DNA from: Patescibacteria group bacterium
GTDB taxonomy: Bacteria > Patescibacteriota > Minisyncoccia > Phycocordibacterales > UBA918
DNA length: 64,000 bases
Assembly (NCBI GenBank): GCA_019745315.1
Contig: JAIETH010000001.1
Span: forward strand, 13,049-77,048
Direction: 5' to 3'
The translations under genes were made by a program, and so were the position numbers. A model generated the notes under the pieces. It saw only the letters and a list, made by a program, of their open reading frames with translations. It was not told where the DNA came from and did no database searches. Below, piece by piece: positions 1 through 64,000 of the stretch (the stretch's first letter is position 1; each line of letters starts with the position of its first letter).

Positions 1-83
1 ACACACTTATTTATATTTGCAAGTTTTTATAAAATGTTTTTAGGAGATTCTTAGAGTATTTAGAACTTTGCTATACTTTAAAA

Positions 84-989
84 ATGAACAACTCAACTCT
101 AATAATTAACGGAGAAGAATATACCTTTGTAAAAGTGAGGAGTCATATGCCTATTTCTATATACAAAGGCACAGATACCTATCTCAGAATCGGACCAAAG
201 AATTTGATTGAACAAGAAATTAACTATCACAAGAATCTTTTAAAATTTGGTTTTCCTATACCAGAAATTTTACATGAAGGCACATATGAAGATTTGTGCT
301 ATTTTACAGAATCTTCGTTTGGCGATGAGCACCTAGGTCAAATTTTTGGATCAAATGCTATAAACTCCATAGTTTCGGATGATGATTTTTCGAAGCTATT
401 GAATGTAGTAAAAATATTTGCCCAAGCTCAAATAAAAACTATAGGAACGCAGGCATTTATATTTAAAGATTTTAAAGAATTAATTAAACTTGATGTGTTG
501 CTGGAAGAATTGCCTTTACTTGGTAAAGACACACTCAAAGCACTAGAAAAAGTTGAAGATCGAATTACTCAACTACCCTCTGCTTTAACGCATGGAGACT
601 TTAATCCATACAATATCTTTGAAAAAGGTGTTATTGATTGGGAAAGAGGTTCATACTCTCCTTTAGGATACGACTTGGTTACGAATATCTCACAGACTTT
701 CTTCTTTCCTTTGGGAGGAGATTATGAATATAGCGCTCGATATCGTTACTCATCAAAGCAAGTGGAGGAATACTGGCAGGCGATAGATGAGGTCTGTACG
801 GAAGCCGGTATTCATTCAATATCTGAATATAGAAATGACTTTATATTTTGTCGAAGCGTCTGGTCAGCGGTGCGTATGCATCAGTGGCCAAAGATTCAAG
901 AATGGCGGTATCGACAGTATGAAGCGCTTCTGGGGATATACTTGAATGATGGAGATCTTACGTACTTTTTAAGTGATTATAAAGCCTAA
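84..989 (+). CDS. phosphotransferase-family protein (APH/choline-kinase-like kinase fold)
   Basis: Carries an HGDFNPYN motif, matching the Brenner HGDxxxxN catalytic motif of aminoglycoside/choline kinase-like phosphotransferases. The 301-aa ORF has a clean start. Confidence 0.5.
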   Translation: MNNSTLIINGEEYTFVKVRSHMPISIYKGTDTYLRIGPKNLIEQEINYHKNLLKFGFPIPEILHEGTYEDLCYFTESSFGDEHLGQIFGSNAINSIVSDDDFSKLLNVVKIFAQAQIKTIGTQAFIFKDFKELIKLDVLLEELPLLGKDTLKALEKVEDRITQLPSALTHGDFNPYNIFEKGVIDWERGSYSPLGYDLVTNISQTFFFPLGGDYEYSARYRYSSKQVEEYWQAIDEVCTEAGIHSISEYRNDFIFCRSVWSAVRMHQWPKIQEWRYRQYEALLGIYLNDGDLTYFLSDYKA

Positions 990-1010
990 GCTTTTTAAGA
1001 TATATACTTT

Positions 1011-1559
1011 ATGCAACCAGAAAAATCTTCTCACTCACACATAACCCTCCATACTGCGTCGTCGGTGTCGGTGTGGTCGTATTGGCCTATCGCTGCTATT
1101 TATGTAGTGTCGGCAGTTATATCGCTCTACACAGTGCGGTGGCATGCGTACCCTGACTACATGTCTCACCTTATGGGATTTGTACTTGTGTTTTTTGGTC
1201 TTATAAAACTTTCTGATGTGGTGGGGTTTGCGAATGGGTTTGCTCAGTATGATCCATTAGCAAAAAGGAGTATTGTATATGCGCAGACGTACCCATTTTT
1301 AGAACTATTTCTTGGAGTTCTGTTTATCCTCCAAGTATTTATTCTTCCGGCGACAGTTATAACGCTCTGTATATATAGTGCGAGCCTCTGGGGCGCACTG
1401 CGATCGCTCGCAAAGAAAGAAGAGCTTCATTGTGTGTGTCTCGGTACCTACTTTAAGTTACCGCTTTCAACGGTGACCATTATTGAAGCAGGCTTTATGA
1501 TAGGTATGTGTATATGGATGCTTGCTATGATTAAAAGTATGACTACTATGGTCATGTAA
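1011..1559 (+). CDS. polytopic membrane protein, MauE/DoxX-like
   Basis: Four predicted hydrophobic helices. The CVCLGTYF motif resembles the CGCFG motif of MauE/DoxX-family proteins. Confidence 0.35.
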   Translation: MQPEKSSHSHITLHTASSVSVWSYWPIAAIYVVSAVISLYTVRWHAYPDYMSHLMGFVLVFFGLIKLSDVVGFANGFAQYDPLAKRSIVYAQTYPFLELFLGVLFILQVFILPATVITLCIYSASLWGALRSLAKKEELHCVCLGTYFKLPLSTVTIIEAGFMIGMCIWMLAMIKSMTTMVM

Positions 1560-1572
1560 TATAAATAAAACC

Positions 1573-2205
1573 ATGAAAAAACAATCAATTATTGTAGCCA
1601 TTATCCTTCTCGTTGGTGCCGGAGTTGCAGTTGCATACGCAGTATCGAATGGTGGTTTTGGAGAACGTGACTCTGTGCCAATGGGTATGCACCGCATGCC
1701 AGACGGCTCAATGATGAGTAATGGTGCAGGTGACGCCATGCAAATGGGTGCAATGGATCATTCAATGATGATGGTCAAGAGTGAGCGGGAATTTCTTGAA
1801 GGTATGATTCCACATCATCAGGAGGCAGTTGATACTGCCAAAGAGGTAATTGCTCGCGGTGGCTCAACAGCAGAGATAAAGAAGCTTGCTGAAGATATCA
1901 TTGTGGCTCAAGAAGCAGAGATTGCTTCAATGAAGGGGTGGTATGAGGTATGGTATGGCATTCCATATACTGCCAATAATTTTTATAAGCCAATGATGCG
2001 AGACCTCTCTGGCCTTGAAGGAGCTGCTCTTGATCGAGCGTTTCTAGAAGATATGGTGATGCACCATATGGGAGCTATTATGATGGCGCAAAGTGTAGGG
2101 GCACATATTGAACATAGTGAAATACAAACGCTCGCAGAGACTATTGTGCGTACGCAGACAAACGAGATTACATACATGCGTCAGTTGCTTGAAGGACTAA
2201 AATAG
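1573..2205 (+). CDS. DUF305-family protein (secreted/periplasmic, Met-rich N-terminal segment)
   Basis: N-terminal signal-like helix. Two HH motifs (MIPHHQEAV and MVMHHMGAI) are typical of DUF305 four-helix-bundle proteins. A Met-rich stretch (MGMHRMPDGSMMSNGAGDAMQMGAMDHSMMM) looks like a Cu(I)-binding Met motif. Confidence 0.55.
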   Translation: MKKQSIIVAIILLVGAGVAVAYAVSNGGFGERDSVPMGMHRMPDGSMMSNGAGDAMQMGAMDHSMMMVKSEREFLEGMIPHHQEAVDTAKEVIARGGSTAEIKKLAEDIIVAQEAEIASMKGWYEVWYGIPYTANNFYKPMMRDLSGLEGAALDRAFLEDMVMHHMGAIMMAQSVGAHIEHSEIQTLAETIVRTQTNEITYMRQLLEGLK

Positions 2206-2227
2206 ATCCCACTTCTGTTGTAGATAG

Positions 2228-2719
2228 GTGGGTCATTCTTGGTATACTTGGCTTATGAAGAAAGCGCCTTCGCGGCTTACCAAGAAGACCTTCGGACTGA
2301 TGCTCCTTGTGCCTTTTGTTGTTGGTGTGTTTGTATTTACCTTTTTCCCTTCAGGTATCAATGCGTCATATATTCGTGCCAAAGAATTGATTGAAGGCAC
2401 TGTTGTGGAGGATACAATTGCTAGTATTCAGCGTGAGTACACAAAGCATTTTACGTCCATAACCATCACGCAAATAGACGGCAACAGCTTAACGCTGCAA
2501 GGAAATGCAGTGTGGGAAGCGCAAAATGAAATTGATGAGCAGATTCACATTAGAAAGATAGAAGGAGTAGTGACGCTTGTGGCGGGTGCGAGCTCGGAAA
2601 ATAAAGATGATTGTAGTGTCGAGCTTACTGTTGAAAAAGATACTGTGAAAGGCAAAGATCAGAATAGCTGTAAAGAAATGGATATGAATTTTGATGGAAC
2701 TAAAAGGGAAGCTGAATAG
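2228..2719 (+). CDS. hypothetical membrane-anchored protein
   Basis: ORF with one N-terminal transmembrane segment and no recognisable motif. Confidence 0.35.
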   Translation: MGHSWYTWLMKKAPSRLTKKTFGLMLLVPFVVGVFVFTFFPSGINASYIRAKELIEGTVVEDTIASIQREYTKHFTSITITQIDGNSLTLQGNAVWEAQNEIDEQIHIRKIEGVVTLVAGASSENKDDCSVELTVEKDTVKGKDQNSCKEMDMNFDGTKREAE

Positions 2720-2730
2720 AGTCTCACAAT

Positions 2731-2763
2731 AAAAAACCGCTTTCGAGAGAAAGCGGTTTTTTA
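2731..2763. terminator. bidirectional rho-independent terminator between convergent genes
   Basis: Hairpin aaccgctttc-gagag-aaagcggtt, flanked by an A-run and a T-run. Confidence 0.6.
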
Positions 2764-2769
2764 TGTCTG

Positions 2770-3699
2770 TTATTTGGTATGAAGGTGAACGTAGATATCT
2801 TCAAGTGCACGTACTGCGTCTCCTGTTGAGATGTTGTTTTGGTGGTATTTGATATTGGTACAGTCTCCTGCAGCCCAGATACCCGGTGTGCTCGTCTGCT
2901 GGGTCCAAGGATCGATTTTGACACGCTTAAGGTCATCGAGCTCCACGATGTCGCCAAGATACCCTGTAGTTGGCACGAGACCAATCTCAACAAAGATTCC
3001 ACTCGTTGGAAGTTCTATAATTTCCCCTTCAGCATTTTTATACTTAATCGCAGTCACAAACTTTTCTCCAACGACTTCAGTTGGAGTTGCGTTGGTGAGT
3101 GCTTTCATTTTAGGATTTTCAAGTACACGAGCAACGGTTACTGGGTCAGCACGAAATTCTGAGCTTCGGTGGAGGAGGGTAACGCTCTTAGCGTACGCGA
3201 GGAGTTGCGCAGCACTTTCAAAGCCAGCATTTCCTCCTCCGATAACGACAACGTCTTGTCCAGAGAATAGTGGACCGTCACATGACGCACAGTAGGTAAG
3301 TCCTCTCTGATCAAATTCGACAGCCCCTGGGACATCAAGCGTGCGTCGTGTTGATCCTGTTGTGATTAATACGGCGCGAGATTCAGCGGTCTCACCATTT
3401 GAAAGCGTGACCTTGAAACGCATGCTGCCGGTATCAATTTTTTCTATTTTCTCAACAAGAATATTTTCTTTAATAGTGACAACATCTCCTGCATAGGCTT
3501 TGAGATGCATTTCGAGACTTTTTCCAAGATCTGCGCCAGAAATAGATGTGGTTCCTATCCAGTTTTGAATATCAGATGATACAACGCTTTGACCACCCCA
3601 ATCACGAGTTACAAAAAGTGTTTTTAATTGTTTGCGAGATGCATATACGCCCGCTGCGACTCCGCCTGGTCCTCCTCCGATAATTACAAGATCAAACAT
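2770..3699 (-). CDS. trxB: thioredoxin-disulfide reductase
   Basis: N-terminal FAD-binding motif GGGPGG. Redox-active CASCDG (CxxC) motif. NADPH-binding motif GGGNAG. Length is typical of TrxB. Confidence 0.9.
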   Translation of the reverse strand: MFDLVIIGGGPGGVAAGVYASRKQLKTLFVTRDWGGQSVVSSDIQNWIGTTSISGADLGKSLEMHLKAYAGDVVTIKENILVEKIEKIDTGSMRFKVTLSNGETAESRAVLITTGSTRRTLDVPGAVEFDQRGLTYCASCDGPLFSGQDVVVIGGGNAGFESAAQLLAYAKSVTLLHRSSEFRADPVTVARVLENPKMKALTNATPTEVVGEKFVTAIKYKNAEGEIIELPTSGIFVEIGLVPTTGYLGDIVELDDLKRVKIDPWTQQTSTPGIWAAGDCTNIKYHQNNISTGDAVRALEDIYVHLHTK

Positions 3700-3763
3700 A
3701 GAAAAATCCTAAATGAGTACGACAGAAGCATAGCATATAACGTGCTGTCGTGTGAACGTGTAC

Positions 3764-3794
3764 AAAAAAACTGAGCGATATGCTCAGGTTTTTT
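3764..3794. terminator. rho-independent terminator downstream of ftsZ on the minus strand
   Basis: aaaaaaa-ctgagc-gatat-gctcag-tttttt, a perfect stem flanked by A and T runs. Confidence 0.55.
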
Positions 3795-3859
3795 ATATTT
3801 TTATAGAAAGTGTTTGAGAAATGAAGGAAAGCCGGTACCGTCTTCTACGAAGACCGTAT

Positions 3860-4009
3860 ACCTTGTGGCTACTTTTCTGCGCAGGCTTGAAAAGGTAGCT
3901 CGCAAGGTTCGCAGTGCCGCCTTCAGAAGGCAGGCACGTCTCTTACAGAGACTGTATACCTTGTCGGTATTTTTGTTCGCAAAAGCTCCAAAAAGTACCA
4001 GGCAAGGTT
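3860..4009. repeat. two tandem copies of a hairpin-forming repeat element of about 50 nt (a third copy lies at 36237-36280)
   Basis: Shared core accttgtGGCTACtttt...(loop)...TAGCTCGcaaggtt, with outer ACCTTG/CAAGGT arms and inner CTTTTC/GAAAAG arms. Copies are at 3860-3909 and 3958-4009. Confidence 0.5.
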
Positions 4010-4010
4010 C

Positions 4011-4075
4011 GCGGTACCGCTTTCCGAAGGTCTAAATTATTTTAATTTAGACCTTCTCAAGAAAGCGGGTACCGC
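4011..4075. repeat. long imperfect inverted repeat centred on the ftsZ stop codon
   Basis: Arms gcggtaccgctttccgaaggtctaaatt and aatttagaccttctcaagaaagcgggtaccgc. The right arm encodes the conserved FtsZ C-terminal peptide (AVPAFLRR). The left arm is its inverted, degenerate copy. Confidence 0.5.
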
Positions 4076-5284
4076 GCCCCAATCATCATCTTCATCATCT
4101 GAAGCGACTGGTCGTGGTTCACGAGGGGGTGGGGGCGGTATGTCAGACTTCTTCTCTTCACGCTCACGAATATCATCTACCTTTGGAGGTGGTGTTGGGA
4201 GAGAGTTAAAGATTCGTCCACGAGGTGCTTCTTTTTCAACGGGAGTATCTTGGGGAGCTGGCTGTACCTGGGGAGCTGCAACAGACGCACCGAAGAATGT
4301 TGGGCGACCATGTCCGCTACCACCTGAAACTTCAGGGAAGCCAGTTGCAATTACTGTTACCTTAAGCTCATTCTTCTTGAGCTTTTCATCGCGAATTGCT
4401 CCGAAGATTACCTTCGCATGAGGATCAATTGATTCAGTGATCACGCGTGCTGCATCCTGTACTTCAAGCATTCCAAGATCATCTCCTCCAGCAATTGCAA
4501 AGAGTACGCCCTTCGCTCCTGTTATTGAAACTTCAAGGAGAGGAGAATTGATTGCAGCACGAGCTGCTTCTTCCGCGCGTTTCTCTCCGCTGCTGACACC
4601 AACACCCATGAGTGCAGATCCAGCATTTTCCATAACAGAACGGATATCGGCGAAGTCGACGTTGATGATACCTGGCATCGTGATGAGGTCTGAGATTCCT
4701 TCAACAGCTTGCTTCAATACATCGTCACAAATCGCAAATGCATTTTTGATAGATGTTTCTTTATCAACGATTGCAAGAAGACGATCGTTTGGCACGATGA
4801 TAAGAGCATCAACTTCCTTTTTAAGTTCCTCAATTCCTTGCATTGCAAGACGCATGCGTTCTTGTCCTTCAAATGAGAATGGTTTGGTGACAACGCCAAC
4901 AGTAAGGGCGCCGCTTTCGCGTGCGATTTTTCCAACAACAGGAGAAGCTCCTGTTCCAGTACCACCTCCCATACCACCTGTAATAAAGATCATGTCTGAT
5001 CCTTTGAGTGCGTTTGCAATTTCTTCACGAGTTTCTTCTGCTGCACGTCGTCCCATGTCAGGATTTCCTCCAGCTCCAAGACCACGAGTGAGATTTTTAC
5101 CAATGTGAATTTTCTTTTTTGCGAGTGAGTGATGAAGGTCTTGTGCGTCGCTGTTGATTGCGATGTATTCAACGCCACGAACTTTTGCGTTCACCATGTG
5201 ATTGATCGCGTTGTTTCCAGATCCTCCAGTTCCTACAACACGAATGCGTGCGAAAGATTCAACGTCTGTTTTTATCTGTTCCAT
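4037..5284 (-). CDS. ftsZ: cell division GTPase FtsZ
   Basis: Tubulin signature GGGTGTG. Conserved C-terminal peptide DDDWGAVPAFLRR after a Pro-rich linker. The likely start is the internal Met (MEQIKTD...) at 5284; the ORF track extends to 5368. Confidence 0.92.
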   Translation of the reverse strand: MEQIKTDVESFARIRVVGTGGSGNNAINHMVNAKVRGVEYIAINSDAQDLHHSLAKKKIHIGKNLTRGLGAGGNPDMGRRAAEETREEIANALKGSDMIFITGGMGGGTGTGASPVVGKIARESGALTVGVVTKPFSFEGQERMRLAMQGIEELKKEVDALIIVPNDRLLAIVDKETSIKNAFAICDDVLKQAVEGISDLITMPGIINVDFADIRSVMENAGSALMGVGVSSGEKRAEEAARAAINSPLLEVSITGAKGVLFAIAGGDDLGMLEVQDAARVITESIDPHAKVIFGAIRDEKLKKNELKVTVIATGFPEVSGGSGHGRPTFFGASVAAPQVQPAPQDTPVEKEAPRGRIFNSLPTPPPKVDDIREREEKKSDIPPPPPREPRPVASDDEDDDWGAVPAFLRRSKLK

Positions 5285-5394
5285 ATGGTGTGTAAAAGTT
5301 AATCGCGGATACCCTCTCTTGTGGTCGCTATCATACCAGAGACCCTGAGGTTGTGCACTTATTGACACCTACACTCTTTCATGCGCTTGCCATA

Positions 5395-6564
5395 TCAAGG
5401 AAGAAATTGTTTAAACCAAGTCAGTAATGCGTTCCCTGTACGGCGCGCAATTTTAATACCACCTTCTTCTTCACCTCCAGAAACTCCCCAAATACAAAGC
5501 CCGTATGCGACTGCCCATGATGCGTCGCGCACCTTTCCGTTTTGACTTGGGTCGAGGGTTGCAATACGAGAGGGGAGTCTGAGGGCTGCGCGAGCAAGGT
5601 CTTGGATCGTAGTAATTCCTGATCCTCCGCCAGTGATGATGATTCCCGCAGGAAGAAGCCCATCTCTGTGAATGCGCTTGAGGTGCGAATCGATAAGCTC
5701 AAAAATATCTGAAAGTCGTGCGCCCACAATCTCATCAAGGCGTCGTTTTGAATATTGAGAACTGGTTGGGTTTCCGCGCTTTATTTTTTCAGCTTCTTCA
5801 AGAGGAATCTTGAGACCAAGTGCAATATCGTTTGTGATATCAGAGGAGCCAATAGGGAATACCTTAAGAGAAATAGGTGTTCCGTTTTCAAATACAACAA
5901 TAGAGACGGTTTCAGCTCCTATGTTAGCAAGGACGCAACCTGCGCGCTTTTGCGCTTTGGTGAGCATTACGAGACTTCCTGCAAGGGGTGACGCCATGAC
6001 GTCGTCTACCACAATCCCAGTGCTCTCAACTGCCTGCACAAGATCATTAAGGTGTTGTTCAAAGCAGGATACGAAGAGTGCATCAACTTCAAGCTTTGTG
6101 CCTTTCATGCCGTGAGGTCGACCGAGTACCTTTTCGCCATCGATTGAAAATCCAAGAGGAATAGCGTGGAGGATTTTACGATTTGGAATTTTGTCTGAAA
6201 TTCGTTCCTCACTATCAACCATCGCTTTATCGATATCTGTTTGTGTTATTTCTGAATCGGCACGAGAGGTAATAACTTCGCCGCGTGCGTGTATCTCATC
6301 GAGCCCAATTCCTCCGATAGAAAGGAATGCGCGATGAATAGGTTGCCCAGTTGCTTTCTCTGCTTGACTGACTGCAGAGCGGATACTTTTAAGTACGTCT
6401 GATTCATTGATGATATATCCGTGTCGAAGTCCACGAGATTCTGCAAAGCCGGTACCGACAATTTGGGGAAGTCCGCGCGCTTCATTTTTTTGTGGTGCAC
6501 GAACAACCACAACCTTGATTTGGTAGGTTCCTACATCGATGCCAGTTATATAACGCTCAGCCAT
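5395..6564 (-). CDS. ftsA: cell division protein FtsA (actin-like ATPase)
   Basis: N-terminal IDVGTYQIKVVVV phosphate-1 motif and an IITGGGS-type motif. Lies immediately upstream of ftsZ in the canonical order. Confidence 0.9.
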   Translation of the reverse strand: MAERYITGIDVGTYQIKVVVVRAPQKNEARGLPQIVGTGFAESRGLRHGYIINESDVLKSIRSAVSQAEKATGQPIHRAFLSIGGIGLDEIHARGEVITSRADSEITQTDIDKAMVDSEERISDKIPNRKILHAIPLGFSIDGEKVLGRPHGMKGTKLEVDALFVSCFEQHLNDLVQAVESTGIVVDDVMASPLAGSLVMLTKAQKRAGCVLANIGAETVSIVVFENGTPISLKVFPIGSSDITNDIALGLKIPLEEAEKIKRGNPTSSQYSKRRLDEIVGARLSDIFELIDSHLKRIHRDGLLPAGIIITGGGSGITTIQDLARAALRLPSRIATLDPSQNGKVRDASWAVAYGLCIWGVSGGEEEGGIKIARRTGNALLTWFKQFLP

Positions 6565-6597
6565 AGAGAGTGGTGTGCGAGCGCTCAGAAAAATACA

Positions 6598-6978
6598 TTA
6601 CGACAAATGATATCGTTTTGTATATCGAGCCTCGACTTCTTCCATTGTATCCCCGTGTGCGTATCCTTTCAAATGAAGTAATGCGTGAATAAATAAATAT
6701 CCGATGAAACCTTTTTCAGTCATGCCAAATTTTTGTGCCTCGCGACGTGCTTGTCGTGGATTTATATACACTTCGCCTTCAGTATCCGATAACGGAAACG
6801 ATAATACATTTGGAATGTATGTTTTATTTCGATAGAGAGTATTCAGTTTCTTGCTCCGTGTGTCGCCTACAAAAACCAACGAAAGCGCATATGATGCGCC
6901 CATGATGTCGTCGGTAATTTTTTTGAAAGGAAGAGAGGGGACGGACGTTCGTGTCGTAGAACGGAGTTCAAAAGACAT
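6598..6978 (-). CDS. ybeY: rRNA maturation endoribonuclease YbeY
   Basis: HALLHLKGYAHGD matches the HxxxHxxGxxH zinc-binding motif. Size is 126 aa. Confidence 0.8.
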   Translation of the reverse strand: MSFELRSTTRTSVPSLPFKKITDDIMGASYALSLVFVGDTRSKKLNTLYRNKTYIPNVLSFPLSDTEGEVYINPRQARREAQKFGMTEKGFIGYLFIHALLHLKGYAHGDTMEEVEARYTKRYHLS

Positions 6979-6981
6979 GGA

Positions 6982-7224
6982 CTAGTGACGTGCCTGCTTT
7001 TCTGGCACCTTACCAAGCTTCACAAGTTCTTCGTACTTGTCCTTACGAACGAGTGCTCGTAGGCGTTCCTTGCGGTGTGAGTTGCGTGACTTTACTCGCT
7101 CATAGTAGCGTCCATTACGTGTCTTCGGAACAATACCCGCTCCCTGGAGACGTTTTGTAAAGCGACGCACCAAATTAGAGGTGCTCTCGTTTGCGTTTTT
7201 CTGTACTTCTACGTTGATAGCCAT
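6982..7224 (-). CDS. rpsU: 30S ribosomal protein S21
   Basis: Basic protein with an S21-like RFTKRL...GIVPKTRNGRYYE...RK core. Start trimmed to MAINVEV at 7224. Confidence 0.7.
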   Translation of the reverse strand: MAINVEVQKNANESTSNLVRRFTKRLQGAGIVPKTRNGRYYERVKSRNSHRKERLRALVRKDKYEELVKLGKVPEKQARH

Positions 7225-7281
7225 GTCGAAAAATGTACCATGAAGCCTTCTTTTCTGCAAGATTTTAGACCTCCTGTATAT

Positions 7282-8466
7282 CTATACCCGGAGAGCCCGC
7301 TTGAGGTGGGAAACTAGGTTTCCTAAAGGTACGGTCTCTTGAGACGAGGATCGCATGTCACGAAGGATTACCGTGCCATCTACGTACTCTTTTTGACCCA
7401 AAATAATGGTGTAAGGGACTCCGTGAACCCGGGCTTTCTCAAGTTGGGTTGAGAGAGAGTCTGAGGCAAGAGATTGGTGTGCGTGAATGTGTGCGCCCTT
7501 TAATTCCTCGAGGAGGGAGAGTGTGCGAAGCTTGGGTCCAAGTCCAAGTTGAACAATAAAAATTTGAGGATCAATATGTGAGGCACGTGGAAGACGGGCT
7601 GGTAATTTACGTTCTTTGAGTGTTACCACAGCACCAACTGCCGGAATGTTTTTCTTGGTGTGCTGAAACAGAAATTCATCATATCTTCCTCCGCGCGCTT
7701 CGATAGGAAGAGCTTCTTCTCTATTTTCATGTGTATACGCAGCAATAGAGAAAAGTGTTTGAGAATAACACTGGTGATGTCCAAGAAGTCGGGCGTCTAT
7801 TTCGTAGAGTGTTTCGCTGAAGTCTAAGTATTCAATGATTTCACGAAAATGCTTCCTGCTTGATTCATTTAAATACTCAAGAGAGCTTGGGCTCTTAAAG
7901 CCGATCTCATGCTCATTCTCAATAAGGTTTGCGAGGGAAAGGAGAGCGTGCTCTTTCATTAGTTCGCGTGCGGTACTCGGTAATAGTTCTAGTCTCTTTT
8001 TAAGATAGTTGTTGAGTTCACGAGAATAGCGAGTTACTGATTCACGGTCTCCGAGAGAATTGATTCGTACATGCTGAGATGAGTCAGGTATTTCAAGATC
8101 ACGAAATAGTGATCGCACGGTGTGAATAAGGAGTGATTCTGCAATACTTTTTTCTACACCAATAACATGAAGCGCAAGTGCTATATCGTTAGTGCGAGGA
8201 ACATCTTCTATTGAGTAGAAAAGCGCTGGTTCACCAAGTCCATGAAGATTGTGTTCGAGGTAGTGTCCTGCCCCAGCTGCGAGCATTCCTTGGAGTGCGT
8301 CAATGCGTTTTTGTGGCGCAAGGATTTTTGTATCATTTTTCTTCTCACAGTTTTTACAACGGGTATCACTTTTAATATCTTCAAGTGCACGAAAGCCGTA
8401 GTGGTGAGCGGTGTGTGAAGCTTTTTTTATAAAATCTGTTGCAGAGGGTAGAGATACAGATGTCAT
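7282..8466 (-). CDS. class II aminoacyl-tRNA synthetase of the HisRS/HisZ family (divergent histidyl-tRNA synthetase-like)
   Basis: GGRYDEF motif 3 of HisRS. C-terminal anticodon-binding-type domain (YTIILGQKEYVDGTVILRDM). The N-terminal catalytic motifs are divergent. Confidence 0.55.
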   Translation of the reverse strand: MTSVSLPSATDFIKKASHTAHHYGFRALEDIKSDTRCKNCEKKNDTKILAPQKRIDALQGMLAAGAGHYLEHNLHGLGEPALFYSIEDVPRTNDIALALHVIGVEKSIAESLLIHTVRSLFRDLEIPDSSQHVRINSLGDRESVTRYSRELNNYLKKRLELLPSTARELMKEHALLSLANLIENEHEIGFKSPSSLEYLNESSRKHFREIIEYLDFSETLYEIDARLLGHHQCYSQTLFSIAAYTHENREEALPIEARGGRYDEFLFQHTKKNIPAVGAVVTLKERKLPARLPRASHIDPQIFIVQLGLGPKLRTLSLLEELKGAHIHAHQSLASDSLSTQLEKARVHGVPYTIILGQKEYVDGTVILRDMRSSSQETVPLGNLVSHLKRALRV

Positions 8467-8472
8467 AGTTGG

Positions 8473-9060
8473 TTACTTAGCGTCAGTTGATAACGGCTGT
8501 TCAAGTTCTCCCGGCAAAATCTCCATGGTTGATACGGGTAGGAGGCGAATGAGCGCTCTGCCGATAATGAGATCTTCATTGAGTGTGCCCCATACGCGGG
8601 AGTCAGAGCTCGCGTCTCGATTGTCTCCCATAACAAAGTATTCGTTTTCTCCCAACTCTTGGGTCAGAAGAGTGTCTGGATTCATCGAATCGATATATGG
8701 TTCATCCAACACAAAACCATTTGGGTTTTGTGAGTTGGTAATAGAAACAGTGGTGCGGTCAATAGTTATGGTTTCGCCGGGTAAACCGATGATTCTTTTA
8801 ATGAAAAACTTTTTAGGGTCTTTTGGATATCGAAATACAATCACGTCTCCGCGTGTTGGGGCTTCGAGGCGATAGGAGAGTTGGTCTACAATCAAATATT
8901 GACCCGTCTCAAAGGTCGGTTCCATTGAAGCGCCTTGGACTATAAATGGTTGTGCGACAAAAATTCGAATAGGTATAACTATAAGAAGAGCAATAATGGT
9001 AAATCGTATGATTTCAACAAGAAAGTTTTCTTCTTTGTGTGTCGTATCTTCTGGGTACAT
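8473..9060 (-). CDS. lepB: signal peptidase I
   Basis: GASMEPTF (the catalytic Ser box, SM-PT) and GDNRDASSDSRVWG box E. N-terminal TM helix. Start trimmed to MYPEDT at 9060. Confidence 0.85.
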   Translation of the reverse strand: MYPEDTTHKEENFLVEIIRFTIIALLIVIPIRIFVAQPFIVQGASMEPTFETGQYLIVDQLSYRLEAPTRGDVIVFRYPKDPKKFFIKRIIGLPGETITIDRTTVSITNSQNPNGFVLDEPYIDSMNPDTLLTQELGENEYFVMGDNRDASSDSRVWGTLNEDLIIGRALIRLLPVSTMEILPGELEQPLSTDAK

Positions 9061-9133
9061 ACGTAATTTGCACCAGTATATCCGTGAAAAATGTTTGACA
9101 CAAGTTTCCCTTGGCGTGCACAATAGGGATGTT

Positions 9134-9718
9134 ATGCATATTATCGTCGGACTAGGAAATATTGGAGAGAAATATGAACACACACGACACAATGTTGGTC
9201 GTAGTATTGTCGTGGCGTGGGTAAAAAAATATGGCGGATCCTTTGTGGCGTCTGCTCAGTATCGAGGTTTGTTATGGAAGGGAGATATAGCTGGCGACGA
9301 GGTCTGCGCACTGTTGCCTGAGACATTTATGAATGAGTCTGGTGGCTCTGTAAAAAAACTTGTAACAGGGAAGAATGCTGTTGAGCATCTTGTTGTGTTG
9401 TATGACGACATCGATCTTCCATTTGGTACGATTCGCATCTCGTTTAATCGTGGAGCGGGTGGGCATAATGGAATTAAATCTATTGTGACAGCGATTGGTA
9501 CAGAAGCGTTTATTCGAATACGTATTGGCATTGCCCCTGTGTTTCGTGGCGTTATGCGGAAACCAAAAACACCAGACGCTGTGCTCGCGTGGGTTTTGGG
9601 AGACTTTACTAAAAAAGAAGAGAAGGCCCTGGAGGGAATAGCAACTCGTGTCAGCGAGGCAATAGAGCATATCGTGGGACGTGGGTATGAGTCTGCGATG
9701 AATGCGTTTAATGGATAA
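9134..9718 (+). CDS. pth: peptidyl-tRNA hydrolase
   Basis: MHIIVGLGNIGEKYEHTRHNVG is the canonical Pth N-terminal motif. Start taken as the internal Met at 9134. Confidence 0.88.
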   Translation: MHIIVGLGNIGEKYEHTRHNVGRSIVVAWVKKYGGSFVASAQYRGLLWKGDIAGDEVCALLPETFMNESGGSVKKLVTGKNAVEHLVVLYDDIDLPFGTIRISFNRGAGGHNGIKSIVTAIGTEAFIRIRIGIAPVFRGVMRKPKTPDAVLAWVLGDFTKKEEKALEGIATRVSEAIEHIVGRGYESAMNAFNG

Positions 9719-9818
9719 TAAGTCGCGCGTATCCATTCACGACATAACCCTTCCGCTAGCCTTCCAAGCGACTCCGCTTCAGGGTATGTCGTAAAGGGAT
9801 TATGTAGACTCAGAACAA

Positions 9819-9851
9819 ATAAAAAGAGGCGCCGTATGGCGCCTCTTTTTA
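9819..9851. terminator. bidirectional terminator between pth and rpsA
   Basis: aaaaagaggcgcc-gtat-ggcgcctcttttt perfect hairpin. Confidence 0.6.
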
Positions 9852-9867
9852 TTTGTATCGAGATTTT

Positions 9868-10992
9868 TTACTTAACTTCTTTAAATGAAAGAGTCATACG
9901 ATGATCCTTCGGTTCAAAGAGGCTAATCTTAAAGCTGTACTTCTTACCAAGCTCAAGCGCGTTGCGAAGTTCTGCTTCGCTTGCAAACTCAGAGATGTGT
10001 ACGAGTCCTGCTACTCCTTCTTCAATAGACGCAAGAGCACCATGCTTGTTGTACTTGATGATCACACCATCAACAACCTGGTCTTTCTTGTATTTTGCTG
10101 ACGCAAGAACCCATGGGTTTTCACGAAGCTGTTTAATAGAAAGAGAGATTTTGTCGTCTTTTACTTCAATCACCTTTACCTTAACCTTGTCGCCAACGGT
10201 AAAGAGTGTGCGAGTATTTTCAACAAGTCCCCAGTCAATTTCAGAGATGTGTACGAGTCCTTCAAGTCCTTCTTCAAGCTTCACAAATACTCCGAAGTCA
10301 ACTGCGCCAGTAACTTCTCCTTCGAGTACGTCACCAACGTTGTACTTGCTCACCTTCACTTCCTTCTCTTCTTTTTCTTGAGGTCCCTTTTCAGAGAAGA
10401 TAAGCTTTCCTTCCTTCTGGTCTGCAGTAATGATGATTACATTAAGGTGCTGACCAACAAGCTGCTGAAGTTCAGAGAGGATCTTGTCCTTGTCTCCATC
10501 TTCAACGCGAGGGTAGTGCTCGGCTGCAAGCTGACTTGCAGGGAGGAATCCCTGAATGCTCTGCCACTCGATGATAAGTCCTCCTTTGTTTGCTTCTTTA
10601 ACAACAAGGCTAAGTACCTTCTTGTGCTTAACTGCTTCTTCAGCATCGCTCCAGATAAGAGCTTGTCGAGCTTCCTTAAGAGAAAGTTCGATATATCCGT
10701 CCTTGTTCTTTGTATCAACTACTTTTGCAGCAATGATGTCGCCAACTGAAACCTTGCGGAGTACGTCGCGTGCATTCATGTACTCGCGTCCGTAGATAAG
10801 ACCTGAACCAAACGGGTGCATGTCTACATATACACGTGCGCGTCCTATTGCTGAAACAGTACCTTCAACAAGCTCTCCTGCCTGAGGAGGAGTTGGAGTA
10901 TCTGCTATAAGAGCATCCATGAAATGCTCCTTTTTTGCTTCTTCTGCCTCTTCGCCCTGAAGAGTTACCTCTACATCGTTTTTGTTTGTCAT
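9868..10992 (-). CDS. rpsA: 30S ribosomal protein S1 (multiple S1 domains)
   Basis: Repeated S1 OB-fold motifs (GxxVxGxV...DFGxFV...GLxHxSE). Start trimmed to MTNKND at 10992. Confidence 0.85.
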   Translation of the reverse strand: MTNKNDVEVTLQGEEAEEAKKEHFMDALIADTPTPPQAGELVEGTVSAIGRARVYVDMHPFGSGLIYGREYMNARDVLRKVSVGDIIAAKVVDTKNKDGYIELSLKEARQALIWSDAEEAVKHKKVLSLVVKEANKGGLIIEWQSIQGFLPASQLAAEHYPRVEDGDKDKILSELQQLVGQHLNVIIITADQKEGKLIFSEKGPQEKEEKEVKVSKYNVGDVLEGEVTGAVDFGVFVKLEEGLEGLVHISEIDWGLVENTRTLFTVGDKVKVKVIEVKDDKISLSIKQLRENPWVLASAKYKKDQVVDGVIIKYNKHGALASIEEGVAGLVHISEFASEAELRNALELGKKYSFKISLFEPKDHRMTLSFKEVK

Positions 10993-11240
10993 TTTTCTAT
11001 GGAGGTGATACCGATCCGCGTGCCCATGTCTCGTGGCCGTAATCGCGCACCCGGGGTTACCCGATATCACACAAGTTAATAATGAAAAGACACGCGGACT
11101 ATAGCATAAAAAACACCCTCTATGCAATATCTGCGCAGAGGTGCTTTCGGTGGTGATTTATGGATTTTTTTGAATGTACGTCATGACAATATGTAACACA
11201 TCAGGTATGATAGAGAGACTAATTTTGAACTTTTGTATTT

Positions 11241-11870
11241 ATGGTTATCACATATCACGGATTGGAGTGTTTTAAGGTGTCGTTTGGCAATCTGACCATT
11301 GCGTTTAATCCTTTTTCTAAGGAATCTGCAAAGAAGTATGGATTAAAGGAAGTTAAGTTTGGTGCCGATGTGGTGTTTGTCACTACGAAGCACCCAGATT
11401 TCAATGGTGTTGAGCAAGTTACTTATGGAGAGAAGGTGCCATTTGTTGTATCGGGTCCTGGAGAGTATGAAGTAGGAGATCTCACAATACGTGCGTTTGG
11501 AGTTCCTACTGTCTACGACGGAGAAGAGCGTTTCACCACTGTCTATCAAGTTACTCTTGAAGGAGCGAATCTTTTGTTCCTCGGACCAATTCCAAATGCA
11601 AAACTCGATTCTTCACTCCTTGGTTCCCTTGGCGAGATTGATATTATTTTTGTGCCAGTAGGCGATGGTGAGGTGCTTGACGGCGCTGCAGCATCCGCAC
11701 TTGGAGTAAAGCTTGAGGCACATGTCATTATTCCTATGCATTATGAAAAAGATACACTCGCTGCCTTTTTGAAAGAGGAGGGTGTTTCTGTGAAGCCACA
11801 AGATAAATTCACTATTAAGAAAAAAGAATTGAGTGCTCTTGAAGGAGAGGTTGTGGTGTTGGGTGAGTAA
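11241..11870 (+). CDS. metallo-beta-lactamase-fold hydrolase-like protein
   Basis: ITYHGLECFKV...TKHPDFNG resembles UlaG/YtkL-type MBL-fold proteins, but the HxHxDH motif is incomplete. Confidence 0.4.
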   Translation: MVITYHGLECFKVSFGNLTIAFNPFSKESAKKYGLKEVKFGADVVFVTTKHPDFNGVEQVTYGEKVPFVVSGPGEYEVGDLTIRAFGVPTVYDGEERFTTVYQVTLEGANLLFLGPIPNAKLDSSLLGSLGEIDIIFVPVGDGEVLDGAAASALGVKLEAHVIIPMHYEKDTLAAFLKEEGVSVKPQDKFTIKKKELSALEGEVVVLGE

Positions 11871-11910
11871 GTGGACAGACGGCGCAATCTCAATATCTCA
11901 AAAGATATTT

Positions 11911-12342
11911 ATGATATTGAAATACATTGAAAATGTTCGAAAACAGCCGCCAGCAGCACGTAAACGCTTTGCATTCTTTTTTGCTCTCGGATCTACGGCG
12001 CTCATAATGATTCTGTGGGGCTTTACACTTCCGACTCGCTTTTCTTCTCTCGATATTAATGGAGACGATATGCTTGGTGCAGCAGGAACGGAAGAGCTCC
12101 AGGAAAATCTAGAAGAAGGAAAGGGTACTGTGAATCAACTTCTTGAGGCAAGTAAGGCTTTCCGAGAAGGTTTAGATACTGCAACGAGTACCACAGGGTA
12201 TCAAATGAATGATACTTTCCTGAGCGCAACAACGAGTGTTAATTTTTCATCAACGACACAGCCAGCCGTTCAAGAGGAAAAACCACGAACAATACTTATT
12301 GCTACTACCACATCTGCGGGAGGAGATAGTGCTCCGCGCTAA
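11911..12342 (+). CDS. hypothetical membrane-anchored protein
   Basis: ORF with an N-terminal TM segment and a Ser/Thr-rich tail. Start chosen downstream of the MBL gene stop. Confidence 0.3.
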   Translation: MILKYIENVRKQPPAARKRFAFFFALGSTALIMILWGFTLPTRFSSLDINGDDMLGAAGTEELQENLEEGKGTVNQLLEASKAFREGLDTATSTTGYQMNDTFLSATTSVNFSSTTQPAVQEEKPRTILIATTTSAGGDSAPR

Positions 12343-12392
12343 ATATGATATAGTTGTTGGCACACATACAAACGTTTTTCTAGTAACTACCT

Positions 12393-14888
12393 ATGGCAAA
12401 AAAGAAAGCATCTGACAATAATGAAGCTCCAAAAGAAGTTCCTGTAGATGATCGAGGGGGTGCGGGCGTTATTGCTCAGAGCATCACTGACGAGATGCGT
12501 ACATCGTATCTTGATTATGCGATGTCTGTTATTACGTCACGCGCATTGCCTGACGTTCGTGATGGATTGAAACCTGTACATCGTCGCATTCTCTATTCGA
12601 TGCGCTTAAACGGTCTCACGTCAACTGCAAAGTTTAAGAAATCAGCAACTGTAGTGGGAGACGTGCTTGGTAGTTTCCATCCCCATGGAGACATGTCGGT
12701 GTATGACGCGATGACCAAGCTCGCACAAGATTTCTCAACACGGTACCCACTTATCCTTGGTCAAGGAAACTTTGGTTCTATCGATGGAGACTCTGCTGCG
12801 GCCTACAGGTACACTGAAGCAAAGATGTCAAAGCTCGCTGAAGAGCTTCTTCGTGATCTTGAAAAAGAAACAGTCAACTGGCGTCCTAACTACGATGGTA
12901 CAAAGCGTGAGCCGGAAGTGTTGCCTGCTGGAGTCCCTAACTTACTTCTTTTGGGAACCTTGGGTATTGCGGTGGGAATGGCGACAAATATTCCTCCTCA
13001 TAACTTACGCGAAGTAGCTGATGCAACTGCGCATCTGATTGACGATCCTAAAGCAACAAATGATGACCTCTTGCAGTTTGTAAAAGGTCCTGACTTCCCA
13101 ATGGGCGGAATTGCCTTCAACCAGAAGGATATTTCTCATGCCTACGCAAACGGTCGTGGAGGAGTGGTGGTGCGTGGAGAAGCTGAGATTGTAGAAGACA
13201 AGAAAGGTAACTTCTCAATCATCATTACCTCTATTCCATATCGCGTGAACAAAGCGGATATGTTGATGAAGATTGCTGATTTAGTACGTGAAAAGAAGAT
13301 CGAAGGAATTCGTGATCTTCGAGATGAATCGACTCGCGATATTCGTGTGGTTGTAGAGCTTAAGAGTGGTGTGCATCCTCAGACAGTTCTCAATAAGCTC
13401 TATAAGAGCACGCAGCTTGAAGAAACATTCCACTACAACATGGTTGCTCTTGTTGATGGTATTCCCCAGACTCTTTCTTTGAAGTCAATTCTTCAGTCGT
13501 ACATTCTTCATAGAAAAGAAGTGGTTCGCAGACGTACCGAATTTGATCTCGCGCGCGCACAAGACCGTGAGCATATTTTGCTTGGTCTCAAAAAAGCACT
13601 CGATCACATCGATGAAATCATCAAGCTCATTCGTGCGTCAAAAGATGTGCCAGAAGCTCACGCCGCATTGATGAAGAAGTTCCAGTTCTCTGATAGACAG
13701 GCGACAGCAATTCTTGATATGCGCCTCCAGAAACTTGCAGGTCTTGAGCGCAAGAAGATTGAAGACGAACTCAAAGAAGTACAAGCTCTCATTGAGGAGT
13801 TGATTGGTATTTTGAAGAGTGAAAAGAAAATGCTCACCATTATCAAAAAAGAACTCCTTGATATTGCAGAAAAATTTGGTGATGCGCGTCGCACAAAGAT
13901 TGTAAAAGGTGGCGTGAAGATGCTTAATCCGGAAGATCTTATTCCTGATGAAGAGAGTGTGTTGGTGGTAACACAGGGAGGATACGTAAAGCGTACGAAT
14001 CCATCTGAGTACCGCGCGCAGCGACGTGGAGGAGTTGGTGTTGTTGATCTTGATACCAAAGAAGAAGACTTTGTAACGACGCTTCTCAATACCTCAATGC
14101 ACAGTGACCTCCTCTTCTTTACCGATAAAGGAAAGGTCTATCAGACAAAGATGTACGATATTCCTGAAGGGAAGCGTGCTACAAAGGGTAAGTCGGTAAT
14201 GAACTTCCTGTCTCTTTCGGCTGAAGAGCGCGTGACATCAGTACGCGCAATGAGCAAAGATGACAAAGGGAAGACGCTTTCTCTTATCATGGTCACCAAA
14301 CAAGGTATCGCCAAGAAAGTGGACGCTGAAAGCTTTAAGGATGTGCGACGAAGCGGTCTCATCGCAATCTCGCTTGCAGCTGATGATTCTCTGATCGAGG
14401 CTCAGTTTGTAGAGAAAGGAGATGAGATGATGCTTGCAACCTCTGGAGGGCAATCAATTCGATTTAAAGAATCTGATATTCGTGAGATGGGACGTACAGC
14501 TGCAGGAGTGCGCGCAGTAAAACTTTCAAAAAATGACTACGTGGTAGCCGCAAGCGTTCTAAAGAAAGATGAAAAAACTGCAGACTTTCTTGTGATGTCT
14601 GAAGCAGGATACGGAAAACGAACTGCAATGAAAGAATACAAAGTTCAGAAACGAAGCGGTTCTGGTATTAAGACAGCGAAGGTTACTTCTAAGACAGGAA
14701 AAATTGTGGGAGGACAGATCTTGCTCGCGCAAGATGTTGCTGAGGGTGAGCTCGTGGTTATGTCCAAAAAAGGACAAGTAATTCGTCTTGCACTTAAAGA
14801 AGTTCCGTCTCTCGGAAGACAGACGCAAGGTGTGCGTATTATGAAGCTCCGTGACGGAGACTCCATTGCCTCGATTGTGTATTTTTAA
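12393..14888 (+). CDS. gyrA: DNA gyrase subunit A
   Basis: [26 protein letters not shown] active-site region (Tyr in HRRILYS). GyrA-box beta-pinwheel C-terminal domain. 831 aa. Confidence 0.95.
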
Positions 14889-14892
14889 AGAC

Positions 14893-14922
14893 ACAAAAAA
14901 AGAGGGAAAGCCCTCTTTTTTT
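14893..14922 (+). terminator. rho-independent terminator after gyrA
   Basis: aaaaaaagaggg-aaag-ccctcttttttt. Confidence 0.65.
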
Positions 14923-14996
14923 GTGAGTGAATAAAATACAGAGGATCTGCGTATAAACTATGCACCCAAAATTTTTATAAAAATAAGTATACCCAC

Positions 14997-15572
14997 ATGC
15001 TGAATATCAAGATTATTGTTGGAAGCACTCGAGAAGGACGTTTTAGTGAAAAGCTCGTGCCGTGGATTCAAAACGCTGTGACTGAAGCGGGTATGAATCC
15101 TGAGGTGCTTGATCTCCGCGATCATCCGCTTCCATTTTACAAAGAGGCTGGATCTGCTGCGTATGTACAAAATGGAGAATATCCAGACCCACTCGTGCGC
15201 GCATGGGCAGAAAAAATTAAAGAAGGAGACGCGTTTATAATTATCGCCCCAGAATACAATCACGGATACACTGCGGTACTTAAGAATGCGCTCGACTCAA
15301 TCTATGGAGAGTGGAATAATAAGCCAGTTACATTCGTGGCGTATGGAAGTGTAGGAGGAGGCAGAGCGGTTGAGCAGTTGCGTCAGGTTGCCGTTGAGCT
15401 CCAGATGGCGCCAATCAGAGCTGCTGTACATATTCCTGCTCCATGGAATATGCGTGATGAAAAGGGAGATCTTAAAGAAGGAGCGCTTGATGGGTATGCG
15501 CATAGCCTTACAGATGCACTTACACAACTTGCATGGTGGGGGGAGGTACTGAAGACTGCTCGCGCAAAATAA
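14997..15572 (+). CDS. NADPH-dependent FMN reductase (flavodoxin-like fold)
   Basis: N-terminal IKIIVGSTREGRFSEKL matches SsuE/YieF-type NAD(P)H-dependent FMN reductases. Confidence 0.7.
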   Translation: MLNIKIIVGSTREGRFSEKLVPWIQNAVTEAGMNPEVLDLRDHPLPFYKEAGSAAYVQNGEYPDPLVRAWAEKIKEGDAFIIIAPEYNHGYTAVLKNALDSIYGEWNNKPVTFVAYGSVGGGRAVEQLRQVAVELQMAPIRAAVHIPAPWNMRDEKGDLKEGALDGYAHSLTDALTQLAWWGEVLKTARAK

Positions 15573-15587
15573 TCTTTTCTAAAAGAA

Positions 15588-15620
15588 TGAATAAAGCCGC
15601 ATATATGCGGCTTTATTCAT
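15588..15620 (+). terminator. terminator hairpin
   Basis: aataaagccgc-atatat-gcggctttatt. Confidence 0.5.
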
Positions 15621-16044
15621 GTATAATTACGGACATATGAAGAATTGGCATCAATCGCACAAACAAACATCTCGTCTTTCGGGGAAACTTGCTGACGCAG
15701 TGGCGCGTGGAATGGGTTCGTGGAAATTTATTTTTCTGCAAACGGTGTTTGTAGGAGTATGGATCGCTCTCAACATTGTGGGTATTGTGCGCGGATGGGA
15801 TCCATATCCATTTATACTTCTCAATCTTATTTTTTCTACACAGGCAGCGTACGCAGCGCCGATTATTATGATGGCGCAAAATAGGCAAGCTGAACGCGAC
15901 CGCCATCACGCTGAGGCAGATTATGAGACAAATCGCCAGGCAAAAGAAGAAATTGAGGAGCTCCAAAAAGGACTTAATAGAATAGAGATAGAGAAGCTCG
16001 ACAAAATCCTCGCTCTATTAGAAAAAAAGAATATACATAAATAG
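15619..16044 (+). CDS. DUF1003-family membrane protein
   Basis: Two TM helices followed by AQNRQAERDRHHAEADYETN and a coiled coil, typical of DUF1003. Confidence 0.55.
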   Translation: MYNYGHMKNWHQSHKQTSRLSGKLADAVARGMGSWKFIFLQTVFVGVWIALNIVGIVRGWDPYPFILLNLIFSTQAAYAAPIIMMAQNRQAERDRHHAEADYETNRQAKEEIEELQKGLNRIEIEKLDKILALLEKKNIHK

Positions 16045-16053
16045 AAAAGACGT

Positions 16054-16752
16054 ATGATACAGAAAATTCCGGCAGCCGATCGCCACTATGCTGACTATGG
16101 GTCATTACAAACGTACTGGCTCTTTTCGTTTTCTGACTACTATGATCCAGAGAATATGAACTTCGGATCTCTCCGTGTATTTAATGATGATGTGATAGGG
16201 GCGCAGAGCGGCTTTCCTGATCACCCACATCGTGATATGGAAATTCTGACTATTGTGCACTCAGGCACTCTCACTCATGGTGATAGTATCGGCACCTCTG
16301 CGACCATTGGTGCTGGAGAGGTTCAGCGAATGTCTGCGGGTGGGGGAATTGTGCATTCAGAAATGAATAAAGGTGATGAGCCAGTGCACTTGTATCAACT
16401 GTGGTTTTCTCCGAATCAAAAAACAGAAAGTGGGTATGAGCAAAAAACAGTTGATACGTCTCAATCTCCGCTCTCTGTGCTTGCGTCGTATGAAGCGTCT
16501 CCGGGTGTGCTTCTTCGTTCGGATGCAGTAGTGTATTCTCTCAAGCTTGCACCTCACGAGTCTACTACTCTTATAGTTCCTGAAGGGTGGGGATGTTTCG
16601 TATATGTAAAAGAAGGTGTCGTTGATCTCTCTAGTTCTTCAGAGACAGAACGTTTCAGAGAAGGTGATCAAGCACGAGTGCTCCAGGAAACAAATATTTC
16701 TTTTTCTTCAGAGAATGCTGCAGAGGCTCTTGTTGTTGTGGTGCGTGTCTGA
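16054..16752 (+). CDS. pirin-family protein (cupin)
   Basis: HPHRDMEILTIVHSGTLTHGDSIG matches the pirin N-terminal metal-binding motif. Confidence 0.8.
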   Translation: MIQKIPAADRHYADYGSLQTYWLFSFSDYYDPENMNFGSLRVFNDDVIGAQSGFPDHPHRDMEILTIVHSGTLTHGDSIGTSATIGAGEVQRMSAGGGIVHSEMNKGDEPVHLYQLWFSPNQKTESGYEQKTVDTSQSPLSVLASYEASPGVLLRSDAVVYSLKLAPHESTTLIVPEGWGCFVYVKEGVVDLSSSSETERFREGDQARVLQETNISFSSENAAEALVVVVRV

Positions 16753-16801
16753 GTGAGGATTTTAATATAAAAATCCTCGTACATGCATGATGATACGAGG
16801 A

Positions 16802-17155
16802 TTACTTCATGTGGTTGCCCGCGATGTACATCAGTCCACGCAGAAGACCGAGGCCAGTCTGCGTTCTGTGAACTGCAGGTGGGTCCTTAAAAATCTCCAC
16901 GAGCCCAAATCGCTGCAGGTTCTGGAGCTCGGACCTGAGTGAGTCCATGCTGATCCCAGTATGCTGCGCAAGTATCCCAAGGTGGTATGGCGAAGGTGCT
17001 CTGGTATGCGCATACACCCTCAGCACGATCTGCATCTGCAGAGCCGTCATGTGAGGGTATGTCCTCGAGACGAGTGTCATTACCTCGAGGAACATCTCTC
17101 CGTATTTCGCAGGGTTGCGGTTGCCGAGCGGCATTGCCGTTATGGTGCCTTCCAT
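16802..17155 (-). CDS. winged-helix transcriptional regulator-like protein
   Basis: LGILAQHTGISMDSLRSELQNLQRFGLVE is a helix-turn-helix plus wing pattern. Confidence 0.35.
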   Translation of the reverse strand: MEGTITAMPLGNRNPAKYGEMFLEVMTLVSRTYPHMTALQMQIVLRVYAHTRAPSPYHLGILAQHTGISMDSLRSELQNLQRFGLVEIFKDPPAVHRTQTGLGLLRGLMYIAGNHMK

Positions 17156-17170
17156 GACGTTTCCCCTTTT

Positions 17171-17299
17171 TTATATGAGCGTCAGAAGCACAGCGGCGGC
17201 GAATACGCCCGCTGTCACATACACCTGCTTCTTGCTGGGACTGGTGGTCAGCATGTACATGCCGACTACTGATCCAACCAAAAGAACGACGATGAGCAT
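17171..17299 (-). CDS. small two-helix membrane protein (43 aa)
   Basis: MLIVVLLVGSVVGMYMLTTSPSKKQVYVTAGVFAAAVLLTLI. Only the hydrophobic C-terminal part of the 100-aa ORF looks protein-like. Confidence 0.25.
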   Translation of the reverse strand: MLIVVLLVGSVVGMYMLTTSPSKKQVYVTAGVFAAAVLLTLI

Positions 17300-17411
17300 T
17301 TTGCTCCTCCCATGGGTTGATGTCTGTATTATACGGTAGTACGTATAATAGGTATTGTCAATGGTTTGGTATATTAAAAAACTACCACGAAAGGGTAGCG
17401 TATCTCTGCGA

Positions 17412-17777
17412 TTATTTTTGTTTGAGGAGTTTCCTGAGACCGCACAATGCTTCGCGATAATTAGACGCCTCAAATTTCAGGCGAATTTTCTCGAGAGAGT
17501 CATCAAATACGCTTGAAAAAGAAGGTATCTGTGTAAATGTTTCTCGTGCCCGCTCTATCCACCCCGTCTGTTTTTGAGGATCTCCCACATACGCCTCTTG
17601 GATCGCGAAGTAAAGCTTTTGAAGTGGCGTGACTGCGTTCGTCTCTTCCAAGACCTGCTTGCCAAAAACGAATCGGGCTTCATCAACCATTTCTATCTTT
17701 ACCGCTGACCTAAAGCAAATGGTAGCACCGTTTATTCGTAACCGGTCTCCTGGCCTCATTGAAAGAATGAGAGACAT
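17412..17777 (-). CDS. FlbT-like protein (flagellin synthesis repressor family, PF07378-like)
   Basis: N-terminus MSLILSMRPGDRLRINGATI is close to the FlbT consensus M-LKLSLKPGEKFVLNGAVV. Downstream blocks TPLQKLYF and NYREAL are also conserved. Confidence 0.45.
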   Translation of the reverse strand: MSLILSMRPGDRLRINGATICFRSAVKIEMVDEARFVFGKQVLEETNAVTPLQKLYFAIQEAYVGDPQKQTGWIERARETFTQIPSFSSVFDDSLEKIRLKFEASNYREALCGLRKLLKQK

Positions 17778-18092
17778 TGTAGTTTCTCCAAGATCAATTT
17801 CTAAGGTGCAGACTAGCGCGAGGTCGTGATTAGGTCAAGTTCTATATATATGGTGTGGTAGGTGGCAGTGTAATAGAGAGGGTGTGCTCACGTCTTAATA
17901 GATAGGGATACAAACGTATCTACACACTATACATCTTCCATATTTCGACATTCTTCTAAGATCGACTACAGACATGCTGTAAAAGAAGAAAATATATAGA
18001 GTATGTGCTCTGGGCACCACTTTGTTTTTCTAGTACAGACACTCACAAAAATCACGATCATTTAATTCTATTAGTTTTAAAATAAAAAATAT

Positions 18093-18359
18093 ATGGTACA
18101 GATAAAATCTATTAATACGACAGCAGCATTTGTTATCGGAGCAACTCTTGTCGCAGCAACTTTTCTGAGTATTCCTCTTTCTACGTTTGCAGCAACATAT
18201 GCATACGTAGACACTACAGGAGATGTAAAATCAGTTATCGCAAATGATTGGATGACCGCTATCAAAATGGCTCCAGGTATTCATATGCGTAGTGGTGTTC
18301 TTCTCCTTAACACAGCTGCAGACTACAATATTGTTGGAAATGATGTTTCTGGTTCATAA
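18093..18359 (+). CDS. small secreted protein
   Basis: Signal peptide with AxA-like cleavage region (TFAATYAY). 88 aa. Confidence 0.35.
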   Translation: MVQIKSINTTAAFVIGATLVAATFLSIPLSTFAATYAYVDTTGDVKSVIANDWMTAIKMAPGIHMRSGVLLLNTAADYNIVGNDVSGS

Positions 18360-18387
18360 TAACTCCGTAACCTAACCGAGGTGTGGT

Positions 18388-18420
18388 AGAAAAAAGGATG
18401 TTTAGGCATCCTTTTTTCTA
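18388..18420 (+). terminator. rho-independent terminator
   Basis: aaaaaggatgtttaggcatccttttttct. Confidence 0.55.
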
Positions 18421-18475
18421 CCACACTGTTTCAGGAATAATGCTTTGCTATTTCTCGTCACTCAGTAAAATAAAA

Positions 18476-19363
18476 ATGCGTAAAATAAAAAAATATATAT
18501 CTAGTGGAATACTCTTGAGCGCACTCTTTTTTGCGCTCAGCATTCCACATGATGGAGAGGCATATCACACACACGTTCCGTGTTCGGTGACAACGTGTGT
18601 GGTGTCTGTTACGACAACATCGCTCAAATCAACGTCTGGCACCAAAACTATTTCTGGAACTGCCGATGGACTCACGAAGCTTTTTATAAAACTCTATAGA
18701 GAAAGTGACAATTCGTTAGTGTATACCAGCAAAACAGTAACGGTGAGGAATGAAAAGTGGAAAGTAAAGATTCCAAGCTCTGCTTCAAGAAAAATAAAAA
18801 GCGACTCATATAGAGTTGAAGTGTATTCTGAAAAGAAAAAAGACGCTGTCATGCTCGTAAGCAGTACCCTTGTTGTTGGTACACAAAACAATACTACACA
18901 AAATATATCCGTAAAATCATCATCTCTCTTGGTGGTGGAGCCGGTTCCATTGCTCTTTGGAGGTACGGCACGAGCGGGGGATGCGGTATCGGTAGCATAC
19001 GTGCAGGTGATCAATGTGGGTAAAGAAGAAGCTCGTATTGAAGGGTTTACACTTACCCAAAATGGTTCCGCGTCAGTGGATGCACTTCAGGCACTACGAG
19101 CAGTAGATGATAGTGGACTCATACAGGGATCTACAGAAAGTACGTCTGTCGGATTGCAGTTTAAGAACGGATCAGCATTTGTACCAATCCAAGCAGTATT
19201 TGCCCCAGGTCAAATGCGTCTGTTTACCATAAAGGCTGTAGTGAAAAACGATACTGCTCGATATGCGGGTACGCAACTCCAGATCAATCTCGCAAGCGCT
19301 CATGCGAATGCATCATTGAAAGGAATGTTCCCTATGTACGGTACGACGTGGACGATACAGTAG
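18476..19363 (+). CDS. secreted hypothetical protein
   Basis: Start placed after the terminator at MRKIKKY. Signal peptide present. Ser/Thr/Val-rich beta-type composition. Confidence 0.45.
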   Translation: MRKIKKYISSGILLSALFFALSIPHDGEAYHTHVPCSVTTCVVSVTTTSLKSTSGTKTISGTADGLTKLFIKLYRESDNSLVYTSKTVTVRNEKWKVKIPSSASRKIKSDSYRVEVYSEKKKDAVMLVSSTLVVGTQNNTTQNISVKSSSLLVVEPVPLLFGGTARAGDAVSVAYVQVINVGKEEARIEGFTLTQNGSASVDALQALRAVDDSGLIQGSTESTSVGLQFKNGSAFVPIQAVFAPGQMRLFTIKAVVKNDTARYAGTQLQINLASAHANASLKGMFPMYGTTWTIQ

Positions 19364-19381
19364 TCGATATTAGAGATAGAG

Positions 19382-19408
19382 AAAACACCCATTGATGGGT
19401 GTTTTTTT
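19382..19408. terminator. bidirectional terminator
   Basis: aaaacaccc-attgat-gggtgtttttt. Confidence 0.6.
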
Positions 19409-19414
19409 ATGCAG

Positions 19415-20386
19415 CTATCTCTTTTTCAGTAGGCTTTGTGTGATGCTATAGATCATATCTGATACTTGTTTTGAGTCGCTCGTATAGATTAGAGACGTAT
19501 GGTCACCTGATATAAAATCTCGAAGCGGGTAACCAGTGTCTTCAGCAATTCTTCTGTTAATGTAGGGCAGTGTGATTGCACGCAACGCTCTATCATTTTT
19601 TGCTGTACTTTTGCTCGTAACAAGTGCACTCATGCTGCCCGTCTGATTGACTACAGGTCCTCCAGAAACTCCTGAACTTCCTGCTTTTGAATCCTCAAGC
19701 GTAACCACATCAGCAGATGAGGTGTCATTAGAAAAGCTCCGAATATTTGTAATGCTTGACGTTGCTGTGAGGATAGTAAGTTTTTTATTTATTCCATAGA
19801 AATCAAGTTTTTCTGTTGGGTAGCCTGTTATAGTCACCGCATCTTTTTCAGATCCAGTATTCATGGTTTCCAAAGGAAGGGTGGGGAATATCTGCGGAAG
19901 CGTGCTACTCGCGCTTCCTGTTATGAGGAGAAGTGCAAAATCATCTTCACCTGTTCCTTTTGGTTTTTTCTTTGAAAGCTCAGCCACATTTTTTTCTACC
20001 CAAAGAGGAGGCATATGTATGATTGAGGCGGTATATGCTGCTTTTGCAGGAGAGCCTGTTCGCACAGTGCATTCACTTCGCACCTTTCCTCCTTTTTCAT
20101 TGGGTAGTAAGAAAAATTGTGCAACGTGAGCATTGGTGAGTATGACTCCGCGACTATCTATGATGACGCCAGTGCCACTTGCAGCGAATTTCTTTTTTTT
20201 GATGGTAAGTGTGCAGTAGAGGTTAACAGTCGCGTTCGCAATTGGCGAAGAAATTTCTACAGGCACCTCAGATGATGTCACAAAGCGGACGGATGCAGCG
20301 TGTGTTGTTTGAGGAGTGGCGTACAGTATCAGAAGCGCGGTCGTTATACCAAAGAATGTGTATCGCGTAAGACTCCTGAGACTCAT
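19415..20386 (-). CDS. trypsin-like serine protease (S1C/HtrA-like catalytic domain, no obvious PDZ)
   Basis: Signal peptide. ILTNAHV His box. GSSGVSGGPVVN Ser box. Confidence 0.8.
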   Translation of the reverse strand: MSLRSLTRYTFFGITTALLILYATPQTTHAASVRFVTSSEVPVEISSPIANATVNLYCTLTIKKKKFAASGTGVIIDSRGVILTNAHVAQFFLLPNEKGGKVRSECTVRTGSPAKAAYTASIIHMPPLWVEKNVAELSKKKPKGTGEDDFALLLITGSASSTLPQIFPTLPLETMNTGSEKDAVTITGYPTEKLDFYGINKKLTILTATSSITNIRSFSNDTSSADVVTLEDSKAGSSGVSGGPVVNQTGSMSALVTSKSTAKNDRALRAITLPYINRRIAEDTGYPLRDFISGDHTSLIYTSDSKQVSDMIYSITQSLLKKR

Positions 20387-20400
20387 ACTATTTAACTTAA

Positions 20401-21291
20401 TTAGCTTTGTGGTTCGAGTACAGGTAACGGAGCAGCTCCTTCAACTGGTCCACGTTCTTCATCAAGTAGATATCCGTCAATAGCTATTGCTCGTTCAGTT
20501 TTTAATAGTGAGGTAATGGCTTCTTTGGTATCGTTCGCTGCGATAGCTTCAAGTGTTTCTTGTATTTGGGTTATGGCACGACGCTGTGCATCAGATCCGT
20601 TTGCTATCTGTGGAAGTTCCTGACTTATTTTTTCTATATGGAAGCCCAAGTAGGAATTAATTGCTTCTTGGTCTCCCGCGTCAATAAAGAGTGTTATCTG
20701 TGCATCAAGTGCATCGTCGACATTTTTTCGTGTTCCTTGAAGATTGCTGGCAATAGAGGCAAATTCCTCGGTGCTATCTGCAAGTGTATCGTGTGCATGC
20801 ATAATAGTTGAAAGTCGCGCAAGTGCATCAACTTTTGATTCGAGTGCAAGAGATGATTTTTCTATCGTTTTAATCGCATCGCTGCTTTGTCCGTCTACGA
20901 CATTGGCAAATGATGTGAGTGTCTCAGGGCTTGTAGTTGCTATATCTCTCTCAAGATATATAAGTTCATTGAGACGTGCATCCATTTGTTCTAATCTCCA
21001 CGAAACGCGAGCATCCGAGGTTAATTTTGTAAGGGCAATTGCGTTTTCAGCAACATGAACTTTTACAGGATACAGCTTATTTCCTGGAAGGCTTCCATAT
21101 GACATGTACCCAAGCATTGCTGTGATGCCAATAAGAAGCGCAACAACTCCTAGGGTCGTATATGCAACCATGGGTGTGATGTGTGCTCGTACCCACATGG
21201 TGTAGCAAGAAATATGAGATGTTATTTTTTGGAAAAAAGGCACAGCCGTATCGGTTTTTTCTGGCGTAAATTCATTCTGATTATGTTCCAT
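20401..21291 (-). CDS. hypothetical membrane-anchored coiled-coil protein
   Basis: One TM helix near the N-terminus. Long helical region. Confidence 0.4.
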   Translation of the reverse strand: MEHNQNEFTPEKTDTAVPFFQKITSHISCYTMWVRAHITPMVAYTTLGVVALLIGITAMLGYMSYGSLPGNKLYPVKVHVAENAIALTKLTSDARVSWRLEQMDARLNELIYLERDIATTSPETLTSFANVVDGQSSDAIKTIEKSSLALESKVDALARLSTIMHAHDTLADSTEEFASIASNLQGTRKNVDDALDAQITLFIDAGDQEAINSYLGFHIEKISQELPQIANGSDAQRRAITQIQETLEAIAANDTKEAITSLLKTERAIAIDGYLLDEERGPVEGAAPLPVLEPQS

Positions 21292-21444
21292 TTTTTATAT
21301 AAGTTATTTAAGAATAGACGGAAGGTCTATATATGGAAGTATATCACTTTTATGTGCATTTTAATCGGATTTTTTGTATGTAATGAGTCGTCTGTTGTGA
21401 CGGCTCAAGATTGAGGCTTTATTTTCAGCGCTAACATAAAATAT

Positions 21445-21564
21445 ATGGATACAACACCAGAAACGACTCATACGTGTACAACATGTCACCATGAGCACAA
21501 GAACGAAGATGGCTCATGTTCATGTGGATGCAAAACATCAACTAAAAAAGAAGACGCTGCATAA
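21445..21564 (+). CDS. small Cys/His-rich protein (39 aa), absent from the ORF track
   Basis: MDTTPETTHTCTTCHHEHKNEDGSCSCGCKTSTKKEDAA. Followed directly by a strong terminator. Confidence 0.3.
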   Translation: MDTTPETTHTCTTCHHEHKNEDGSCSCGCKTSTKKEDAA

Positions 21565-21600
21565 AAATAAAAAGCCTCTCTTGAGAGGCTTTTTTATTTT
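21565..21600 (+). terminator. rho-independent terminator
   Basis: aaaaagcctctc-ttga-gaggcttttttattttt. Confidence 0.6.
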
Positions 21601-21619
21601 TATGGTCCCACTCTCTTAT

Positions 21620-22177
21620 TTAGAATGTATGTAGTACGCCGTCAGCACCAACCTTTAGAAAGAGGGTCATGTCAGGAGGAGGTTCTATTGGGGTAGATTC
21701 GGTTTGATCGTATGGTGCAAACTGAATACTGAGGACTTTTGAATCTGATTGTACTTTGGTTAATTGTGGAGTTATGTTCTCTCCCACATAAAAAGCATTA
21801 GTTGCAATAAATCCTTCAGATGTTTTGAGGGCGACGACTGCGTAGTAAAAGAGTCCGCTTTCTCCAGTTTTTTGAGTTACCAGAAAAGCAATGTCTTCGA
21901 GACTGTCTCCATTTATATCTCCCACGCTTTCGTATCCTGCGTATGTGGTAGTGATTTCTATAGTTCCGCCCGGTTCCATGAGCATCTTTGAGGATCCATT
22001 CTCAAGTGTGATTTTTTGAGATTCAATTGTGAAGCTTGCATTCTTTGCATCGAAAACAGGTTGTTCTGCTTGAGGTGTTTGAACTGTAGGAGGAGCAGGT
22101 TTATTTTTTGTTAGAAGGACAAATAGTAATGAGAGCGAGACGAGTGCGATTGCTACTAATAAATATATTTTTTTCAT
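21620..22177 (-). CDS. secreted hypothetical protein
   Basis: MKKIYLLVAIALVSLSLLFVLL signal/anchor. No motif recognised. Confidence 0.45.
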   Translation of the reverse strand: MKKIYLLVAIALVSLSLLFVLLTKNKPAPPTVQTPQAEQPVFDAKNASFTIESQKITLENGSSKMLMEPGGTIEITTTYAGYESVGDINGDSLEDIAFLVTQKTGESGLFYYAVVALKTSEGFIATNAFYVGENITPQLTKVQSDSKVLSIQFAPYDQTESTPIEPPPDMTLFLKVGADGVLHTF

Positions 22178-22309
22178 GCATTTAGCATAGCACGGGCTTG
22201 TGTGGTGGTGAGTAAAAAATCACAATAATTTATTTCAATATGTGGATATTAAAAAACCACCTTCCTCGGGCGGTGCGAGCATGCTCGCACCGCTGAAGTG
22301 GTGGGTTGT

Positions 22310-22732
22310 TCAGGCGAACTTGGCGAAGTTCTCGGCGGCCCTATGTCCGCTGATGGTCTCGCCGTGGATGCAGTGGCACAGACCGTGATGCAGCTGCTCC
22401 CGGTCGAGGCCCATGTTGTCCATGACGGCGCCGATGGTCGGCTCCGTTGCGACACCCGCGGCATTCAGCGCCGCGACGACCGGTTCCAGCACGGTGCCGG
22501 CGGTGGAGAACGCCCGAATCGCATCGTCCGTCATGAACTCGATCGCCGGCAGCGTCTTGAACTGATGACCGCTGTGGGCGCGGAGCGCAGTGACAGCGAG
22601 CGCGCGCCGATCGTCGGGGCCCAGCGTCTTCGGCGGGTGGGTGGCCGTTGCGCCGAGAAGGGCGCGCCGACGCAATCCGACGCCAGCCAGGCCACTCCGA
22701 ACGAGTGTTGCCAATGATGCCATGACACACAA
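22310..22732 (-). CDS. hypothetical protein encoded on a GC-rich islet
   Basis: Conspicuously GC-rich ~480-bp segment with ORFs in several frames. This frame has the most protein-like composition. A perfect GC-rich palindrome, ggcggtgcgagcatgctcgcaccgc (22267-22291), lies just downstream. Confidence 0.3.
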   Translation of the reverse strand: MCVMASLATLVRSGLAGVGLRRRALLGATATHPPKTLGPDDRRALAVTALRAHSGHQFKTLPAIEFMTDDAIRAFSTAGTVLEPVVAALNAAGVATEPTIGAVMDNMGLDREQLHHGLCHCIHGETISGHRAAENFAKFA

Positions 22733-22877
22733 ATCCTCTTTTGGGTTTGGGTTGACGGAGCCGAACCTTGTGGGGGAACTTCTCCTTTTTTACGGTAGCA
22801 CAGAAGTTTTTATTAATAAAGACACAAACAAAAACACTCAGTGCTGAGTGCGTGTAAAGTGTTTTTGTTGGGGGGCT

Positions 22878-23342
22878 TTATCGGGTTACCGAAATGGTCG
22901 CTCCGTCTTGTGCATTGGGAGCAGAAACTGTTACTCTCCCATCAGCATCTTTTTGTATGACATAGTCTGTGTCGTATGCTTCACTACAGTCAGTCACTGC
23001 TGCTCCTTTATGTGTTGAGGTTGGGTCGGTAGGCAAGGCTGGTATATATTTCGGGACAAGCTGCGCGCACATATCAGCGCCACTCGTGCTTATGTCACGC
23101 GGAGTCGTGCTGCTTATTTCTTCGCTAATTTCTCCTTTAGAATCCACAATCATTTGTCCTACTCCGTTAAGGATTGCGTTTATATTACTTGCACGCTGCG
23201 TGTTATTTGCTTGCGCAAATTGTCGTGTTGGATTAATGGCGACCAATACGACAGCTGCGAGGATGGCGATAATACCAATAACGATAAGAATTTCTATCAA
23301 CGTAAAACCTTTCTTAAAAGAAACGCTTCTGTGATATTTCAT
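22878..23342 (-). CDS. type IV pilin (prepilin-type N-terminal cleavage/methylation domain)
   Basis: MKYHRSVSFKKG|FTLIEILIVIGIIAILAAV is a class III signal peptide with G-F cleavage site and Glu+5. Confidence 0.75.
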   Translation of the reverse strand: MKYHRSVSFKKGFTLIEILIVIGIIAILAAVVLVAINPTRQFAQANNTQRASNINAILNGVGQMIVDSKGEISEEISSTTPRDISTSGADMCAQLVPKYIPALPTDPTSTHKGAAVTDCSEAYDTDYVIQKDADGRVTVSAPNAQDGATISVTR

Positions 23343-23416
23343 TACACGTATACTAGGTTAATAAATACTACTGTAAGTATATAACCAATTTGTTTTGTCA
23401 AACGTATTCCTATTCG

Positions 23417-23833
23417 TTATTGTGGATTTCTTTCTTCCCATGTATGAATCGTCGCGTCAGGTGTTTCTATGGTGACGTACAGGTGCGTATGAGATGAGCC
23501 AGATTCAGCATGTGCATGAATCCCACGGATTGTCGTATCGATATGGGTTATTGATACAATTCGACACTCATTTGTTTCTATGGGCATTCTGCCACTGTAG
23601 GGGAGAGACTCATGTGTTACAGAAGGATTGTTTTTAATAAATACACGAGCTATTTCTATGCACGACTGTGCAAGTTTCTCGCTCAGTATTTTATTTTCAA
23701 AATTCAGAACCATATATCTATGGATGATATGTGACTCTGACACAACAAGAACAAAACTAAACAATAGAGTTGAAATAATGAGTGTGGATATAAGAGCAAT
23801 AAATCCTCTCTTTTTTGATATCGGGTTTGCCAT
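23417..23833 (-). CDS. pilin-like/pseudopilin protein
   Basis: MANPISKKRG|FIALISTLIISTLL prepilin-like N-terminus. Confidence 0.5.
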   Translation of the reverse strand: MANPISKKRGFIALISTLIISTLLFSFVLVVSESHIIHRYMVLNFENKILSEKLAQSCIEIARVFIKNNPSVTHESLPYSGRMPIETNECRIVSITHIDTTIRGIHAHAESGSSHTHLYVTIETPDATIHTWEERNPQ

Positions 23834-23835
23834 TC

Positions 23836-24333
23836 CTAGAAGTGAAACTGATAGACGAATGGTTCTATAGCATTGCCGTTTGCGGTAAAAGAAATGACCA
23901 TAAATCGCTTATTATCTATCTCAGAAAATATGTGGAGTGCTTTAAAATTGGTGATGGCGACTCGGCTTGAATTGAGAGGTCCGAGAGGTTCGGTCTCTTC
24001 GCTATAGAGTAGGGTGGTACTACTTAACATAAAGGTGAACACTCCTTCGATGCTCAATGTACTTTCTCCGCTCATATTATCGGAGCTCGGAATAATCCCC
24101 TCTATATCAGAGGGTTGTGTTATTCCTTTTGATAGAGCGTATTTAATTTTAGACAGTATGAAGAGTGTTTCTTGTTCTGTTGCGCTGTTGATTTCTTGAG
24201 ACTGAGCGTATTGGAGGAGTGTGTATGTTGTAGAAAGGGTGGTTGCAATAACAATGCTAAATATGACGCTGTATAACAATGTTTCTAAAAGAGTGAATCC
24301 TTTTTTATTTTTTACACGAGCGTTCATGGTCAT
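23836..24333 (-). CDS. pseudopilin (prepilin-type N-terminus)
   Basis: NKKG|FTLLETLLYSVIFSIV. Confidence 0.6.
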   Translation of the reverse strand: MTMNARVKNKKGFTLLETLLYSVIFSIVIATTLSTTYTLLQYAQSQEINSATEQETLFILSKIKYALSKGITQPSDIEGIIPSSDNMSGESTLSIEGVFTFMLSSTTLLYSEETEPLGPLNSSRVAITNFKALHIFSEIDNKRFMVISFTANGNAIEPFVYQFHF

Positions 24334-25789
24334 ATATGGTTAAAATTTGAGTAGGATTTTCGGCACGTAATGCGTATATAACATTAAATGCATAGGTAAG
24401 GCTTGGTACGGAGGTAGAGATATCCGAGACCATGCATATATTTTTTTGTGTAATATTTTTTTCCGCTGCGTTGATTTCAAATATAAAAAATGGGTGAGTT
24501 GTATCTGAAGTAGCAACAAACAAAATATCTTTTTGAACAACTATATCGGTGACTCTAGTTCCGCTTCTGAGTAGGAGTTTTTGATCCGCTATGACATTTG
24601 GATTTCTGGGGTCTGTAATATCGAGCACATACAAATCTTTGTTTTCACCGGTAGCGCGTTCGCGTCCCATATATAAAAAATTTCCAATTAAAAACAAGGC
24701 AGTTCCATAAAGATTGCCACTTGGACTAAAGCTGCCTATGAATGTTATTGCCTCTGGCTCTGAAACATCATAGATAGTGAGTTCTGGATAGCGCGCCTCT
24801 GAGGCTGATGTAGCGAGATATGCAATTGTTTGGGTAGGTGTATGTTGGTTTTTCCCAATTACAATGTCCTCCACGTTATGGTTTACATTAAAGCTCCCGA
24901 CCCAGAGAGGTCTTTCTGGTGAGCAGTTACGTACAGAATTTTGCATACAAATTATATGAAACTCGTTATTTCGAGTGCTTGGTATGGATCCGAGATTTGC
25001 GAGATAGGGTAAACCGATATAAATATTTCCATCAAAATACGCGATACTTTTTGGAGTAAGGCACGCGGCACAGCTTGAAGTTGTATTGGGAAGTGTGACG
25101 CTCGCTACAATAGAGCTTGTTGAGAGTAGTTCAGGATCTTTAATATGTACTATCTTGAGTTGCTCTGAGCTGCTCGCATGAAGTACATACGCATACTCAT
25201 CTTTTATCACTACGCCTAGTGCGCCAGCTCCAATATTCAGCTGACTTACAAGTGTTACGTGTGTCGGTTCAATCTTTAAAATCCATATGTCCTCACGTGA
25301 GGGGAGGGTATTTGCTGTGGTGATAACCGCATACTTTTTTGTATCATGTGTAAAAAAAGCCATATCTGTTCCGGTGCCAGAAATGGTTGGGATGTATGTA
25401 GTGCTCAGTGTTGGATTATTCCATAGAGATGGGGGTGTGGGATCACAGGTTTCTTCTGCGAGTTTTTCTTCATACGCAGACTCGTGTATGAATTCATTAA
25501 TTGAAACAATAAAATCTCTATTTGTATCTCCATCCCACTGTGTGCGTGTGTTTTTTATATATGAACATGGATTTATATATAGTGAGGTTGATGCGATGAC
25601 GTAGTCATTTCTACTAACCGTTTTGTAGCTATCATGATTTGTAACTGTATAAAGAATTGCGGAAAGTGTCATGCGTCCGTCAATTAAGGCTGTTTGTCCT
25701 CCGAATATAACTTGAGACGCGCTGGACAGAAAAATAAGTGAGATGGTGCACGCTATAAGTAACTCAATAGTAGAAAAACCTTTTTGCAT
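24305..25789 (-). CDS. prepilin-like protein with LVIVD-type beta-propeller repeats (putative pilus tip/adhesin component)
   Basis: MQKG|FSTIELLIACTISL N-terminus. Repeated L-x-IYDVSEP / LYVLDITDPRNP motifs resemble LVIVD repeats. Confidence 0.55.
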   Translation of the reverse strand: MQKGFSTIELLIACTISLIFLSSASQVIFGGQTALIDGRMTLSAILYTVTNHDSYKTVSRNDYVIASTSLYINPCSYIKNTRTQWDGDTNRDFIVSINEFIHESAYEEKLAEETCDPTPPSLWNNPTLSTTYIPTISGTGTDMAFFTHDTKKYAVITTANTLPSREDIWILKIEPTHVTLVSQLNIGAGALGVVIKDEYAYVLHASSSEQLKIVHIKDPELLSTSSIVASVTLPNTTSSCAACLTPKSIAYFDGNIYIGLPYLANLGSIPSTRNNEFHIICMQNSVRNCSPERPLWVGSFNVNHNVEDIVIGKNQHTPTQTIAYLATSASEARYPELTIYDVSEPEAITFIGSFSPSGNLYGTALFLIGNFLYMGRERATGENKDLYVLDITDPRNPNVIADQKLLLRSGTRVTDIVVQKDILFVATSDTTHPFFIFEINAAEKNITQKNICMVSDISTSVPSLTYAFNVIYALRAENPTQILTIYDHERSCKK

Positions 25790-25793
25790 ATAT

Positions 25794-26264
25794 TCACCAC
25801 TCAATACGGCCCCAGCTATTCACATACACAGACGTTGAAGCAGTTGCTGTTTTAAATGTAGTTGTGCCTGCTCCACTGATCACGTTACCTGATAGTTTTT
25901 CAAAAACTATATCGGAAGGGGTCTGTATATCTATTGGGGTGTTTCGAGTGACATATGTATTGCTTGGATGAGTGGGATCAAAAGATTCCCCCTCAAAAAG
26001 AACAAATCTTTCTTTTTCTATGTGTATTCCATGGTGAGTGTCGTCTATATTGGTGAGTGCGCGCATGCGTTGAGGCACTAGGAGTAGCGAAATAAACATA
26101 TCGCGCTCTGTAAGGATGTTTTGCTGTGCAATATATTTTGAACTCAGGTATATGCCGCAGAGAGTGATGATGCCTACGAGTGCAAGAGTCACTATTATTT
26201 CTATAAGACTAAAAGCGCGTTTTCTGCTCATAAGGTTACCGTTGCATGTTTTTGGTAATTTCAT
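25794..26264 (-). CDS. pseudopilin (prepilin-type N-terminus)
   Basis: RKRAFSLIEIIVTLALVGIITL. The true start may be the internal Met (MSRKRA) near 26231. Confidence 0.5.
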   Translation of the reverse strand: MKLPKTCNGNLMSRKRAFSLIEIIVTLALVGIITLCGIYLSSKYIAQQNILTERDMFISLLLVPQRMRALTNIDDTHHGIHIEKERFVLFEGESFDPTHPSNTYVTRNTPIDIQTPSDIVFEKLSGNVISGAGTTTFKTATASTSVYVNSWGRIEW

Positions 26265-27393
26265 AGATAGGTGAAATGATTGCTGTTGCGATAGTTCCTA
26301 CAAAAAGCCCCATGACGATAAGAAGTACGGGTTCTATGGTAGTACTCAGGTTTTTCGTTTTTTCATCAAGATCTTCTTCGTAAAAACGATTAAGGTAGAG
26401 AAGTGTTTCATTGAGTCGCCCCGTCCTTTCTCCAACAGCTATGAGGTGAACAAGTATTTCAGGAAAAAGATTTTTATAACGCTCGAGTTGTGTAGATACG
26501 TGCTCGCCGCGCATACTGTGGCGTGCAATATTTGCACATGTATGTCTGTAGATACTATTGGGAAGAGTTTGAGCGGTGGTTGCAAGAGCTTCGGCATAGG
26601 GAATTCCGGATTGTAGAAGAAGTCCAAATGTTCGACAAAAGCTTGCGCAGTTATAGGTGCGGGAAAGGGTACTACAAATGGGTACGAGTAAAATCAGTCT
26701 ATCCCACGCATGTCGTACATTGCTCTGTGTCTTTTTTAGATATTGAAAAAATATAATCAGCATTACAAAACATATAAAACTCTGAATTCCCCAGTTACTT
26801 AAAAAAGTGCTTGTGGCGAGTAGTGCGCGAGTAGTAAACGGTAGCTCTATAGATAGACTTATAAAAAGAGGCATTATTTTTGGAAAAATAAAAATAGTTA
26901 AAAAACCAGTAACGCCAAGGGTTGCCAGCACGATGAAAAAAGGATATATCAGCGCGCTACGTATTTTGCTTTTGAGTAGATACGATTTTGTCAGTTCATC
27001 GACCAGATATCGTAGGTTGTGTGCAAGTGAACCAGTATCTTCTCCTACTTTTATAAGATTTATAGTAAGTTCTCCAAAAGTATTCTGGTATTTGTGGAGG
27101 CTTGTATGCAAATAGTATCCCGACGATATATCGTTTCCGATATTGTGAAAAAGTCGTTTGGCTCTTTTTGACGATGTTTGATTTTCTATGATTCGGAGAG
27201 TTTCTGGTAAGGGGATTCCAGCCTCTATGAGAAAGCTTAGTCGTTTTGCGAAAAGAATTTTTTCTTGAGTTGAAAGAGCTGTAAAAGAAGTATTTCGCGC
27301 CTGAAGATAGATATCAGTAGACTGATATTTTAAAAAACGAACGATCTTATTCATATATCGATCGAAGTACCTCGGCGATCGTGGTGTGGCCAT
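26236..27393 (-). CDS. pilC: type IV pilus assembly platform protein PilC (GspF family)
   Basis: Two GspF-type repeats, each with TM helices. Immediately downstream of pilB. Confidence 0.8.
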   Translation of the reverse strand: MATPRSPRYFDRYMNKIVRFLKYQSTDIYLQARNTSFTALSTQEKILFAKRLSFLIEAGIPLPETLRIIENQTSSKRAKRLFHNIGNDISSGYYLHTSLHKYQNTFGELTINLIKVGEDTGSLAHNLRYLVDELTKSYLLKSKIRSALIYPFFIVLATLGVTGFLTIFIFPKIMPLFISLSIELPFTTRALLATSTFLSNWGIQSFICFVMLIIFFQYLKKTQSNVRHAWDRLILLVPICSTLSRTYNCASFCRTFGLLLQSGIPYAEALATTAQTLPNSIYRHTCANIARHSMRGEHVSTQLERYKNLFPEILVHLIAVGERTGRLNETLLYLNRFYEEDLDEKTKNLSTTIEPVLLIVMGLFVGTIATAIISPIYEITKNMQR

Positions 27394-28588
27394 CCTGCGC
27401 TTTGTAAAGACCGTCCTCGAGCATAGTTGTCATTCCTTCTTCGATTGCTGTCTTTTTTATATCCGCTGCAGATGCTCGCAGTAAAATAGCTTCACGTATT
27501 CGGGGGCTTACGGAAAGTACTTCATATATTCCGATGCGACCAGAAAAACCAGTAAAATTACACGCTTCGCATCCTTCTCCTATATAAAACGCACCCGGAA
27601 CTATGTATCCATTTTCAGTGATACGAGTAGGGATGAGGGCTGTGAGATTTTGTCGCTCTGCGTAGGTGAGTAAGACCTCATGTTTGCACAAAGTACAGAT
27701 TTTTCGCACGAGCCGTTGACCTATTGCGATTGACACAGTTGAGGCTACGAGATATGAATCGATTCCCATATCAAGGAGGCGGGGAAGTGTTGTTGCAGAG
27801 TCACTCGTATGAATAGTGGAAAGTATCAAGTGTCCGGTTAGTGCGGTATTTATAGCAATCCCAGCAGTTTCTGAGTCGCGGATTTCTCCAACCATAATAC
27901 TATTGGGGTCTTGGCGCAGAATAGAGCGGAGTCCGTTGGCAAACGATAGTCCCGCACGAGGATTTATAGGTATTTGTGTTATGTCTTCAATGGCATATTC
28001 CACAGGATCCTCGATGGTAATAATAGAAGTTTCTTTCTTGTTAAGTAATTTAATAAGGGTGTAGAGCGTTGTTGTTTTGCCCGATCCTGTGGGTCCTGTT
28101 GCAAGAATCATTCCAAATGGTAAGTGCGCTGCGCGCATAATTTTTTGTCTATCAGAATCAGAAAAACCAAGTGTCTTTAATGTGAAGTGGGATGCGTGGT
28201 CTGTGAGGAGGCGTAAGATAGCATTTTCTCCATGGTATGTAGGCATTATTGATACACGGATATCAATTGGATTTTCATTATTTTTTTGATAACGAAAACG
28301 CCCGTCTTGGGCTGTTTGATGTTCATCTGTTCGTAGGCGCGAGAGTACTTTGATGCGCATTATTACTTCCTCACGTATTGCTTTTGGAAAGGTAGCAATA
28401 GTTTCGAGTTCTCCATCTATGCGAAATCGTATAGATACGTAGTGTTCGCCAGGAAGTATGTGTATGTCGGACGCACGAAGAGCATGTGCCTCCTCTATGC
28501 AGCATTCAACAAGAGAGATAATAGGAATGGTTCCTGTTTGAGAAAGCAGTTCAGTTACACGAGACGAGGTAACAGACGTACTGTGCAT
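27347..28588 (-). CDS. pilB: type IV pilus assembly ATPase PilB (GspE family)
   Basis: Walker A GPTGSGKTTT. Asp box and His box present. Tetracysteine CTLC...CEAC motif. Confidence 0.88.
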   Translation of the reverse strand: MHSTSVTSSRVTELLSQTGTIPIISLVECCIEEAHALRASDIHILPGEHYVSIRFRIDGELETIATFPKAIREEVIMRIKVLSRLRTDEHQTAQDGRFRYQKNNENPIDIRVSIMPTYHGENAILRLLTDHASHFTLKTLGFSDSDRQKIMRAAHLPFGMILATGPTGSGKTTTLYTLIKLLNKKETSIITIEDPVEYAIEDITQIPINPRAGLSFANGLRSILRQDPNSIMVGEIRDSETAGIAINTALTGHLILSTIHTSDSATTLPRLLDMGIDSYLVASTVSIAIGQRLVRKICTLCKHEVLLTYAERQNLTALIPTRITENGYIVPGAFYIGEGCEACNFTGFSGRIGIYEVLSVSPRIREAILLRASAADIKKTAIEEGMTTMLEDGLYKAQDGHTTIAEVLRSIYE

Positions 28589-28681
28589 ATTGTATATGTA
28601 TCATATAACTTCTTCTAAAATTTAAAGAGTATTGTTGGGAATAAGTCAAAAATTAGTAATACCTAAGAAACTTGTCAGTCT

Positions 28682-28714
28682 TTGTATTGACATTGTCAAT
28701 ACAAGATATATACT
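28682..28714 (+). promoter_or_regulatory. sigma70-like promoter overlapped by a palindromic operator upstream of dinJ-yafQ
   Basis: Palindrome ttgtattgaca-t-tgtcaatacaa (28682-28704) contains TTGACA (28687-28692). TATACT (28709-28714) lies 16 nt downstream. The ATG at 28721 implies a leaderless or very short-leader mRNA. Confidence 0.5.
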
Positions 28715-28720
28715 CATTGT

Positions 28721-28996
28721 ATGAGTACACAAAATACTATCCAAATTAGAATTGACTCCAAGACAAAGAAGGCAGCACGCAAAACTCTTGATGAGCTTGG
28801 TATTGATATGTCGAGTGCAGTTAAGTTGTTTTTAACTAATGTTGTAAACCGTAAGGGAATACCTCTTGATTTACTCACAGAAAATGGTTTTACCCTCGCC
28901 CAAGAGCGGGCGCTAGCTCTTGAAACAGATGTAGCAAAACGTTCTGCAAAACGTTTTGCTACTGTTAATGCTCTCATGAAGGATCTTGAAAAGTAG
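28721..28996 (+). CDS. dinJ: DinJ/RelB-family antitoxin
   Basis: IQIRIDSKTKKAARKTLDELGIDMSSAVKLFLTNVVNRKGIPL fits the DinJ ribbon-helix-helix family. Confidence 0.8.
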   Translation: MSTQNTIQIRIDSKTKKAARKTLDELGIDMSSAVKLFLTNVVNRKGIPLDLLTENGFTLAQERALALETDVAKRSAKRFATVNALMKDLEK

Positions 28997-29282
28997 TCGT
29001 ATGAAATACGAAATAGTGAGGACGAAACGTTTTAAGACAGCATATAAAAGAGTTAGAAATTTGAGAGGTTTTAATAAAGAGATTTTTCTTGAAGTCGTTG
29101 AAACATTGGCATCGGGGGATACGCTCAAAGCAGAGTACCGTGACCATAAGCTCACCGGGAACTTAAAAAATTTTAGAGAGTGCCACTTGGCTTCAGACAT
29201 CTTGCTGATATACCAAATTGATGATGGAATTCTAATTTTGACCTTGGTGAGTATTGGAAATCACGCTCAGCTATTTAAATAA
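28986..29282 (+). CDS. yafQ: YafQ/RelE-family mRNA interferase toxin
   Basis: KDHKLTGNLKNFRECHLASDILLIYQIDDGILILTLVSIGNHAQLF fits YafQ. Overlaps dinJ by 11 nt. Confidence 0.8.
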   Translation: MKSSRMKYEIVRTKRFKTAYKRVRNLRGFNKEIFLEVVETLASGDTLKAEYRDHKLTGNLKNFRECHLASDILLIYQIDDGILILTLVSIGNHAQLFK

Positions 29283-29370
29283 AAAGTTTGAACAGCACCT
29301 CAGGTTGCCAGTTTTTTAGATTTTTCGCTGTCTACACCCACCTGGGTGGCGGAATGAGAAAAGACGTATA

Positions 29371-29910
29371 ATGGGAGCAATGAGTTTTATTTCTCCGGAA
29401 GTCGCCGCAACACACTTTCATTTACGTGTCGGCGATAGAGTCGCTGATTTTGGAGCAGGCAGCGGGCACTTTGTCCGTGCGCTTTCGCGTGCGGTGGGGC
29501 CAGATGGCAAAGTATTTGCTATTGAAATTCAAAAGCAACTCGCGCGTGCGATTGCGGATATGGCAACAAAAGAGAAGTTGTCGAACGTAGAATCTATTTG
29601 GGGAGATCTAGAGGCACTTGGAGGCACCAAATTGCCAGACAAAACGCTCGATCTTGTATTAATTTCAAATACGCTCTCAATGCTTGAAGATAAGCAGACG
29701 CCGCTTAAAGAAGCGCACCGAGTGCTCCGGAAGGGCGGAAAGCTGTGTATTATCGATTGGTCAGATGGGATGGGAGAGATTAAAGTAAACCATAGCCTTC
29801 GCATGAGTGAGTCAGAGATTAAAGATCTTGTTGAGGGACTTGGTTTTGTGTTTGAGAAAGATTTCGGAGGAGGAGCGCACCATTACGGATTAACATTCAG
29901 AGCAACATAG
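29371..29910 (+). CDS. class I SAM-dependent methyltransferase
   Basis: VADFGAGSGHF motif I. Acidic motif II. Confidence 0.65.
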   Translation: MGAMSFISPEVAATHFHLRVGDRVADFGAGSGHFVRALSRAVGPDGKVFAIEIQKQLARAIADMATKEKLSNVESIWGDLEALGGTKLPDKTLDLVLISNTLSMLEDKQTPLKEAHRVLRKGGKLCIIDWSDGMGEIKVNHSLRMSESEIKDLVEGLGFVFEKDFGGGAHHYGLTFRAT

Positions 29911-29911
29911 T

Positions 29912-31210
29912 ATGGGGGACATGCGACCATTTCAGATTATATTAATAGCAACATTTTTGTTGCTTGGTCTCGTTGGTATTGCTTTTTTCGCACTCTATTC
30001 TGGAGTTTCCAAAGACGAGAATCCGTATGGTGCCCAAGTAGTCATATGGGGAACTCTTGATGATGAGCCACTTATTACTGCTCTTGCGATGCTTCGAGAG
30101 AATGATAAAAATGCAAGTGTCATAAGTTATGTACAAAAAGATGCTCGCACATTTGAAACAGAACTTGTGAATGCGCTTGCGGAAAGTCGTGGGCCTGACC
30201 TCATTATTCTTCCGCACGACCTGCTTATTTCATACCGTGCAAAAATAGCCCCGCTCACATTTGACGCGTATCCTGTTCGCACCTTTAAGGATTCCTATAT
30301 AGATGGGGCGGAGATATTTATGTTGAAAGACGGCATCTACGCACTTCCTATTGCTGTCGATCCACTGTTGATGTATTGGAATAAAGATATTTTTTCTACA
30401 AAAGGATTGGCAACTCCTCCGGCGACATGGGAAGAGATGGTTAATGTGACGGTGCCACGTATTGTTGAGAGAGATTTCTCATACAATGTAACCCGCGCTG
30501 CTCTTGCCTTTGGACAGTATGTAAATGTGCGCAATGCAAAAAATATTCTATCGCTCCTCTTTATGCAGGCAGGCAGCGTTATGGCAGTAGATAGCGAAGA
30601 GAGGCTTTTTGTAGAGCTTGATAGAAGTGCCACTATGCAAGGACTTCCTCCTGCACAAGCTGGCCTTACATTCTTCACGCAATTTTCAAATCCTGTCAGT
30701 CAAACATATACATGGAATCGTGCGCTCCCAGAAGATAGGAATGAATTTTTGGCAGGAGACTTAGCGCTCTATTTCGGACTTGCAAGCGAGGTCAATGAAA
30801 TACGAAATGGTAACCCAAACCTTAACTTCGATGCTGCTGAGGTACCGCAAGGAAAAGGGGTTGCAAAGCGACAAGGATACGGAATATTCTACGGAATGGC
30901 TCGTATTAAAAATTCTGAAAATCCAGTCGGCGCTACAAATGCGCTCTATGCACTCGTATCACAAGCGCAATCAGAAAAGTATGCAGATGATTTTGGTTTT
31001 GGAAATGTGTATCGTGCGTCACATCAGAGTATTCCGAGCGACCCGTTTCTTGCTGTTGTTGAGCGTGCGTCACTTATTGTGCGCGGATGGCTTGACCCAA
31101 GTCCTGCGAAAAGCGACAATGCATTCAAGCAAATGGTTGACGATGTCGTATCAGGACGGTTGGATGTATCAAATGCAGTTAAAGATGCGGAGGGTCGCCT
31201 GATGCAGTAA
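29912..31210 (+). CDS. extracellular solute-binding protein-like (ABC-type SBP family 1-like), orphan
   Basis: N-terminal anchor. Size and composition fit a family-1 SBP. No cognate permease or ATPase nearby. Confidence 0.45.
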   Translation: MGDMRPFQIILIATFLLLGLVGIAFFALYSGVSKDENPYGAQVVIWGTLDDEPLITALAMLRENDKNASVISYVQKDARTFETELVNALAESRGPDLIILPHDLLISYRAKIAPLTFDAYPVRTFKDSYIDGAEIFMLKDGIYALPIAVDPLLMYWNKDIFSTKGLATPPATWEEMVNVTVPRIVERDFSYNVTRAALAFGQYVNVRNAKNILSLLFMQAGSVMAVDSEERLFVELDRSATMQGLPPAQAGLTFFTQFSNPVSQTYTWNRALPEDRNEFLAGDLALYFGLASEVNEIRNGNPNLNFDAAEVPQGKGVAKRQGYGIFYGMARIKNSENPVGATNALYALVSQAQSEKYADDFGFGNVYRASHQSIPSDPFLAVVERASLIVRGWLDPSPAKSDNAFKQMVDDVVSGRLDVSNAVKDAEGRLMQ

Positions 31211-31219
31211 TTTTATTTT

Positions 31220-31666
31220 ATGAATTCTTTTCTTAAATATCTAATACCAACTGTATTCGCTTTCTTCTTCATTGTTACGCCACTTTTGACTGTATACGCA
31301 ACAACTACACCCGGAGGCGGAAGTGTGACTCCTCAGGGTGGAAGCGTTACGCCCCAGGGAGGATCAGTAACACCTGGGGGGGGGAGCGTGACTCGCGGCA
31401 ATACTCAAATTCTCAACCCTCTCGGCAGTAGTGATATAACGCAATTTTTTCTTAAAATAATGCAGATTCTTATACTTTTCGCAGTACCTATTATTGTATT
31501 CTTCATTATTCTTTCAGGATTTAAGTACGTGATGGCTCGTGGAAACGCTGCGCAGATAGAAACGGCGACACGGTCTCTTACCTGGGCAGTTATTGGAGGT
31601 GTGCTTATTTTGGGAGCAGAGATTATTCTTCAGGTTATTCAAGGAACTGTAGCGGCGCTCAGATAA
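31220..31666 (+). CDS. VirB2/TrbC-like small membrane protein with an N-terminal GG(S)VTPQ tandem repeat
   Basis: Signal/TM helix. Four GGGSVTPQ repeats. C-terminal helix-loop-helix shared with the four downstream paralogs. Confidence 0.5.
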   Translation: MNSFLKYLIPTVFAFFFIVTPLLTVYATTTPGGGSVTPQGGSVTPQGGSVTPGGGSVTRGNTQILNPLGSSDITQFFLKIMQILILFAVPIIVFFIILSGFKYVMARGNAAQIETATRSLTWAVIGGVLILGAEIILQVIQGTVAALR

Positions 31667-31667
31667 T

Positions 31668-31979
31668 ATGCAGTATACAATTCTTTTCTTCCTACTCCTT
31701 ACAATGCCGATGGTGGTGTATGGAGCGACTCCTCGAAACTTTGCTGAAGTGGTGACCTTTATTTTGGGATACGTACGACTGCTCATAGCCCTTCTGTTCG
31801 GAGTAACATTTGTAGTTTTTATATGGGGACTTACAAAAGCATGGATCCTCAATGGTGATAGTCCTGAGAGTATTGAAAAAGGTCAACAGATGGCACTCTG
31901 GGGAATTATAGGACTTGCTGTTATGGCAAGTATGTGGGGGATAATATCTCTTATCAGAAGTTCTGCAGGGTTGCAGTGA
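31668..31979 (+). CDS. VirB2/TrbC-like small membrane protein (paralog)
   Basis: Conserved block FVVFIWGLTKAW...GQQMALWGIIGLAVMASMWGIISLI. Confidence 0.5.
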   Translation: MQYTILFFLLLTMPMVVYGATPRNFAEVVTFILGYVRLLIALLFGVTFVVFIWGLTKAWILNGDSPESIEKGQQMALWGIIGLAVMASMWGIISLIRSSAGLQ

Positions 31980-32074
31980 TGTGGATCTCTATCGGTATTT
32001 TCTATACACAGAGGGATTCTACAAATACTGCTTTCTTGGTAGAATGGGAGTAACGTTATTCATTAAAAGACAGT

Positions 32075-32452
32075 ATGTTAAAGAAATTTCTATTTGTAAG
32101 TGTGTTATTTTTGTTTCCAATGGCCTTTGTTGCAGCGCAATATGGTCCACAAGCTGATTACGGTGCGATAGGGCGTGTTATCACAAACACCCTTACCTTT
32201 ATCAACAGAATTCTTGTTCCGGCAGTATTTGCGATTGCTTTTCTTGTATTCATCTGGGGAGTGTTCAAATACTTCATCATGGGAGGAGCAAGTGAAGGAG
32301 ATCAGGAGGCTGGTAAGCAGTTGATGATCTACGGAATTATTGGTTTCGTACTTATGGTTTCTGTATGGGGATTGGTAAACGTTGTGGCAAGTGGTCTTGG
32401 ATTTAAACAAGACAGTATCCAGGATATTCCGTCTGTACCTATCACACGTTAG
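32075..32452 (+). CDS. VirB2/TrbC-like small membrane protein (paralog)
   Basis: FAIAFLVFIWGVFKYFIMGGASEGDQEAGKQLMIYGIIGFVLMVSVWGLVNVV. Confidence 0.5.
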   Translation: MLKKFLFVSVLFLFPMAFVAAQYGPQADYGAIGRVITNTLTFINRILVPAVFAIAFLVFIWGVFKYFIMGGASEGDQEAGKQLMIYGIIGFVLMVSVWGLVNVVASGLGFKQDSIQDIPSVPITR

Positions 32453-32467
32453 TAGCGATATATACTC

Positions 32468-32920
32468 GTGATGAAATATATATCTTCAACATGCGCGAGT
32501 CTCGCCATTCTGCTTCTGCCAATGTTTTCTCTCGCACAGAGTGGTCCTCAAAAAGGCTTTGGGGGTATTGGAAAAATAGTTGAGGTTACACTTAACTTCA
32601 TCAACTTTTATCTAATCCCAGCAGTATTTGCAATCGCATTTATCGTATTCATATGGGGTATTTTCAAATACTTCATCATGGGAGGAGCAAATGAAGGGGA
32701 TCAAGAAAAAGGGAAGCAGTTGGCAATGTGGGGAATTCTCGGTTTTGTCATCATTGTATCTGTATGGGGATTGGTGAATGTTATTGCTGACGGACTCGGA
32801 TTTAGTGGAAGCAATGCGCCTCCGTTGCCTAAGATACAAGGCATAGGCGGCAGTGCTTCTGCAGGTAGTGGTAACACTGGTGCTACCACTAACTTAACTC
32901 CTGGAGGAATGGGCTACTAA
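32468..32920 (+). CDS. VirB2/TrbC-like small membrane protein (paralog) with Gly-rich tail
   Basis: Near-identical core to 32075-32452 (GGANEGDQEKGKQLAMWGILGFVIIVSVWGLVNVI). Confidence 0.5.
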   Translation: MMKYISSTCASLAILLLPMFSLAQSGPQKGFGGIGKIVEVTLNFINFYLIPAVFAIAFIVFIWGIFKYFIMGGANEGDQEKGKQLAMWGILGFVIIVSVWGLVNVIADGLGFSGSNAPPLPKIQGIGGSASAGSGNTGATTNLTPGGMGY

Positions 32921-32925
32921 TTACT

Positions 32926-33210
32926 ATGATTGCATTTGCAAATGGAGCAGAACTTACCTACGCTCGAACTCTTCTTCAGAAGATAGAAAGCGCAATTCTT
33001 TTTCCGCTCATCACCTTAATGATGGGGGTTGCGGTACTTGTATTCTTGTACGGGATGTATGAAATGATTCAAGGGGCAGAGAGTGGAGAGGCTCGGGAGA
33101 ATGGACGGAAACACATTCTCTTTGGAGTGATAGGATTTGTCGTTATGCTATCTGCTCTCGCAATTCTACGCATTGCCGCGAATACTGTTGGAGTGACCGT
33201 GCCAAACTAG
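32926..33210 (+). CDS. VirB2/TrbC-like small membrane protein (divergent paralog)
   Basis: Same two-helix architecture (MMGVAVLVFLYGMYEMIQGAESGEARENGRKHILFGVIGFVVMLSA). Confidence 0.45.
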   Translation: MIAFANGAELTYARTLLQKIESAILFPLITLMMGVAVLVFLYGMYEMIQGAESGEARENGRKHILFGVIGFVVMLSALAILRIAANTVGVTVPN

Positions 33211-33291
33211 TTTTTAAAAAACGCAGAAAAAGAAAAAGCCCCGCACGCGAGTGTGGGGCTTGTGCGTCGCAAGGACGCTGGATCATGCTTC

Positions 33292-33810
33292 CTAGAAGCA
33301 TGATCCGTTTTGGTTGGGTCTCCGCCCCCTGCTGGCGAAGACCTGGACATCTTCTCCTGGCTGATTCCGTTTGAATCTCACGGAGTAGTCAGGACGACCA
33401 GAGATCGGAGGAGCCCAGGAGCCATCGGGGCCGAGTGTCTCCACTCGAACTCGTGGATCGAGGCTCCATGTCAGACATGTTCCGGGGATTCCCGAGATTT
33501 CCCTCGACCAGCGGTCGAAGGATGCCATCAGAGGAATTCGTTCCCCTGTTTCTGCCGGCTGCACTGCCTGCGGAGATGTTGCTCCGGGCGTTGCCGTTTG
33601 CGGGGTTGACGGGGGTGAGGTTCTGCTGAGTGCGAATACGAGAACGCCCACCACCATCAGCACCAGTGCCAGCATGATGCCGACCATCAACCACTTGTTA
33701 ACACCTCTCTTCTTGGGAGTGGTCGCCACAGGTGGATGGTGTGCCTCTGGAGCATGTGCTGCTGCAGGGGCGGATGGAGCAGGTATTGGTGCTGCGACCG
33801 GATCAGCCAT
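33292..33810 (-). CDS. Pro/Ala-rich membrane-anchored protein on a GC-rich island
   Basis: PAPSAPAAAHAPEAHHPP low-complexity N-terminus and one TM helix. GC-rich relative to flanks. Confidence 0.35.
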   Translation of the reverse strand: MADPVAAPIPAPSAPAAAHAPEAHHPPVATTPKKRGVNKWLMVGIMLALVLMVVGVLVFALSRTSPPSTPQTATPGATSPQAVQPAETGERIPLMASFDRWSREISGIPGTCLTWSLDPRVRVETLGPDGSWAPPISGRPDYSVRFKRNQPGEDVQVFASRGRRPNQNGSCF

Positions 33811-34007
33811 TTTGGATTCTCCTAGCTGTTGATGTACAAGGTGGCGGCGATGATCGACGCCCCCAGTCCGTAGGATATGAGTTTGGCGATCCTGAAGATC
33901 GCCTGCGATTCCTGGACGATCTTGGGGTCCTTGGCTCTCGAAGAGCCGCTGGTCCTTGAGGGTGCAGGGGAGGGTGCGTGTGCCAAGGTTCTATTCCTTT
34001 TCTTGGG

Positions 34008-34985
34008 TTAGCGCTTGCCCAGGCTTGCTAGCACAGCGGCCAGTGCCTGATGAGCGTTGCCTTCTACTTCGAATATTGTTTTGCTCACGACGCCATACTG
34101 AAGTAGGGCGGCGTTTGCCGCATCCTTCGGAGCGATGCCGGCGGCAGCAAGCTTGGCTGCTGTGGCATCGATCAGGGCGGAACGCGCGCTATTCGAAAGC
34201 GCCGTTTGATACTGCGCTTCGTAGTCCGCGTCAGCTACCACGGCTTCGATAAAGTCGATACCGTAGAGACTTTCGTAGGTGAGCGGCAATCCTCGGCTGG
34301 CGATGGATCGCGCTTCCTGCGAATTCGCGGCAATCGCATTGAAGGTCTCGAATCTGTTTCTGAGACCGCGATTGAGTTCGTCGAGTGCTCCGCGTGCATC
34401 TTGCGCATCTCGATGAGATATCGCCTCCGAGAGATAGCCGCTGCCAATGGCAACGAGCCCTTCTCGGATGATGCTGTCGTCTGCGGCGATGTACCGAGGC
34501 AATAATTTGGGGTCAGCTCGGTACATGTATACTTGCTTTGTCTTGATCGCGGGACCATTTTTTGCAGCGAAGTCCTCCTCCTCTTCCACTGCAACCGCTC
34601 GGAGATTGATGTAATTTCCGAGCTTTCTTTGTTTATAGGGTGCGCAGAAAGACAGGCCCGTTTCATAAACTTCCATATTTGCGTACGGGTCGTCGTCCGT
34701 AGGTTTCCCCAAAACATTGATGGTTATCAGTCCACAATACTCGGGTACTGAAACCATGAACCAGGGAAGGGTGCTGCCGACACAGACAATCCATGCCGAA
34801 ACAGCAAATGGGACTCCCCAATTCACCGGAGCGAGAAGGGATCCCACGAAGACAAAGAAGCAAAAGGAAACGACCCATGCTACCACAGCGATGAGCATAT
34901 CAATCTCCAGACTTGCCTCTTCTGCGAGGTATGTCAGACCTTGGTTCTGTGCCATTTCGGGCTCCTCTGGGTTTTGTCCTGTCAA
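34008..34985 (-). CDS. SPFH/band-7-like membrane protein
   Basis: N-terminal TM helices followed by a domain with stomatin/prohibitin-like composition. GC-rich relative to the host. Confidence 0.45.
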   Translation of the reverse strand: MTGQNPEEPEMAQNQGLTYLAEEASLEIDMLIAVVAWVVSFCFFVFVGSLLAPVNWGVPFAVSAWIVCVGSTLPWFMVSVPEYCGLITINVLGKPTDDDPYANMEVYETGLSFCAPYKQRKLGNYINLRAVAVEEEEDFAAKNGPAIKTKQVYMYRADPKLLPRYIAADDSIIREGLVAIGSGYLSEAISHRDAQDARGALDELNRGLRNRFETFNAIAANSQEARSIASRGLPLTYESLYGIDFIEAVVADADYEAQYQTALSNSARSALIDATAAKLAAAGIAPKDAANAALLQYGVVSKTIFEVEGNAHQALAAVLASLGKR

Positions 34986-35318
34986 AGGACTGTTGGGTTG
35001 AGGTGCTTCCGCGATGCGGCCACCAGTGGATACATTATATCACTATATATATAAATGTCAAGTTTTGTGTGGCTAAAATAGGGCTCTAATGAAGGGGGTT
35101 TGGGGGAGGAGAGAGGGTTTGGTCACAGATAAATTTCTTAGGACTTAGTCACATATAATTATAAAAACTTTTGTGGTCACGAGTCACTAACTTTTTTGCT
35201 CCAAGTTTTCGCAAAAAACTAAGTGCTCCCGACCCCAGCACGCAGTTGCTGAAGCAACATTGCTGCGCTTCCCACAAAAGCACAAAACCTGCCGCAGGGC
35301 AGGTCTTTGTGTCTTTTG

Positions 35319-35399
35319 TGGGCGAGAGAGGACTTGAACCTCCATGGGTTGCCCCGCGTGCTCCTAAGGCACGTGCGTATACCATTTCGCCACTCGCCC
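35319..35399 (-). tRNA. tRNA-Leu (anticodon TAG)
   Basis: Cloverleaf GGGCGAG...CGTGC-CTTAGGA-GCACG...long variable arm...GGTTCAAGTCC...CTCGCCC-A. No encoded CCA. Confidence 0.85.
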
Positions 35400-35592
35400 A
35401 ATTACGTCACCGAATAGTGTACCAGAAAATTTTAGAATGTGCTTGCTTGTCATCACGACTCGCTAAGTCTTTTTGTTCATTTTATTCCAAAAAGTCTAAG
35501 CGGTCGCGATCCCACCTCGCTGTCGCCAAGGCGACATGGCTGCGGTCTGGACTAAAAGCAAAAATAGCACGCAGGTGCTATTTTTGCTTTTA

Positions 35593-35665
35593 GTCCACCC
35601 GGAAGGGCTCGAACCTTCGACAATCTCCTTAAGAGGGAGCTACTCTACCAACTGAGTTACGGGTG
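35593..35665 (-). tRNA. tRNA-Lys (anticodon CTT) with C1-G72 acceptor pair
   Basis: CCACCCG-TA-ACTCAGTTGGTAGAGT-A-GCTCC-CTCTTAA-GGAGA...GAAGGTTCGAGCCCTTC-CGGGTGG-A. The anticodon stem has one G.A mismatch. Confidence 0.65.
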
Positions 35666-35871
35666 GAAATGAGAACCGAAATGAATGCTAGCATTCATTT
35701 CGTTCGAATGCACCACCCGTATAATTTTTATACGGGTGGATTATGATCTTTGTATACTTTTCGCATGGGTATGCGATCAGATGGCTTTCATCCTACAGTA
35801 AAAGAGGCTAATGCTCAATATCTGTTCTGGTGTTACTATATTTGTATTATTGTTAGGATAACAAAAAGTCT

Positions 35872-36150
35872 ATGGCAGTATCAGAACGAGAGTTGGAAAC
35901 AATTCAAAGAGAGATGGAGAGAGATTCGCGAGAATTAGAAGATCGACGCAGAAAAATGACAGATCTGGAACGGGAGGCTGCGCGTAAAAAAACAGAGCTC
36001 GATCGACTTATGGAGCAAATAAAAGATTTGACTTCTCAGGTACAAAAATCTGAAAAGACCATGACCACGAATGAGTCGAAGCTTGAAGAGATGCGACGCG
36101 AATTAGAGAGAACCCTTGCTGCCGCAAAAAACGGATCAACACGAAGGTAG
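35872..36150 (+). CDS. small coiled-coil protein
   Basis: Charged heptad-rich 92-aa ORF followed by a terminator. Confidence 0.35.
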   Translation: MAVSERELETIQREMERDSRELEDRRRKMTDLEREAARKKTELDRLMEQIKDLTSQVQKSEKTMTTNESKLEEMRRELERTLAAAKNGSTRR

Positions 36151-36159
36151 GGATGACAA

Positions 36160-36194
36160 AAATAAAACACCTCAAGTAAGGTGTTTTATTTTCG
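36160..36194 (+). terminator. rho-independent terminator
   Basis: aaaacacc-tcaagtaa-ggtgtttt followed by a T-run. Confidence 0.55.
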
Positions 36195-36196
36195 TT

Positions 36197-36219
36197 TGGT
36201 GCCCAGGGCGGGGATCGAA
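36197..36219 (-). repeat. duplicated 3'-terminal fragment of tRNA-Leu(TAA) (23 nt, with CCA)
   Basis: The minus-strand sequence ttcgatccccgccctgggcacca equals the T-loop-to-3'-end of the full tRNA at 36337-36420. The 5' half is absent. Confidence 0.6.
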
Positions 36220-36336
36220 ACTTACAGTTTCAGTACACCTTGTGGCTACTTTTTCTTTAAAAAAGATAGCTCGCAAGGTTTTCGATCCCCTCAGACCAAA
36301 AAGAAAAAACACCAACAAAGGTGTCTCTCTTTTCGG

Positions 36337-36420
36337 TGCCCAGGGCGGGGATCGAACCCGCACAGCCTTACGGCTACGAAATTTTAAGTCTCGCGTGGCT
36401 ACCAGTTACACCACCCGGGC
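36337..36420 (-). tRNA. tRNA-Leu (anticodon TAA)
   Basis: GCCCGGG-TG-GTG...CGAGA-CTTAAAA-TTTCG, long variable arm, GCGGGTTCGATCCCCGC, CCTGGGC-A. The 3' end is ...CCG, not CCA. Confidence 0.85.
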
Positions 36421-36467
36421 GACGAGGCTATAATAGCAGATTCTAAGGTACAAATTCCACTCTGGTT

Positions 36468-36962
36468 TTACATGTAGTTCAGTTCAAGTTTGTATCGCTT
36501 TTGATTTCGTCCCCGATGTGTCGATTGCAAGCTGTGACAGTTAGGGCAAAGAATACGCAAGTTTTCGATACGGTTATCCGTGTTAATACCGTTTATGTGA
36601 TCAAGCTCAAGTGGTATGCGTCCGTCTTTTGAGATTTCTTTCCATCCACATATTTCACAGAGTGGTTTCTTAAGTTGAGCTAAAAAAAGTCTTTTTTTAA
36701 GTTTATAACTTTGAAAGTTACTATTTTTTACTAAAATATCAGAAAGTGCTACGCGAACTTTTCCAATACCTCTCATTCCCTTACTCCAGCCTCGTCCGGT
36801 GAAATGGTCGGTACGAATATTATATTCATTAAAATATTTCTTTATCTGCGCATAATTACCACCAGCTTCTCTGAGACCTAATAGCACAAGAGCTTGACGA
36901 ACGCTTGTGGCGTTTTGTGCGGCATTGCGTAAGTCATTAACTGTCCATTTTCTTTTCCCCAT
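36468..36962 (-). CDS. HNH endonuclease
   Basis: CEICGW...LELDHINGINTDNRIENLRILCPNCHSLQ is a full HNH zinc-finger motif. Confidence 0.75.
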   Translation of the reverse strand: MGKRKWTVNDLRNAAQNATSVRQALVLLGLREAGGNYAQIKKYFNEYNIRTDHFTGRGWSKGMRGIGKVRVALSDILVKNSNFQSYKLKKRLFLAQLKKPLCEICGWKEISKDGRIPLELDHINGINTDNRIENLRILCPNCHSLQSTHRGRNQKRYKLELNYM

Positions 36963-37035
36963 AAATTATAATGGTTGAGATATAATGAGTCTTGTCTTAT
37001 TAGTCTACCATATTAAATAATTCCGGTTACATATT

Positions 37036-37070
37036 AAAAACGTCATCATTGTTTAGATGATGACGTTTTT
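37036..37070. terminator. perfect 14-bp-stem hairpin downstream of tRNA-Cys
   Basis: aaaaacgtcatcat-tgtttag-atgatgacgttttt. Confidence 0.6.
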
Positions 37071-37075
37071 AATAG

Positions 37076-37148
37076 AGGCTTGGGCGGGAATCGAACCCGC
37101 GAGTGTCGGTTTTGCAAACCGAAGTGTTAACCATTTCACCACCAAGCC
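37076..37148 (-). tRNA. tRNA-Cys (anticodon GCA)
   Basis: GGCTTGG...TCGGT-TTGCAAA-ACCGA...GCGGGTTCGATTCCCGC-CCAAGCC-T (U73 discriminator, typical of Cys). Confidence 0.88.
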
Positions 37149-37161
37149 TTTTTCTTTTTGT

Positions 37162-37509
37162 TTACTCAGCAGCGGGGGTTGGCTTGATATCAAGAGAATC
37201 AAGATGGAGGCGATTTTTCTCTCCGTAATCAATCTCAAAATCAAAGAAAGGAATAATCTTAAGATTACCTTTCTGTTTTACATACCCACGAAACTCGCTG
37301 CCTTTGCGTTTAAGAAAGTGAAGTGCATGTTCTTCATCTTTCTCTGGATATACTGTAACAAAGATTTTTGCGTGACCCAAGTCTGAAGTAATGCGCGCTC
37401 CTGTCACCGTAATAAGTGGAGGAGTATTTGCCTCGTTACGAATAAAAGCCGCCGCAAGTTCACGGAAGAGGGAGGTAAGTCGTTCGTTGCGATCAAAGCC
37501 GTAGGTCAT
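37162..37509 (-). CDS. rbfA: ribosome-binding factor A
   Basis: RbfA KH-like fold motifs (ITVTGARITSDLGHAKIFVTV). Canonical position downstream of infB. Confidence 0.8.
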   Translation of the reverse strand: MTYGFDRNERLTSLFRELAAAFIRNEANTPPLITVTGARITSDLGHAKIFVTVYPEKDEEHALHFLKRKGSEFRGYVKQKGNLKIIPFFDFEIDYGEKNRLHLDSLDIKPTPAAE

Positions 37510-37511
37510 AA

Positions 37512-39017
37512 TTATGAGATGATGGTTTCAAATGCAGCGATGGTGTCTCCGGGAGCGATTTCAGCTTTTGTATCAAGCTGCATACCGTACTCACCATCTG
37601 AGACAGTGTTCACATTTGCTTTCTGTTGCTGGAGATTTTTGATCACACCTTTTCCAATTTCAATATCGCGACGGAGTACTTTAACAGTTTGGTTGAGCGA
37701 GAGGGATCCTTCAAGCACGCGCGCACCAAGTACGTGGGTGGTTTTTTGCACACTGAAGCTTTTGAGGATCTTTGCTTCTCCTGTCTTCTGATCAACTGCA
37801 AGTTTTGGCGTGCGAAGGATGAGTGCTTCGGTAAGCCATTCGGCGAGTTTGTAGATAATATCGAATGTTTGTATCTCTACTCCAAGTCGCTCTGCAAGAT
37901 CTGTCGCTTGTCGTTCGACAGACACATTAAATCCCACTACGATCGCTTTGTCGGTTGCGCCAATATTTTTGATATCGCTTTCAGTGATAGGGCCCACTCC
38001 TCGACTTACTATTTCTACACGAATACGATCTGAAGAAAACTTTGCAATCTCATGCTCAATAGCTTCGATTGTTCCGAGCACATCAGCTTTGATACAGAGT
38101 GGAATGCGCGGTATTGATCTATCGTACGCAGGAGTAGCAACAGGAACTTTGAGGGGAGAGAGTATAAGTACCTCAGCTTCTTTTTTAGAGCCAACTGTTA
38201 TAAAAGTATCTCCCACATTAGGAACCTTTGTCCATCCAACGATGCGTACTGGCTCTGAGAGCCCGGCTTCTTTAATCGTTTTGCCCGCAAAGCTCTCCAT
38301 GATTCGTACAGGAGCAAAACTTGTTCCTGATACAACAAATTGTCCCGTTTTAAGAGTTCCGTTTTTGATGATCAAGGTTGCGCTTGTGCCACGCTTTTGA
38401 TCGAGATCAGCTTCGATGATGACGCCATTTGCAGGAGCGTCCGCATCTCCCGTTAGTTCTGCGAGTTCAGACGCAAGAAGAAGAACTTCGAGAAGTTCAG
38501 GAATTCCTTCGCCAGTTTTAGCTGAAATTGGTACAAAAGGAATATCTCCTCCCATGCCTTCGACATAGATTTCGTTTTCTACGAGACTCGCTTTCGTGCG
38601 CTCAACATTTGCTCCGGGTCTGTCGATTTTGTTGATAGCTACGATATATGGAATATTAGCAGCTTTGATTGAGGCAAGCGCTTCAAGTGTCTGAGGCTTC
38701 ACGCCTTCTTCAGCGGACACAACAAGTATTGCAATATCGGCTACGTCAGCACCACGAAGACGCATCTTCTGGAAGGCTGCGTGTCCTGGTGTATCAAGAA
38801 AGGTTATGTGAGCAATGCTGCCATCGTCTTTTTTGGTGTGTTCAACGACGTAGGCAGAAAGGTGCTGGGTTATTCCGCCAGTTTCTTTATCAACCACATT
38901 CGTCTTTCGAATATAATCAAGGAGCGTCGACTTCCCATGGTCAATATGACCCATCACCACAGCAATAGGGTGGCGCGGTACGAGTCGAGCTGTGTGTGGT
39001 TTAGATGGTGTAGCCAT
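37512..39017 (-). CDS. infB: translation initiation factor IF-2 (short form starting at the G domain)
   Basis: [16 protein letters not shown]1, DTPGH G3, NKID G4. IF-2 domain II and C1/C2 domains follow. 501 aa. Confidence 0.9.
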
Positions 39018-39195
39018 ATATGGTTTGAATAAATGCGATCAGCGTGGAAAGCCGGAGAGGTACCACAGAAGATGCTTCGGGTAAATGTGTAGGCAGAGTG
39101 TAACATATTAGCCTCATAGTTTGCCAGTTTGTCTAGGGTTACAAAAAATAAAATAAAAAACGCCGAAGATTTCTCTTCAGCGGTGCATGCTCTGG

Positions 39196-39534
39196 TTATC
39201 TCCTGGGGTGGCGATACCGAGGACGTTTTGTGGGCTTCTTGGTGGAGATATGCTGGATGGTCAGCATGACCCCGAGGCAGATCAGCTCGTTCATGAAGCC
39301 GCGATCGAGCTTCTTGTTGATGAGCTCGAGTCGCTTGATCTGCTGCTCGATTGCGCCCCGCAGGATGCTTGCCTCGTAGCCTTGGAGCTCCGATCGGCGA
39401 ATGAGTTCGCCGATCGTTCTGAGCCTCTCGGTGTCGCCTCGCGCCATGCCGAGTGCGCCGATCATGGCGGGCAGGGCAGTCAGTGAGGAGGTCGAGTTGC
39501 GCAACAAACGTTCGCGCGTCATGGGATGAGTCAT
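39196..39534 (-). CDS. hypothetical protein on a GC-rich islet
   Basis: 112-aa ORF with visibly higher GC than the flanks. Ends at a canonical terminator (rc caccgctgaagagaaatcttcggcgtttttt, 39159-39190). Confidence 0.4.
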   Translation of the reverse strand: MTHPMTRERLLRNSTSSLTALPAMIGALGMARGDTERLRTIGELIRRSELQGYEASILRGAIEQQIKRLELINKKLDRGFMNELICLGVMLTIQHISTKKPTKRPRYRHPRR

Positions 39535-39645
39535 CAGATCTCCGTTGTGTACTACCTTTGACAGGGATCCGCCAAAGGAAAAATATTTTAATACAATAAA
39601 ACACTTATGTCAATAAATACAAGGTTAGTTTTTCGTATTTAATCA

Positions 39646-40902
39646 GTGAGGCTCTATAATAAGAAACATATGAGTTTTATTACTTCTATATCACGCATTC
39701 TGAAACCAGAGAGGATCTATCTCGATTATGCAGCTGCTACTCCTGTACGTGCTGAGGTGTTAAAGAAAATGACTCCGTTTCAGAGTGAGTCTTTTGCGAA
39801 TGCGAGTGCTATTTATAAAGAAGGTACCGATGCACGTCAGGCAATACAGCGTGCTCGCGCGCAGGTTGCAGGAGCTCTTCGTATTAAAAAAGAAGAGGTG
39901 TTTTTTGTGTCGGGCGGGACAGAGGCAAATAATATGGCGTTGGTAGGTTTCCTTGAGGCGCTTATAGATTCAGGAAGATCACTCGATACCTGTGAGGTTG
40001 TTACAACTGCACTCGAACACCCTTCGATTTTAGAAATCCTTAAGCAGTACCAACAGAAGGGTTTGAGAGTTGAGTATGCGCCGGTTGATGTTGATGGTCT
40101 CATTATTCACAGTGAATTTGAAAAGCTGTTGAGTGATAAAACAGTGCTTGTGACGTTCGCATATGCAAATAGTGAAATAGGGGTTGTACAAGATGTGAAA
40201 GCTATCACGCGAGCTGTGCGTGTATTCAAAAAAGAACATAAAACAGCGTTTCCGTACGTGCATCTTGATGCAAGTCAGGCGCCTTTGTATCTCTCATGTG
40301 CGTTTGATGCCCTAGGTGTCGACATGATGACGCTTGATGCAGGAAAGTTTTATGGTCCGAAAGGAGTGGGTATTTTTGCCAAGAAGCATGGGGTTCCGCA
40401 TGCGCCACTTATGCGGGGAGGCGATCAAGAGGGTGGTGTTCGTCCGGGTACTGAAAATGTTGCTGGTATTGTGGGGTGTGCTGAAGCATTTGGAATTGCA
40501 GTGCGGGACTATGAAGTACGCGCACAGAGAGTCGCCGCTATTAGAGAGTATTGTTTTAAAGAACTCTCAACTATTACTGGAGTAGTTATAAATGGCTCAC
40601 GTGACCAGCGTATTGCTAATAATGTAAATATTTCTATTCCAGGTATTGATGGGGAGTATGCTGCGGTGGTTTTGGATACTAACGGCATTGCAGTATCTAC
40701 CAAAAGTGCGTGCTCTGGCGCAACAGGAAGTGGTTCAAAAGTTATCTATGCACTTGGAGGAGATGATGCACGGGCGCTCTCTACACTTCGTATTACTCTC
40801 GGGGAAGAAACGACAAAACGAAATATTTTGAGACTTGTTCGCGTATTACAAAAGCATGTGACGCACATGCGAGAAACCATTGACCAAATCAATAAAAAGT
40901 GA
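39646..40902 (+). CDS. cysteine desulfurase (class V aminotransferase, NifS/IscS-like)
   Basis: PLP-binding Lys region and active-site SACSGATGS loop with the catalytic Cys. Confidence 0.85.
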   Translation: MRLYNKKHMSFITSISRILKPERIYLDYAAATPVRAEVLKKMTPFQSESFANASAIYKEGTDARQAIQRARAQVAGALRIKKEEVFFVSGGTEANNMALVGFLEALIDSGRSLDTCEVVTTALEHPSILEILKQYQQKGLRVEYAPVDVDGLIIHSEFEKLLSDKTVLVTFAYANSEIGVVQDVKAITRAVRVFKKEHKTAFPYVHLDASQAPLYLSCAFDALGVDMMTLDAGKFYGPKGVGIFAKKHGVPHAPLMRGGDQEGGVRPGTENVAGIVGCAEAFGIAVRDYEVRAQRVAAIREYCFKELSTITGVVINGSRDQRIANNVNISIPGIDGEYAAVVLDTNGIAVSTKSACSGATGSGSKVIYALGGDDARALSTLRITLGEETTKRNILRLVRVLQKHVTHMRETIDQINKK

Positions 40903-40978
40903 TACTATTTTATCGTAAAAGGCTACGCACTCCGTCCATTTGTTTCAAGCGAAGCCTCGTTTATAATTGAGAATAATC

Positions 40979-43663
40979 ATGCCTCCATTTCATAATTTCA
41001 CCTCAAAAGCAAAAGAAGCAATACGAAAAGCTCATGAGCTTGCTATTGAGCGTGGGCAGAATCACGTGAGTCCAGCCCACCTCCTTACCGCCCTCATGAC
41101 ACAGGATGAAACTCCTGTTATTTCTATTCTTGATCGTATCGATGTTGATATCGTCCTTTTGACTGATCTACTACTTGAGTCTATTGAGGGAGGCGATACA
41201 GCGCAGACTATTTCTCAATCATATCAACTCTATCTAACCCCAGATCTCGCGCAGACTCTTGAAGGAGCAGGGAAACTAGCTGAGCAACTTGCTGATGGGT
41301 ATATTGGCGTTGAGCATCTCTTTATCGCAGCTCTTGAGCACCCAGGGCCAACTATCGAAGTACTCAATCGCGCTGGTGTAGATAAGCGAAAGGTTCTTGC
41401 TGCGCTTAAAGAAGTGCGTGAGAGTAATGTGCAAGATGCACAACAGCCGAAAAAGTTTCGCGCGCTTGTAAAGTACACACGTAATCTCACTAAGCTTGCA
41501 CAAGATAATAAGCTTGATCCTGTTATCGGTCGCGATACTGAAATTCAGCGTGTGGTACAGATACTTTCTCGTCGTACAAAAAATAACCCTGTGTTGATTG
41601 GAGAAGCGGGAGTAGGAAAGACTGCAATTGCAGAAGGTTTGGCGCTCGCTATTGCGCAAGGTAACGTTCCTGAGTCTCTTAAAAATAAAGAGCTCCTTTC
41701 TCTCGACCTCGGTCTCCTTGTTGCAGGAACAAAATTCCGTGGAGAATTTGAAGAGCGCTTGAAAGCTATCATGAAAGAAGTGCAGCAAGCAGAAGGCTCA
41801 GTCATTCTCTTTATCGACGAGCTCCACACCATCGTAGGAGCAGGTGCTGCTGAGGGGGCAATTGATGCATCAAATATGATGAAGCCAGCGCTCGCACGCG
41901 GAGAGTTCCGTGTGATTGGCGCAACCACTCTTAAGGAGTATCAAAAATATATTGAACGCGATCCAGCCTTGACTCGTCGTTTCCAGCCTGTGTTTGTAAA
42001 TGAGCCATCAGAGGAAGATGCTATTGCAATTCTTCGTGGTATTTCAGAGAAGTATGAAATTTTCCACGGTGTTCGTATTACTGACGACGCAATTGTAGCG
42101 GCTGTTGAACTTTCAGCTCGCTATATCACTGATAGGTTCTTGCCTGACAAAGCAGTTGACCTTATCGACGAAGCAGCATCAGCTCTTCGTATTTCACTTG
42201 AAAATAAACCTATTGAACTTGCTGATGCTGATCGCAAAATTCGTCGTCTTGAAATTGAGCGTGAGGCTATGAAGAAAGAAGAAGAAATTATCGAAGATAA
42301 AAAGAAAGTACGTACGCGAACAAAAGAAATTGATGCAGAAATTGCAGAATTGAAACAGAAGACTATTAATCTTGAGACAAAGTGGAACAACGAACGCGAT
42401 ACACTAAATGAAATTCGCGGAATGAAGAAGGAGCTTGAAGAGTTGCGTCTTGAAGCAGAGTCTGCTGAAGTTGCAGCTGACTTAGCAAAAACTGCAGAAA
42501 TTCGCTATGGAAAAATTCCACTCTTGGAGCGCCGCCTTGAAGAAAAAACAGCACGTCTTAAGAAGCTTCAGCGCTCACAGAGACTTCTCCGTGAAGAGGT
42601 GATGGAAGAAGATATTGCAGGCGTTGTATCTCGCTGGACTGGAGTACCGGTTTCTCGCATGCTTGAAGCGGAGGCTGTAAAGCTTTCTCGTATGGAAGAA
42701 GTATTGAAGAGTCGTGTGGTAGGACAGGAAGACGCAGTTACGCGTATTGCTGACGCTGTGAAGCGATCTCGCGCCGGAATTGCTGACCCGAACCGACCGA
42801 TAGGATCATTCCTTTTCTTGGGGCCAACAGGTGTAGGGAAAACAGAGCTTTCAAAAGCGCTTGCTGAATTTATGTTTGCTGATGAAAGTGCTCTCGTGCG
42901 TATTGATATGTCTGAATACATGGAGCGTCATTCAGTATCAAAGATCATCGGTTCTCCTCCTGGATACGTAGGACACGAAGAGGGAGGATCTATTACTGAA
43001 ATTGTTCGTCACAGACCATATGCGGTTATTCTCCTTGATGAGATTGAAAAAGCGCATCCTGAAGTATTTAACATTCTCCTTCAAGTACTTGATTCTGGTC
43101 ACCTCACTGACGCAAAGGGTCGCAAAGTTAACTTCAAGAATACCGTCATCATCATGACGTCAAATATTGGAGCAGAACACATTGACCGCATGTCAAAGCT
43201 TGGCTTTGCTGCAGAATCAACGGTTGCAACGCAGTACACTCAAGCGAAAGATAAAGTGATGAATAGTTTGAAGAACTACTTCCGACCAGAATTCCTTAAT
43301 CGTCTTGATGAAATTATTGTCTTCGATATTCTTGCACCTCACGTAATAAAAGATATTGTGCGTAAGCAGATTGATATTGTGGGCGCACGACTCTTGCAGA
43401 AAGAAGTTGAGCTCACGCTTTCAGAAGAAGTGTACGAGTATCTTGCGGAAAAAGGATATAACCCTCAGTATGGAGCGCGCCCACTCAAGCGTTTGATTCA
43501 GACAAAGATTTTGACACCAGTTGCGTCAATGATGATTTCTGAAGGAATGCTCAAAGGAGGAAAGGTAAGTGTGTCATTGAAAGGTGACGAATTTAAATTT
43601 GATGTAAAAAAGAAGCATGCACCGAAAGCTCGATCGCGTGTAGCTGCTGAAGCTCTGGTGTAA
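40979..43663 (+). CDS. clpB: ATP-dependent chaperone ClpB
   Basis: Clp N-domain. Two AAA+ modules ([20 protein letters not shown]). Long M-domain coiled coil. The ATG at 40979 is preferred over the TTG at 40967. Confidence 0.93.
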
Positions 43664-43671
43664 CAAGAAGT

Positions 43672-43722
43672 AAATAAGGTACAAAAAAATACGCACTGCG
43701 TATTTTTTTGTACCTTATTTTG
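43672..43722 (+). terminator. long-stem rho-independent terminator after clpB
   Basis: aaataaggtacaaaaaaatacg-cactg-cgtatttttttgtaccttattt. Confidence 0.6.
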
Positions 43723-44143
43723 TATCGGGTTTGTGTATTCCTGCAACTTTAAAATTTATATAGAGATTCATAAGGTAATTCCATATACCAACAAATCCTG
43801 CAATACCAATTCGACTTACCAGATAGTTCCATTCGAGGATGGTTGTCATGATATACATAAGCCCCATTATGACTAGCAGTCCAGTTGTTCCTATTGTCAG
43901 AAAGGCTACGTAGGTACGAGCAATAGTCTGTTGTGTTTCTGGAAATACAATCCTTCGAACAATAAAATATTGAATTGATGTCGCAATAACAAATGCAATT
44001 CCTGCTGCAATTACCTGGTTTTGAGAAAAAACATCAACCAGTATAAAAAGAAGAAGGAGGTCAAAGCCAAATGCGGTACTGCTGATGAGAGTGTATTTCG
44101 CAAAGCGTTTAATGCTTGCGACTCGTTCATGGCTCAATATCAT
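43715..44143 (-). CDS. GtrA-family membrane protein
   Basis: Four TM helices and the N-terminal KYTLISSTAFGFDLLLLFILV motif typical of GtrA. Confidence 0.65.
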   Translation of the reverse strand: MILSHERVASIKRFAKYTLISSTAFGFDLLLLFILVDVFSQNQVIAAGIAFVIATSIQYFIVRRIVFPETQQTIARTYVAFLTIGTTGLLVIMGLMYIMTTILEWNYLVSRIGIAGFVGIWNYLMNLYINFKVAGIHKPDTK

Positions 44144-44205
44144 ATGTGTACTATATCAGGGAGAGGTATGGAATAAAAAACACCAGTCCAGTATGGTGTT
44201 TAATG

Positions 44206-44568
44206 TTAGAACAAGTCAGGTGGCTGAAAGCAGTAGATCTGCACCGTTCCGTCTGTATATATCGTATAGAAAACAATGGCGTGTCCCGCAAAAGGTGATG
44301 GGTCGTCCGGTTTCGGATCGAGCATTCGGTTGGCTGGCACGGTATGCCAGGTGTTTCTGATGCGCACTTGGTACGACCTGTCTGGTGCGATGCGCCACTC
44401 AACATCGGTGAGTACGTGTAGATCATACAGCGCGCAGCACTTGGTGTTGTCGAGGGCGCGCTGTCTATCGAGCCACTCATTGTGAGCAGAATGATCGATA
44501 TGTGCGTGCGTTGTGTGTGCCGCAAGTGTAGTTACAAGGATCAAGAGCCAAAGAAGAATGCGCAACAT
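44206..44568 (-). CDS. secreted hypothetical protein
   Basis: Signal peptide MLRILLWLLILVTTLAAHTTHA. His-rich N-terminus. Confidence 0.4.
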   Translation of the reverse strand: MLRILLWLLILVTTLAAHTTHAHIDHSAHNEWLDRQRALDNTKCCALYDLHVLTDVEWRIAPDRSYQVRIRNTWHTVPANRMLDPKPDDPSPFAGHAIVFYTIYTDGTVQIYCFQPPDLF

Positions 44569-44673
44569 GTCACGTCCTCCGTTTTGGGTTGCCTGTGTAC
44601 GAGTGTACTCGCTTATTTTGGAAATGCAAAAGTGATAAAGCTGTATATAAAAAAACCAGCTATCAAGCTGGAT

Positions 44674-45285
44674 CTAGGTTGCGTAGGAGGCAATCGCCTC
44701 TCGTATTTTTTCTTCCATCAGAACAGCATATTCCGCCCACGTACCACCAGCATCTTTAAGTGCTGTGATCAGGAGGGGGATGTGATACATCGTCGTTTCT
44801 TCTATCTGAGTCGCTCGCTTTTCTGCTGAACAGGCGCTCATTGTGCGGAGGTTGTGGAGTCGGTCTGCGAGTTTCGCAAACACAGCCCGAGGTCCTCGCG
44901 CGATAACTCTCCCGAGATATTCTTCCGTCGTCTCTTTTCCTTTCGGAAGTTTTGTGAGAGCGCGAAGGTCTTCAGCACGTTCCGTGCCGAAATTCATCGC
45001 TGTTCGATACGGCGAAAGCAGATAGGTGTCTTCGGGAAGGTCATGCAGGAGGATATTGATAATCACCTCCGGATCTCTTCCATTAAATTCGGAGATATAG
45101 ATCCATGCCGCTGCCTTCGGGTGATCGAAGTATCGCGTACCATCTTCTCGCTGTACGCCGCTGTGGCCGTACTTTGAAATAAGGTACGCAAACTGTACTC
45201 GCTCGTATATCGTGGGGTCGAACGCAATTTGAAGTGGAGCAAAAAAGAGCTCATACCCCGGAGGGCGTTTCTGCCACTGTTTCAT
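44674..45285 (-). CDS. HD-domain (p)ppGpp hydrolase-like protein (small alarmone hydrolase, RelA/SpoT HD family)
   Basis: HDLPEDT matches the HDVVEDT motif of the SpoT/Mesh1 HD domain. Upstream His and downstream Asp are present. 203 aa. Confidence 0.65.
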   Translation of the reverse strand: MKQWQKRPPGYELFFAPLQIAFDPTIYERVQFAYLISKYGHSGVQREDGTRYFDHPKAAAWIYISEFNGRDPEVIINILLHDLPEDTYLLSPYRTAMNFGTERAEDLRALTKLPKGKETTEEYLGRVIARGPRAVFAKLADRLHNLRTMSACSAEKRATQIEETTMYHIPLLITALKDAGGTWAEYAVLMEEKIREAIASYAT

Positions 45286-45459
45286 TTCCGTGTCTCCCTG
45301 TAAAAGAACGGGTAGGTGCTTTTGAGCACTCTATATTCAAGAGTAGTTAAACATTTCTCAATCGCAAAAGCTAATTTGAATAACGGTATCTCTATATAGA
45401 TTAAAAATAAAAAACTCGAGAGCAAAGCCAAAATGACTTCTTCTTTCGAGTTGTGGTGG

Positions 45460-46128
45460 CTATGCGGCGAGCTCCATCTCGCCACGTTCCGGATGCCACA
45501 TCCGGAGGGGAACGAGCGATGGCCGGACGCGCAGTCGTTCGACCGCCGCCTCAGCTTCGCGTTGGTTGAAGATGAAAAGCGTGACCGGCAAGAAGCTCGT
45601 CGTCATCGCGGTGTGGATGCTCGCCGCATTTGCGCCATCACGCCGCCCGACGCGACCAGTGCCGATCTGCACGATCGAGTGCTTGCGTGCATGTGATTCC
45701 GGCTGCTGCCACAGGTAGTCCATACCGAAGCGTACGTGCATATCAGCTCCGACCCAGCCGCCGGACCCCAGGTGGTGGCAGATAATCATGTGAAGCAAGC
45801 GGCGGTCATCGAACTTGAAGCTGAGGACAGACCCCAAGTTGACGGGGTTGGCGGCGGTGATCCGTTCAATGAACGGACGTCCGATCCCAACCACATCCTG
45901 GAGCCTGCTGTTCATGCCGATGACGATATCGGCAGGATTTTCGCTGGAGGTGATATCTCCAGTGACGATGTCGGTGATCATTGACCGTCTCCCTGTTGTT
46001 GGTGGTCGAACGTAGAGTATCTGAATTAGAGTCAAAGTCAATTTATTGAAAAAGCTAACATTATCTCTATTAAATAAAAAATCCCACATACGTTTGGTAT
46101 GTGGGTTGGCAATTGTGCACGGCTTCAC
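45460..46128 (-). CDS. macro-domain-like protein on a GC-rich segment
   Basis: ITDIVTGDIT...ADIVIGMN...GIG...LLHMIICHHLGSGGW aligns with the GDIT/VNAAN/GGGV/HTVGPVW blocks of macro domains, but is degenerate. The likely start is the internal Met near 45981. Confidence 0.4.
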   Translation of the reverse strand: MKPCTIANPHTKRMWDFLFNRDNVSFFNKLTLTLIQILYVRPPTTGRRSMITDIVTGDITSSENPADIVIGMNSRLQDVVGIGRPFIERITAANPVNLGSVLSFKFDDRRLLHMIICHHLGSGGWVGADMHVRFGMDYLWQQPESHARKHSIVQIGTGRVGRRDGANAASIHTAMTTSFLPVTLFIFNQREAEAAVERLRVRPSLVPLRMWHPERGEMELAA

Positions 46129-46129
46129 G

Positions 46130-46636
46130 TTATGTTTTTTGGAAGTTGTAGATGGGGTTCACGCCATCTCTCCATCCGATTACTTGCGGATTATTCGGGT
46201 CTGCGATTTCTATGCCGCGAGGATAGAAGACGCAGGCCATCCAGCCCGCCGAAAAGGGAACTCGTCTCGGAAATACGACACACAGAAGCTTGTCGCCTTC
46301 GTCGCTGTGAAGTGCTTGCGATCCACCGATTTCGTTGAACAGGAACATGTTGAGATTGAGATTTGTCGGAACCCAGCCCCATTTTTTCATAAGCCCATGC
46401 CGTTGCCACGTATGGCACGATTCAAACTCTCCGACCCTGAAAAGTCCCTCCTTCATGCGAAACATCACATTCTTGACGCGAGTATGGATGATCGCGTCCT
46501 TCGGTTTGTAGAAAATATCCCACACCGAACACGGGTTGAAGAGGTCGAGCTGGAGCATCCCGTACATGTTGTACGGAAGACCATACTGCTCCAGGGAAGC
46601 CATGAGGAGTTGAGTCCTCAATACACCTGCGTTCAT
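46130..46636 (-). CDS. hypothetical protein immediately upstream of, and abutting, the macro-like gene
   Basis: 168-aa ORF with protein-like composition. Abuts the macro-like gene (overlap/gap of ~1 nt). Confidence 0.3.
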   Translation of the reverse strand: MNAGVLRTQLLMASLEQYGLPYNMYGMLQLDLFNPCSVWDIFYKPKDAIIHTRVKNVMFRMKEGLFRVGEFESCHTWQRHGLMKKWGWVPTNLNLNMFLFNEIGGSQALHSDEGDKLLCVVFPRRVPFSAGWMACVFYPRGIEIADPNNPQVIGWRDGVNPIYNFQKT

Positions 46637-46798
46637 AAGCTTATTCCCCCTCAGGAATGTTCTGCGCTATTGCGCAACCGTTTGCATATAAACACATTTT
46701 TTATAATACGTCAATAATACGCTGAAGGAGAAATATCTTTCTAATTTGTTACGCACAAGCCTTCACGCATGAGCTTGTTATGAGGCTATACTTATACT

Positions 46799-47521
46799 AT
46801 GAAAACGAAAGCGGCGCGGTTGTTTGTGGTATTGCTTGGATTATATCTTTTTCTGTTTAATATTTTTCTTACACTTGCAAGCATTGGAGATACAAACAGT
46901 ATGGCCATTGCTGCTATGGTGTGGGGACTGATGATTGTATGGATTGTATGCGCAGGTGCACTTATGTATATCTTTCGCGATCGTATACGTAGTGTTGTGC
47001 AGTGTATACCGCTTCCGTGGCAGGTGACGTTTGTGCTTGGTGCAACAGCACTCGCGCTGATAGAAGAAGCTGTAACTGTTTCACTTACTAATATGGCGCC
47101 ACTCTTTGGTGCTGTAGCAGGAGAGGCGTATATAACTGCAACTACAAATTATGTAGATCTCGTACTATTTCATAGCGTCATTATTTTTATTCCTCTATTT
47201 ATCGCGTGGTCTATTGTCCTTTCAAAGTATCGTTTCAGTCCTTTTTCAGTCTTTCTTCTTTTTGGTATTACAGGAATTCTCTGCGAGATATCGTTTGGTG
47301 GCCCACAGCAAGTTCTAGGGTTTGCACAATGGATTTTTGTGTACGGACTTATGATATATCTGCCAGCATATTCAATTCCAGATAATCGAAATGCAAAAAC
47401 AGTGAGGCTCTGGCATTACGTCGCAGCTATTCCCGCAACGCTCCTAATTGCGCTCCCAATGCTTATACCTATCGTATATGTCATCACAAAGATATTACAG
47501 CACCCAAGTATTCATTTTTAG
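46799..47521 (+). CDS. polytopic membrane protein
   Basis: Six to seven hydrophobic helices. No motif recognised. Confidence 0.4.
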   Translation: MKTKAARLFVVLLGLYLFLFNIFLTLASIGDTNSMAIAAMVWGLMIVWIVCAGALMYIFRDRIRSVVQCIPLPWQVTFVLGATALALIEEAVTVSLTNMAPLFGAVAGEAYITATTNYVDLVLFHSVIIFIPLFIAWSIVLSKYRFSPFSVFLLFGITGILCEISFGGPQQVLGFAQWIFVYGLMIYLPAYSIPDNRNAKTVRLWHYVAAIPATLLIALPMLIPIVYVITKILQHPSIHF

Positions 47522-47882
47522 TTAATGGTGTGTGAGGTAGAAAAAATAAAAAACAGGAAGGGTATTCCTGTTGTTATGATTCTCGCACAGTGATGTACTC
47601 AAGATCTTCGGGTATGAAGCCGAGATCTTTCCAGGTCACAGTGCCGCTTGCCACGAGTCCTTCGACTTCGTTTCGGAAGTCTCGAAGGGATGTGGGGAGA
47701 GGAGGGCATCCGCGCATAGTGCGGTACTCCTCTTGAAGCAATAGAGCATCGGTAGGCAGCTCGTTGGGAATCATACCGCTCATTTTTGCACCTCGACCAA
47801 TGTCCTTGAGAACTCTATCATTTCGTTTTTATGATGAAAAGTATGTCGTGAGTTGTAATAGTCTAATGGGACACTACGCTTT

Positions 47883-48632
47883 GTGTTACTATTTAAATAT
47901 ATGAAAAAATACCTTATAGCTATTTGTGGATTAATAATAACTTGTATTTTATTGGTCATTTCTTACATCACATATACAAAAAGCGAATTATTGGAGGATA
48001 CGGATAAAGCTTCGGTAACTGTAGTAGATGATAAGGTTCCTACTTCAGCTAAAAGTGACATTGTAGAAACAAATAAAATTCAAAAAACTGATACTAGCAA
48101 ACAAAATGTAGTAACTGCAGCAACTGATACAAGTAAACCAGTTGAAAACAAGGTTCAAGTATTACCTCAAAATACTACGAACGTACTAACCGTGGCTAAG
48201 ATTTCTCCTGATTCAAATTTTGTTATTTCACAAAGCTCAGATATTGAGCCAAAACAAATACCTTTTAAAGTTTTTACAAATTTAGCTCAATCTTCGGTTA
48301 ATGATTATCAATATTGTGTTTCGATCTTAAAAGACGGAACAAGAGCTTCAGAGACTGATTGTGCAAAATTAGATAAGAATCTAGAAATTGATACAAAAAT
48401 TGGTATAACTGATTTAAATTTGGCACCTTATCCAGTAACAGATACGTATCCTGAGGGTGGTTATATTTCAATTGGAGATAATCAACTTGAAATCATGGTG
48501 GCTTTGGTAAAAGACGACCCTAATTTAGTTTATAAAATATCGGGCGATACTTCTCAAAATATGAAAGTTTTAATGGACAGTGCATTAACTATAGAAAAAA
48601 CCGGTGTCTTCACGCTAACTGTTACAAAATAA
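47883..48632 (+). CDS. secreted/anchored hypothetical protein
   Basis: N-terminal TM helix. Thr/Ser-rich beta-type composition. Confidence 0.4.
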   Translation: MLLFKYMKKYLIAICGLIITCILLVISYITYTKSELLEDTDKASVTVVDDKVPTSAKSDIVETNKIQKTDTSKQNVVTAATDTSKPVENKVQVLPQNTTNVLTVAKISPDSNFVISQSSDIEPKQIPFKVFTNLAQSSVNDYQYCVSILKDGTRASETDCAKLDKNLEIDTKIGITDLNLAPYPVTDTYPEGGYISIGDNQLEIMVALVKDDPNLVYKISGDTSQNMKVLMDSALTIEKTGVFTLTVTK

Positions 48633-48889
48633 ATCTAAAGCCTTCTGTAATCGTAGTTCTGGTTTCGAGTTTTTAAATTTTCCTATAAAAATACCACTGC
48701 AAAGTAATAATACTTTTTTGTGCGCCGGGAAGAAATTTTGATCCTTACAGGATCTGTACACCTTTCGTATTTTCTCAAAGCAAAGCTTCTCGAAAATATA
48801 CTCAAGGTCTTCAAATCCTTCACAGAAGCAAAATTATTTGCTTCTTCCGGTGCACATTTTAAAAGCACCCATTAGGGTGCCTTAAAATG

Positions 48890-48972
48890 TGCGCCGGGAA
48901 GGATTTGAACCTTCGTAGCCCGGAGGCGACAGATTTACAGTCTGTTGTAATTGACCACTCTACCACCGACGC
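48890..48972 (-). tRNA. tRNA-Tyr (anticodon GTA)
   Basis: GCGTCGG...ACAGA-CTGTAAA-TCTGT, long variable arm, GAAGGTTCAAATCCTTC-CCGGCGC-A. No encoded CCA. Confidence 0.88.
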
Positions 48973-49039
48973 ATGTAACGGATAGCACATTTCGCAATGT
49001 GCGTGGGTATACGGTAGCACAGGTTTCAGTCGGGGGGAA

Positions 49040-49945
49040 GTGTGCGAAACTCCTCGCATACCTCAGCGATTGAATGGTATTATTTTAATACGTTATATGG
49101 GCTACCGAGCGGTTATCTTTTCTTTTTTTCTCTTCCTGGTACCACTTGTATTTGTGTATGGTGCGCCGATAGTGCCTCCTCCTCCTTCAAGCGGTCTTGG
49201 ATATAGGGCATGTGATCTGTTGACACTCGTTAACAACGTCATGAAGTTTCTCATATATATAAGTGCGTTTATCGCTGTGCTTCTTGTTGCGTTTGCAGGA
49301 TTTAAGTCAGTGATTGGGGGAGAATCCGCAGAATTAGGAAGTCTCGCTGTTGCGATTGGTGGTGGAATTCTCCTCATGCTTTCTGGGTGGCTCATAGTGG
49401 ATACGGTCATAAAAGTATTTACCGGAGGACGTTTGGGGCCATGGAATTCAATACAGTGTGTTGAGAATTACGAAATAAGCAGGACTACATTTGTTCCTTT
49501 GAGTGGTACAGGTGGCGGAGGTGGGGTGATACCAGGACTTGCTCCCCAGGGAAGAGGAAACTGTTCAGCAGAAGCTCTTACTCCGGTTTTCGGGAGTCAG
49601 GCGGCAACTTTTTCTTGTATCGCACAGCGAGAAAGCGGGTGTAATCCTGGGCTACCGAGCGGTGTCGATGTGGGCGCAGATGGAAACGCGGTTTCGTTTG
49701 GTTTATATCAGATAAATATCAGCGCACACCCAATGGTGTGTGATGGTCAGAGGGTAAACTGTCCTGCTGCATTTTCTTCGATGTATACAGCTCAAAATAG
49801 AGGTGTGAGAGTGGTGAACCAAGAGTTATATATACAGTGTCGTGCGCTTGCGACAAATGCGAACTGTAATTCACAAACAGCACAGTCATTGTTTCAGCGT
49901 AATGGATTGAATCCGTGGCGAGCGCAGAATAATAGGTGCTTCTAG
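49040..49945 (+). CDS. VirB2/TrbC-like pilin domain fused to a lytic-transglycosylase-like (SLT) domain
   Basis: N-terminal block ACDLLTLVNNVMKFLIYISAF...two TM helices is shared with 51058. The C-terminus has AQRESGCNPG...VSFGLYQINIS (the E-S...GLMQ SLT motif). Confidence 0.5.
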   Translation: MCETPRIPQRLNGIILIRYMGYRAVIFSFFLFLVPLVFVYGAPIVPPPPSSGLGYRACDLLTLVNNVMKFLIYISAFIAVLLVAFAGFKSVIGGESAELGSLAVAIGGGILLMLSGWLIVDTVIKVFTGGRLGPWNSIQCVENYEISRTTFVPLSGTGGGGGVIPGLAPQGRGNCSAEALTPVFGSQAATFSCIAQRESGCNPGLPSGVDVGADGNAVSFGLYQINISAHPMVCDGQRVNCPAAFSSMYTAQNRGVRVVNQELYIQCRALATNANCNSQTAQSLFQRNGLNPWRAQNNRCF

Positions 49946-49960
49946 TTCAATAAATACACT

Positions 49961-50512
49961 ATGTCTAACAAAATTATTTTTATACTGATAGCGCTGGTAG
50001 TAGTTATGGCTTTGGGGCTTGGAGTAACTTTGTTTATGAGGAATTTACAAAACCCCGAGGAGCCTACTCCTTCGTTTGAATTTCCAGGCGGGAGCACGAC
50101 TCCACCGACAACGTCAGAAAACACGATTCCGGCTGCTGATACCATGTCTATTCAAAATGCTGAGAACGCTACCGTTTCAATTCGTGATTTTAAAAAAGAC
50201 CCTACAGTGATCGCTGACCCTAATAATGCTGGTCAATATATTATCTCGGGAGGTATTGAGCCATCATATGAAAAAAATGCATTCAGTATTATCTATGTGC
50301 CCATTGATCAAAGTTTCACCGTCACTCTGTTGCAAGAGCCTTTGAATGAATCTCGCGAAAAAGCAGAAAAAGAATTGCTAGAAAAATTGGGGATTGGTCA
50401 ATCAGAATTGTGCGCATTGCGGTATGCGGTCTATGTCCCTCGTTTTGTGAACGATGTACTTGCGGGAGAAAATCTTGGATTTAGTTTTTGTCCAGGCGCA
50501 ATTCCGCTTTGA
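49961..50512 (+). CDS. membrane-anchored hypothetical protein (paralog of 50546-51070)
   Basis: N-terminal TM helix. Shared C-terminal architecture (…ELCALRYAVYV…). Confidence 0.4.
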   Translation: MSNKIIFILIALVVVMALGLGVTLFMRNLQNPEEPTPSFEFPGGSTTPPTTSENTIPAADTMSIQNAENATVSIRDFKKDPTVIADPNNAGQYIISGGIEPSYEKNAFSIIYVPIDQSFTVTLLQEPLNESREKAEKELLEKLGIGQSELCALRYAVYVPRFVNDVLAGENLGFSFCPGAIPL

Positions 50513-50545
50513 TCGTATGGTATCGTATACACTATAGATAAGACT

Positions 50546-51070
50546 ATGATGAAATATCTCCTCATTGTGTTTTTTGGTCTTATGGCAGTCGGAGCAGCTG
50601 GCTATGGAATTTATATCGCAGCTACACAAGACCTGACTACTGAAGAGCCTCCTCTATCAGAGCCTATTACCGTCTTTCCTGTTCCGGCACCCGATACCGT
50701 ACAAGGCGGTTTTATGTTAGTTACAACACGAGATGAAGATAAGGTGCGGGTTGCTGATGTGCGTAAAAATCCTCTTGAGGTACAGATAGATCCTGACACA
50801 GGGAAGCCAATTTATACTCTTGTGTCTTCGCGGTGGGTAGATGGTAGGGGGGAAGGGTATGGACTGGCATTTGATGAGGGCTTTGGACTCTTTGTGGTAA
50901 CGGTGCATGAAGACTCATCTGGTACACAGCAGATACTTGCTGAACGTGAATTGCTTCGACGACTTGAAGTTTCCACTAAAGATTTTTGTCGATTACAATT
51001 TTATCTAACTGTCGTAGAGGCAGACGGATCATGGAGTGAGAGCACGAAACCTTCGCTATGCAATTTGTAA
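50546..51070 (+). CDS. membrane-anchored hypothetical protein (paralog of 49961-50512)
   Basis: N-terminal TM helix. C-terminal …DFCRLQFYLTVV… block. Confidence 0.4.
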   Translation: MMKYLLIVFFGLMAVGAAGYGIYIAATQDLTTEEPPLSEPITVFPVPAPDTVQGGFMLVTTRDEDKVRVADVRKNPLEVQIDPDTGKPIYTLVSSRWVDGRGEGYGLAFDEGFGLFVVTVHEDSSGTQQILAERELLRRLEVSTKDFCRLQFYLTVVEADGSWSESTKPSLCNL

Positions 51071-51939
51071 AACCTCTTAAAAAGATAGCCCAGATTGGTA
51101 TCTATGTCGGCGTACTTTTCTGTGTGCCACTATTGATGTTGGCTGCTGAGCGTCTTGTGCCCTGTGAGGGGAATGCATGTCGGGCATGTGATGTACGAAC
51201 GCTCTTAAAGAAGCTGATCGATTTCATGATCATGCTTGGCGGGTTTATCGCAACTATCCTTCTTATGTTTGCAGGGTTTACCATGGTCACCGCTGCAGGA
51301 AATATGGGGAAGATTGAGGAGGCAAAAAGTACCTTTAAAGCAGTCATTATCGGTATGTTTATCATACTTACGGGCTACTTAATTGTAGATACCTTCATGA
51401 AAACATTTGTAACGGGAAGTGTTTTTAATGGAGCTCCTTGGGATAACATAACCTGCGTACCAAACCCTTTAATTGAACGAACTCCTCCTGCTGCCATTGG
51501 AGGAGGTGGAACTGTGGTTGGAGGAGGTTCGACTGTTGGAGCTACTCCTGGGGATGTGGCTGCTTTGCAGCAAGCAGGCGTCACTGTTCAGTCGGGTGTC
51601 AATATGAGTCAGGTGAGTGGAAGTAGAATAACTCAAGCTGTTGAGATGGCGAGCGCATGTAGTATCGCAAATGGGGGAACTGCAACATCTAATGCGTGCG
51701 GTGTTCAAATTAGCAGTGGGTATAGAGCTGGCAACGGTCAGTCAAATCACGGAAATGGTACTGCGGTGGATATTTCTGGACGTAACGAAACATTTAATAG
51801 GTGGATGAATAGCCAAACAGCAGCACCATCTGCCTTCGGAGGATATAGGACAATTAATACAGGGCAGGGAGCATGTACCTGGCATCCTAACGAGGGTGGG
51901 GGCGGATATCACTGGCATTGCTCAGATACAGGAAGGTAG
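51058..51939 (+). CDS. VirB2/TrbC-like pilin domain fused to a peptidase M15-like (D-Ala-D-Ala/L-Ala-D-Glu peptidase) domain
   Basis: N-terminal block ACDVRTLLKKLIDFMIMLGGFIA...two TM helices. The C-terminus has SNHGNGTAVDISG and GGGYHWHC (the H-x6-D ... H zinc triad of M15). Confidence 0.5.
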   Translation: MQFVKPLKKIAQIGIYVGVLFCVPLLMLAAERLVPCEGNACRACDVRTLLKKLIDFMIMLGGFIATILLMFAGFTMVTAAGNMGKIEEAKSTFKAVIIGMFIILTGYLIVDTFMKTFVTGSVFNGAPWDNITCVPNPLIERTPPAAIGGGGTVVGGGSTVGATPGDVAALQQAGVTVQSGVNMSQVSGSRITQAVEMASACSIANGGTATSNACGVQISSGYRAGNGQSNHGNGTAVDISGRNETFNRWMNSQTAAPSAFGGYRTINTGQGACTWHPNEGGGGYHWHCSDTGR

Positions 51940-52002
51940 TTCGCGGGTTTTGATTGACTAAGCACACCCTTTCACATACCATTCCTTTTGAGGAGATATT
52001 TC

Positions 52003-52076
52003 GGGCGATTAGTTTAGTGGTAGAACATAGGTCTCCAAAACCTACGGTGGGGGTTCGATTCCCTCATCGCCCGCCA
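52003..52076 (+). tRNA. tRNA-Trp (anticodon CCA), CCA-3' encoded
   Basis: GGGCGAT...TAGGT-CTCCAAA-ACCTA...GGGGGTTCGATTCCCTC-ATCGCCC-G-CCA. Confidence 0.9.
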
Positions 52077-52181
52077 AGTCGTGCTAGCACGAGACGCTAG
52101 GAATAAAACTTATAATTCAAATTTAAGTGACAAGTTTTATTTAAAATGAAATTATAAAATATTAACTTTAATAGACTATTT

Positions 52182-52676
52182 ATGAATATAATTAATTTCC
52201 TAGATTTTACAGACCCGCTCGTAATAATGTTTACGGTAGATTTGTTTATTGCACTGGTTATCGGTTTTATAATTGGCGCAGAAAGAGAATCGCGAGGTAA
52301 AGACGCTGGAATCAGTACACATACATTTGTAATTGTTGGCGCGATGTTGTTTACGTTTCTTTCAATGGTTGTTGATCCAGCCTCTAAATCTCGGATTGCT
52401 GCTCAAATTGTTACTGGTATTGGTTTCTTGGGAGCGGGTATTATTCTCAAAGATGGAGCACAAGTTAGAAATTTAACTACTGCTGCTAGTATTTGGTTTG
52501 CCGGAGCAATCGGAATGGCTATTGGTTTTGATTATCATGAAATTGCTATTATTGCTGCGATAGCATCAGTTTGTATTCCTCGCATCCCTCATATCAGTAG
52601 CAAAAAAACGAGGCAAGGCAGTAAAAAAAATACTAACGAGGAAGAAAAAGACGCAATGCAATTTAGTGACGATTAA
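52182..52676 (+). CDS. mgtC: MgtC/SapB-family membrane protein
   Basis: LVIGFIIGAERESRGKDAGISTHTFVIVGAMLF is the MgtC signature region. Confidence 0.75.
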   Translation: MNIINFLDFTDPLVIMFTVDLFIALVIGFIIGAERESRGKDAGISTHTFVIVGAMLFTFLSMVVDPASKSRIAAQIVTGIGFLGAGIILKDGAQVRNLTTAASIWFAGAIGMAIGFDYHEIAIIAAIASVCIPRIPHISSKKTRQGSKKNTNEEEKDAMQFSDD

Positions 52677-52763
52677 TAGTATTGCATGAGCGCCAATTGG
52701 CGAATATTTGTAATTAATTAGAATAGCCAAAATAACATTAGATCAACTAAGAAAAAGCCGGAT

Positions 52764-53444
52764 ATGAAATCTATTATTACTAACCCATGGTTTGAGCGAT
52801 TAGTACTTGCTATCATCGTGGCCAATGCTATTACTCTTGGACTTGAAACCTATCCCGCCATTATGTTGGCGTACGGTAGCACTTTAATGAAGCTAGATTT
52901 GGTTTTTGTCGGGTTCTTTGTAATTGAGCTTTCGTTGCGTCTTTCAGTTTTAGGTCGCACGTTTTGGCAAGACGGATGGAACTGGTTTGATGCGACAGTG
53001 GTTGGGTTAACGGTTCTTCCATTTTTAGGAGTGAGCGGGATTGGTAACGTATCGGCTTTTCGAGCAGTCCGGCTTTTACGTGTTCTGAGCATTATTCCAT
53101 CTTTTAGACGGGTACTCGCGGGTATCGGCCGAGCACTTTCAGGAAGCTTTGCAGTAATGGCAGTATTAGCTGTAATTCTTTATGTATATGCAGTTGTGTC
53201 GGTAAAACTTTTTCGTGATGTAAGTCCTGAAAAATTTGCCGATCTAGGAACGTCGTTTTTTACCTACTTTCAAATTATGACCCTCGATGCTTGGAGCGAC
53301 ATCGTACTTCCTATTATGGCTGTGTACTGGTGGGCGGGAATGTTTTTTGTAAGTTTTATTGTAACAGCTGTATTTATCTTACTGAGTATCCTCATCGGTG
53401 TAGCTAGTAACGCAATGAATGAAAATGACACTGAGAAAAAGTAA
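52764..53444 (+). CDS. voltage-gated ion channel, BacNaV-like (single 6TM repeat)
   Basis: S4 with Arg every third residue (FRAVRLLRVLSIIPSFRRV). Pore loop FTYFQIMTLDAWSDIV, compared with TLESWS(M) in NaChBac/NavAb. Confidence 0.7.
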   Translation: MKSIITNPWFERLVLAIIVANAITLGLETYPAIMLAYGSTLMKLDLVFVGFFVIELSLRLSVLGRTFWQDGWNWFDATVVGLTVLPFLGVSGIGNVSAFRAVRLLRVLSIIPSFRRVLAGIGRALSGSFAVMAVLAVILYVYAVVSVKLFRDVSPEKFADLGTSFFTYFQIMTLDAWSDIVLPIMAVYWWAGMFFVSFIVTAVFILLSILIGVASNAMNENDTEKK

Positions 53445-53537
53445 TTATTTATTGAACGTATTTAAAGTTTGTATGTTTGATGCAAACTAACTTTTTTATT
53501 ATTTAAAGTAAGTTGAGAATTAAAACTAGAAATAATC

Positions 53538-53668
53538 TACCTTTTCTGTTTAAAAGTTCCATCTTTGAGCAAAAACTTAATACACCTCCTAATATCTATA
53601 TCTTCGACTTCAAAGTTAACGCCCTGCCCAAGCAAGAATGCATTTAATCTTTTACGCCCTACACGTAC
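53538..53668 (-). pseudogene. 3'-terminal remnant of a second serine recombinase gene
   Basis: Minus-strand translation ...AFLLGQGVNFEVEDIDIRRCIKFLLKDGTFKQKR* aligns with the C-terminus of the intact recombinase (…SVLGQELNFEIGDIDIKPYIKFLLKDGTIEEKR…). The rest of the gene is absent. Confidence 0.55.
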
Positions 53669-53689
53669 AAAATTGTATATCCAAATCTA

Positions 53690-54025
53690 TTAATAATTTA
53701 TCGCTTTTCGTTTTTTAGGTTCGGGTAACTCATCAAACGTAATTTGTATAAGTTTACTTAACCAAACATGATCTTCAATCTTTTCACTATCAATTTGAAT
53801 TGAAGGCTTTGCCCCAGGACAGGCAATGCCTTCAATATAATCGTTACCTAGATATTTTTGTCCTCCGACTGTCCTTTTTATAAACAATGTATCGCTACAA
53901 ATAAGACCTACTACTTTTCCTTCTTTATACAATGCATATTCGCCAAACATTTTCTTTACAGTGATAGCTCTTAGGTCAACCAGTTGATCTAAAATGTATT
54001 CAACTGTGCTGGGGCCAGTTGCCAT
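53690..54025 (-). CDS. TfoX N-terminal-domain-like protein
   Basis: LRAITVKKMFGEYALYKEGKVVGLICSDTLFIK matches the TfoX_N pattern (MFGG.glY...la.v.dd.LylK). Confidence 0.5.
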   Translation of the reverse strand: MATGPSTVEYILDQLVDLRAITVKKMFGEYALYKEGKVVGLICSDTLFIKRTVGGQKYLGNDYIEGIACPGAKPSIQIDSEKIEDHVWLSKLIQITFDELPEPKKRKAINY

Positions 54026-54031
54026 GTTTTT

Positions 54032-54445
54032 TTAAAATAAACCCAATGCAAAACTAATTACTCCACCCATAAAACCCACAGTTGCAACCGCAGCAATAAT
54101 GTCTGCAATAATTGGTTTAAAGTTATTGAAAAGATGAGATGTGGCGTACCAGTATGTACTCGTCATAATAGAAATCATGCCTCCGATAAATCCTCCAATT
54201 AAAACACCTTCCGCTAGGGTATTTGTTTCTGTCCACTGTGTGAATAGGATGGTGAGAAGTAACGAATATGCGACACAGGAAATGAAAAGCCAGATTAAAC
54301 TCGATTCAGCGTCACTTTTCTTAAAACCTTGAGCAGAGGTCATGTTATTTGCCATGAACTTGCCGAGTGCGAATTCAAATACAAACCACCCGATAATGAA
54401 ATAGCCAACTGCACCCAGGGCTGTTGCGGTAATTATTTCTAGCAT
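54032..54445 (-). CDS. four-helix membrane protein
   Basis: Hydrophobic 137-aa ORF. Confidence 0.4.
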   Translation of the reverse strand: MLEIITATALGAVGYFIIGWFVFEFALGKFMANNMTSAQGFKKSDAESSLIWLFISCVAYSLLLTILFTQWTETNTLAEGVLIGGFIGGMISIMTSTYWYATSHLFNNFKPIIADIIAAVATVGFMGGVISFALGLF

Positions 54446-54486
54446 ATACGAATTATTATATACTTAATTTAATGGTCTTATCTTGT

Positions 54487-55809
54487 TTAATGCAATGATA
54501 TCTGTTTATTTTGCAATAGTATTTCACTTTTAAAACACGACATAATCTCTCGCTTCTCTTCAATCGTCCCGTCTTTAAGTAAAAATTTTATATACGGCTT
54601 AATATCTATATCTCCAATCTCAAAGTTAAGCTCCTGACCGAGCACAGACGCTTCAAATTTCTTATACCTCGTTACTTCAGCCGCGATCTGTTTTTTAACC
54701 GTTAAGTCATGTATGGCTATCGTATCGACTAGACTTTGCAGTTGCTTAATGAGTTCTGTCTCTGAAACATAACCACACGGACAATGTTTATCTATTGCTC
54801 TAGTGCAACCGTAGTAGACATGAACGTTCATACCACCACCTTTCAGCTTTTTGTATTTCTCACTAGCACTAATACCAGATCCGCATAGACCACATTTCAT
54901 AATGCGAGTGAAGGCAAATTCATGGTCTGCTCGTGTCTTTAGCTCATTTCCCTTAACTTGAGCTTGTACCAGATCAAAAAGTTCTTTGGTGATAAGTGGT
55001 GCATGTTTACCCTGATACCAATTGCCACTGTTTTTAGGATATTCAAAGACTCCGTAGTAGAAGTGGTTATCAAGGATTTTGTAGATGTTACCGAGGCTCA
55101 AATGCTTCTTGCTCGGCAACGCTCTGAAATTCAGCTCGAATTTAAGCCAGTTGTATACTTTCCTGCCACTCCACTTTTCATACGCTACTTTTTCAAATAC
55201 CTGTTTAATCACCTGTCCTCTCTCAGGATCAATGTATGTCTCACACTTCCTATCCATGCGTTTTTCTTTTAGATAACCAGTTGGTGCAGGTGCCGGCCAT
55301 AAACCCATTTCAACTCTGGTCTTTAGTCCACGCTTCACATTAATACTTTTGTTGTCGTTTTCTAGCTTGGCTTGAGAACACAGAATCATCAAGAGAAACT
55401 TCTCACTCGGTGTGTTCGTAAATGTTTGTCCGTATGTGCGTATTTCACGGAGTAGATGTTGATCCATGAGATCAACGAGTGAACCGAGGTCACCTGCATT
55501 TCGACTCAATCGGTCTGGATGCCAGACAATAATGCCGTTGAAGCGTTCTCGTCTAATGTCCTCAAGTATTTCTTTAAAAACTGGTCGTTGCCCTGAGTCC
55601 TTTGCAGAATGTGACTCACGCCTAATCTCTACAATCTCCAACCCTTCACGTTCTGCAATTTCACACATCTCCTTAACTTGAGAGTCGATGGAAAGAGCTT
55701 GTTTCTCATCAGACTCAGTACTTTTGCGTGCGTATAGTAGGTACTTAACGGGCACTTTTGGTACATCAGTCTTTACTCCAAAGTTGTTCATTACTTGCGT
55801 TTCCATCAT
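54487..55809 (-). CDS. large serine recombinase (resolvase catalytic domain + recombinase domain + zinc ribbon + coiled coil)
   Basis: YARKSTESDEKQALSIDSQ catalytic Ser region. GIIVWHPDRLSRN. Recombinase-domain zinc ribbon CGLCGS...C..CGY. 440 aa. Confidence 0.85.
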   Translation of the reverse strand: MMETQVMNNFGVKTDVPKVPVKYLLYARKSTESDEKQALSIDSQVKEMCEIAEREGLEIVEIRRESHSAKDSGQRPVFKEILEDIRRERFNGIIVWHPDRLSRNAGDLGSLVDLMDQHLLREIRTYGQTFTNTPSEKFLLMILCSQAKLENDNKSINVKRGLKTRVEMGLWPAPAPTGYLKEKRMDRKCETYIDPERGQVIKQVFEKVAYEKWSGRKVYNWLKFELNFRALPSKKHLSLGNIYKILDNHFYYGVFEYPKNSGNWYQGKHAPLITKELFDLVQAQVKGNELKTRADHEFAFTRIMKCGLCGSGISASEKYKKLKGGGMNVHVYYGCTRAIDKHCPCGYVSETELIKQLQSLVDTIAIHDLTVKKQIAAEVTRYKKFEASVLGQELNFEIGDIDIKPYIKFLLKDGTIEEKREIMSCFKSEILLQNKQISLH

Positions 55810-56002
55810 TAATTAATGACAGACCTGCACGAGATGCATAGCTATGCAGACTAAGAAATACGTCACATACTCGCTGATTGTCCTTAGCAAAAGTGCAAAC
55901 ATGCGATAGAGTGAAATCGGTAGCAAAATCTGCTATTATTGTTCTCGAACAATTGAATATTAGACCTAACCCCTTAAGTCTCTTGAGGATATGGTCGCAA
56001 AT

Positions 56003-56145
56003 CCGTCCAAAGTAAAAAGCTCCTAATCAGGGCTACTTTGGACGGTCATATCGGGAAACTGGTATGGGCATATCTCACGGGGTATGTCGGCTTGGTTAGG
56101 AGCTTTTTGCTATCTGATCAAATTATTAAAAACCGTCCAAATAAT
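56003..56145. promoter_or_regulatory. nested inverted repeats/operator-like motif cluster in the divergent intergenic region next to the recombinase gene
   Basis: IR1 ccgtccaaagta (56003-56014) / tactttggacgg (56035-56046). IR2 aaaagctcctaa (56015-56026) / ttaggagctttt (56096-56107). A third ccgtccaaa copy lies at 56133-56141, directly before the ATG at 56146. Confidence 0.4.
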
Positions 56146-56646
56146 ATGAATACAATCAAAAAATGTCCTAAGTGCCAAAAAGAGGTCGATGCAAAAGCAA
56201 CTAAGTGTCCGTACTGCCAGTCAGACACAAGAAGCTGGGTAAGACAGCATCCAATCGGAGTGTTCCTGCTCTTTCTCATCTTTTTACCAATCGTTATCAG
56301 TCAGATCAATGCTGAACCAACACCAGTGCAGACTCCAGCTCAACAAATTCATGAAGTGAAGTTTCAAAGTGCAAGAATTCTTGCAAAGTCACACATAGAG
56401 AAAATTCCCCTTACTTCACCATCGACAGCAAAATACAATCCACCGACTACAAAAGTTGACCCAACAGATCCGAATCTTTTTGAAGTTTCGTCATACATAG
56501 ACAGTCAAAACGGATTTGGTGCAATGGTTCGTACATATTGGTCAATGAAGCTTAAGTTCAAAGGTGAAGATACTCAAGAATCAGTCGAAACAGATGCAAA
56601 CTGGGAAATCGTTGAGTTCACTTTTGACGGCGAAAAGATTAAGTAG
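56146..56646 (+). CDS. zinc-ribbon membrane protein
   Basis: CPKCQKEVDAKATKCPYCQ zinc ribbon followed by a TM helix. Start trimmed to MNTIKK at 56146. Confidence 0.4.
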   Translation: MNTIKKCPKCQKEVDAKATKCPYCQSDTRSWVRQHPIGVFLLFLIFLPIVISQINAEPTPVQTPAQQIHEVKFQSARILAKSHIEKIPLTSPSTAKYNPPTTKVDPTDPNLFEVSSYIDSQNGFGAMVRTYWSMKLKFKGEDTQESVETDANWEIVEFTFDGEKIK

Positions 56647-57109
56647 TTTTAGAAGCGTCTTTCTGCGGAATCCATCTATCCAGCATCTCTCTCGCTCTCT
56701 TTACTGCATTAGCAGCTTTTTCTGCACTGTCACGGTTTAGCTTTTCTTCCATCTTTCTCTTGTTCTGATAATGGGTCTCAATTCGTTTTTGCTCAAATTG
56801 ATCATTTGAGGCATCTCGATGTCTGAATGGCATTTTGTATGCTTCGTGCCTATGACTTAACCAGTACTTTGTGTATGCAGCATCTTTATTTTTGATGCCA
56901 GTAAGGACATTGCTTTCTGCCACATCATTTACCAAACCCACACCAAATCCCATAGCCTTATTCACCTCATTGAAGCTGTCTTCGCTTTCATTCATCCACC
57001 GATAAAACGTCTGACGAGAAATGCCAAACTTTTCACAAACCACTTGAATAATAGGAGTACGTTCTAGCTCTTCTAAAATCTTACTCCATAACACTTTAGT
57101 TTTCTTCAT
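56639..57109 (-). CDS. HTH protein resembling a phage terminase small subunit
   Basis: KILEELERTPIIQVVCEKFGISRQTFYRWMNE is a terminase-small/transposase-type HTH. A basic coiled-coil C-terminus follows. Confidence 0.4.
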   Translation of the reverse strand: MKKTKVLWSKILEELERTPIIQVVCEKFGISRQTFYRWMNESEDSFNEVNKAMGFGVGLVNDVAESNVLTGIKNKDAAYTKYWLSHRHEAYKMPFRHRDASNDQFEQKRIETHYQNKRKMEEKLNRDSAEKAANAVKRAREMLDRWIPQKDASKTT

Positions 57110-58532
57110 GTGACTGGACCTTTACTTTGAGACCAGTCAGCTTCTCATAGCGATTAATAATAAGATCGCAGAAGGCTGGTTCAAGTTCACAACCGTACAC
57201 TCTTCGACCAAGAGCGTTACCTGCGATTAAGGTACTTCCAGAGCCAAGGAAACTATCGAGAATGATGTCGTTCATCTTAGTACAGCGTTTGATCGCTTTC
57301 TCATGAAGACATGGTGGTTTAGACGTAGCGTGTTTATAGTCTTTGGCGGCTAAACGCTTGGCGGTCCAGATATCTATAAAGTCGTCAACCTCGCTAAGTA
57401 AGTTGTTGCCTGTGCTAAGTTCTTTATTCATCACTTCGTTAAGGTTGGTAATCGGTTCTGCCAAATGTGGTTTGCCACGAGTTCCGTATACCACAGGCTC
57501 GTATACCTTATTGAACGCCACGCCAGGTACGGGGTTCTGGTTATTTTTCAACCATAAACACACTCGCTTATTGCTGATTCCGAGTTGCCTGTATATCTCC
57601 TGTACAACCCCGATAAATACTTGATCGCACCAGTAGAAAACATGAGTATCTTTATTTGATACCGCTAAGGCTGACTCCATACTATCTTTGAGAAACTTCT
57701 GGTATTCAGCAAACGTTCGTTTATCTTTTACATTTCCTCCATAGTCTTGCTTTCCTCCAATACCGCCGTTGTAGTCGATGTTGATGTTATAGACGGGGTC
57801 AGAGTAAATCATTGAGACTTTCTCATTGCCAAGGAGTCGCTTTAGAGTTTCTGGCTTAGTAGAGTCGCCGCAAATAACCCTATGCTTGCCGAGAGTAATA
57901 AGGTCACCAAGTTTCGTCTTTGGCTCTACAATCTTCTTTAATTCTTTTTCTTCGTCAAAACTATCGTCGGCAACCTCTGTCTCTTTGTCGTAGATGTCTG
58001 ACAACTCAATATCGTCAAAACCACCAAACTCAAGTGCACCCATTTCAAATCCTTTGAGTAGATCGAAATCCCAGTCGCCACCAAGCTTGTTAGAAGCGAT
58101 GAGATACTCGTCTGATTCTTCTTTAGTTAGCTTACGGTTCGGAACTCTTACATCAATAATTTCATCACCACGATTAAGAAGCTGAAGGGCCTTGATTCGT
58201 TGATGGCCTGCAAGGATAGAGCCATTAGCATCTATGGCAGGTATTTCTACTAAGTTGTATTTCTTCAGGCTTCGCTTCAAGTCCGACATTTGTTTGTCGG
58301 TAATAGAGCGAGGGTTAACGTCTTGAGGGATAAGATCATTAACTCGCCTTTGGGCTGTTGCCCATATAAGTTTTTTCATACCTACACTACGTTTACTATT
58401 TTTAAGTTTGGCTGCGCCCAGTTTCAGGGGGCAATTGTTATCGCAGTCTTTACGTGTGGTATGAAATGTATCTATAACAAGTTTATCAATTTGATAAACT
58501 ATGTCAATGGGTTTATACTGGGGATATGTCAA
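57096..58532 (-). CDS. ParB-like nuclease domain fused to a beta-class N4/N6 DNA methyltransferase
   Basis: ParB/Srx motif EIPAIDANGSILAGHQRIKAL. MTase motif IV SDPVYNI (DPPY-like). Motif I DSFLGSGST lies near the C-terminus (beta-class order). Confidence 0.75.
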   Translation of the reverse strand: MTYPQYKPIDIVYQIDKLVIDTFHTTRKDCDNNCPLKLGAAKLKNSKRSVGMKKLIWATAQRRVNDLIPQDVNPRSITDKQMSDLKRSLKKYNLVEIPAIDANGSILAGHQRIKALQLLNRGDEIIDVRVPNRKLTKEESDEYLIASNKLGGDWDFDLLKGFEMGALEFGGFDDIELSDIYDKETEVADDSFDEEKELKKIVEPKTKLGDLITLGKHRVICGDSTKPETLKRLLGNEKVSMIYSDPVYNINIDYNGGIGGKQDYGGNVKDKRTFAEYQKFLKDSMESALAVSNKDTHVFYWCDQVFIGVVQEIYRQLGISNKRVCLWLKNNQNPVPGVAFNKVYEPVVYGTRGKPHLAEPITNLNEVMNKELSTGNNLLSEVDDFIDIWTAKRLAAKDYKHATSKPPCLHEKAIKRCTKMNDIILDSFLGSGSTLIAGNALGRRVYGCELEPAFCDLIINRYEKLTGLKVKVQSHEEN

Positions 58533-58783
58533 AGAAACTATCTTTTAAGCAACTCGACATACAAATTGGTCAGAAAATTAAAGGGTGTCGTCAGAAAGCA
58601 AATTACTCGCAAACCAATCTTGCAGAGTTGTTGAAATATGAATCACCAACAGCAATTTCATTAATTGAAAGTGGTGAAAGAAGCCTAAAAATTCACGATC
58701 TTATTATTCTCTGTCAACTCTTTGATAAAGATTATAATCACTTTATTGGTCGTCCGTCTGAACATAAAAATAGGATAATTTAG
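58526..58783 (+). CDS. XRE-family helix-turn-helix regulator
   Basis: QIGQKIKGCRQKANYSQTNLAELLKYESPTAISLIESGER is a Cro/C1-type HTH. Confidence 0.6.
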   Translation: MSKKLSFKQLDIQIGQKIKGCRQKANYSQTNLAELLKYESPTAISLIESGERSLKIHDLIILCQLFDKDYNHFIGRPSEHKNRII

Positions 58784-58844
58784 TAGGACTACTCACATAC
58801 CAGATAAGTTCGAGATACTAAGCTAAAAATGGTAAAATCGAGTT

Positions 58845-61800
58845 GTGATCGCCAATGTTAACTGGAACAACTTTAGGGTAAAATTCGACAACCAAAACGA
58901 GGTCGCTTTTGAACGTCTCTGTTATCTCTTGTTTTGCAAAGAATTTAACAAAAACCTCGGAATATTCAGATTCAAAAACCATGCTGGAATTGAGACCAAT
59001 CCCGTTGAACATGAAGGTAAGATTATTGGTTGGCAAGCAAAATTTTATAGCACAGCACTATCGCAACATACTGCCGATTTCAAAGAATCTATCGATAAAA
59101 CTAAGGAAAGACATCCTGAAGTAAATAAGATTATCTTCTACACGAATCAGGAGTTTGGTCAGGATAAAATGAAGACGGATCCGCGATATAAGAAAGATCT
59201 AGAGACTCATGCAAAATCGAATGGAGTAGAAATTGAATGGAGGACAGGAAGCTACTTTGAGTCACTGTTTGTATCTGAAGACAACTTCAGCATTGCACAG
59301 CATTTCTTTGACCTTAAGCCTGGCATCATTGATTCTATTATTGAACTGCAAAAGTACACCGACCAAGTATTGCAACCGATCCGGTCGCAGATTGCTTTCG
59401 GAGAGAATTCTGTCAAACTTGATAGGTCTTCAATCGTCGGAGGAATCAGAGATACAGCCAAGAACTTTCCGATTGTCGTTCTAAGTGGTGGTGCAGGGGT
59501 TGGTAAAACAGCAGTCGTAAAGGATCTATACGAAGCAGTTAAAGAATCGACACCGTACCTTGTCTTTAAAGCCACGCAATTCAAGAGTGCAACACATATA
59601 AATCAGCTTTTCAAGGATTATGGAGAGATAACAGCAACAGAATTTATTGCTGAACATAAAGATATCAATGAAAAATATGTGGTCTTTGATTCATCTGAGA
59701 GACTTTCAGAGATTGAGGATCAGGATGTATTTAGAATGTTTCTATCCGAACTGGTCACAAATGGGTGGACTGTCATTTTTACAGTACGGCATAGTTACCT
59801 TGATGATCTACGATTTCAGTTAAAGGAATTTTATGGAACCAATTTCGCATCTCTTAATATTCCATATCTCTCAACAGAAGAAGTAGAAAAAATTTCCAAA
59901 GAATTTAAATTTGAAATCCCAAAAAATGCCAGACTGGCAAATCTGCTATTAACGCCACTTTATCTGAGCGAATATTTGCAGGATTATAGCGAGAGTAGAG
60001 CAAACATTAGCTATAATGATTTCCGTGAAACTATCTGGAAGAAACAGATTCAGAACTCAAGTTATCAATCAAATAACTTGCATAGGCGCAGAGAGGAATG
60101 TTTTCTGAAGGTTGCGAAGCAGCGAGCAAATGAAGGTGGTTTCTTTGTAAAAACTGATGAATCAGATCACGAGGCACTTCAAAAGTTAGGGGCAAGCGAA
60201 ATCATAAAATTTGATTCAAAAGCTGGAGGCTATTTCATAACCCATGACGTGTACGAGGAATGGGCGTTGGATATACTCATTGAGAGAGCCTTCAATAGTG
60301 CATCAGACTACCAGAGTTTTTATGCTGAAATTGGTAACTCGCTTCCAATTCGACGTGCTTTTAGGAATTGGTTATCTGATAAGCTCTTTGCTAATGATGA
60401 CAAGGCAAAGAAGCTGATTGAATTTACTGTCCAAGATTCCAGTTTTGAAAATCACTGGAAAGATGAAGTTTTAGTCTCGGTACTTCTTTCCGATTACTCA
60501 GAAGTGTTTTTTGAACTCTTTGAAAAAGAACTACTTACAGATCCTGAGCGAGTAGTTTCAGTCGTAAGCGCTACTGAAGGAATTAGAGTATTTGATATTA
60601 ATTACCAAATTGAGAAGAAACTTATACATAGAATTCTCTTCCTTCTACGCATTGCTTGTAAGACAGTTGATGAGGACTTTTTGAGTCGTCTGGGTTTGAG
60701 TCGTGCAAACGCATTATCGCTAGAAACGATTTTTACTACTCCAAAGGGCAGTGGGTGGTCTTCAACAATTGCTTTCATCAATAAGCATAAAGATAAGTTC
60801 AAGCTCATGTACATGCACGTCATCCTTCCTGTTCTGGACGATTGGAATCGAAGTCATCAGCAAGGTGAGACTACAAAGAATGCAAGCCAGATTGCTCTTT
60901 TTTACTACAATACTCTAACAGCACAAAAAGATTTTTACTTTGGTTCAAGAGATAGTACTAAAGAACCACTAATTAGAACCATTTTAAATGGATCTGGCGA
61001 GATAAAAGAAGAGTTAAGTAAGATTATCAAAGCTGTTGTATTAACAAAAGACACTACACACCGAAGCAGGTATTATGAGTTAGTAAATACAATACTCTCA
61101 TCGATCCTAGATAGTACAGTAGCGGCAAGGAATCTGCCGAAGGAAGTTATAAAGCTTGCGAATCTGTTTTGGTTTGATAATTCTCCTGAGGATGAGTACT
61201 CTCACTTAAACTATCGAAATGATCTTGAACAGTATTACGGTCTTACGTCGGGTCATCTCGATTATTATCCAGCCAGTGCTTATCAAACCCCAATAGGAAC
61301 ATTGCTCCAAACTGCTCCGCAAGAAACAGTAAATTTTATTCTTGCGTTCACAAATAAAGTAATTGAATATTTTTCTAAATCGGAATTAGGAAACGAAGCG
61401 GAGTACATTGACGTTATCATTGACGAAGTTGGAACAACCGTTAAACAATATATTGGTCACCGTATTTGGAACATATATCGTGGCACCCAGACGAATCCTC
61501 CTTTACTAGAGTCCATTCACATGGCTTTAGAAAGTTGGTTACTTTGGTTAGCAAAGACATATGATGTAGAATTGGTAGAAAACTGGTGTTTTTATTTAAT
61601 TAAACATTCCCGATCTACATCAATTACGGCAATAGTTGTAAGTGTGGTTCTTGCTGAACCAACAAAGCTTTTCAATGTTGCAAAGATTCTTTTAAAGAAT
61701 AAGGATTTCTTCTTCTTTGATCTCTCTCGACTGCAGTTAGATAGATCACATGCAAAGTTTTCCTACTCAATGGCTCATGATCCTGGAGGGATATTTAGAA

Positions 61801-63680
61801 ACGAACGATTGCAAACTTGTGAAGATAAGCATCGTGAACGCTACCTTGAAAATCAAGCTTTGAATTACCAATTATTTTCTGACGAAGGTGAAAAAGAAGA
61901 TTTGGCAAAAGGTAGGCAAGAGGCCGTATGGAAGATACTAGACGAACATTATGCAAAGTTACCAAACAAGAAGAAAGAAACTAACAGCGATAAAACGTGG
62001 AGACTTACCTTGGCCAGAATGGATCGTCGAAAGATGAAAATCTCTACAGAGGAGAAAGACAAACAAATTTTTATAAGCTTTAATCCTGAAATTGATCCTG
62101 AACTGCGACAGTACAGCGAAAATGCTCAAGCTAAGAGTTCAGAGGCATTGAAATATACGCCTTTACAATTATGGTCTCACAATAAGTTTGAGAAGAATGA
62201 GGATGCTAAAAAGTATCTTCAATATGAAGATGGTCACGATTTGACACTTTCTGAAACAAAGACAATTCTTGAAAAATTAACTATCGAGAAAGACGAAGGG
62301 AGCCAATTTAGGTTGTTCTATCATTCAGTTCCAGCTTACGTTTGTTCTGTACTTCTCAGAGATTATGCAGAAGAGCTAAGTCCAGAAGACGCAGAATTCT
62401 GTAAAGATATTGTGCTTGACTATGCTTCCATGCCTTTACGGGAAGGTTACAGCTATCAGATTGGAGATGGATTGGAAGCAGCAGTAAATATTCTTCCTCT
62501 TCTAATCAAAAAGTTCCCTAAGGACGCTGCAAAAATTAAAGAAGTGTTATTATTGATCCTCTTTGATTCTTATCCAATCGGTACGAGTCAGCGAGTTTCT
62601 GATTATGCAGTCGCATCCATTTTGCAATATTTATGGCCAGAAAGTCCTAATGATGCTAATGCCATACTGTATGGATATTTGTTACTTAAACCAAAATTTG
62701 ATCAGATAAGTGAATCTATCAGGGAAGAGAACCGAAAGAATCAGAAACGTGATTTTTCTAGAATTCCAGTGCTGAAACGATTCAAGAAAGAATGTAAAAC
62801 TGGAATTAAGAAAGTTGTTTCCAGTCAGCTTTCTTATGGAAATATACAAAATGCCGCTGAAATAGATCCTGACGTACTCGTGACCGCTTTTCTATTAGTA
62901 CCATTAAAAACTACCGACGCTGATCATAAGAAGTTTTTGCGAGACATAAGTCCGACTCTCATTGAGGCATTTAAGAATGAGGACAGAGAAGAACGCCTCG
63001 ACTATGTTCTTGAACACAGGTTCTTGGATAAATTTGCTCACTTCGTACTTTACTCACCCAAAGAAGAAATTGAGGCGTATGTAGAACCATTCATCGAGCT
63101 TATTGGCGACTTCAGACGAAGGAAGGATGTGGCTGATGTATTCGAAGCGTTTATTATTGCGGAAGATGCAATAAACCAGTACGAGGAATTCTGGATTGTG
63201 TGGCAAGTTTTCTATCCAAAGATAGTAGAACTCTGCTCAGATGAACACCACCTCAGGTATTCAGAGAATGTCGTCTATAAGTATCTCTTGGCTGTACAGT
63301 GGAATAAGGCTGCTAAAGAGTGGCATTCTCTGAAAGATAGAGAGCGGGCTTTCTTCAAGAAAGTCTCTGAGGAGATGGGTGGGAACGCACCTGTTTTATA
63401 TGCACTTGCAAAACTTCTAAACGATATTGGAAGTAACTTTGCCACTGACGGTATCGCTTGGATTAGCGGTTTACTACAAAAGAATTCAAATCTTTCTCAT
63501 AAAGAATTGGAAGTAAACACCGTTTACTATCTAGAAAATCTTGTACGAAGCTATATTCTCAAGAATCGTCAAAAGATTAAAACTGACCCACAGTTGAAAA
63601 AGCAGATCCTTGTCATTTTAGATTTTCTCCTAGAAAAAGCTTCGGTAACTGCCTACCTATTGAGAGAAGATATTTTATAA
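58845..63680 (+). CDS. 1611-aa STAND-type P-loop NTPase with N-terminal Mrr-like PD-(D/E)xK nuclease motif and long C-terminal helical repeat region (Avs-like candidate anti-phage protein)
   Basis: N-terminus AFERLCYLLF...HAGIETNPVEHEGKIIGWQAKFY parallels Mrr_cat (FE.L...LL...DGGIDI...VQCKRY). Walker A VVLSGGAGVGKTAV. Walker B-like YVVFDSSERL. About 1200 aa of Leu/Glu/Lys-rich predicted helical repeats. Confidence 0.7.
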   Translation: MIANVNWNNFRVKFDNQNEVAFERLCYLLFCKEFNKNLGIFRFKNHAGIETNPVEHEGKIIGWQAKFYSTALSQHTADFKESIDKTKERHPEVNKIIFYTNQEFGQDKMKTDPRYKKDLETHAKSNGVEIEWRTGSYFESLFVSEDNFSIAQHFFDLKPGIIDSIIELQKYTDQVLQPIRSQIAFGENSVKLDRSSIVGGIRDTAKNFPIVVLSGGAGVGKTAVVKDLYEAVKESTPYLVFKATQFKSATHINQLFKDYGEITATEFIAEHKDINEKYVVFDSSERLSEIEDQDVFRMFLSELVTNGWTVIFTVRHSYLDDLRFQLKEFYGTNFASLNIPYLSTEEVEKISKEFKFEIPKNARLANLLLTPLYLSEYLQDYSESRANISYNDFRETIWKKQIQNSSYQSNNLHRRREECFLKVAKQRANEGGFFVKTDESDHEALQKLGASEIIKFDSKAGGYFITHDVYEEWALDILIERAFNSASDYQSFYAEIGNSLPIRRAFRNWLSDKLFANDDKAKKLIEFTVQDSSFENHWKDEVLVSVLLSDYSEVFFELFEKELLTDPERVVSVVSATEGIRVFDINYQIEKKLIHRILFLLRIACKTVDEDFLSRLGLSRANALSLETIFTTPKGSGWSSTIAFINKHKDKFKLMYMHVILPVLDDWNRSHQQGETTKNASQIALFYYNTLTAQKDFYFGSRDSTKEPLIRTILNGSGEIKEELSKIIKAVVLTKDTTHRSRYYELVNTILSSILDSTVAARNLPKEVIKLANLFWFDNSPEDEYSHLNYRNDLEQYYGLTSGHLDYYPASAYQTPIGTLLQTAPQETVNFILAFTNKVIEYFSKSELGNEAEYIDVIIDEVGTTVKQYIGHRIWNIYRGTQTNPPLLESIHMALESWLLWLAKTYDVELVENWCFYLIKHSRSTSITAIVVSVVLAEPTKLFNVAKILLKNKDFFFFDLSRLQLDRSHAKFSYSMAHDPGGIFRNERLQTCEDKHRERYLENQALNYQLFSDEGEKEDLAKGRQEAVWKILDEHYAKLPNKKKETNSDKTWRLTLARMDRRKMKISTEEKDKQIFISFNPEIDPELRQYSENAQAKSSEALKYTPLQLWSHNKFEKNEDAKKYLQYEDGHDLTLSETKTILEKLTIEKDEGSQFRLFYHSVPAYVCSVLLRDYAEELSPEDAEFCKDIVLDYASMPLREGYSYQIGDGLEAAVNILPLLIKKFPKDAAKIKEVLLLILFDSYPIGTSQRVSDYAVASILQYLWPESPNDANAILYGYLLLKPKFDQISESIREENRKNQKRDFSRIPVLKRFKKECKTGIKKVVSSQLSYGNIQNAAEIDPDVLVTAFLLVPLKTTDADHKKFLRDISPTLIEAFKNEDREERLDYVLEHRFLDKFAHFVLYSPKEEIEAYVEPFIELIGDFRRRKDVADVFEAFIIAEDAINQYEEFWIVWQVFYPKIVELCSDEHHLRYSENVVYKYLLAVQWNKAAKEWHSLKDRERAFFKKVSEEMGGNAPVLYALAKLLNDIGSNFATDGIAWISGLLQKNSNLSHKELEVNTVYYLENLVRSYILKNRQKIKTDPQLKKQILVILDFLLEKASVTAYLLREDIL

Positions 63681-63696
63681 AGCTAGTAGAAAAATT

Positions 63697-64000
63697 ATGA
63701 ACTACGATGAACTTATAAAAAACTGGCATGCCAAAGCAATAAACGAGGATTTCTTCTCGGGCTTTGTTTTTGAATACTTGGCATTTATTGCGTTTCTAAG
63801 GAAGCGTCTTTTTCAGGATGCTCGTGATGATAGAAGAGCTATTCAGATGTTAAAGCGTGATGAGGAAGTGAGGGCTGAATATTTGCATTGCGTTAAAGCT
63901 GACGAACATCTTACTGATGCTTGGAATAACATCATCGCCGAATTGGTGAGGGCGCAACTCGGTAATGTCAGAGGTAATGGAAACATTGTCGATGAAATTG
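63697..64000 (+). CDS. hypothetical protein, 5' part only (runs off the window)
   Basis: ATG 17 nt after the STAND stop. MNYDELIKNWHAKAINEDFFSGFVFEYLAFIAFLRKRLFQDARDD... with no stop before 64000. Confidence 0.35.
   Translation, partial: MNYDELIKNWHAKAINEDFFSGFVFEYLAFIAFLRKRLFQDARDDRRAIQMLKRDEEVRAEYLHCVKADEHLTDAWNNIIAELVRAQLGNVRGNGNIVDEI

Follow-up and report, generated by a model that had tools for sequence, protein, structure and literature searches.

The window, that is, the whole stretch of 64,000 nucleotides that was analysed, carries a gene of the Avs4 anti-phage family together with genes of a mobile island, which is visible up to window position 64000. The features of this region are the following.

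54487..55809, minus strand: large serine recombinase (Pfam Resolvase, Recombinase and Zn_ribbon_recom; PHROG 95 integrase, 2.5e-60)
56639..57109, minus strand: helix-turn-helix (HTH) protein similar to small terminase subunits of phages (Pfam HTH_28, 7e-06; PHROG 4102)
57096..58532, minus strand: N6/N4 DNA methyltransferase with a fused ParB-like domain at its N-terminus, a phage-type orphan methylase (Pfam, PADLOC, PHROG)
58526..58783, plus strand: XRE-family HTH regulator directly upstream of avs4 (Pfam HTH_3, 8e-09; PADLOC HTH_VI and control-protein)
58845..63680, plus strand: avs4, 1611 aa, GTG start, TAA stop at 63678-63680
58845..59354, plus strand: Mrr-like PD-(D/E)xK nuclease effector, residues ~1-170 (alignment, AF2, Foldseek)
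58992-58994, plus strand: putative catalytic E50, aligned with EcAvs4 E49
59034-59042, plus strand: Q64-A-K66, with Q64 and K66 aligned with EcAvs4 Q63 and K65
59427..59894, plus strand: STAND P-loop NTPase core, residues ~195-350 (weak Pfam matches, invariant motifs)
59487-59510, plus strand: Walker A GGAGVGKT, residues 215-222 (K221, T222), with invariant G/K/T
59676-59699, plus strand: Walker B VVFDSSE, residues 279-285 (D282, E285), with invariant D/E
60522..63677, plus strand: helical sensor, residues ~560-1611, homologue of the EcAvs4 portal-binding region
60543-60611, plus strand: clade-specific 23-residue insertion, residues 567-589, seen in the alignment
63697->64000: partial ORF downstream of avs4, running past the window end

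The avs4 ORF is genuine, intact and full-length. Its frame of 4836 nt is uninterrupted in the ORF list, as stated in the first-pass annotation, which had described a single 1611-aa ORF, and the probability that a 1611-codon frame stays open by chance, given the base composition, is about 1e-43 to 1e-52. A more distant upstream start is impossible because an in-frame TAA (58833-58835) lies 5' of the GTG, and the N-termini of homologues begin at residues 1-5 of the window protein in the alignment. The start codon is GTG, and a clear Shine-Dalgarno sequence is not visible. The scan of positions 58300-64000 yielded 16 promoter signals, compared with 15.1 in shuffled background, and 5 terminator signals, compared with 3.8, no more than expected by chance.

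The encoded protein is a member of the described Avs4 (AVAST type 4) family and not a new system type. Its score against NCBIfam NF041815, "AVAST type 4 anti-phage nuclease Avs4", a curated equivalog model with a trusted cutoff of 1500 bits, is 2017 bits (residues 6-1611 against model positions 1-1579 of 1579), and that against the PADLOC Avs4 model PDLC02169 is 1911 bits, with model positions 3-1570 of 1570 covered. Avs4 in PDB entry 8DGF, titled 'Avs4 bound to phage PhiV-1 portal', is matched at 1299 bits (residues 5-1611 against 4-1587 of 8DGF_A), the sequence alignment reaching the last residue of that chain, and identity to EcAvs4 is 42.7% across 1560 aligned columns, evenly distributed over the domains. 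On E. coli and Salmonella plasmids, annotated avs4 genes match with 41.5% identity at a query coverage of 100%. At E <= 1e-10 the protein has 1128 homologues; among the matches listed, length varies little around 1611 aa, and several homologues already carry the name Avs4, one of them a Patescibacteria protein at 78% identity. The identical protein in NCBI, MBX9906354.1, is labelled just 'ATP-binding protein', its source being named as Patescibacteria group bacterium, in line with the CPR-like background that had been proposed. The first-pass annotation had also read the gene as an Avs-type antiviral STAND protein, which is borne out by the Avs4 models and by the structural match to 8DGF described below; its expectation of a 'divergent and probably undescribed variant' is contradicted by the score above the equivalog cutoff, the level of identity to EcAvs4 and the identical NCBI entry.

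The NCBIfam scan of the protein returned no Avs model besides Avs4, and the PADLOC scan at E <= 1 returned Avs4 plus one weak unrelated typeIV_RecD match and nothing else. Avs1, Avs2 and Avs3 are ruled out because their PADLOC and NCBIfam models gave no match. A housekeeping helicase or translocase is likewise excluded, because RecD2, FtsY and similar proteins match just weakly, at the P-loop level only.

The three parts proposed in the first-pass annotation, a nuclease effector, an NTPase and a helical sensor, were all recovered. The Mrr-like motifs initially noted as FERL..LL, GIE and QAK are present as F22-E23-R24-L25 .. L28-L29, G48-I49-E50 and Q64-A65-K66. Residue conservation was judged in two alignments, of 7 and of 24 homologues: E50 and Q64 are invariant in both, while K66 is invariant in the 7 sequences and kept in at least 90% of the 24. 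EcAvs4 residues 1-~190 are 49% identical to the nuclease domain of the window protein, and EcAvs4 Q63 and K65 are reportedly the residues mutated by Gao and co-workers in their 2022 study in Science. In the AF2 model of residues 1-400 (pLDDT 87.8), the nuclease part comprises helices 18-33, 72-89 and 114-125, interspersed with strands 54-56, 59-66, 95-100 and 129-133; this predicted order of helix, strand, strand, helix, strand, helix, strand is consistent with a restriction-endonuclease-like core, as the proposal of an N-terminal PD-(D/E)xK fold implied, and the best Foldseek match of the model by far is 8dgf_A (E 5e-41, TMq 0.77). In the NTPase core, the GGAGVGKT sequence and the following hhhhD correspond to Walker A and Walker B, respectively. 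G215, G218, G220, K221, T222, D282 and E285 are invariant in both alignments, K221 pairing with EcAvs4 K239 and D282/E285 with EcAvs4 D296/E299. The generic Pfam profiles gave less: Mrr_cat (PF04471) had no match at E <= 1 in a Pfam scan of the whole protein, and the matches of AAA_14, AAA_16, NACHT and nSTAND3, at residues 206-350, are weak and below gathering scores. 'Mrr-like' is therefore valid at the level of fold and motifs, via EcAvs4, and not as Pfam membership, and the domain assignment rests on the family-specific models and 8DGF.

The remainder of the protein is the long helical repeat region expected of a sensor. The AF2 model of residues 412-1611 (mean pLDDT 79) consists almost entirely of helices (65, besides 4 beta-hairpins), and its Foldseek search put 8dgf_B/A first (E 1.7e-69, TMq 0.69), with the runner-up at 4e-06, so that 8DGF is the best structural match for both modelled parts. 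EcAvs4 (PDB 8DGF; plasmid gene avs4, WP_000240574.1 on pETN48) has the same order of Mrr-like nuclease, STAND NTPase and helical sensor and is collinear with the window protein from residue 5 through the C-terminus; the nuclease E/Q-x-K, the Walker A Lys and the Walker B Asp/Glu are kept in both, and both are single-gene systems that lie on a mobile element beside an integrase or recombinase. They differ in their hosts, an enterobacterial plasmid for EcAvs4 and a Patescibacteria MAG for the window gene, and in two insertions: EcAvs4 alone has 19 additional residues in the nuclease domain (EcAvs4 ~108-126), whereas the 23 residues at 567-589 are found in the window protein and not in EcAvs4. 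Avs1-3, which sense terminases, Avs5 and bNACHT share the design of N-terminal effector, STAND NTPase and repeat sensor, but their structural likeness to the window protein is confined to the P-loop domain (TMq 0.34) and their sensor is unrelated; SeAvs3 (8dgc_B) and EfAvs5 (9jap_A) are distant structural matches to the NTPase part.

The genes upstream of avs4 agree with the recombinase-bearing island with phage-like genes described initially, as they encode the serine recombinase, the small-terminase-like HTH protein, the ParB-like methylase and the XRE regulator. The recombinase is likely the island integrase, and it shows 73% nucleotide identity to a recombinase at the end of the metagenome contig L007. 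The HTH protein matches PHROG 4102 (terminase small subunit) at 5e-06 and, weakly, Pfam Sf6_terminase, and its L007 counterpart gives the same faint Sf6_terminase match. The methylase matches Pfam N6_N4_Mtase (2e-28), PADLOC MTase_II (1e-54), PHROG 498 DNA methyltransferase (1e-81) and the ParB-like phrog_620 (1e-21), and its real start is probably an internal Met near 58379. The partial ORF downstream of avs4 has no Pfam, PADLOC or PHROG match. A search of 51900-64000 for attachment-site repeats gave short two-copy matches of chance quality and no att site, and a tblastn search of a phage collection gave no match to the window Avs4.

Comparison with related loci indicates what travels with the gene. 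The window and L007 have the entire block in common, from the recombinase through the terminase-like gene, the methylase and XRE to Avs4, with about 80% nucleotide identity over window positions 57127-63680. Nucleotide homology to L002 is limited to the avs4 ORF, and the homology to both L002 and L007 ends at most 2 nt from the Avs4 stop codon. The neighbours of Avs4 vary across L002, L004, L007 and L009, and also on the E. coli plasmid; outside L007 they are a HinfI-type restriction-modification system with a LexA-like protein, a DUF262/HNH protein, or primase-like genes. XRE is upstream of Avs4 in L007 and absent there in L002, L004 and L009; it is a component of the shared mobile block and no conserved Avs4 partner, and avs4 stands alone in the mobile island and has no constant partner gene. 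The homologues in CPR bacteria include MES2930964.1 (JAZKIP010000010.1) and those on CAZYLF010000002.1 (Ca. Saccharibacteria), MHIM01000039.1 (Ca. Buchananbacteria) and the Logan contig SRR25048690_67216; they are 58-86% identical to the window protein and, where seen in full length, 1611-1612 aa long. Related Avs4 genes on other CPR contigs adjoin restriction-modification modules and serine recombinases. A literature search combining Avs or AVAST with Patescibacteria or CPR found no report.

Family membership, the intact ORF, the conserved catalytic residues, the agreement of the three-part fold with the EcAvs4-portal complex and the mobile-island context all support the same reading: the locus very probably encodes a functional Avs4 system against phages that consists of a single gene, lies on a serine-recombinase mobile island of a Patescibacteria (CPR) genome and acts by a mechanism like that of EcAvs4. 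Avs4 is activated by phage portals, upon which tetramers are formed and the N-terminal nuclease is switched on (PMC11897194), and Avs1-4 recognise terminase and portal folds via direct binding (PMC13581612). From homology to EcAvs4, we infer that the window protein binds portals, forms tetramers and cleaves DNA, and that it would protect its native host by nuclease-dependent abortive infection. Avs4 would remain idle until a tailed phage makes its portal protein inside the cell; the C-terminal helical sensor would bind the portal directly, the ATP-bound STAND NTPase domain would drive assembly of a tetramer that unites the N-terminal nuclease domains, and these would cleave double-stranded DNA indiscriminately, so that the infection would be aborted and the cell lost.

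A variant of this model would keep the same nuclease and NTPase and change the trigger, which would be a protein other than the portal, or portals from a restricted group of CPR phages. The sensor is 39-47% identical to that of EcAvs4, depending on the segment, and it carries the insertion 567-589, predicted with low confidence by AF2 to be a beta-hairpin; the target range could therefore differ, and a 2026 survey of Avs proteins describes wide target variation among STAND sensors (PMC13581612). However, the sensor aligns to the very end of EcAvs4 without large rearrangements, its predicted fold matches 8DGF as described above, and the protein passes an equivalog-level Avs4 model. The insertion is common to homologues of several phyla in the alignment and for that reason is not CPR-specific. 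Taken together, we consider such retargeting improbable.

Still less can be said for the possibility that avs4 is decaying or silent cargo, a remnant on a mobile island that has lost its function. The promoter and terminator signals at chance level and the GTG start with no clear Shine-Dalgarno sequence would be compatible with it, but the frame is unbroken, all the catalytic and nucleotide-binding residues are intact, and relatives at 78-86% identity have nearly equal lengths (1611-1612 aa), which makes decay very unlikely. Finally, a divergent nuclease-STAND defence protein, undescribed and separate from Avs1-4, could have been suspected from the weak AAA/NACHT matches, the lack of a nuclease domain among generic Pfam models and the uninformative NCBI label, but this reading is refuted by the above-cutoff, full-length matches to the curated NCBIfam and PADLOC Avs4 models, by the identity of about 42% to the solved EcAvs4 (8DGF) and by more than 1000 close homologues, and it has practically no chance of being correct.

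The assignment of the window gene to Avs4 implies that MBX9906354.1 should be renamed Avs4; its significance is otherwise small, and the locus makes no question testable beyond those that EcAvs4 already allows. Patescibacteria are obligate episymbionts with tiny genomes. In these reduced genomes, a 4.8-kb suicide-nuclease sensor is retained and exchanged on serine-recombinase islands, beside methylases and restriction-modification modules, which agrees with the varied phage-defence systems reported in CPR bacteria (bioRxiv 10.1101/2025.03.10.642329). As Avs4 recurs on such islands in several Patescibacteria lineages, the CPR clade might be tuned to the portals of CPR phages, or its specificity might have shifted, for example via the insertion 567-589, a proposal that we regard as speculative and rather unlikely. 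If true, a CPR-tuned Avs4 would provide a molecular handle on the links between CPR phages and their hosts, and would point to abortive-infection immunity at work in episymbionts.

The 1611-codon open reading frame at 58845..63680 (+) has exactly the limits that the first-pass annotation gave it, and the probability that an ORF of this length arises by chance is ~1e-52 or 1e-43 (calculated with the ORF's own base composition or with that of the window, respectively). It starts on GTG, and an in-frame TAA at 58833–58835 makes this GTG at 58845 the earliest possible start. In the alignment its N-terminus (MIANVNWNNF...) matches those of its homologues and of the Escherichia coli Avs4 protein (EcAvs4) residue by residue. 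Generic Pfam models yield only sub-threshold P-loop signals (AAA_14, AAA_16, NACHT and nSTAND3, residues 206–350) and no nuclease-domain match, which explains why the first-pass annotation, made from motifs, judged the protein probably undescribed. Family-specific libraries place the window protein unambiguously in Avs4. It scores 2017 bits with the equivalog NCBIfam model NF041815, "AVAST type 4 anti-phage nuclease Avs4" (positions 1–1579/1579; cutoff 1500 bits), and 1911 bits with PADLOC Avs4 (PDLC02169, model positions 3–1570/1570). The sole match among all PDB chains is 8DGF_A, "ATP-binding protein Avs4" (1299 bits; window residues 5–1611 against 4–1587), and tblastn against plasmids matched 39 records (35 at full length); the matches listed are enterobacterial avs4-annotated genes (41.5% identity, 100% query coverage). 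The idea of an undescribed variant is thus wrong: the score clears the cutoff of a curated model at equivalog level, and the protein is an end-to-end homologue of a solved, functionally characterised one. It is also contradicted by NCBI, where the protein is itself deposited (MBX9906354.1, the best match, 100% identical, named "ATP-binding protein [Patescibacteria group bacterium]", on a 315,805-bp contig) and where a 78% identical relative from Patescibacteria (CPR) bears the name [quoted passage not shown] (MES2930964.1). The system in the window is already known.

All the motifs noticed at first reading are present, namely F22-E23-R24-L25 .. L28-L29, G48-I49-E50 and Q64-A65-K66 in the nuclease, and Walker A GGAGVGKT (215–222) and Walker B VVFDSSE (279–285) in the NTPase. 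In a MAFFT alignment of seven sequences (the window protein, EcAvs4 translated from the E. coli plasmid pETN48, and five diverse homologues), the nuclease residues E50, Q64 and K66 pair with E49, Q63 and K65 of EcAvs4, the NTPase residues K221, D282 and E285 pair with K239, D296 and E299, and all six are invariant. In a second alignment, of 24 sequences, E50, Q64, K221, D282 and E285 are invariant and K66 is kept in at least 90%. Mutating Q63/K65 reportedly kills the EcAvs4 nuclease. Identity to EcAvs4 in the MAFFT alignment is 42.7% across 1560 aligned columns and is evenly distributed: 49% in the nuclease domain, 40% in the NTPase core, 45% in the helical/winged-helix region that follows it, and 39–47% in three sensor segments. 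The EcAvs4 nuclease domain holds a 19-residue insertion that the window protein lacks, whereas the window protein has a 23-residue insertion (residues 567–589, nt 60543–60611) that is absent from EcAvs4 and common to most of its closer homologues in the alignment, non-CPR ones included.

The AlphaFold2 model of residues 1–400 (24 input sequences, mean pLDDT 87.8, pTM 0.81) has a helix/strand order that fits a restriction-endonuclease-like core, and a Rossmann-like P-loop domain comes next. Foldseek against the PDB retrieved 8dgf_A, from the structure of Avs4 bound to a phage PhiV-1 portal, at E 5e-41 (TMq 0.77), followed at ~1e-08, for the NTPase part only, by generic AAA+ proteins and SeAvs3 (8dgc_B). 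Residues 412–1611 were modelled by AlphaFold2 as 65 helices and 4 beta-hairpins (mean pLDDT 79.2), the 567–589 insertion forming a low-confidence beta-hairpin where the sensor begins; Foldseek returned 8dgf_B/A at E 1.7e-69 (TMq 0.69), and the next best, unrelated alpha-solenoids such as karyopherins, reached only 4e-06. The checks proposed with the first reading gave a PD-(D/E)xK-type fold, Walker motifs within a STAND core, and no housekeeping fold.

Phage portal proteins activate Avs4, which forms tetramers that switch on the N-terminal nuclease (PMC11897194), and Avs1–4 bind directly, recognising terminase and portal folds (PMC13581612). Conservation of the three modules and of the catalytic residues makes an Avs4-type mode of action the most likely. 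By homology, we consider it very probable that the helical sensor of this Avs4 would bind a phage portal, that its tetramers would assemble in an ATP-dependent manner, and that its Mrr-like nuclease would then be activated for non-specific dsDNA cleavage, aborting the infection. A shift in trigger specificity, in a sensor that carries the 23-residue insertion and whose predicted fold still matches the portal-bound structure, is unlikely; a silent remnant, with an open frame and every catalytic residue in place, is highly improbable; a truly distinct family is effectively refuted by the full-length Avs4 matches.

The recombinase-bearing island with phage-like neighbours, proposed at first reading, is seen in the gene calls:

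52003-52076, +, tRNA-Trp
between tRNA-Trp and recombinase, MgtC, ion-transport protein, TfoX_N protein and DUF1761 protein
54487-55809, -, large serine recombinase (PHROG integrase, 2.5e-60)
55963-56088, +, LOOT RNA (RF03000; 79.9 bits vs gathering score 46.4)
between LOOT RNA and small-terminase-like gene, Zn-ribbon ORF
56639-57109, -, small-terminase-like HTH protein
57096-58532, -, ParB-like/N6_N4 methylase
58526-58783, +, XRE regulator
58845..63680, +, Avs4, directly after the XRE regulator

GC content drops from ~0.44 to 0.37–0.41 from position 52000 to the window end, beginning at tRNA-Trp, and a repeat search of 51900-64000 found no convincing att repeats. This tRNA is 86% identical to one sited 3.5 kb upstream of avs4 in L002, another Patescibacteria MAG locus. 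Just before it, a 293-aa ORF (51058-51939, +) carries a T4SS pilin/TrbC-VirB2-like domain at its N-terminus (Pfam T4SS_pilin, 3e-07) and, read by eye, a C-terminal S-x-H-x-x-G-x-A-x-D ... H-W-H pattern that recalls LAS-type zinc peptidases; a fusion of pilin and cell-wall hydrolase would be unusual. The XRE (+) and ParB-methylase (-) genes are divergent (58380-58783), and the XRE protein, a candidate regulator of the methylase, of Avs4 or of both, weakly matches PADLOC models for the "control protein" of restriction-modification systems (7e-05). A partial ORF (63697->64000, +; MNYDELIKNWHAKAINEDFFSGFVFEYLAFIAFLRK...) begins 17 nt past the Avs4 stop and is cut off by the window end; Pfam, PADLOC and PHROG gave no meaningful match for it, four comparison loci (L002, L004, L007, L009) have no counterpart 3' of avs4, and it could be a further cargo or defence gene.

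The metagenome contig L007 (Logan SRR25048690_67216), which encodes an 86% identical Avs4, is collinear with window 54487-63680 (L007 21-8530) for the recombinase, small-terminase-like HTH, ParB-methylase, XRE and Avs4 genes, and is the only comparison locus in which the XRE gene is conserved. Nucleotide identity across this block is 73–80% (79.7% over 57127-63680); homology stops exactly at the Avs4 stop codon, beyond which the genes differ. This pattern suggests a single integrative element whose distal end carries variable cargo. Compared with L007, the window has an extra ~830-nt insert that holds the Zn-ribbon ORF and, between it and the serine recombinase, the LOOT RNA, whose predicted folding energy of -52.9 kcal/mol is far lower than that of shuffled sequence (z = -7.1). 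L002, whose Avs4 is 78% identical, holds a second LOOT copy (72.9 bits) at 17237-17357 (+), 2.4 kb past avs4 on the downstream side and with a small ORF just 3' as in the window; L003, L004, L007, L009 and L010 yielded none. In CPR, LOOT may have a link with mobile elements. Homology with L002 spans from 19 nt before the Avs4 start to 2 nt past its stop, so that Avs4 acts as a self-contained cassette in variable defence/mobile islands. Its neighbours are Zn-ribbon, restriction-endonuclease-like and primase-like genes in L002, a methylase, a DUF262/HNH protein and a serine recombinase in L004, and a HinfI-type restriction-modification pair, a LexA-like protein and a serine recombinase abutting a tRNA in L008/L009; avs4 on pETN48 likewise adjoins an integrase and an AbiGi gene.

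A large protein database holds 1128 homologues (E <= 1e-10), most of the 120 listed being 1575–1650 aa long. Three Patescibacteria MAGs hold the closest loci found among GTDB species representatives (one Patescibacteria, 78%; Ca. Saccharibacteria, 78%; Ca. Buchananbacteria, 58%), and homologues with 50–62% identity, among the matches listed, bear names from Deltaproteobacteria, Legionella, Bradyrhizobium, Binatia and Atribacteria. The Avs4 family is broadly spread and evidently mobile. CPR defence-system surveys have been published (bioRxiv 10.1101/2025.03.10.642329), and our literature search found no paper discussing Avs in CPR. The finding is of mild ecological interest only, in that a 4.8-kb predicted abortive-infection sensor is kept on mobile islands in reduced-genome Patescibacteria.
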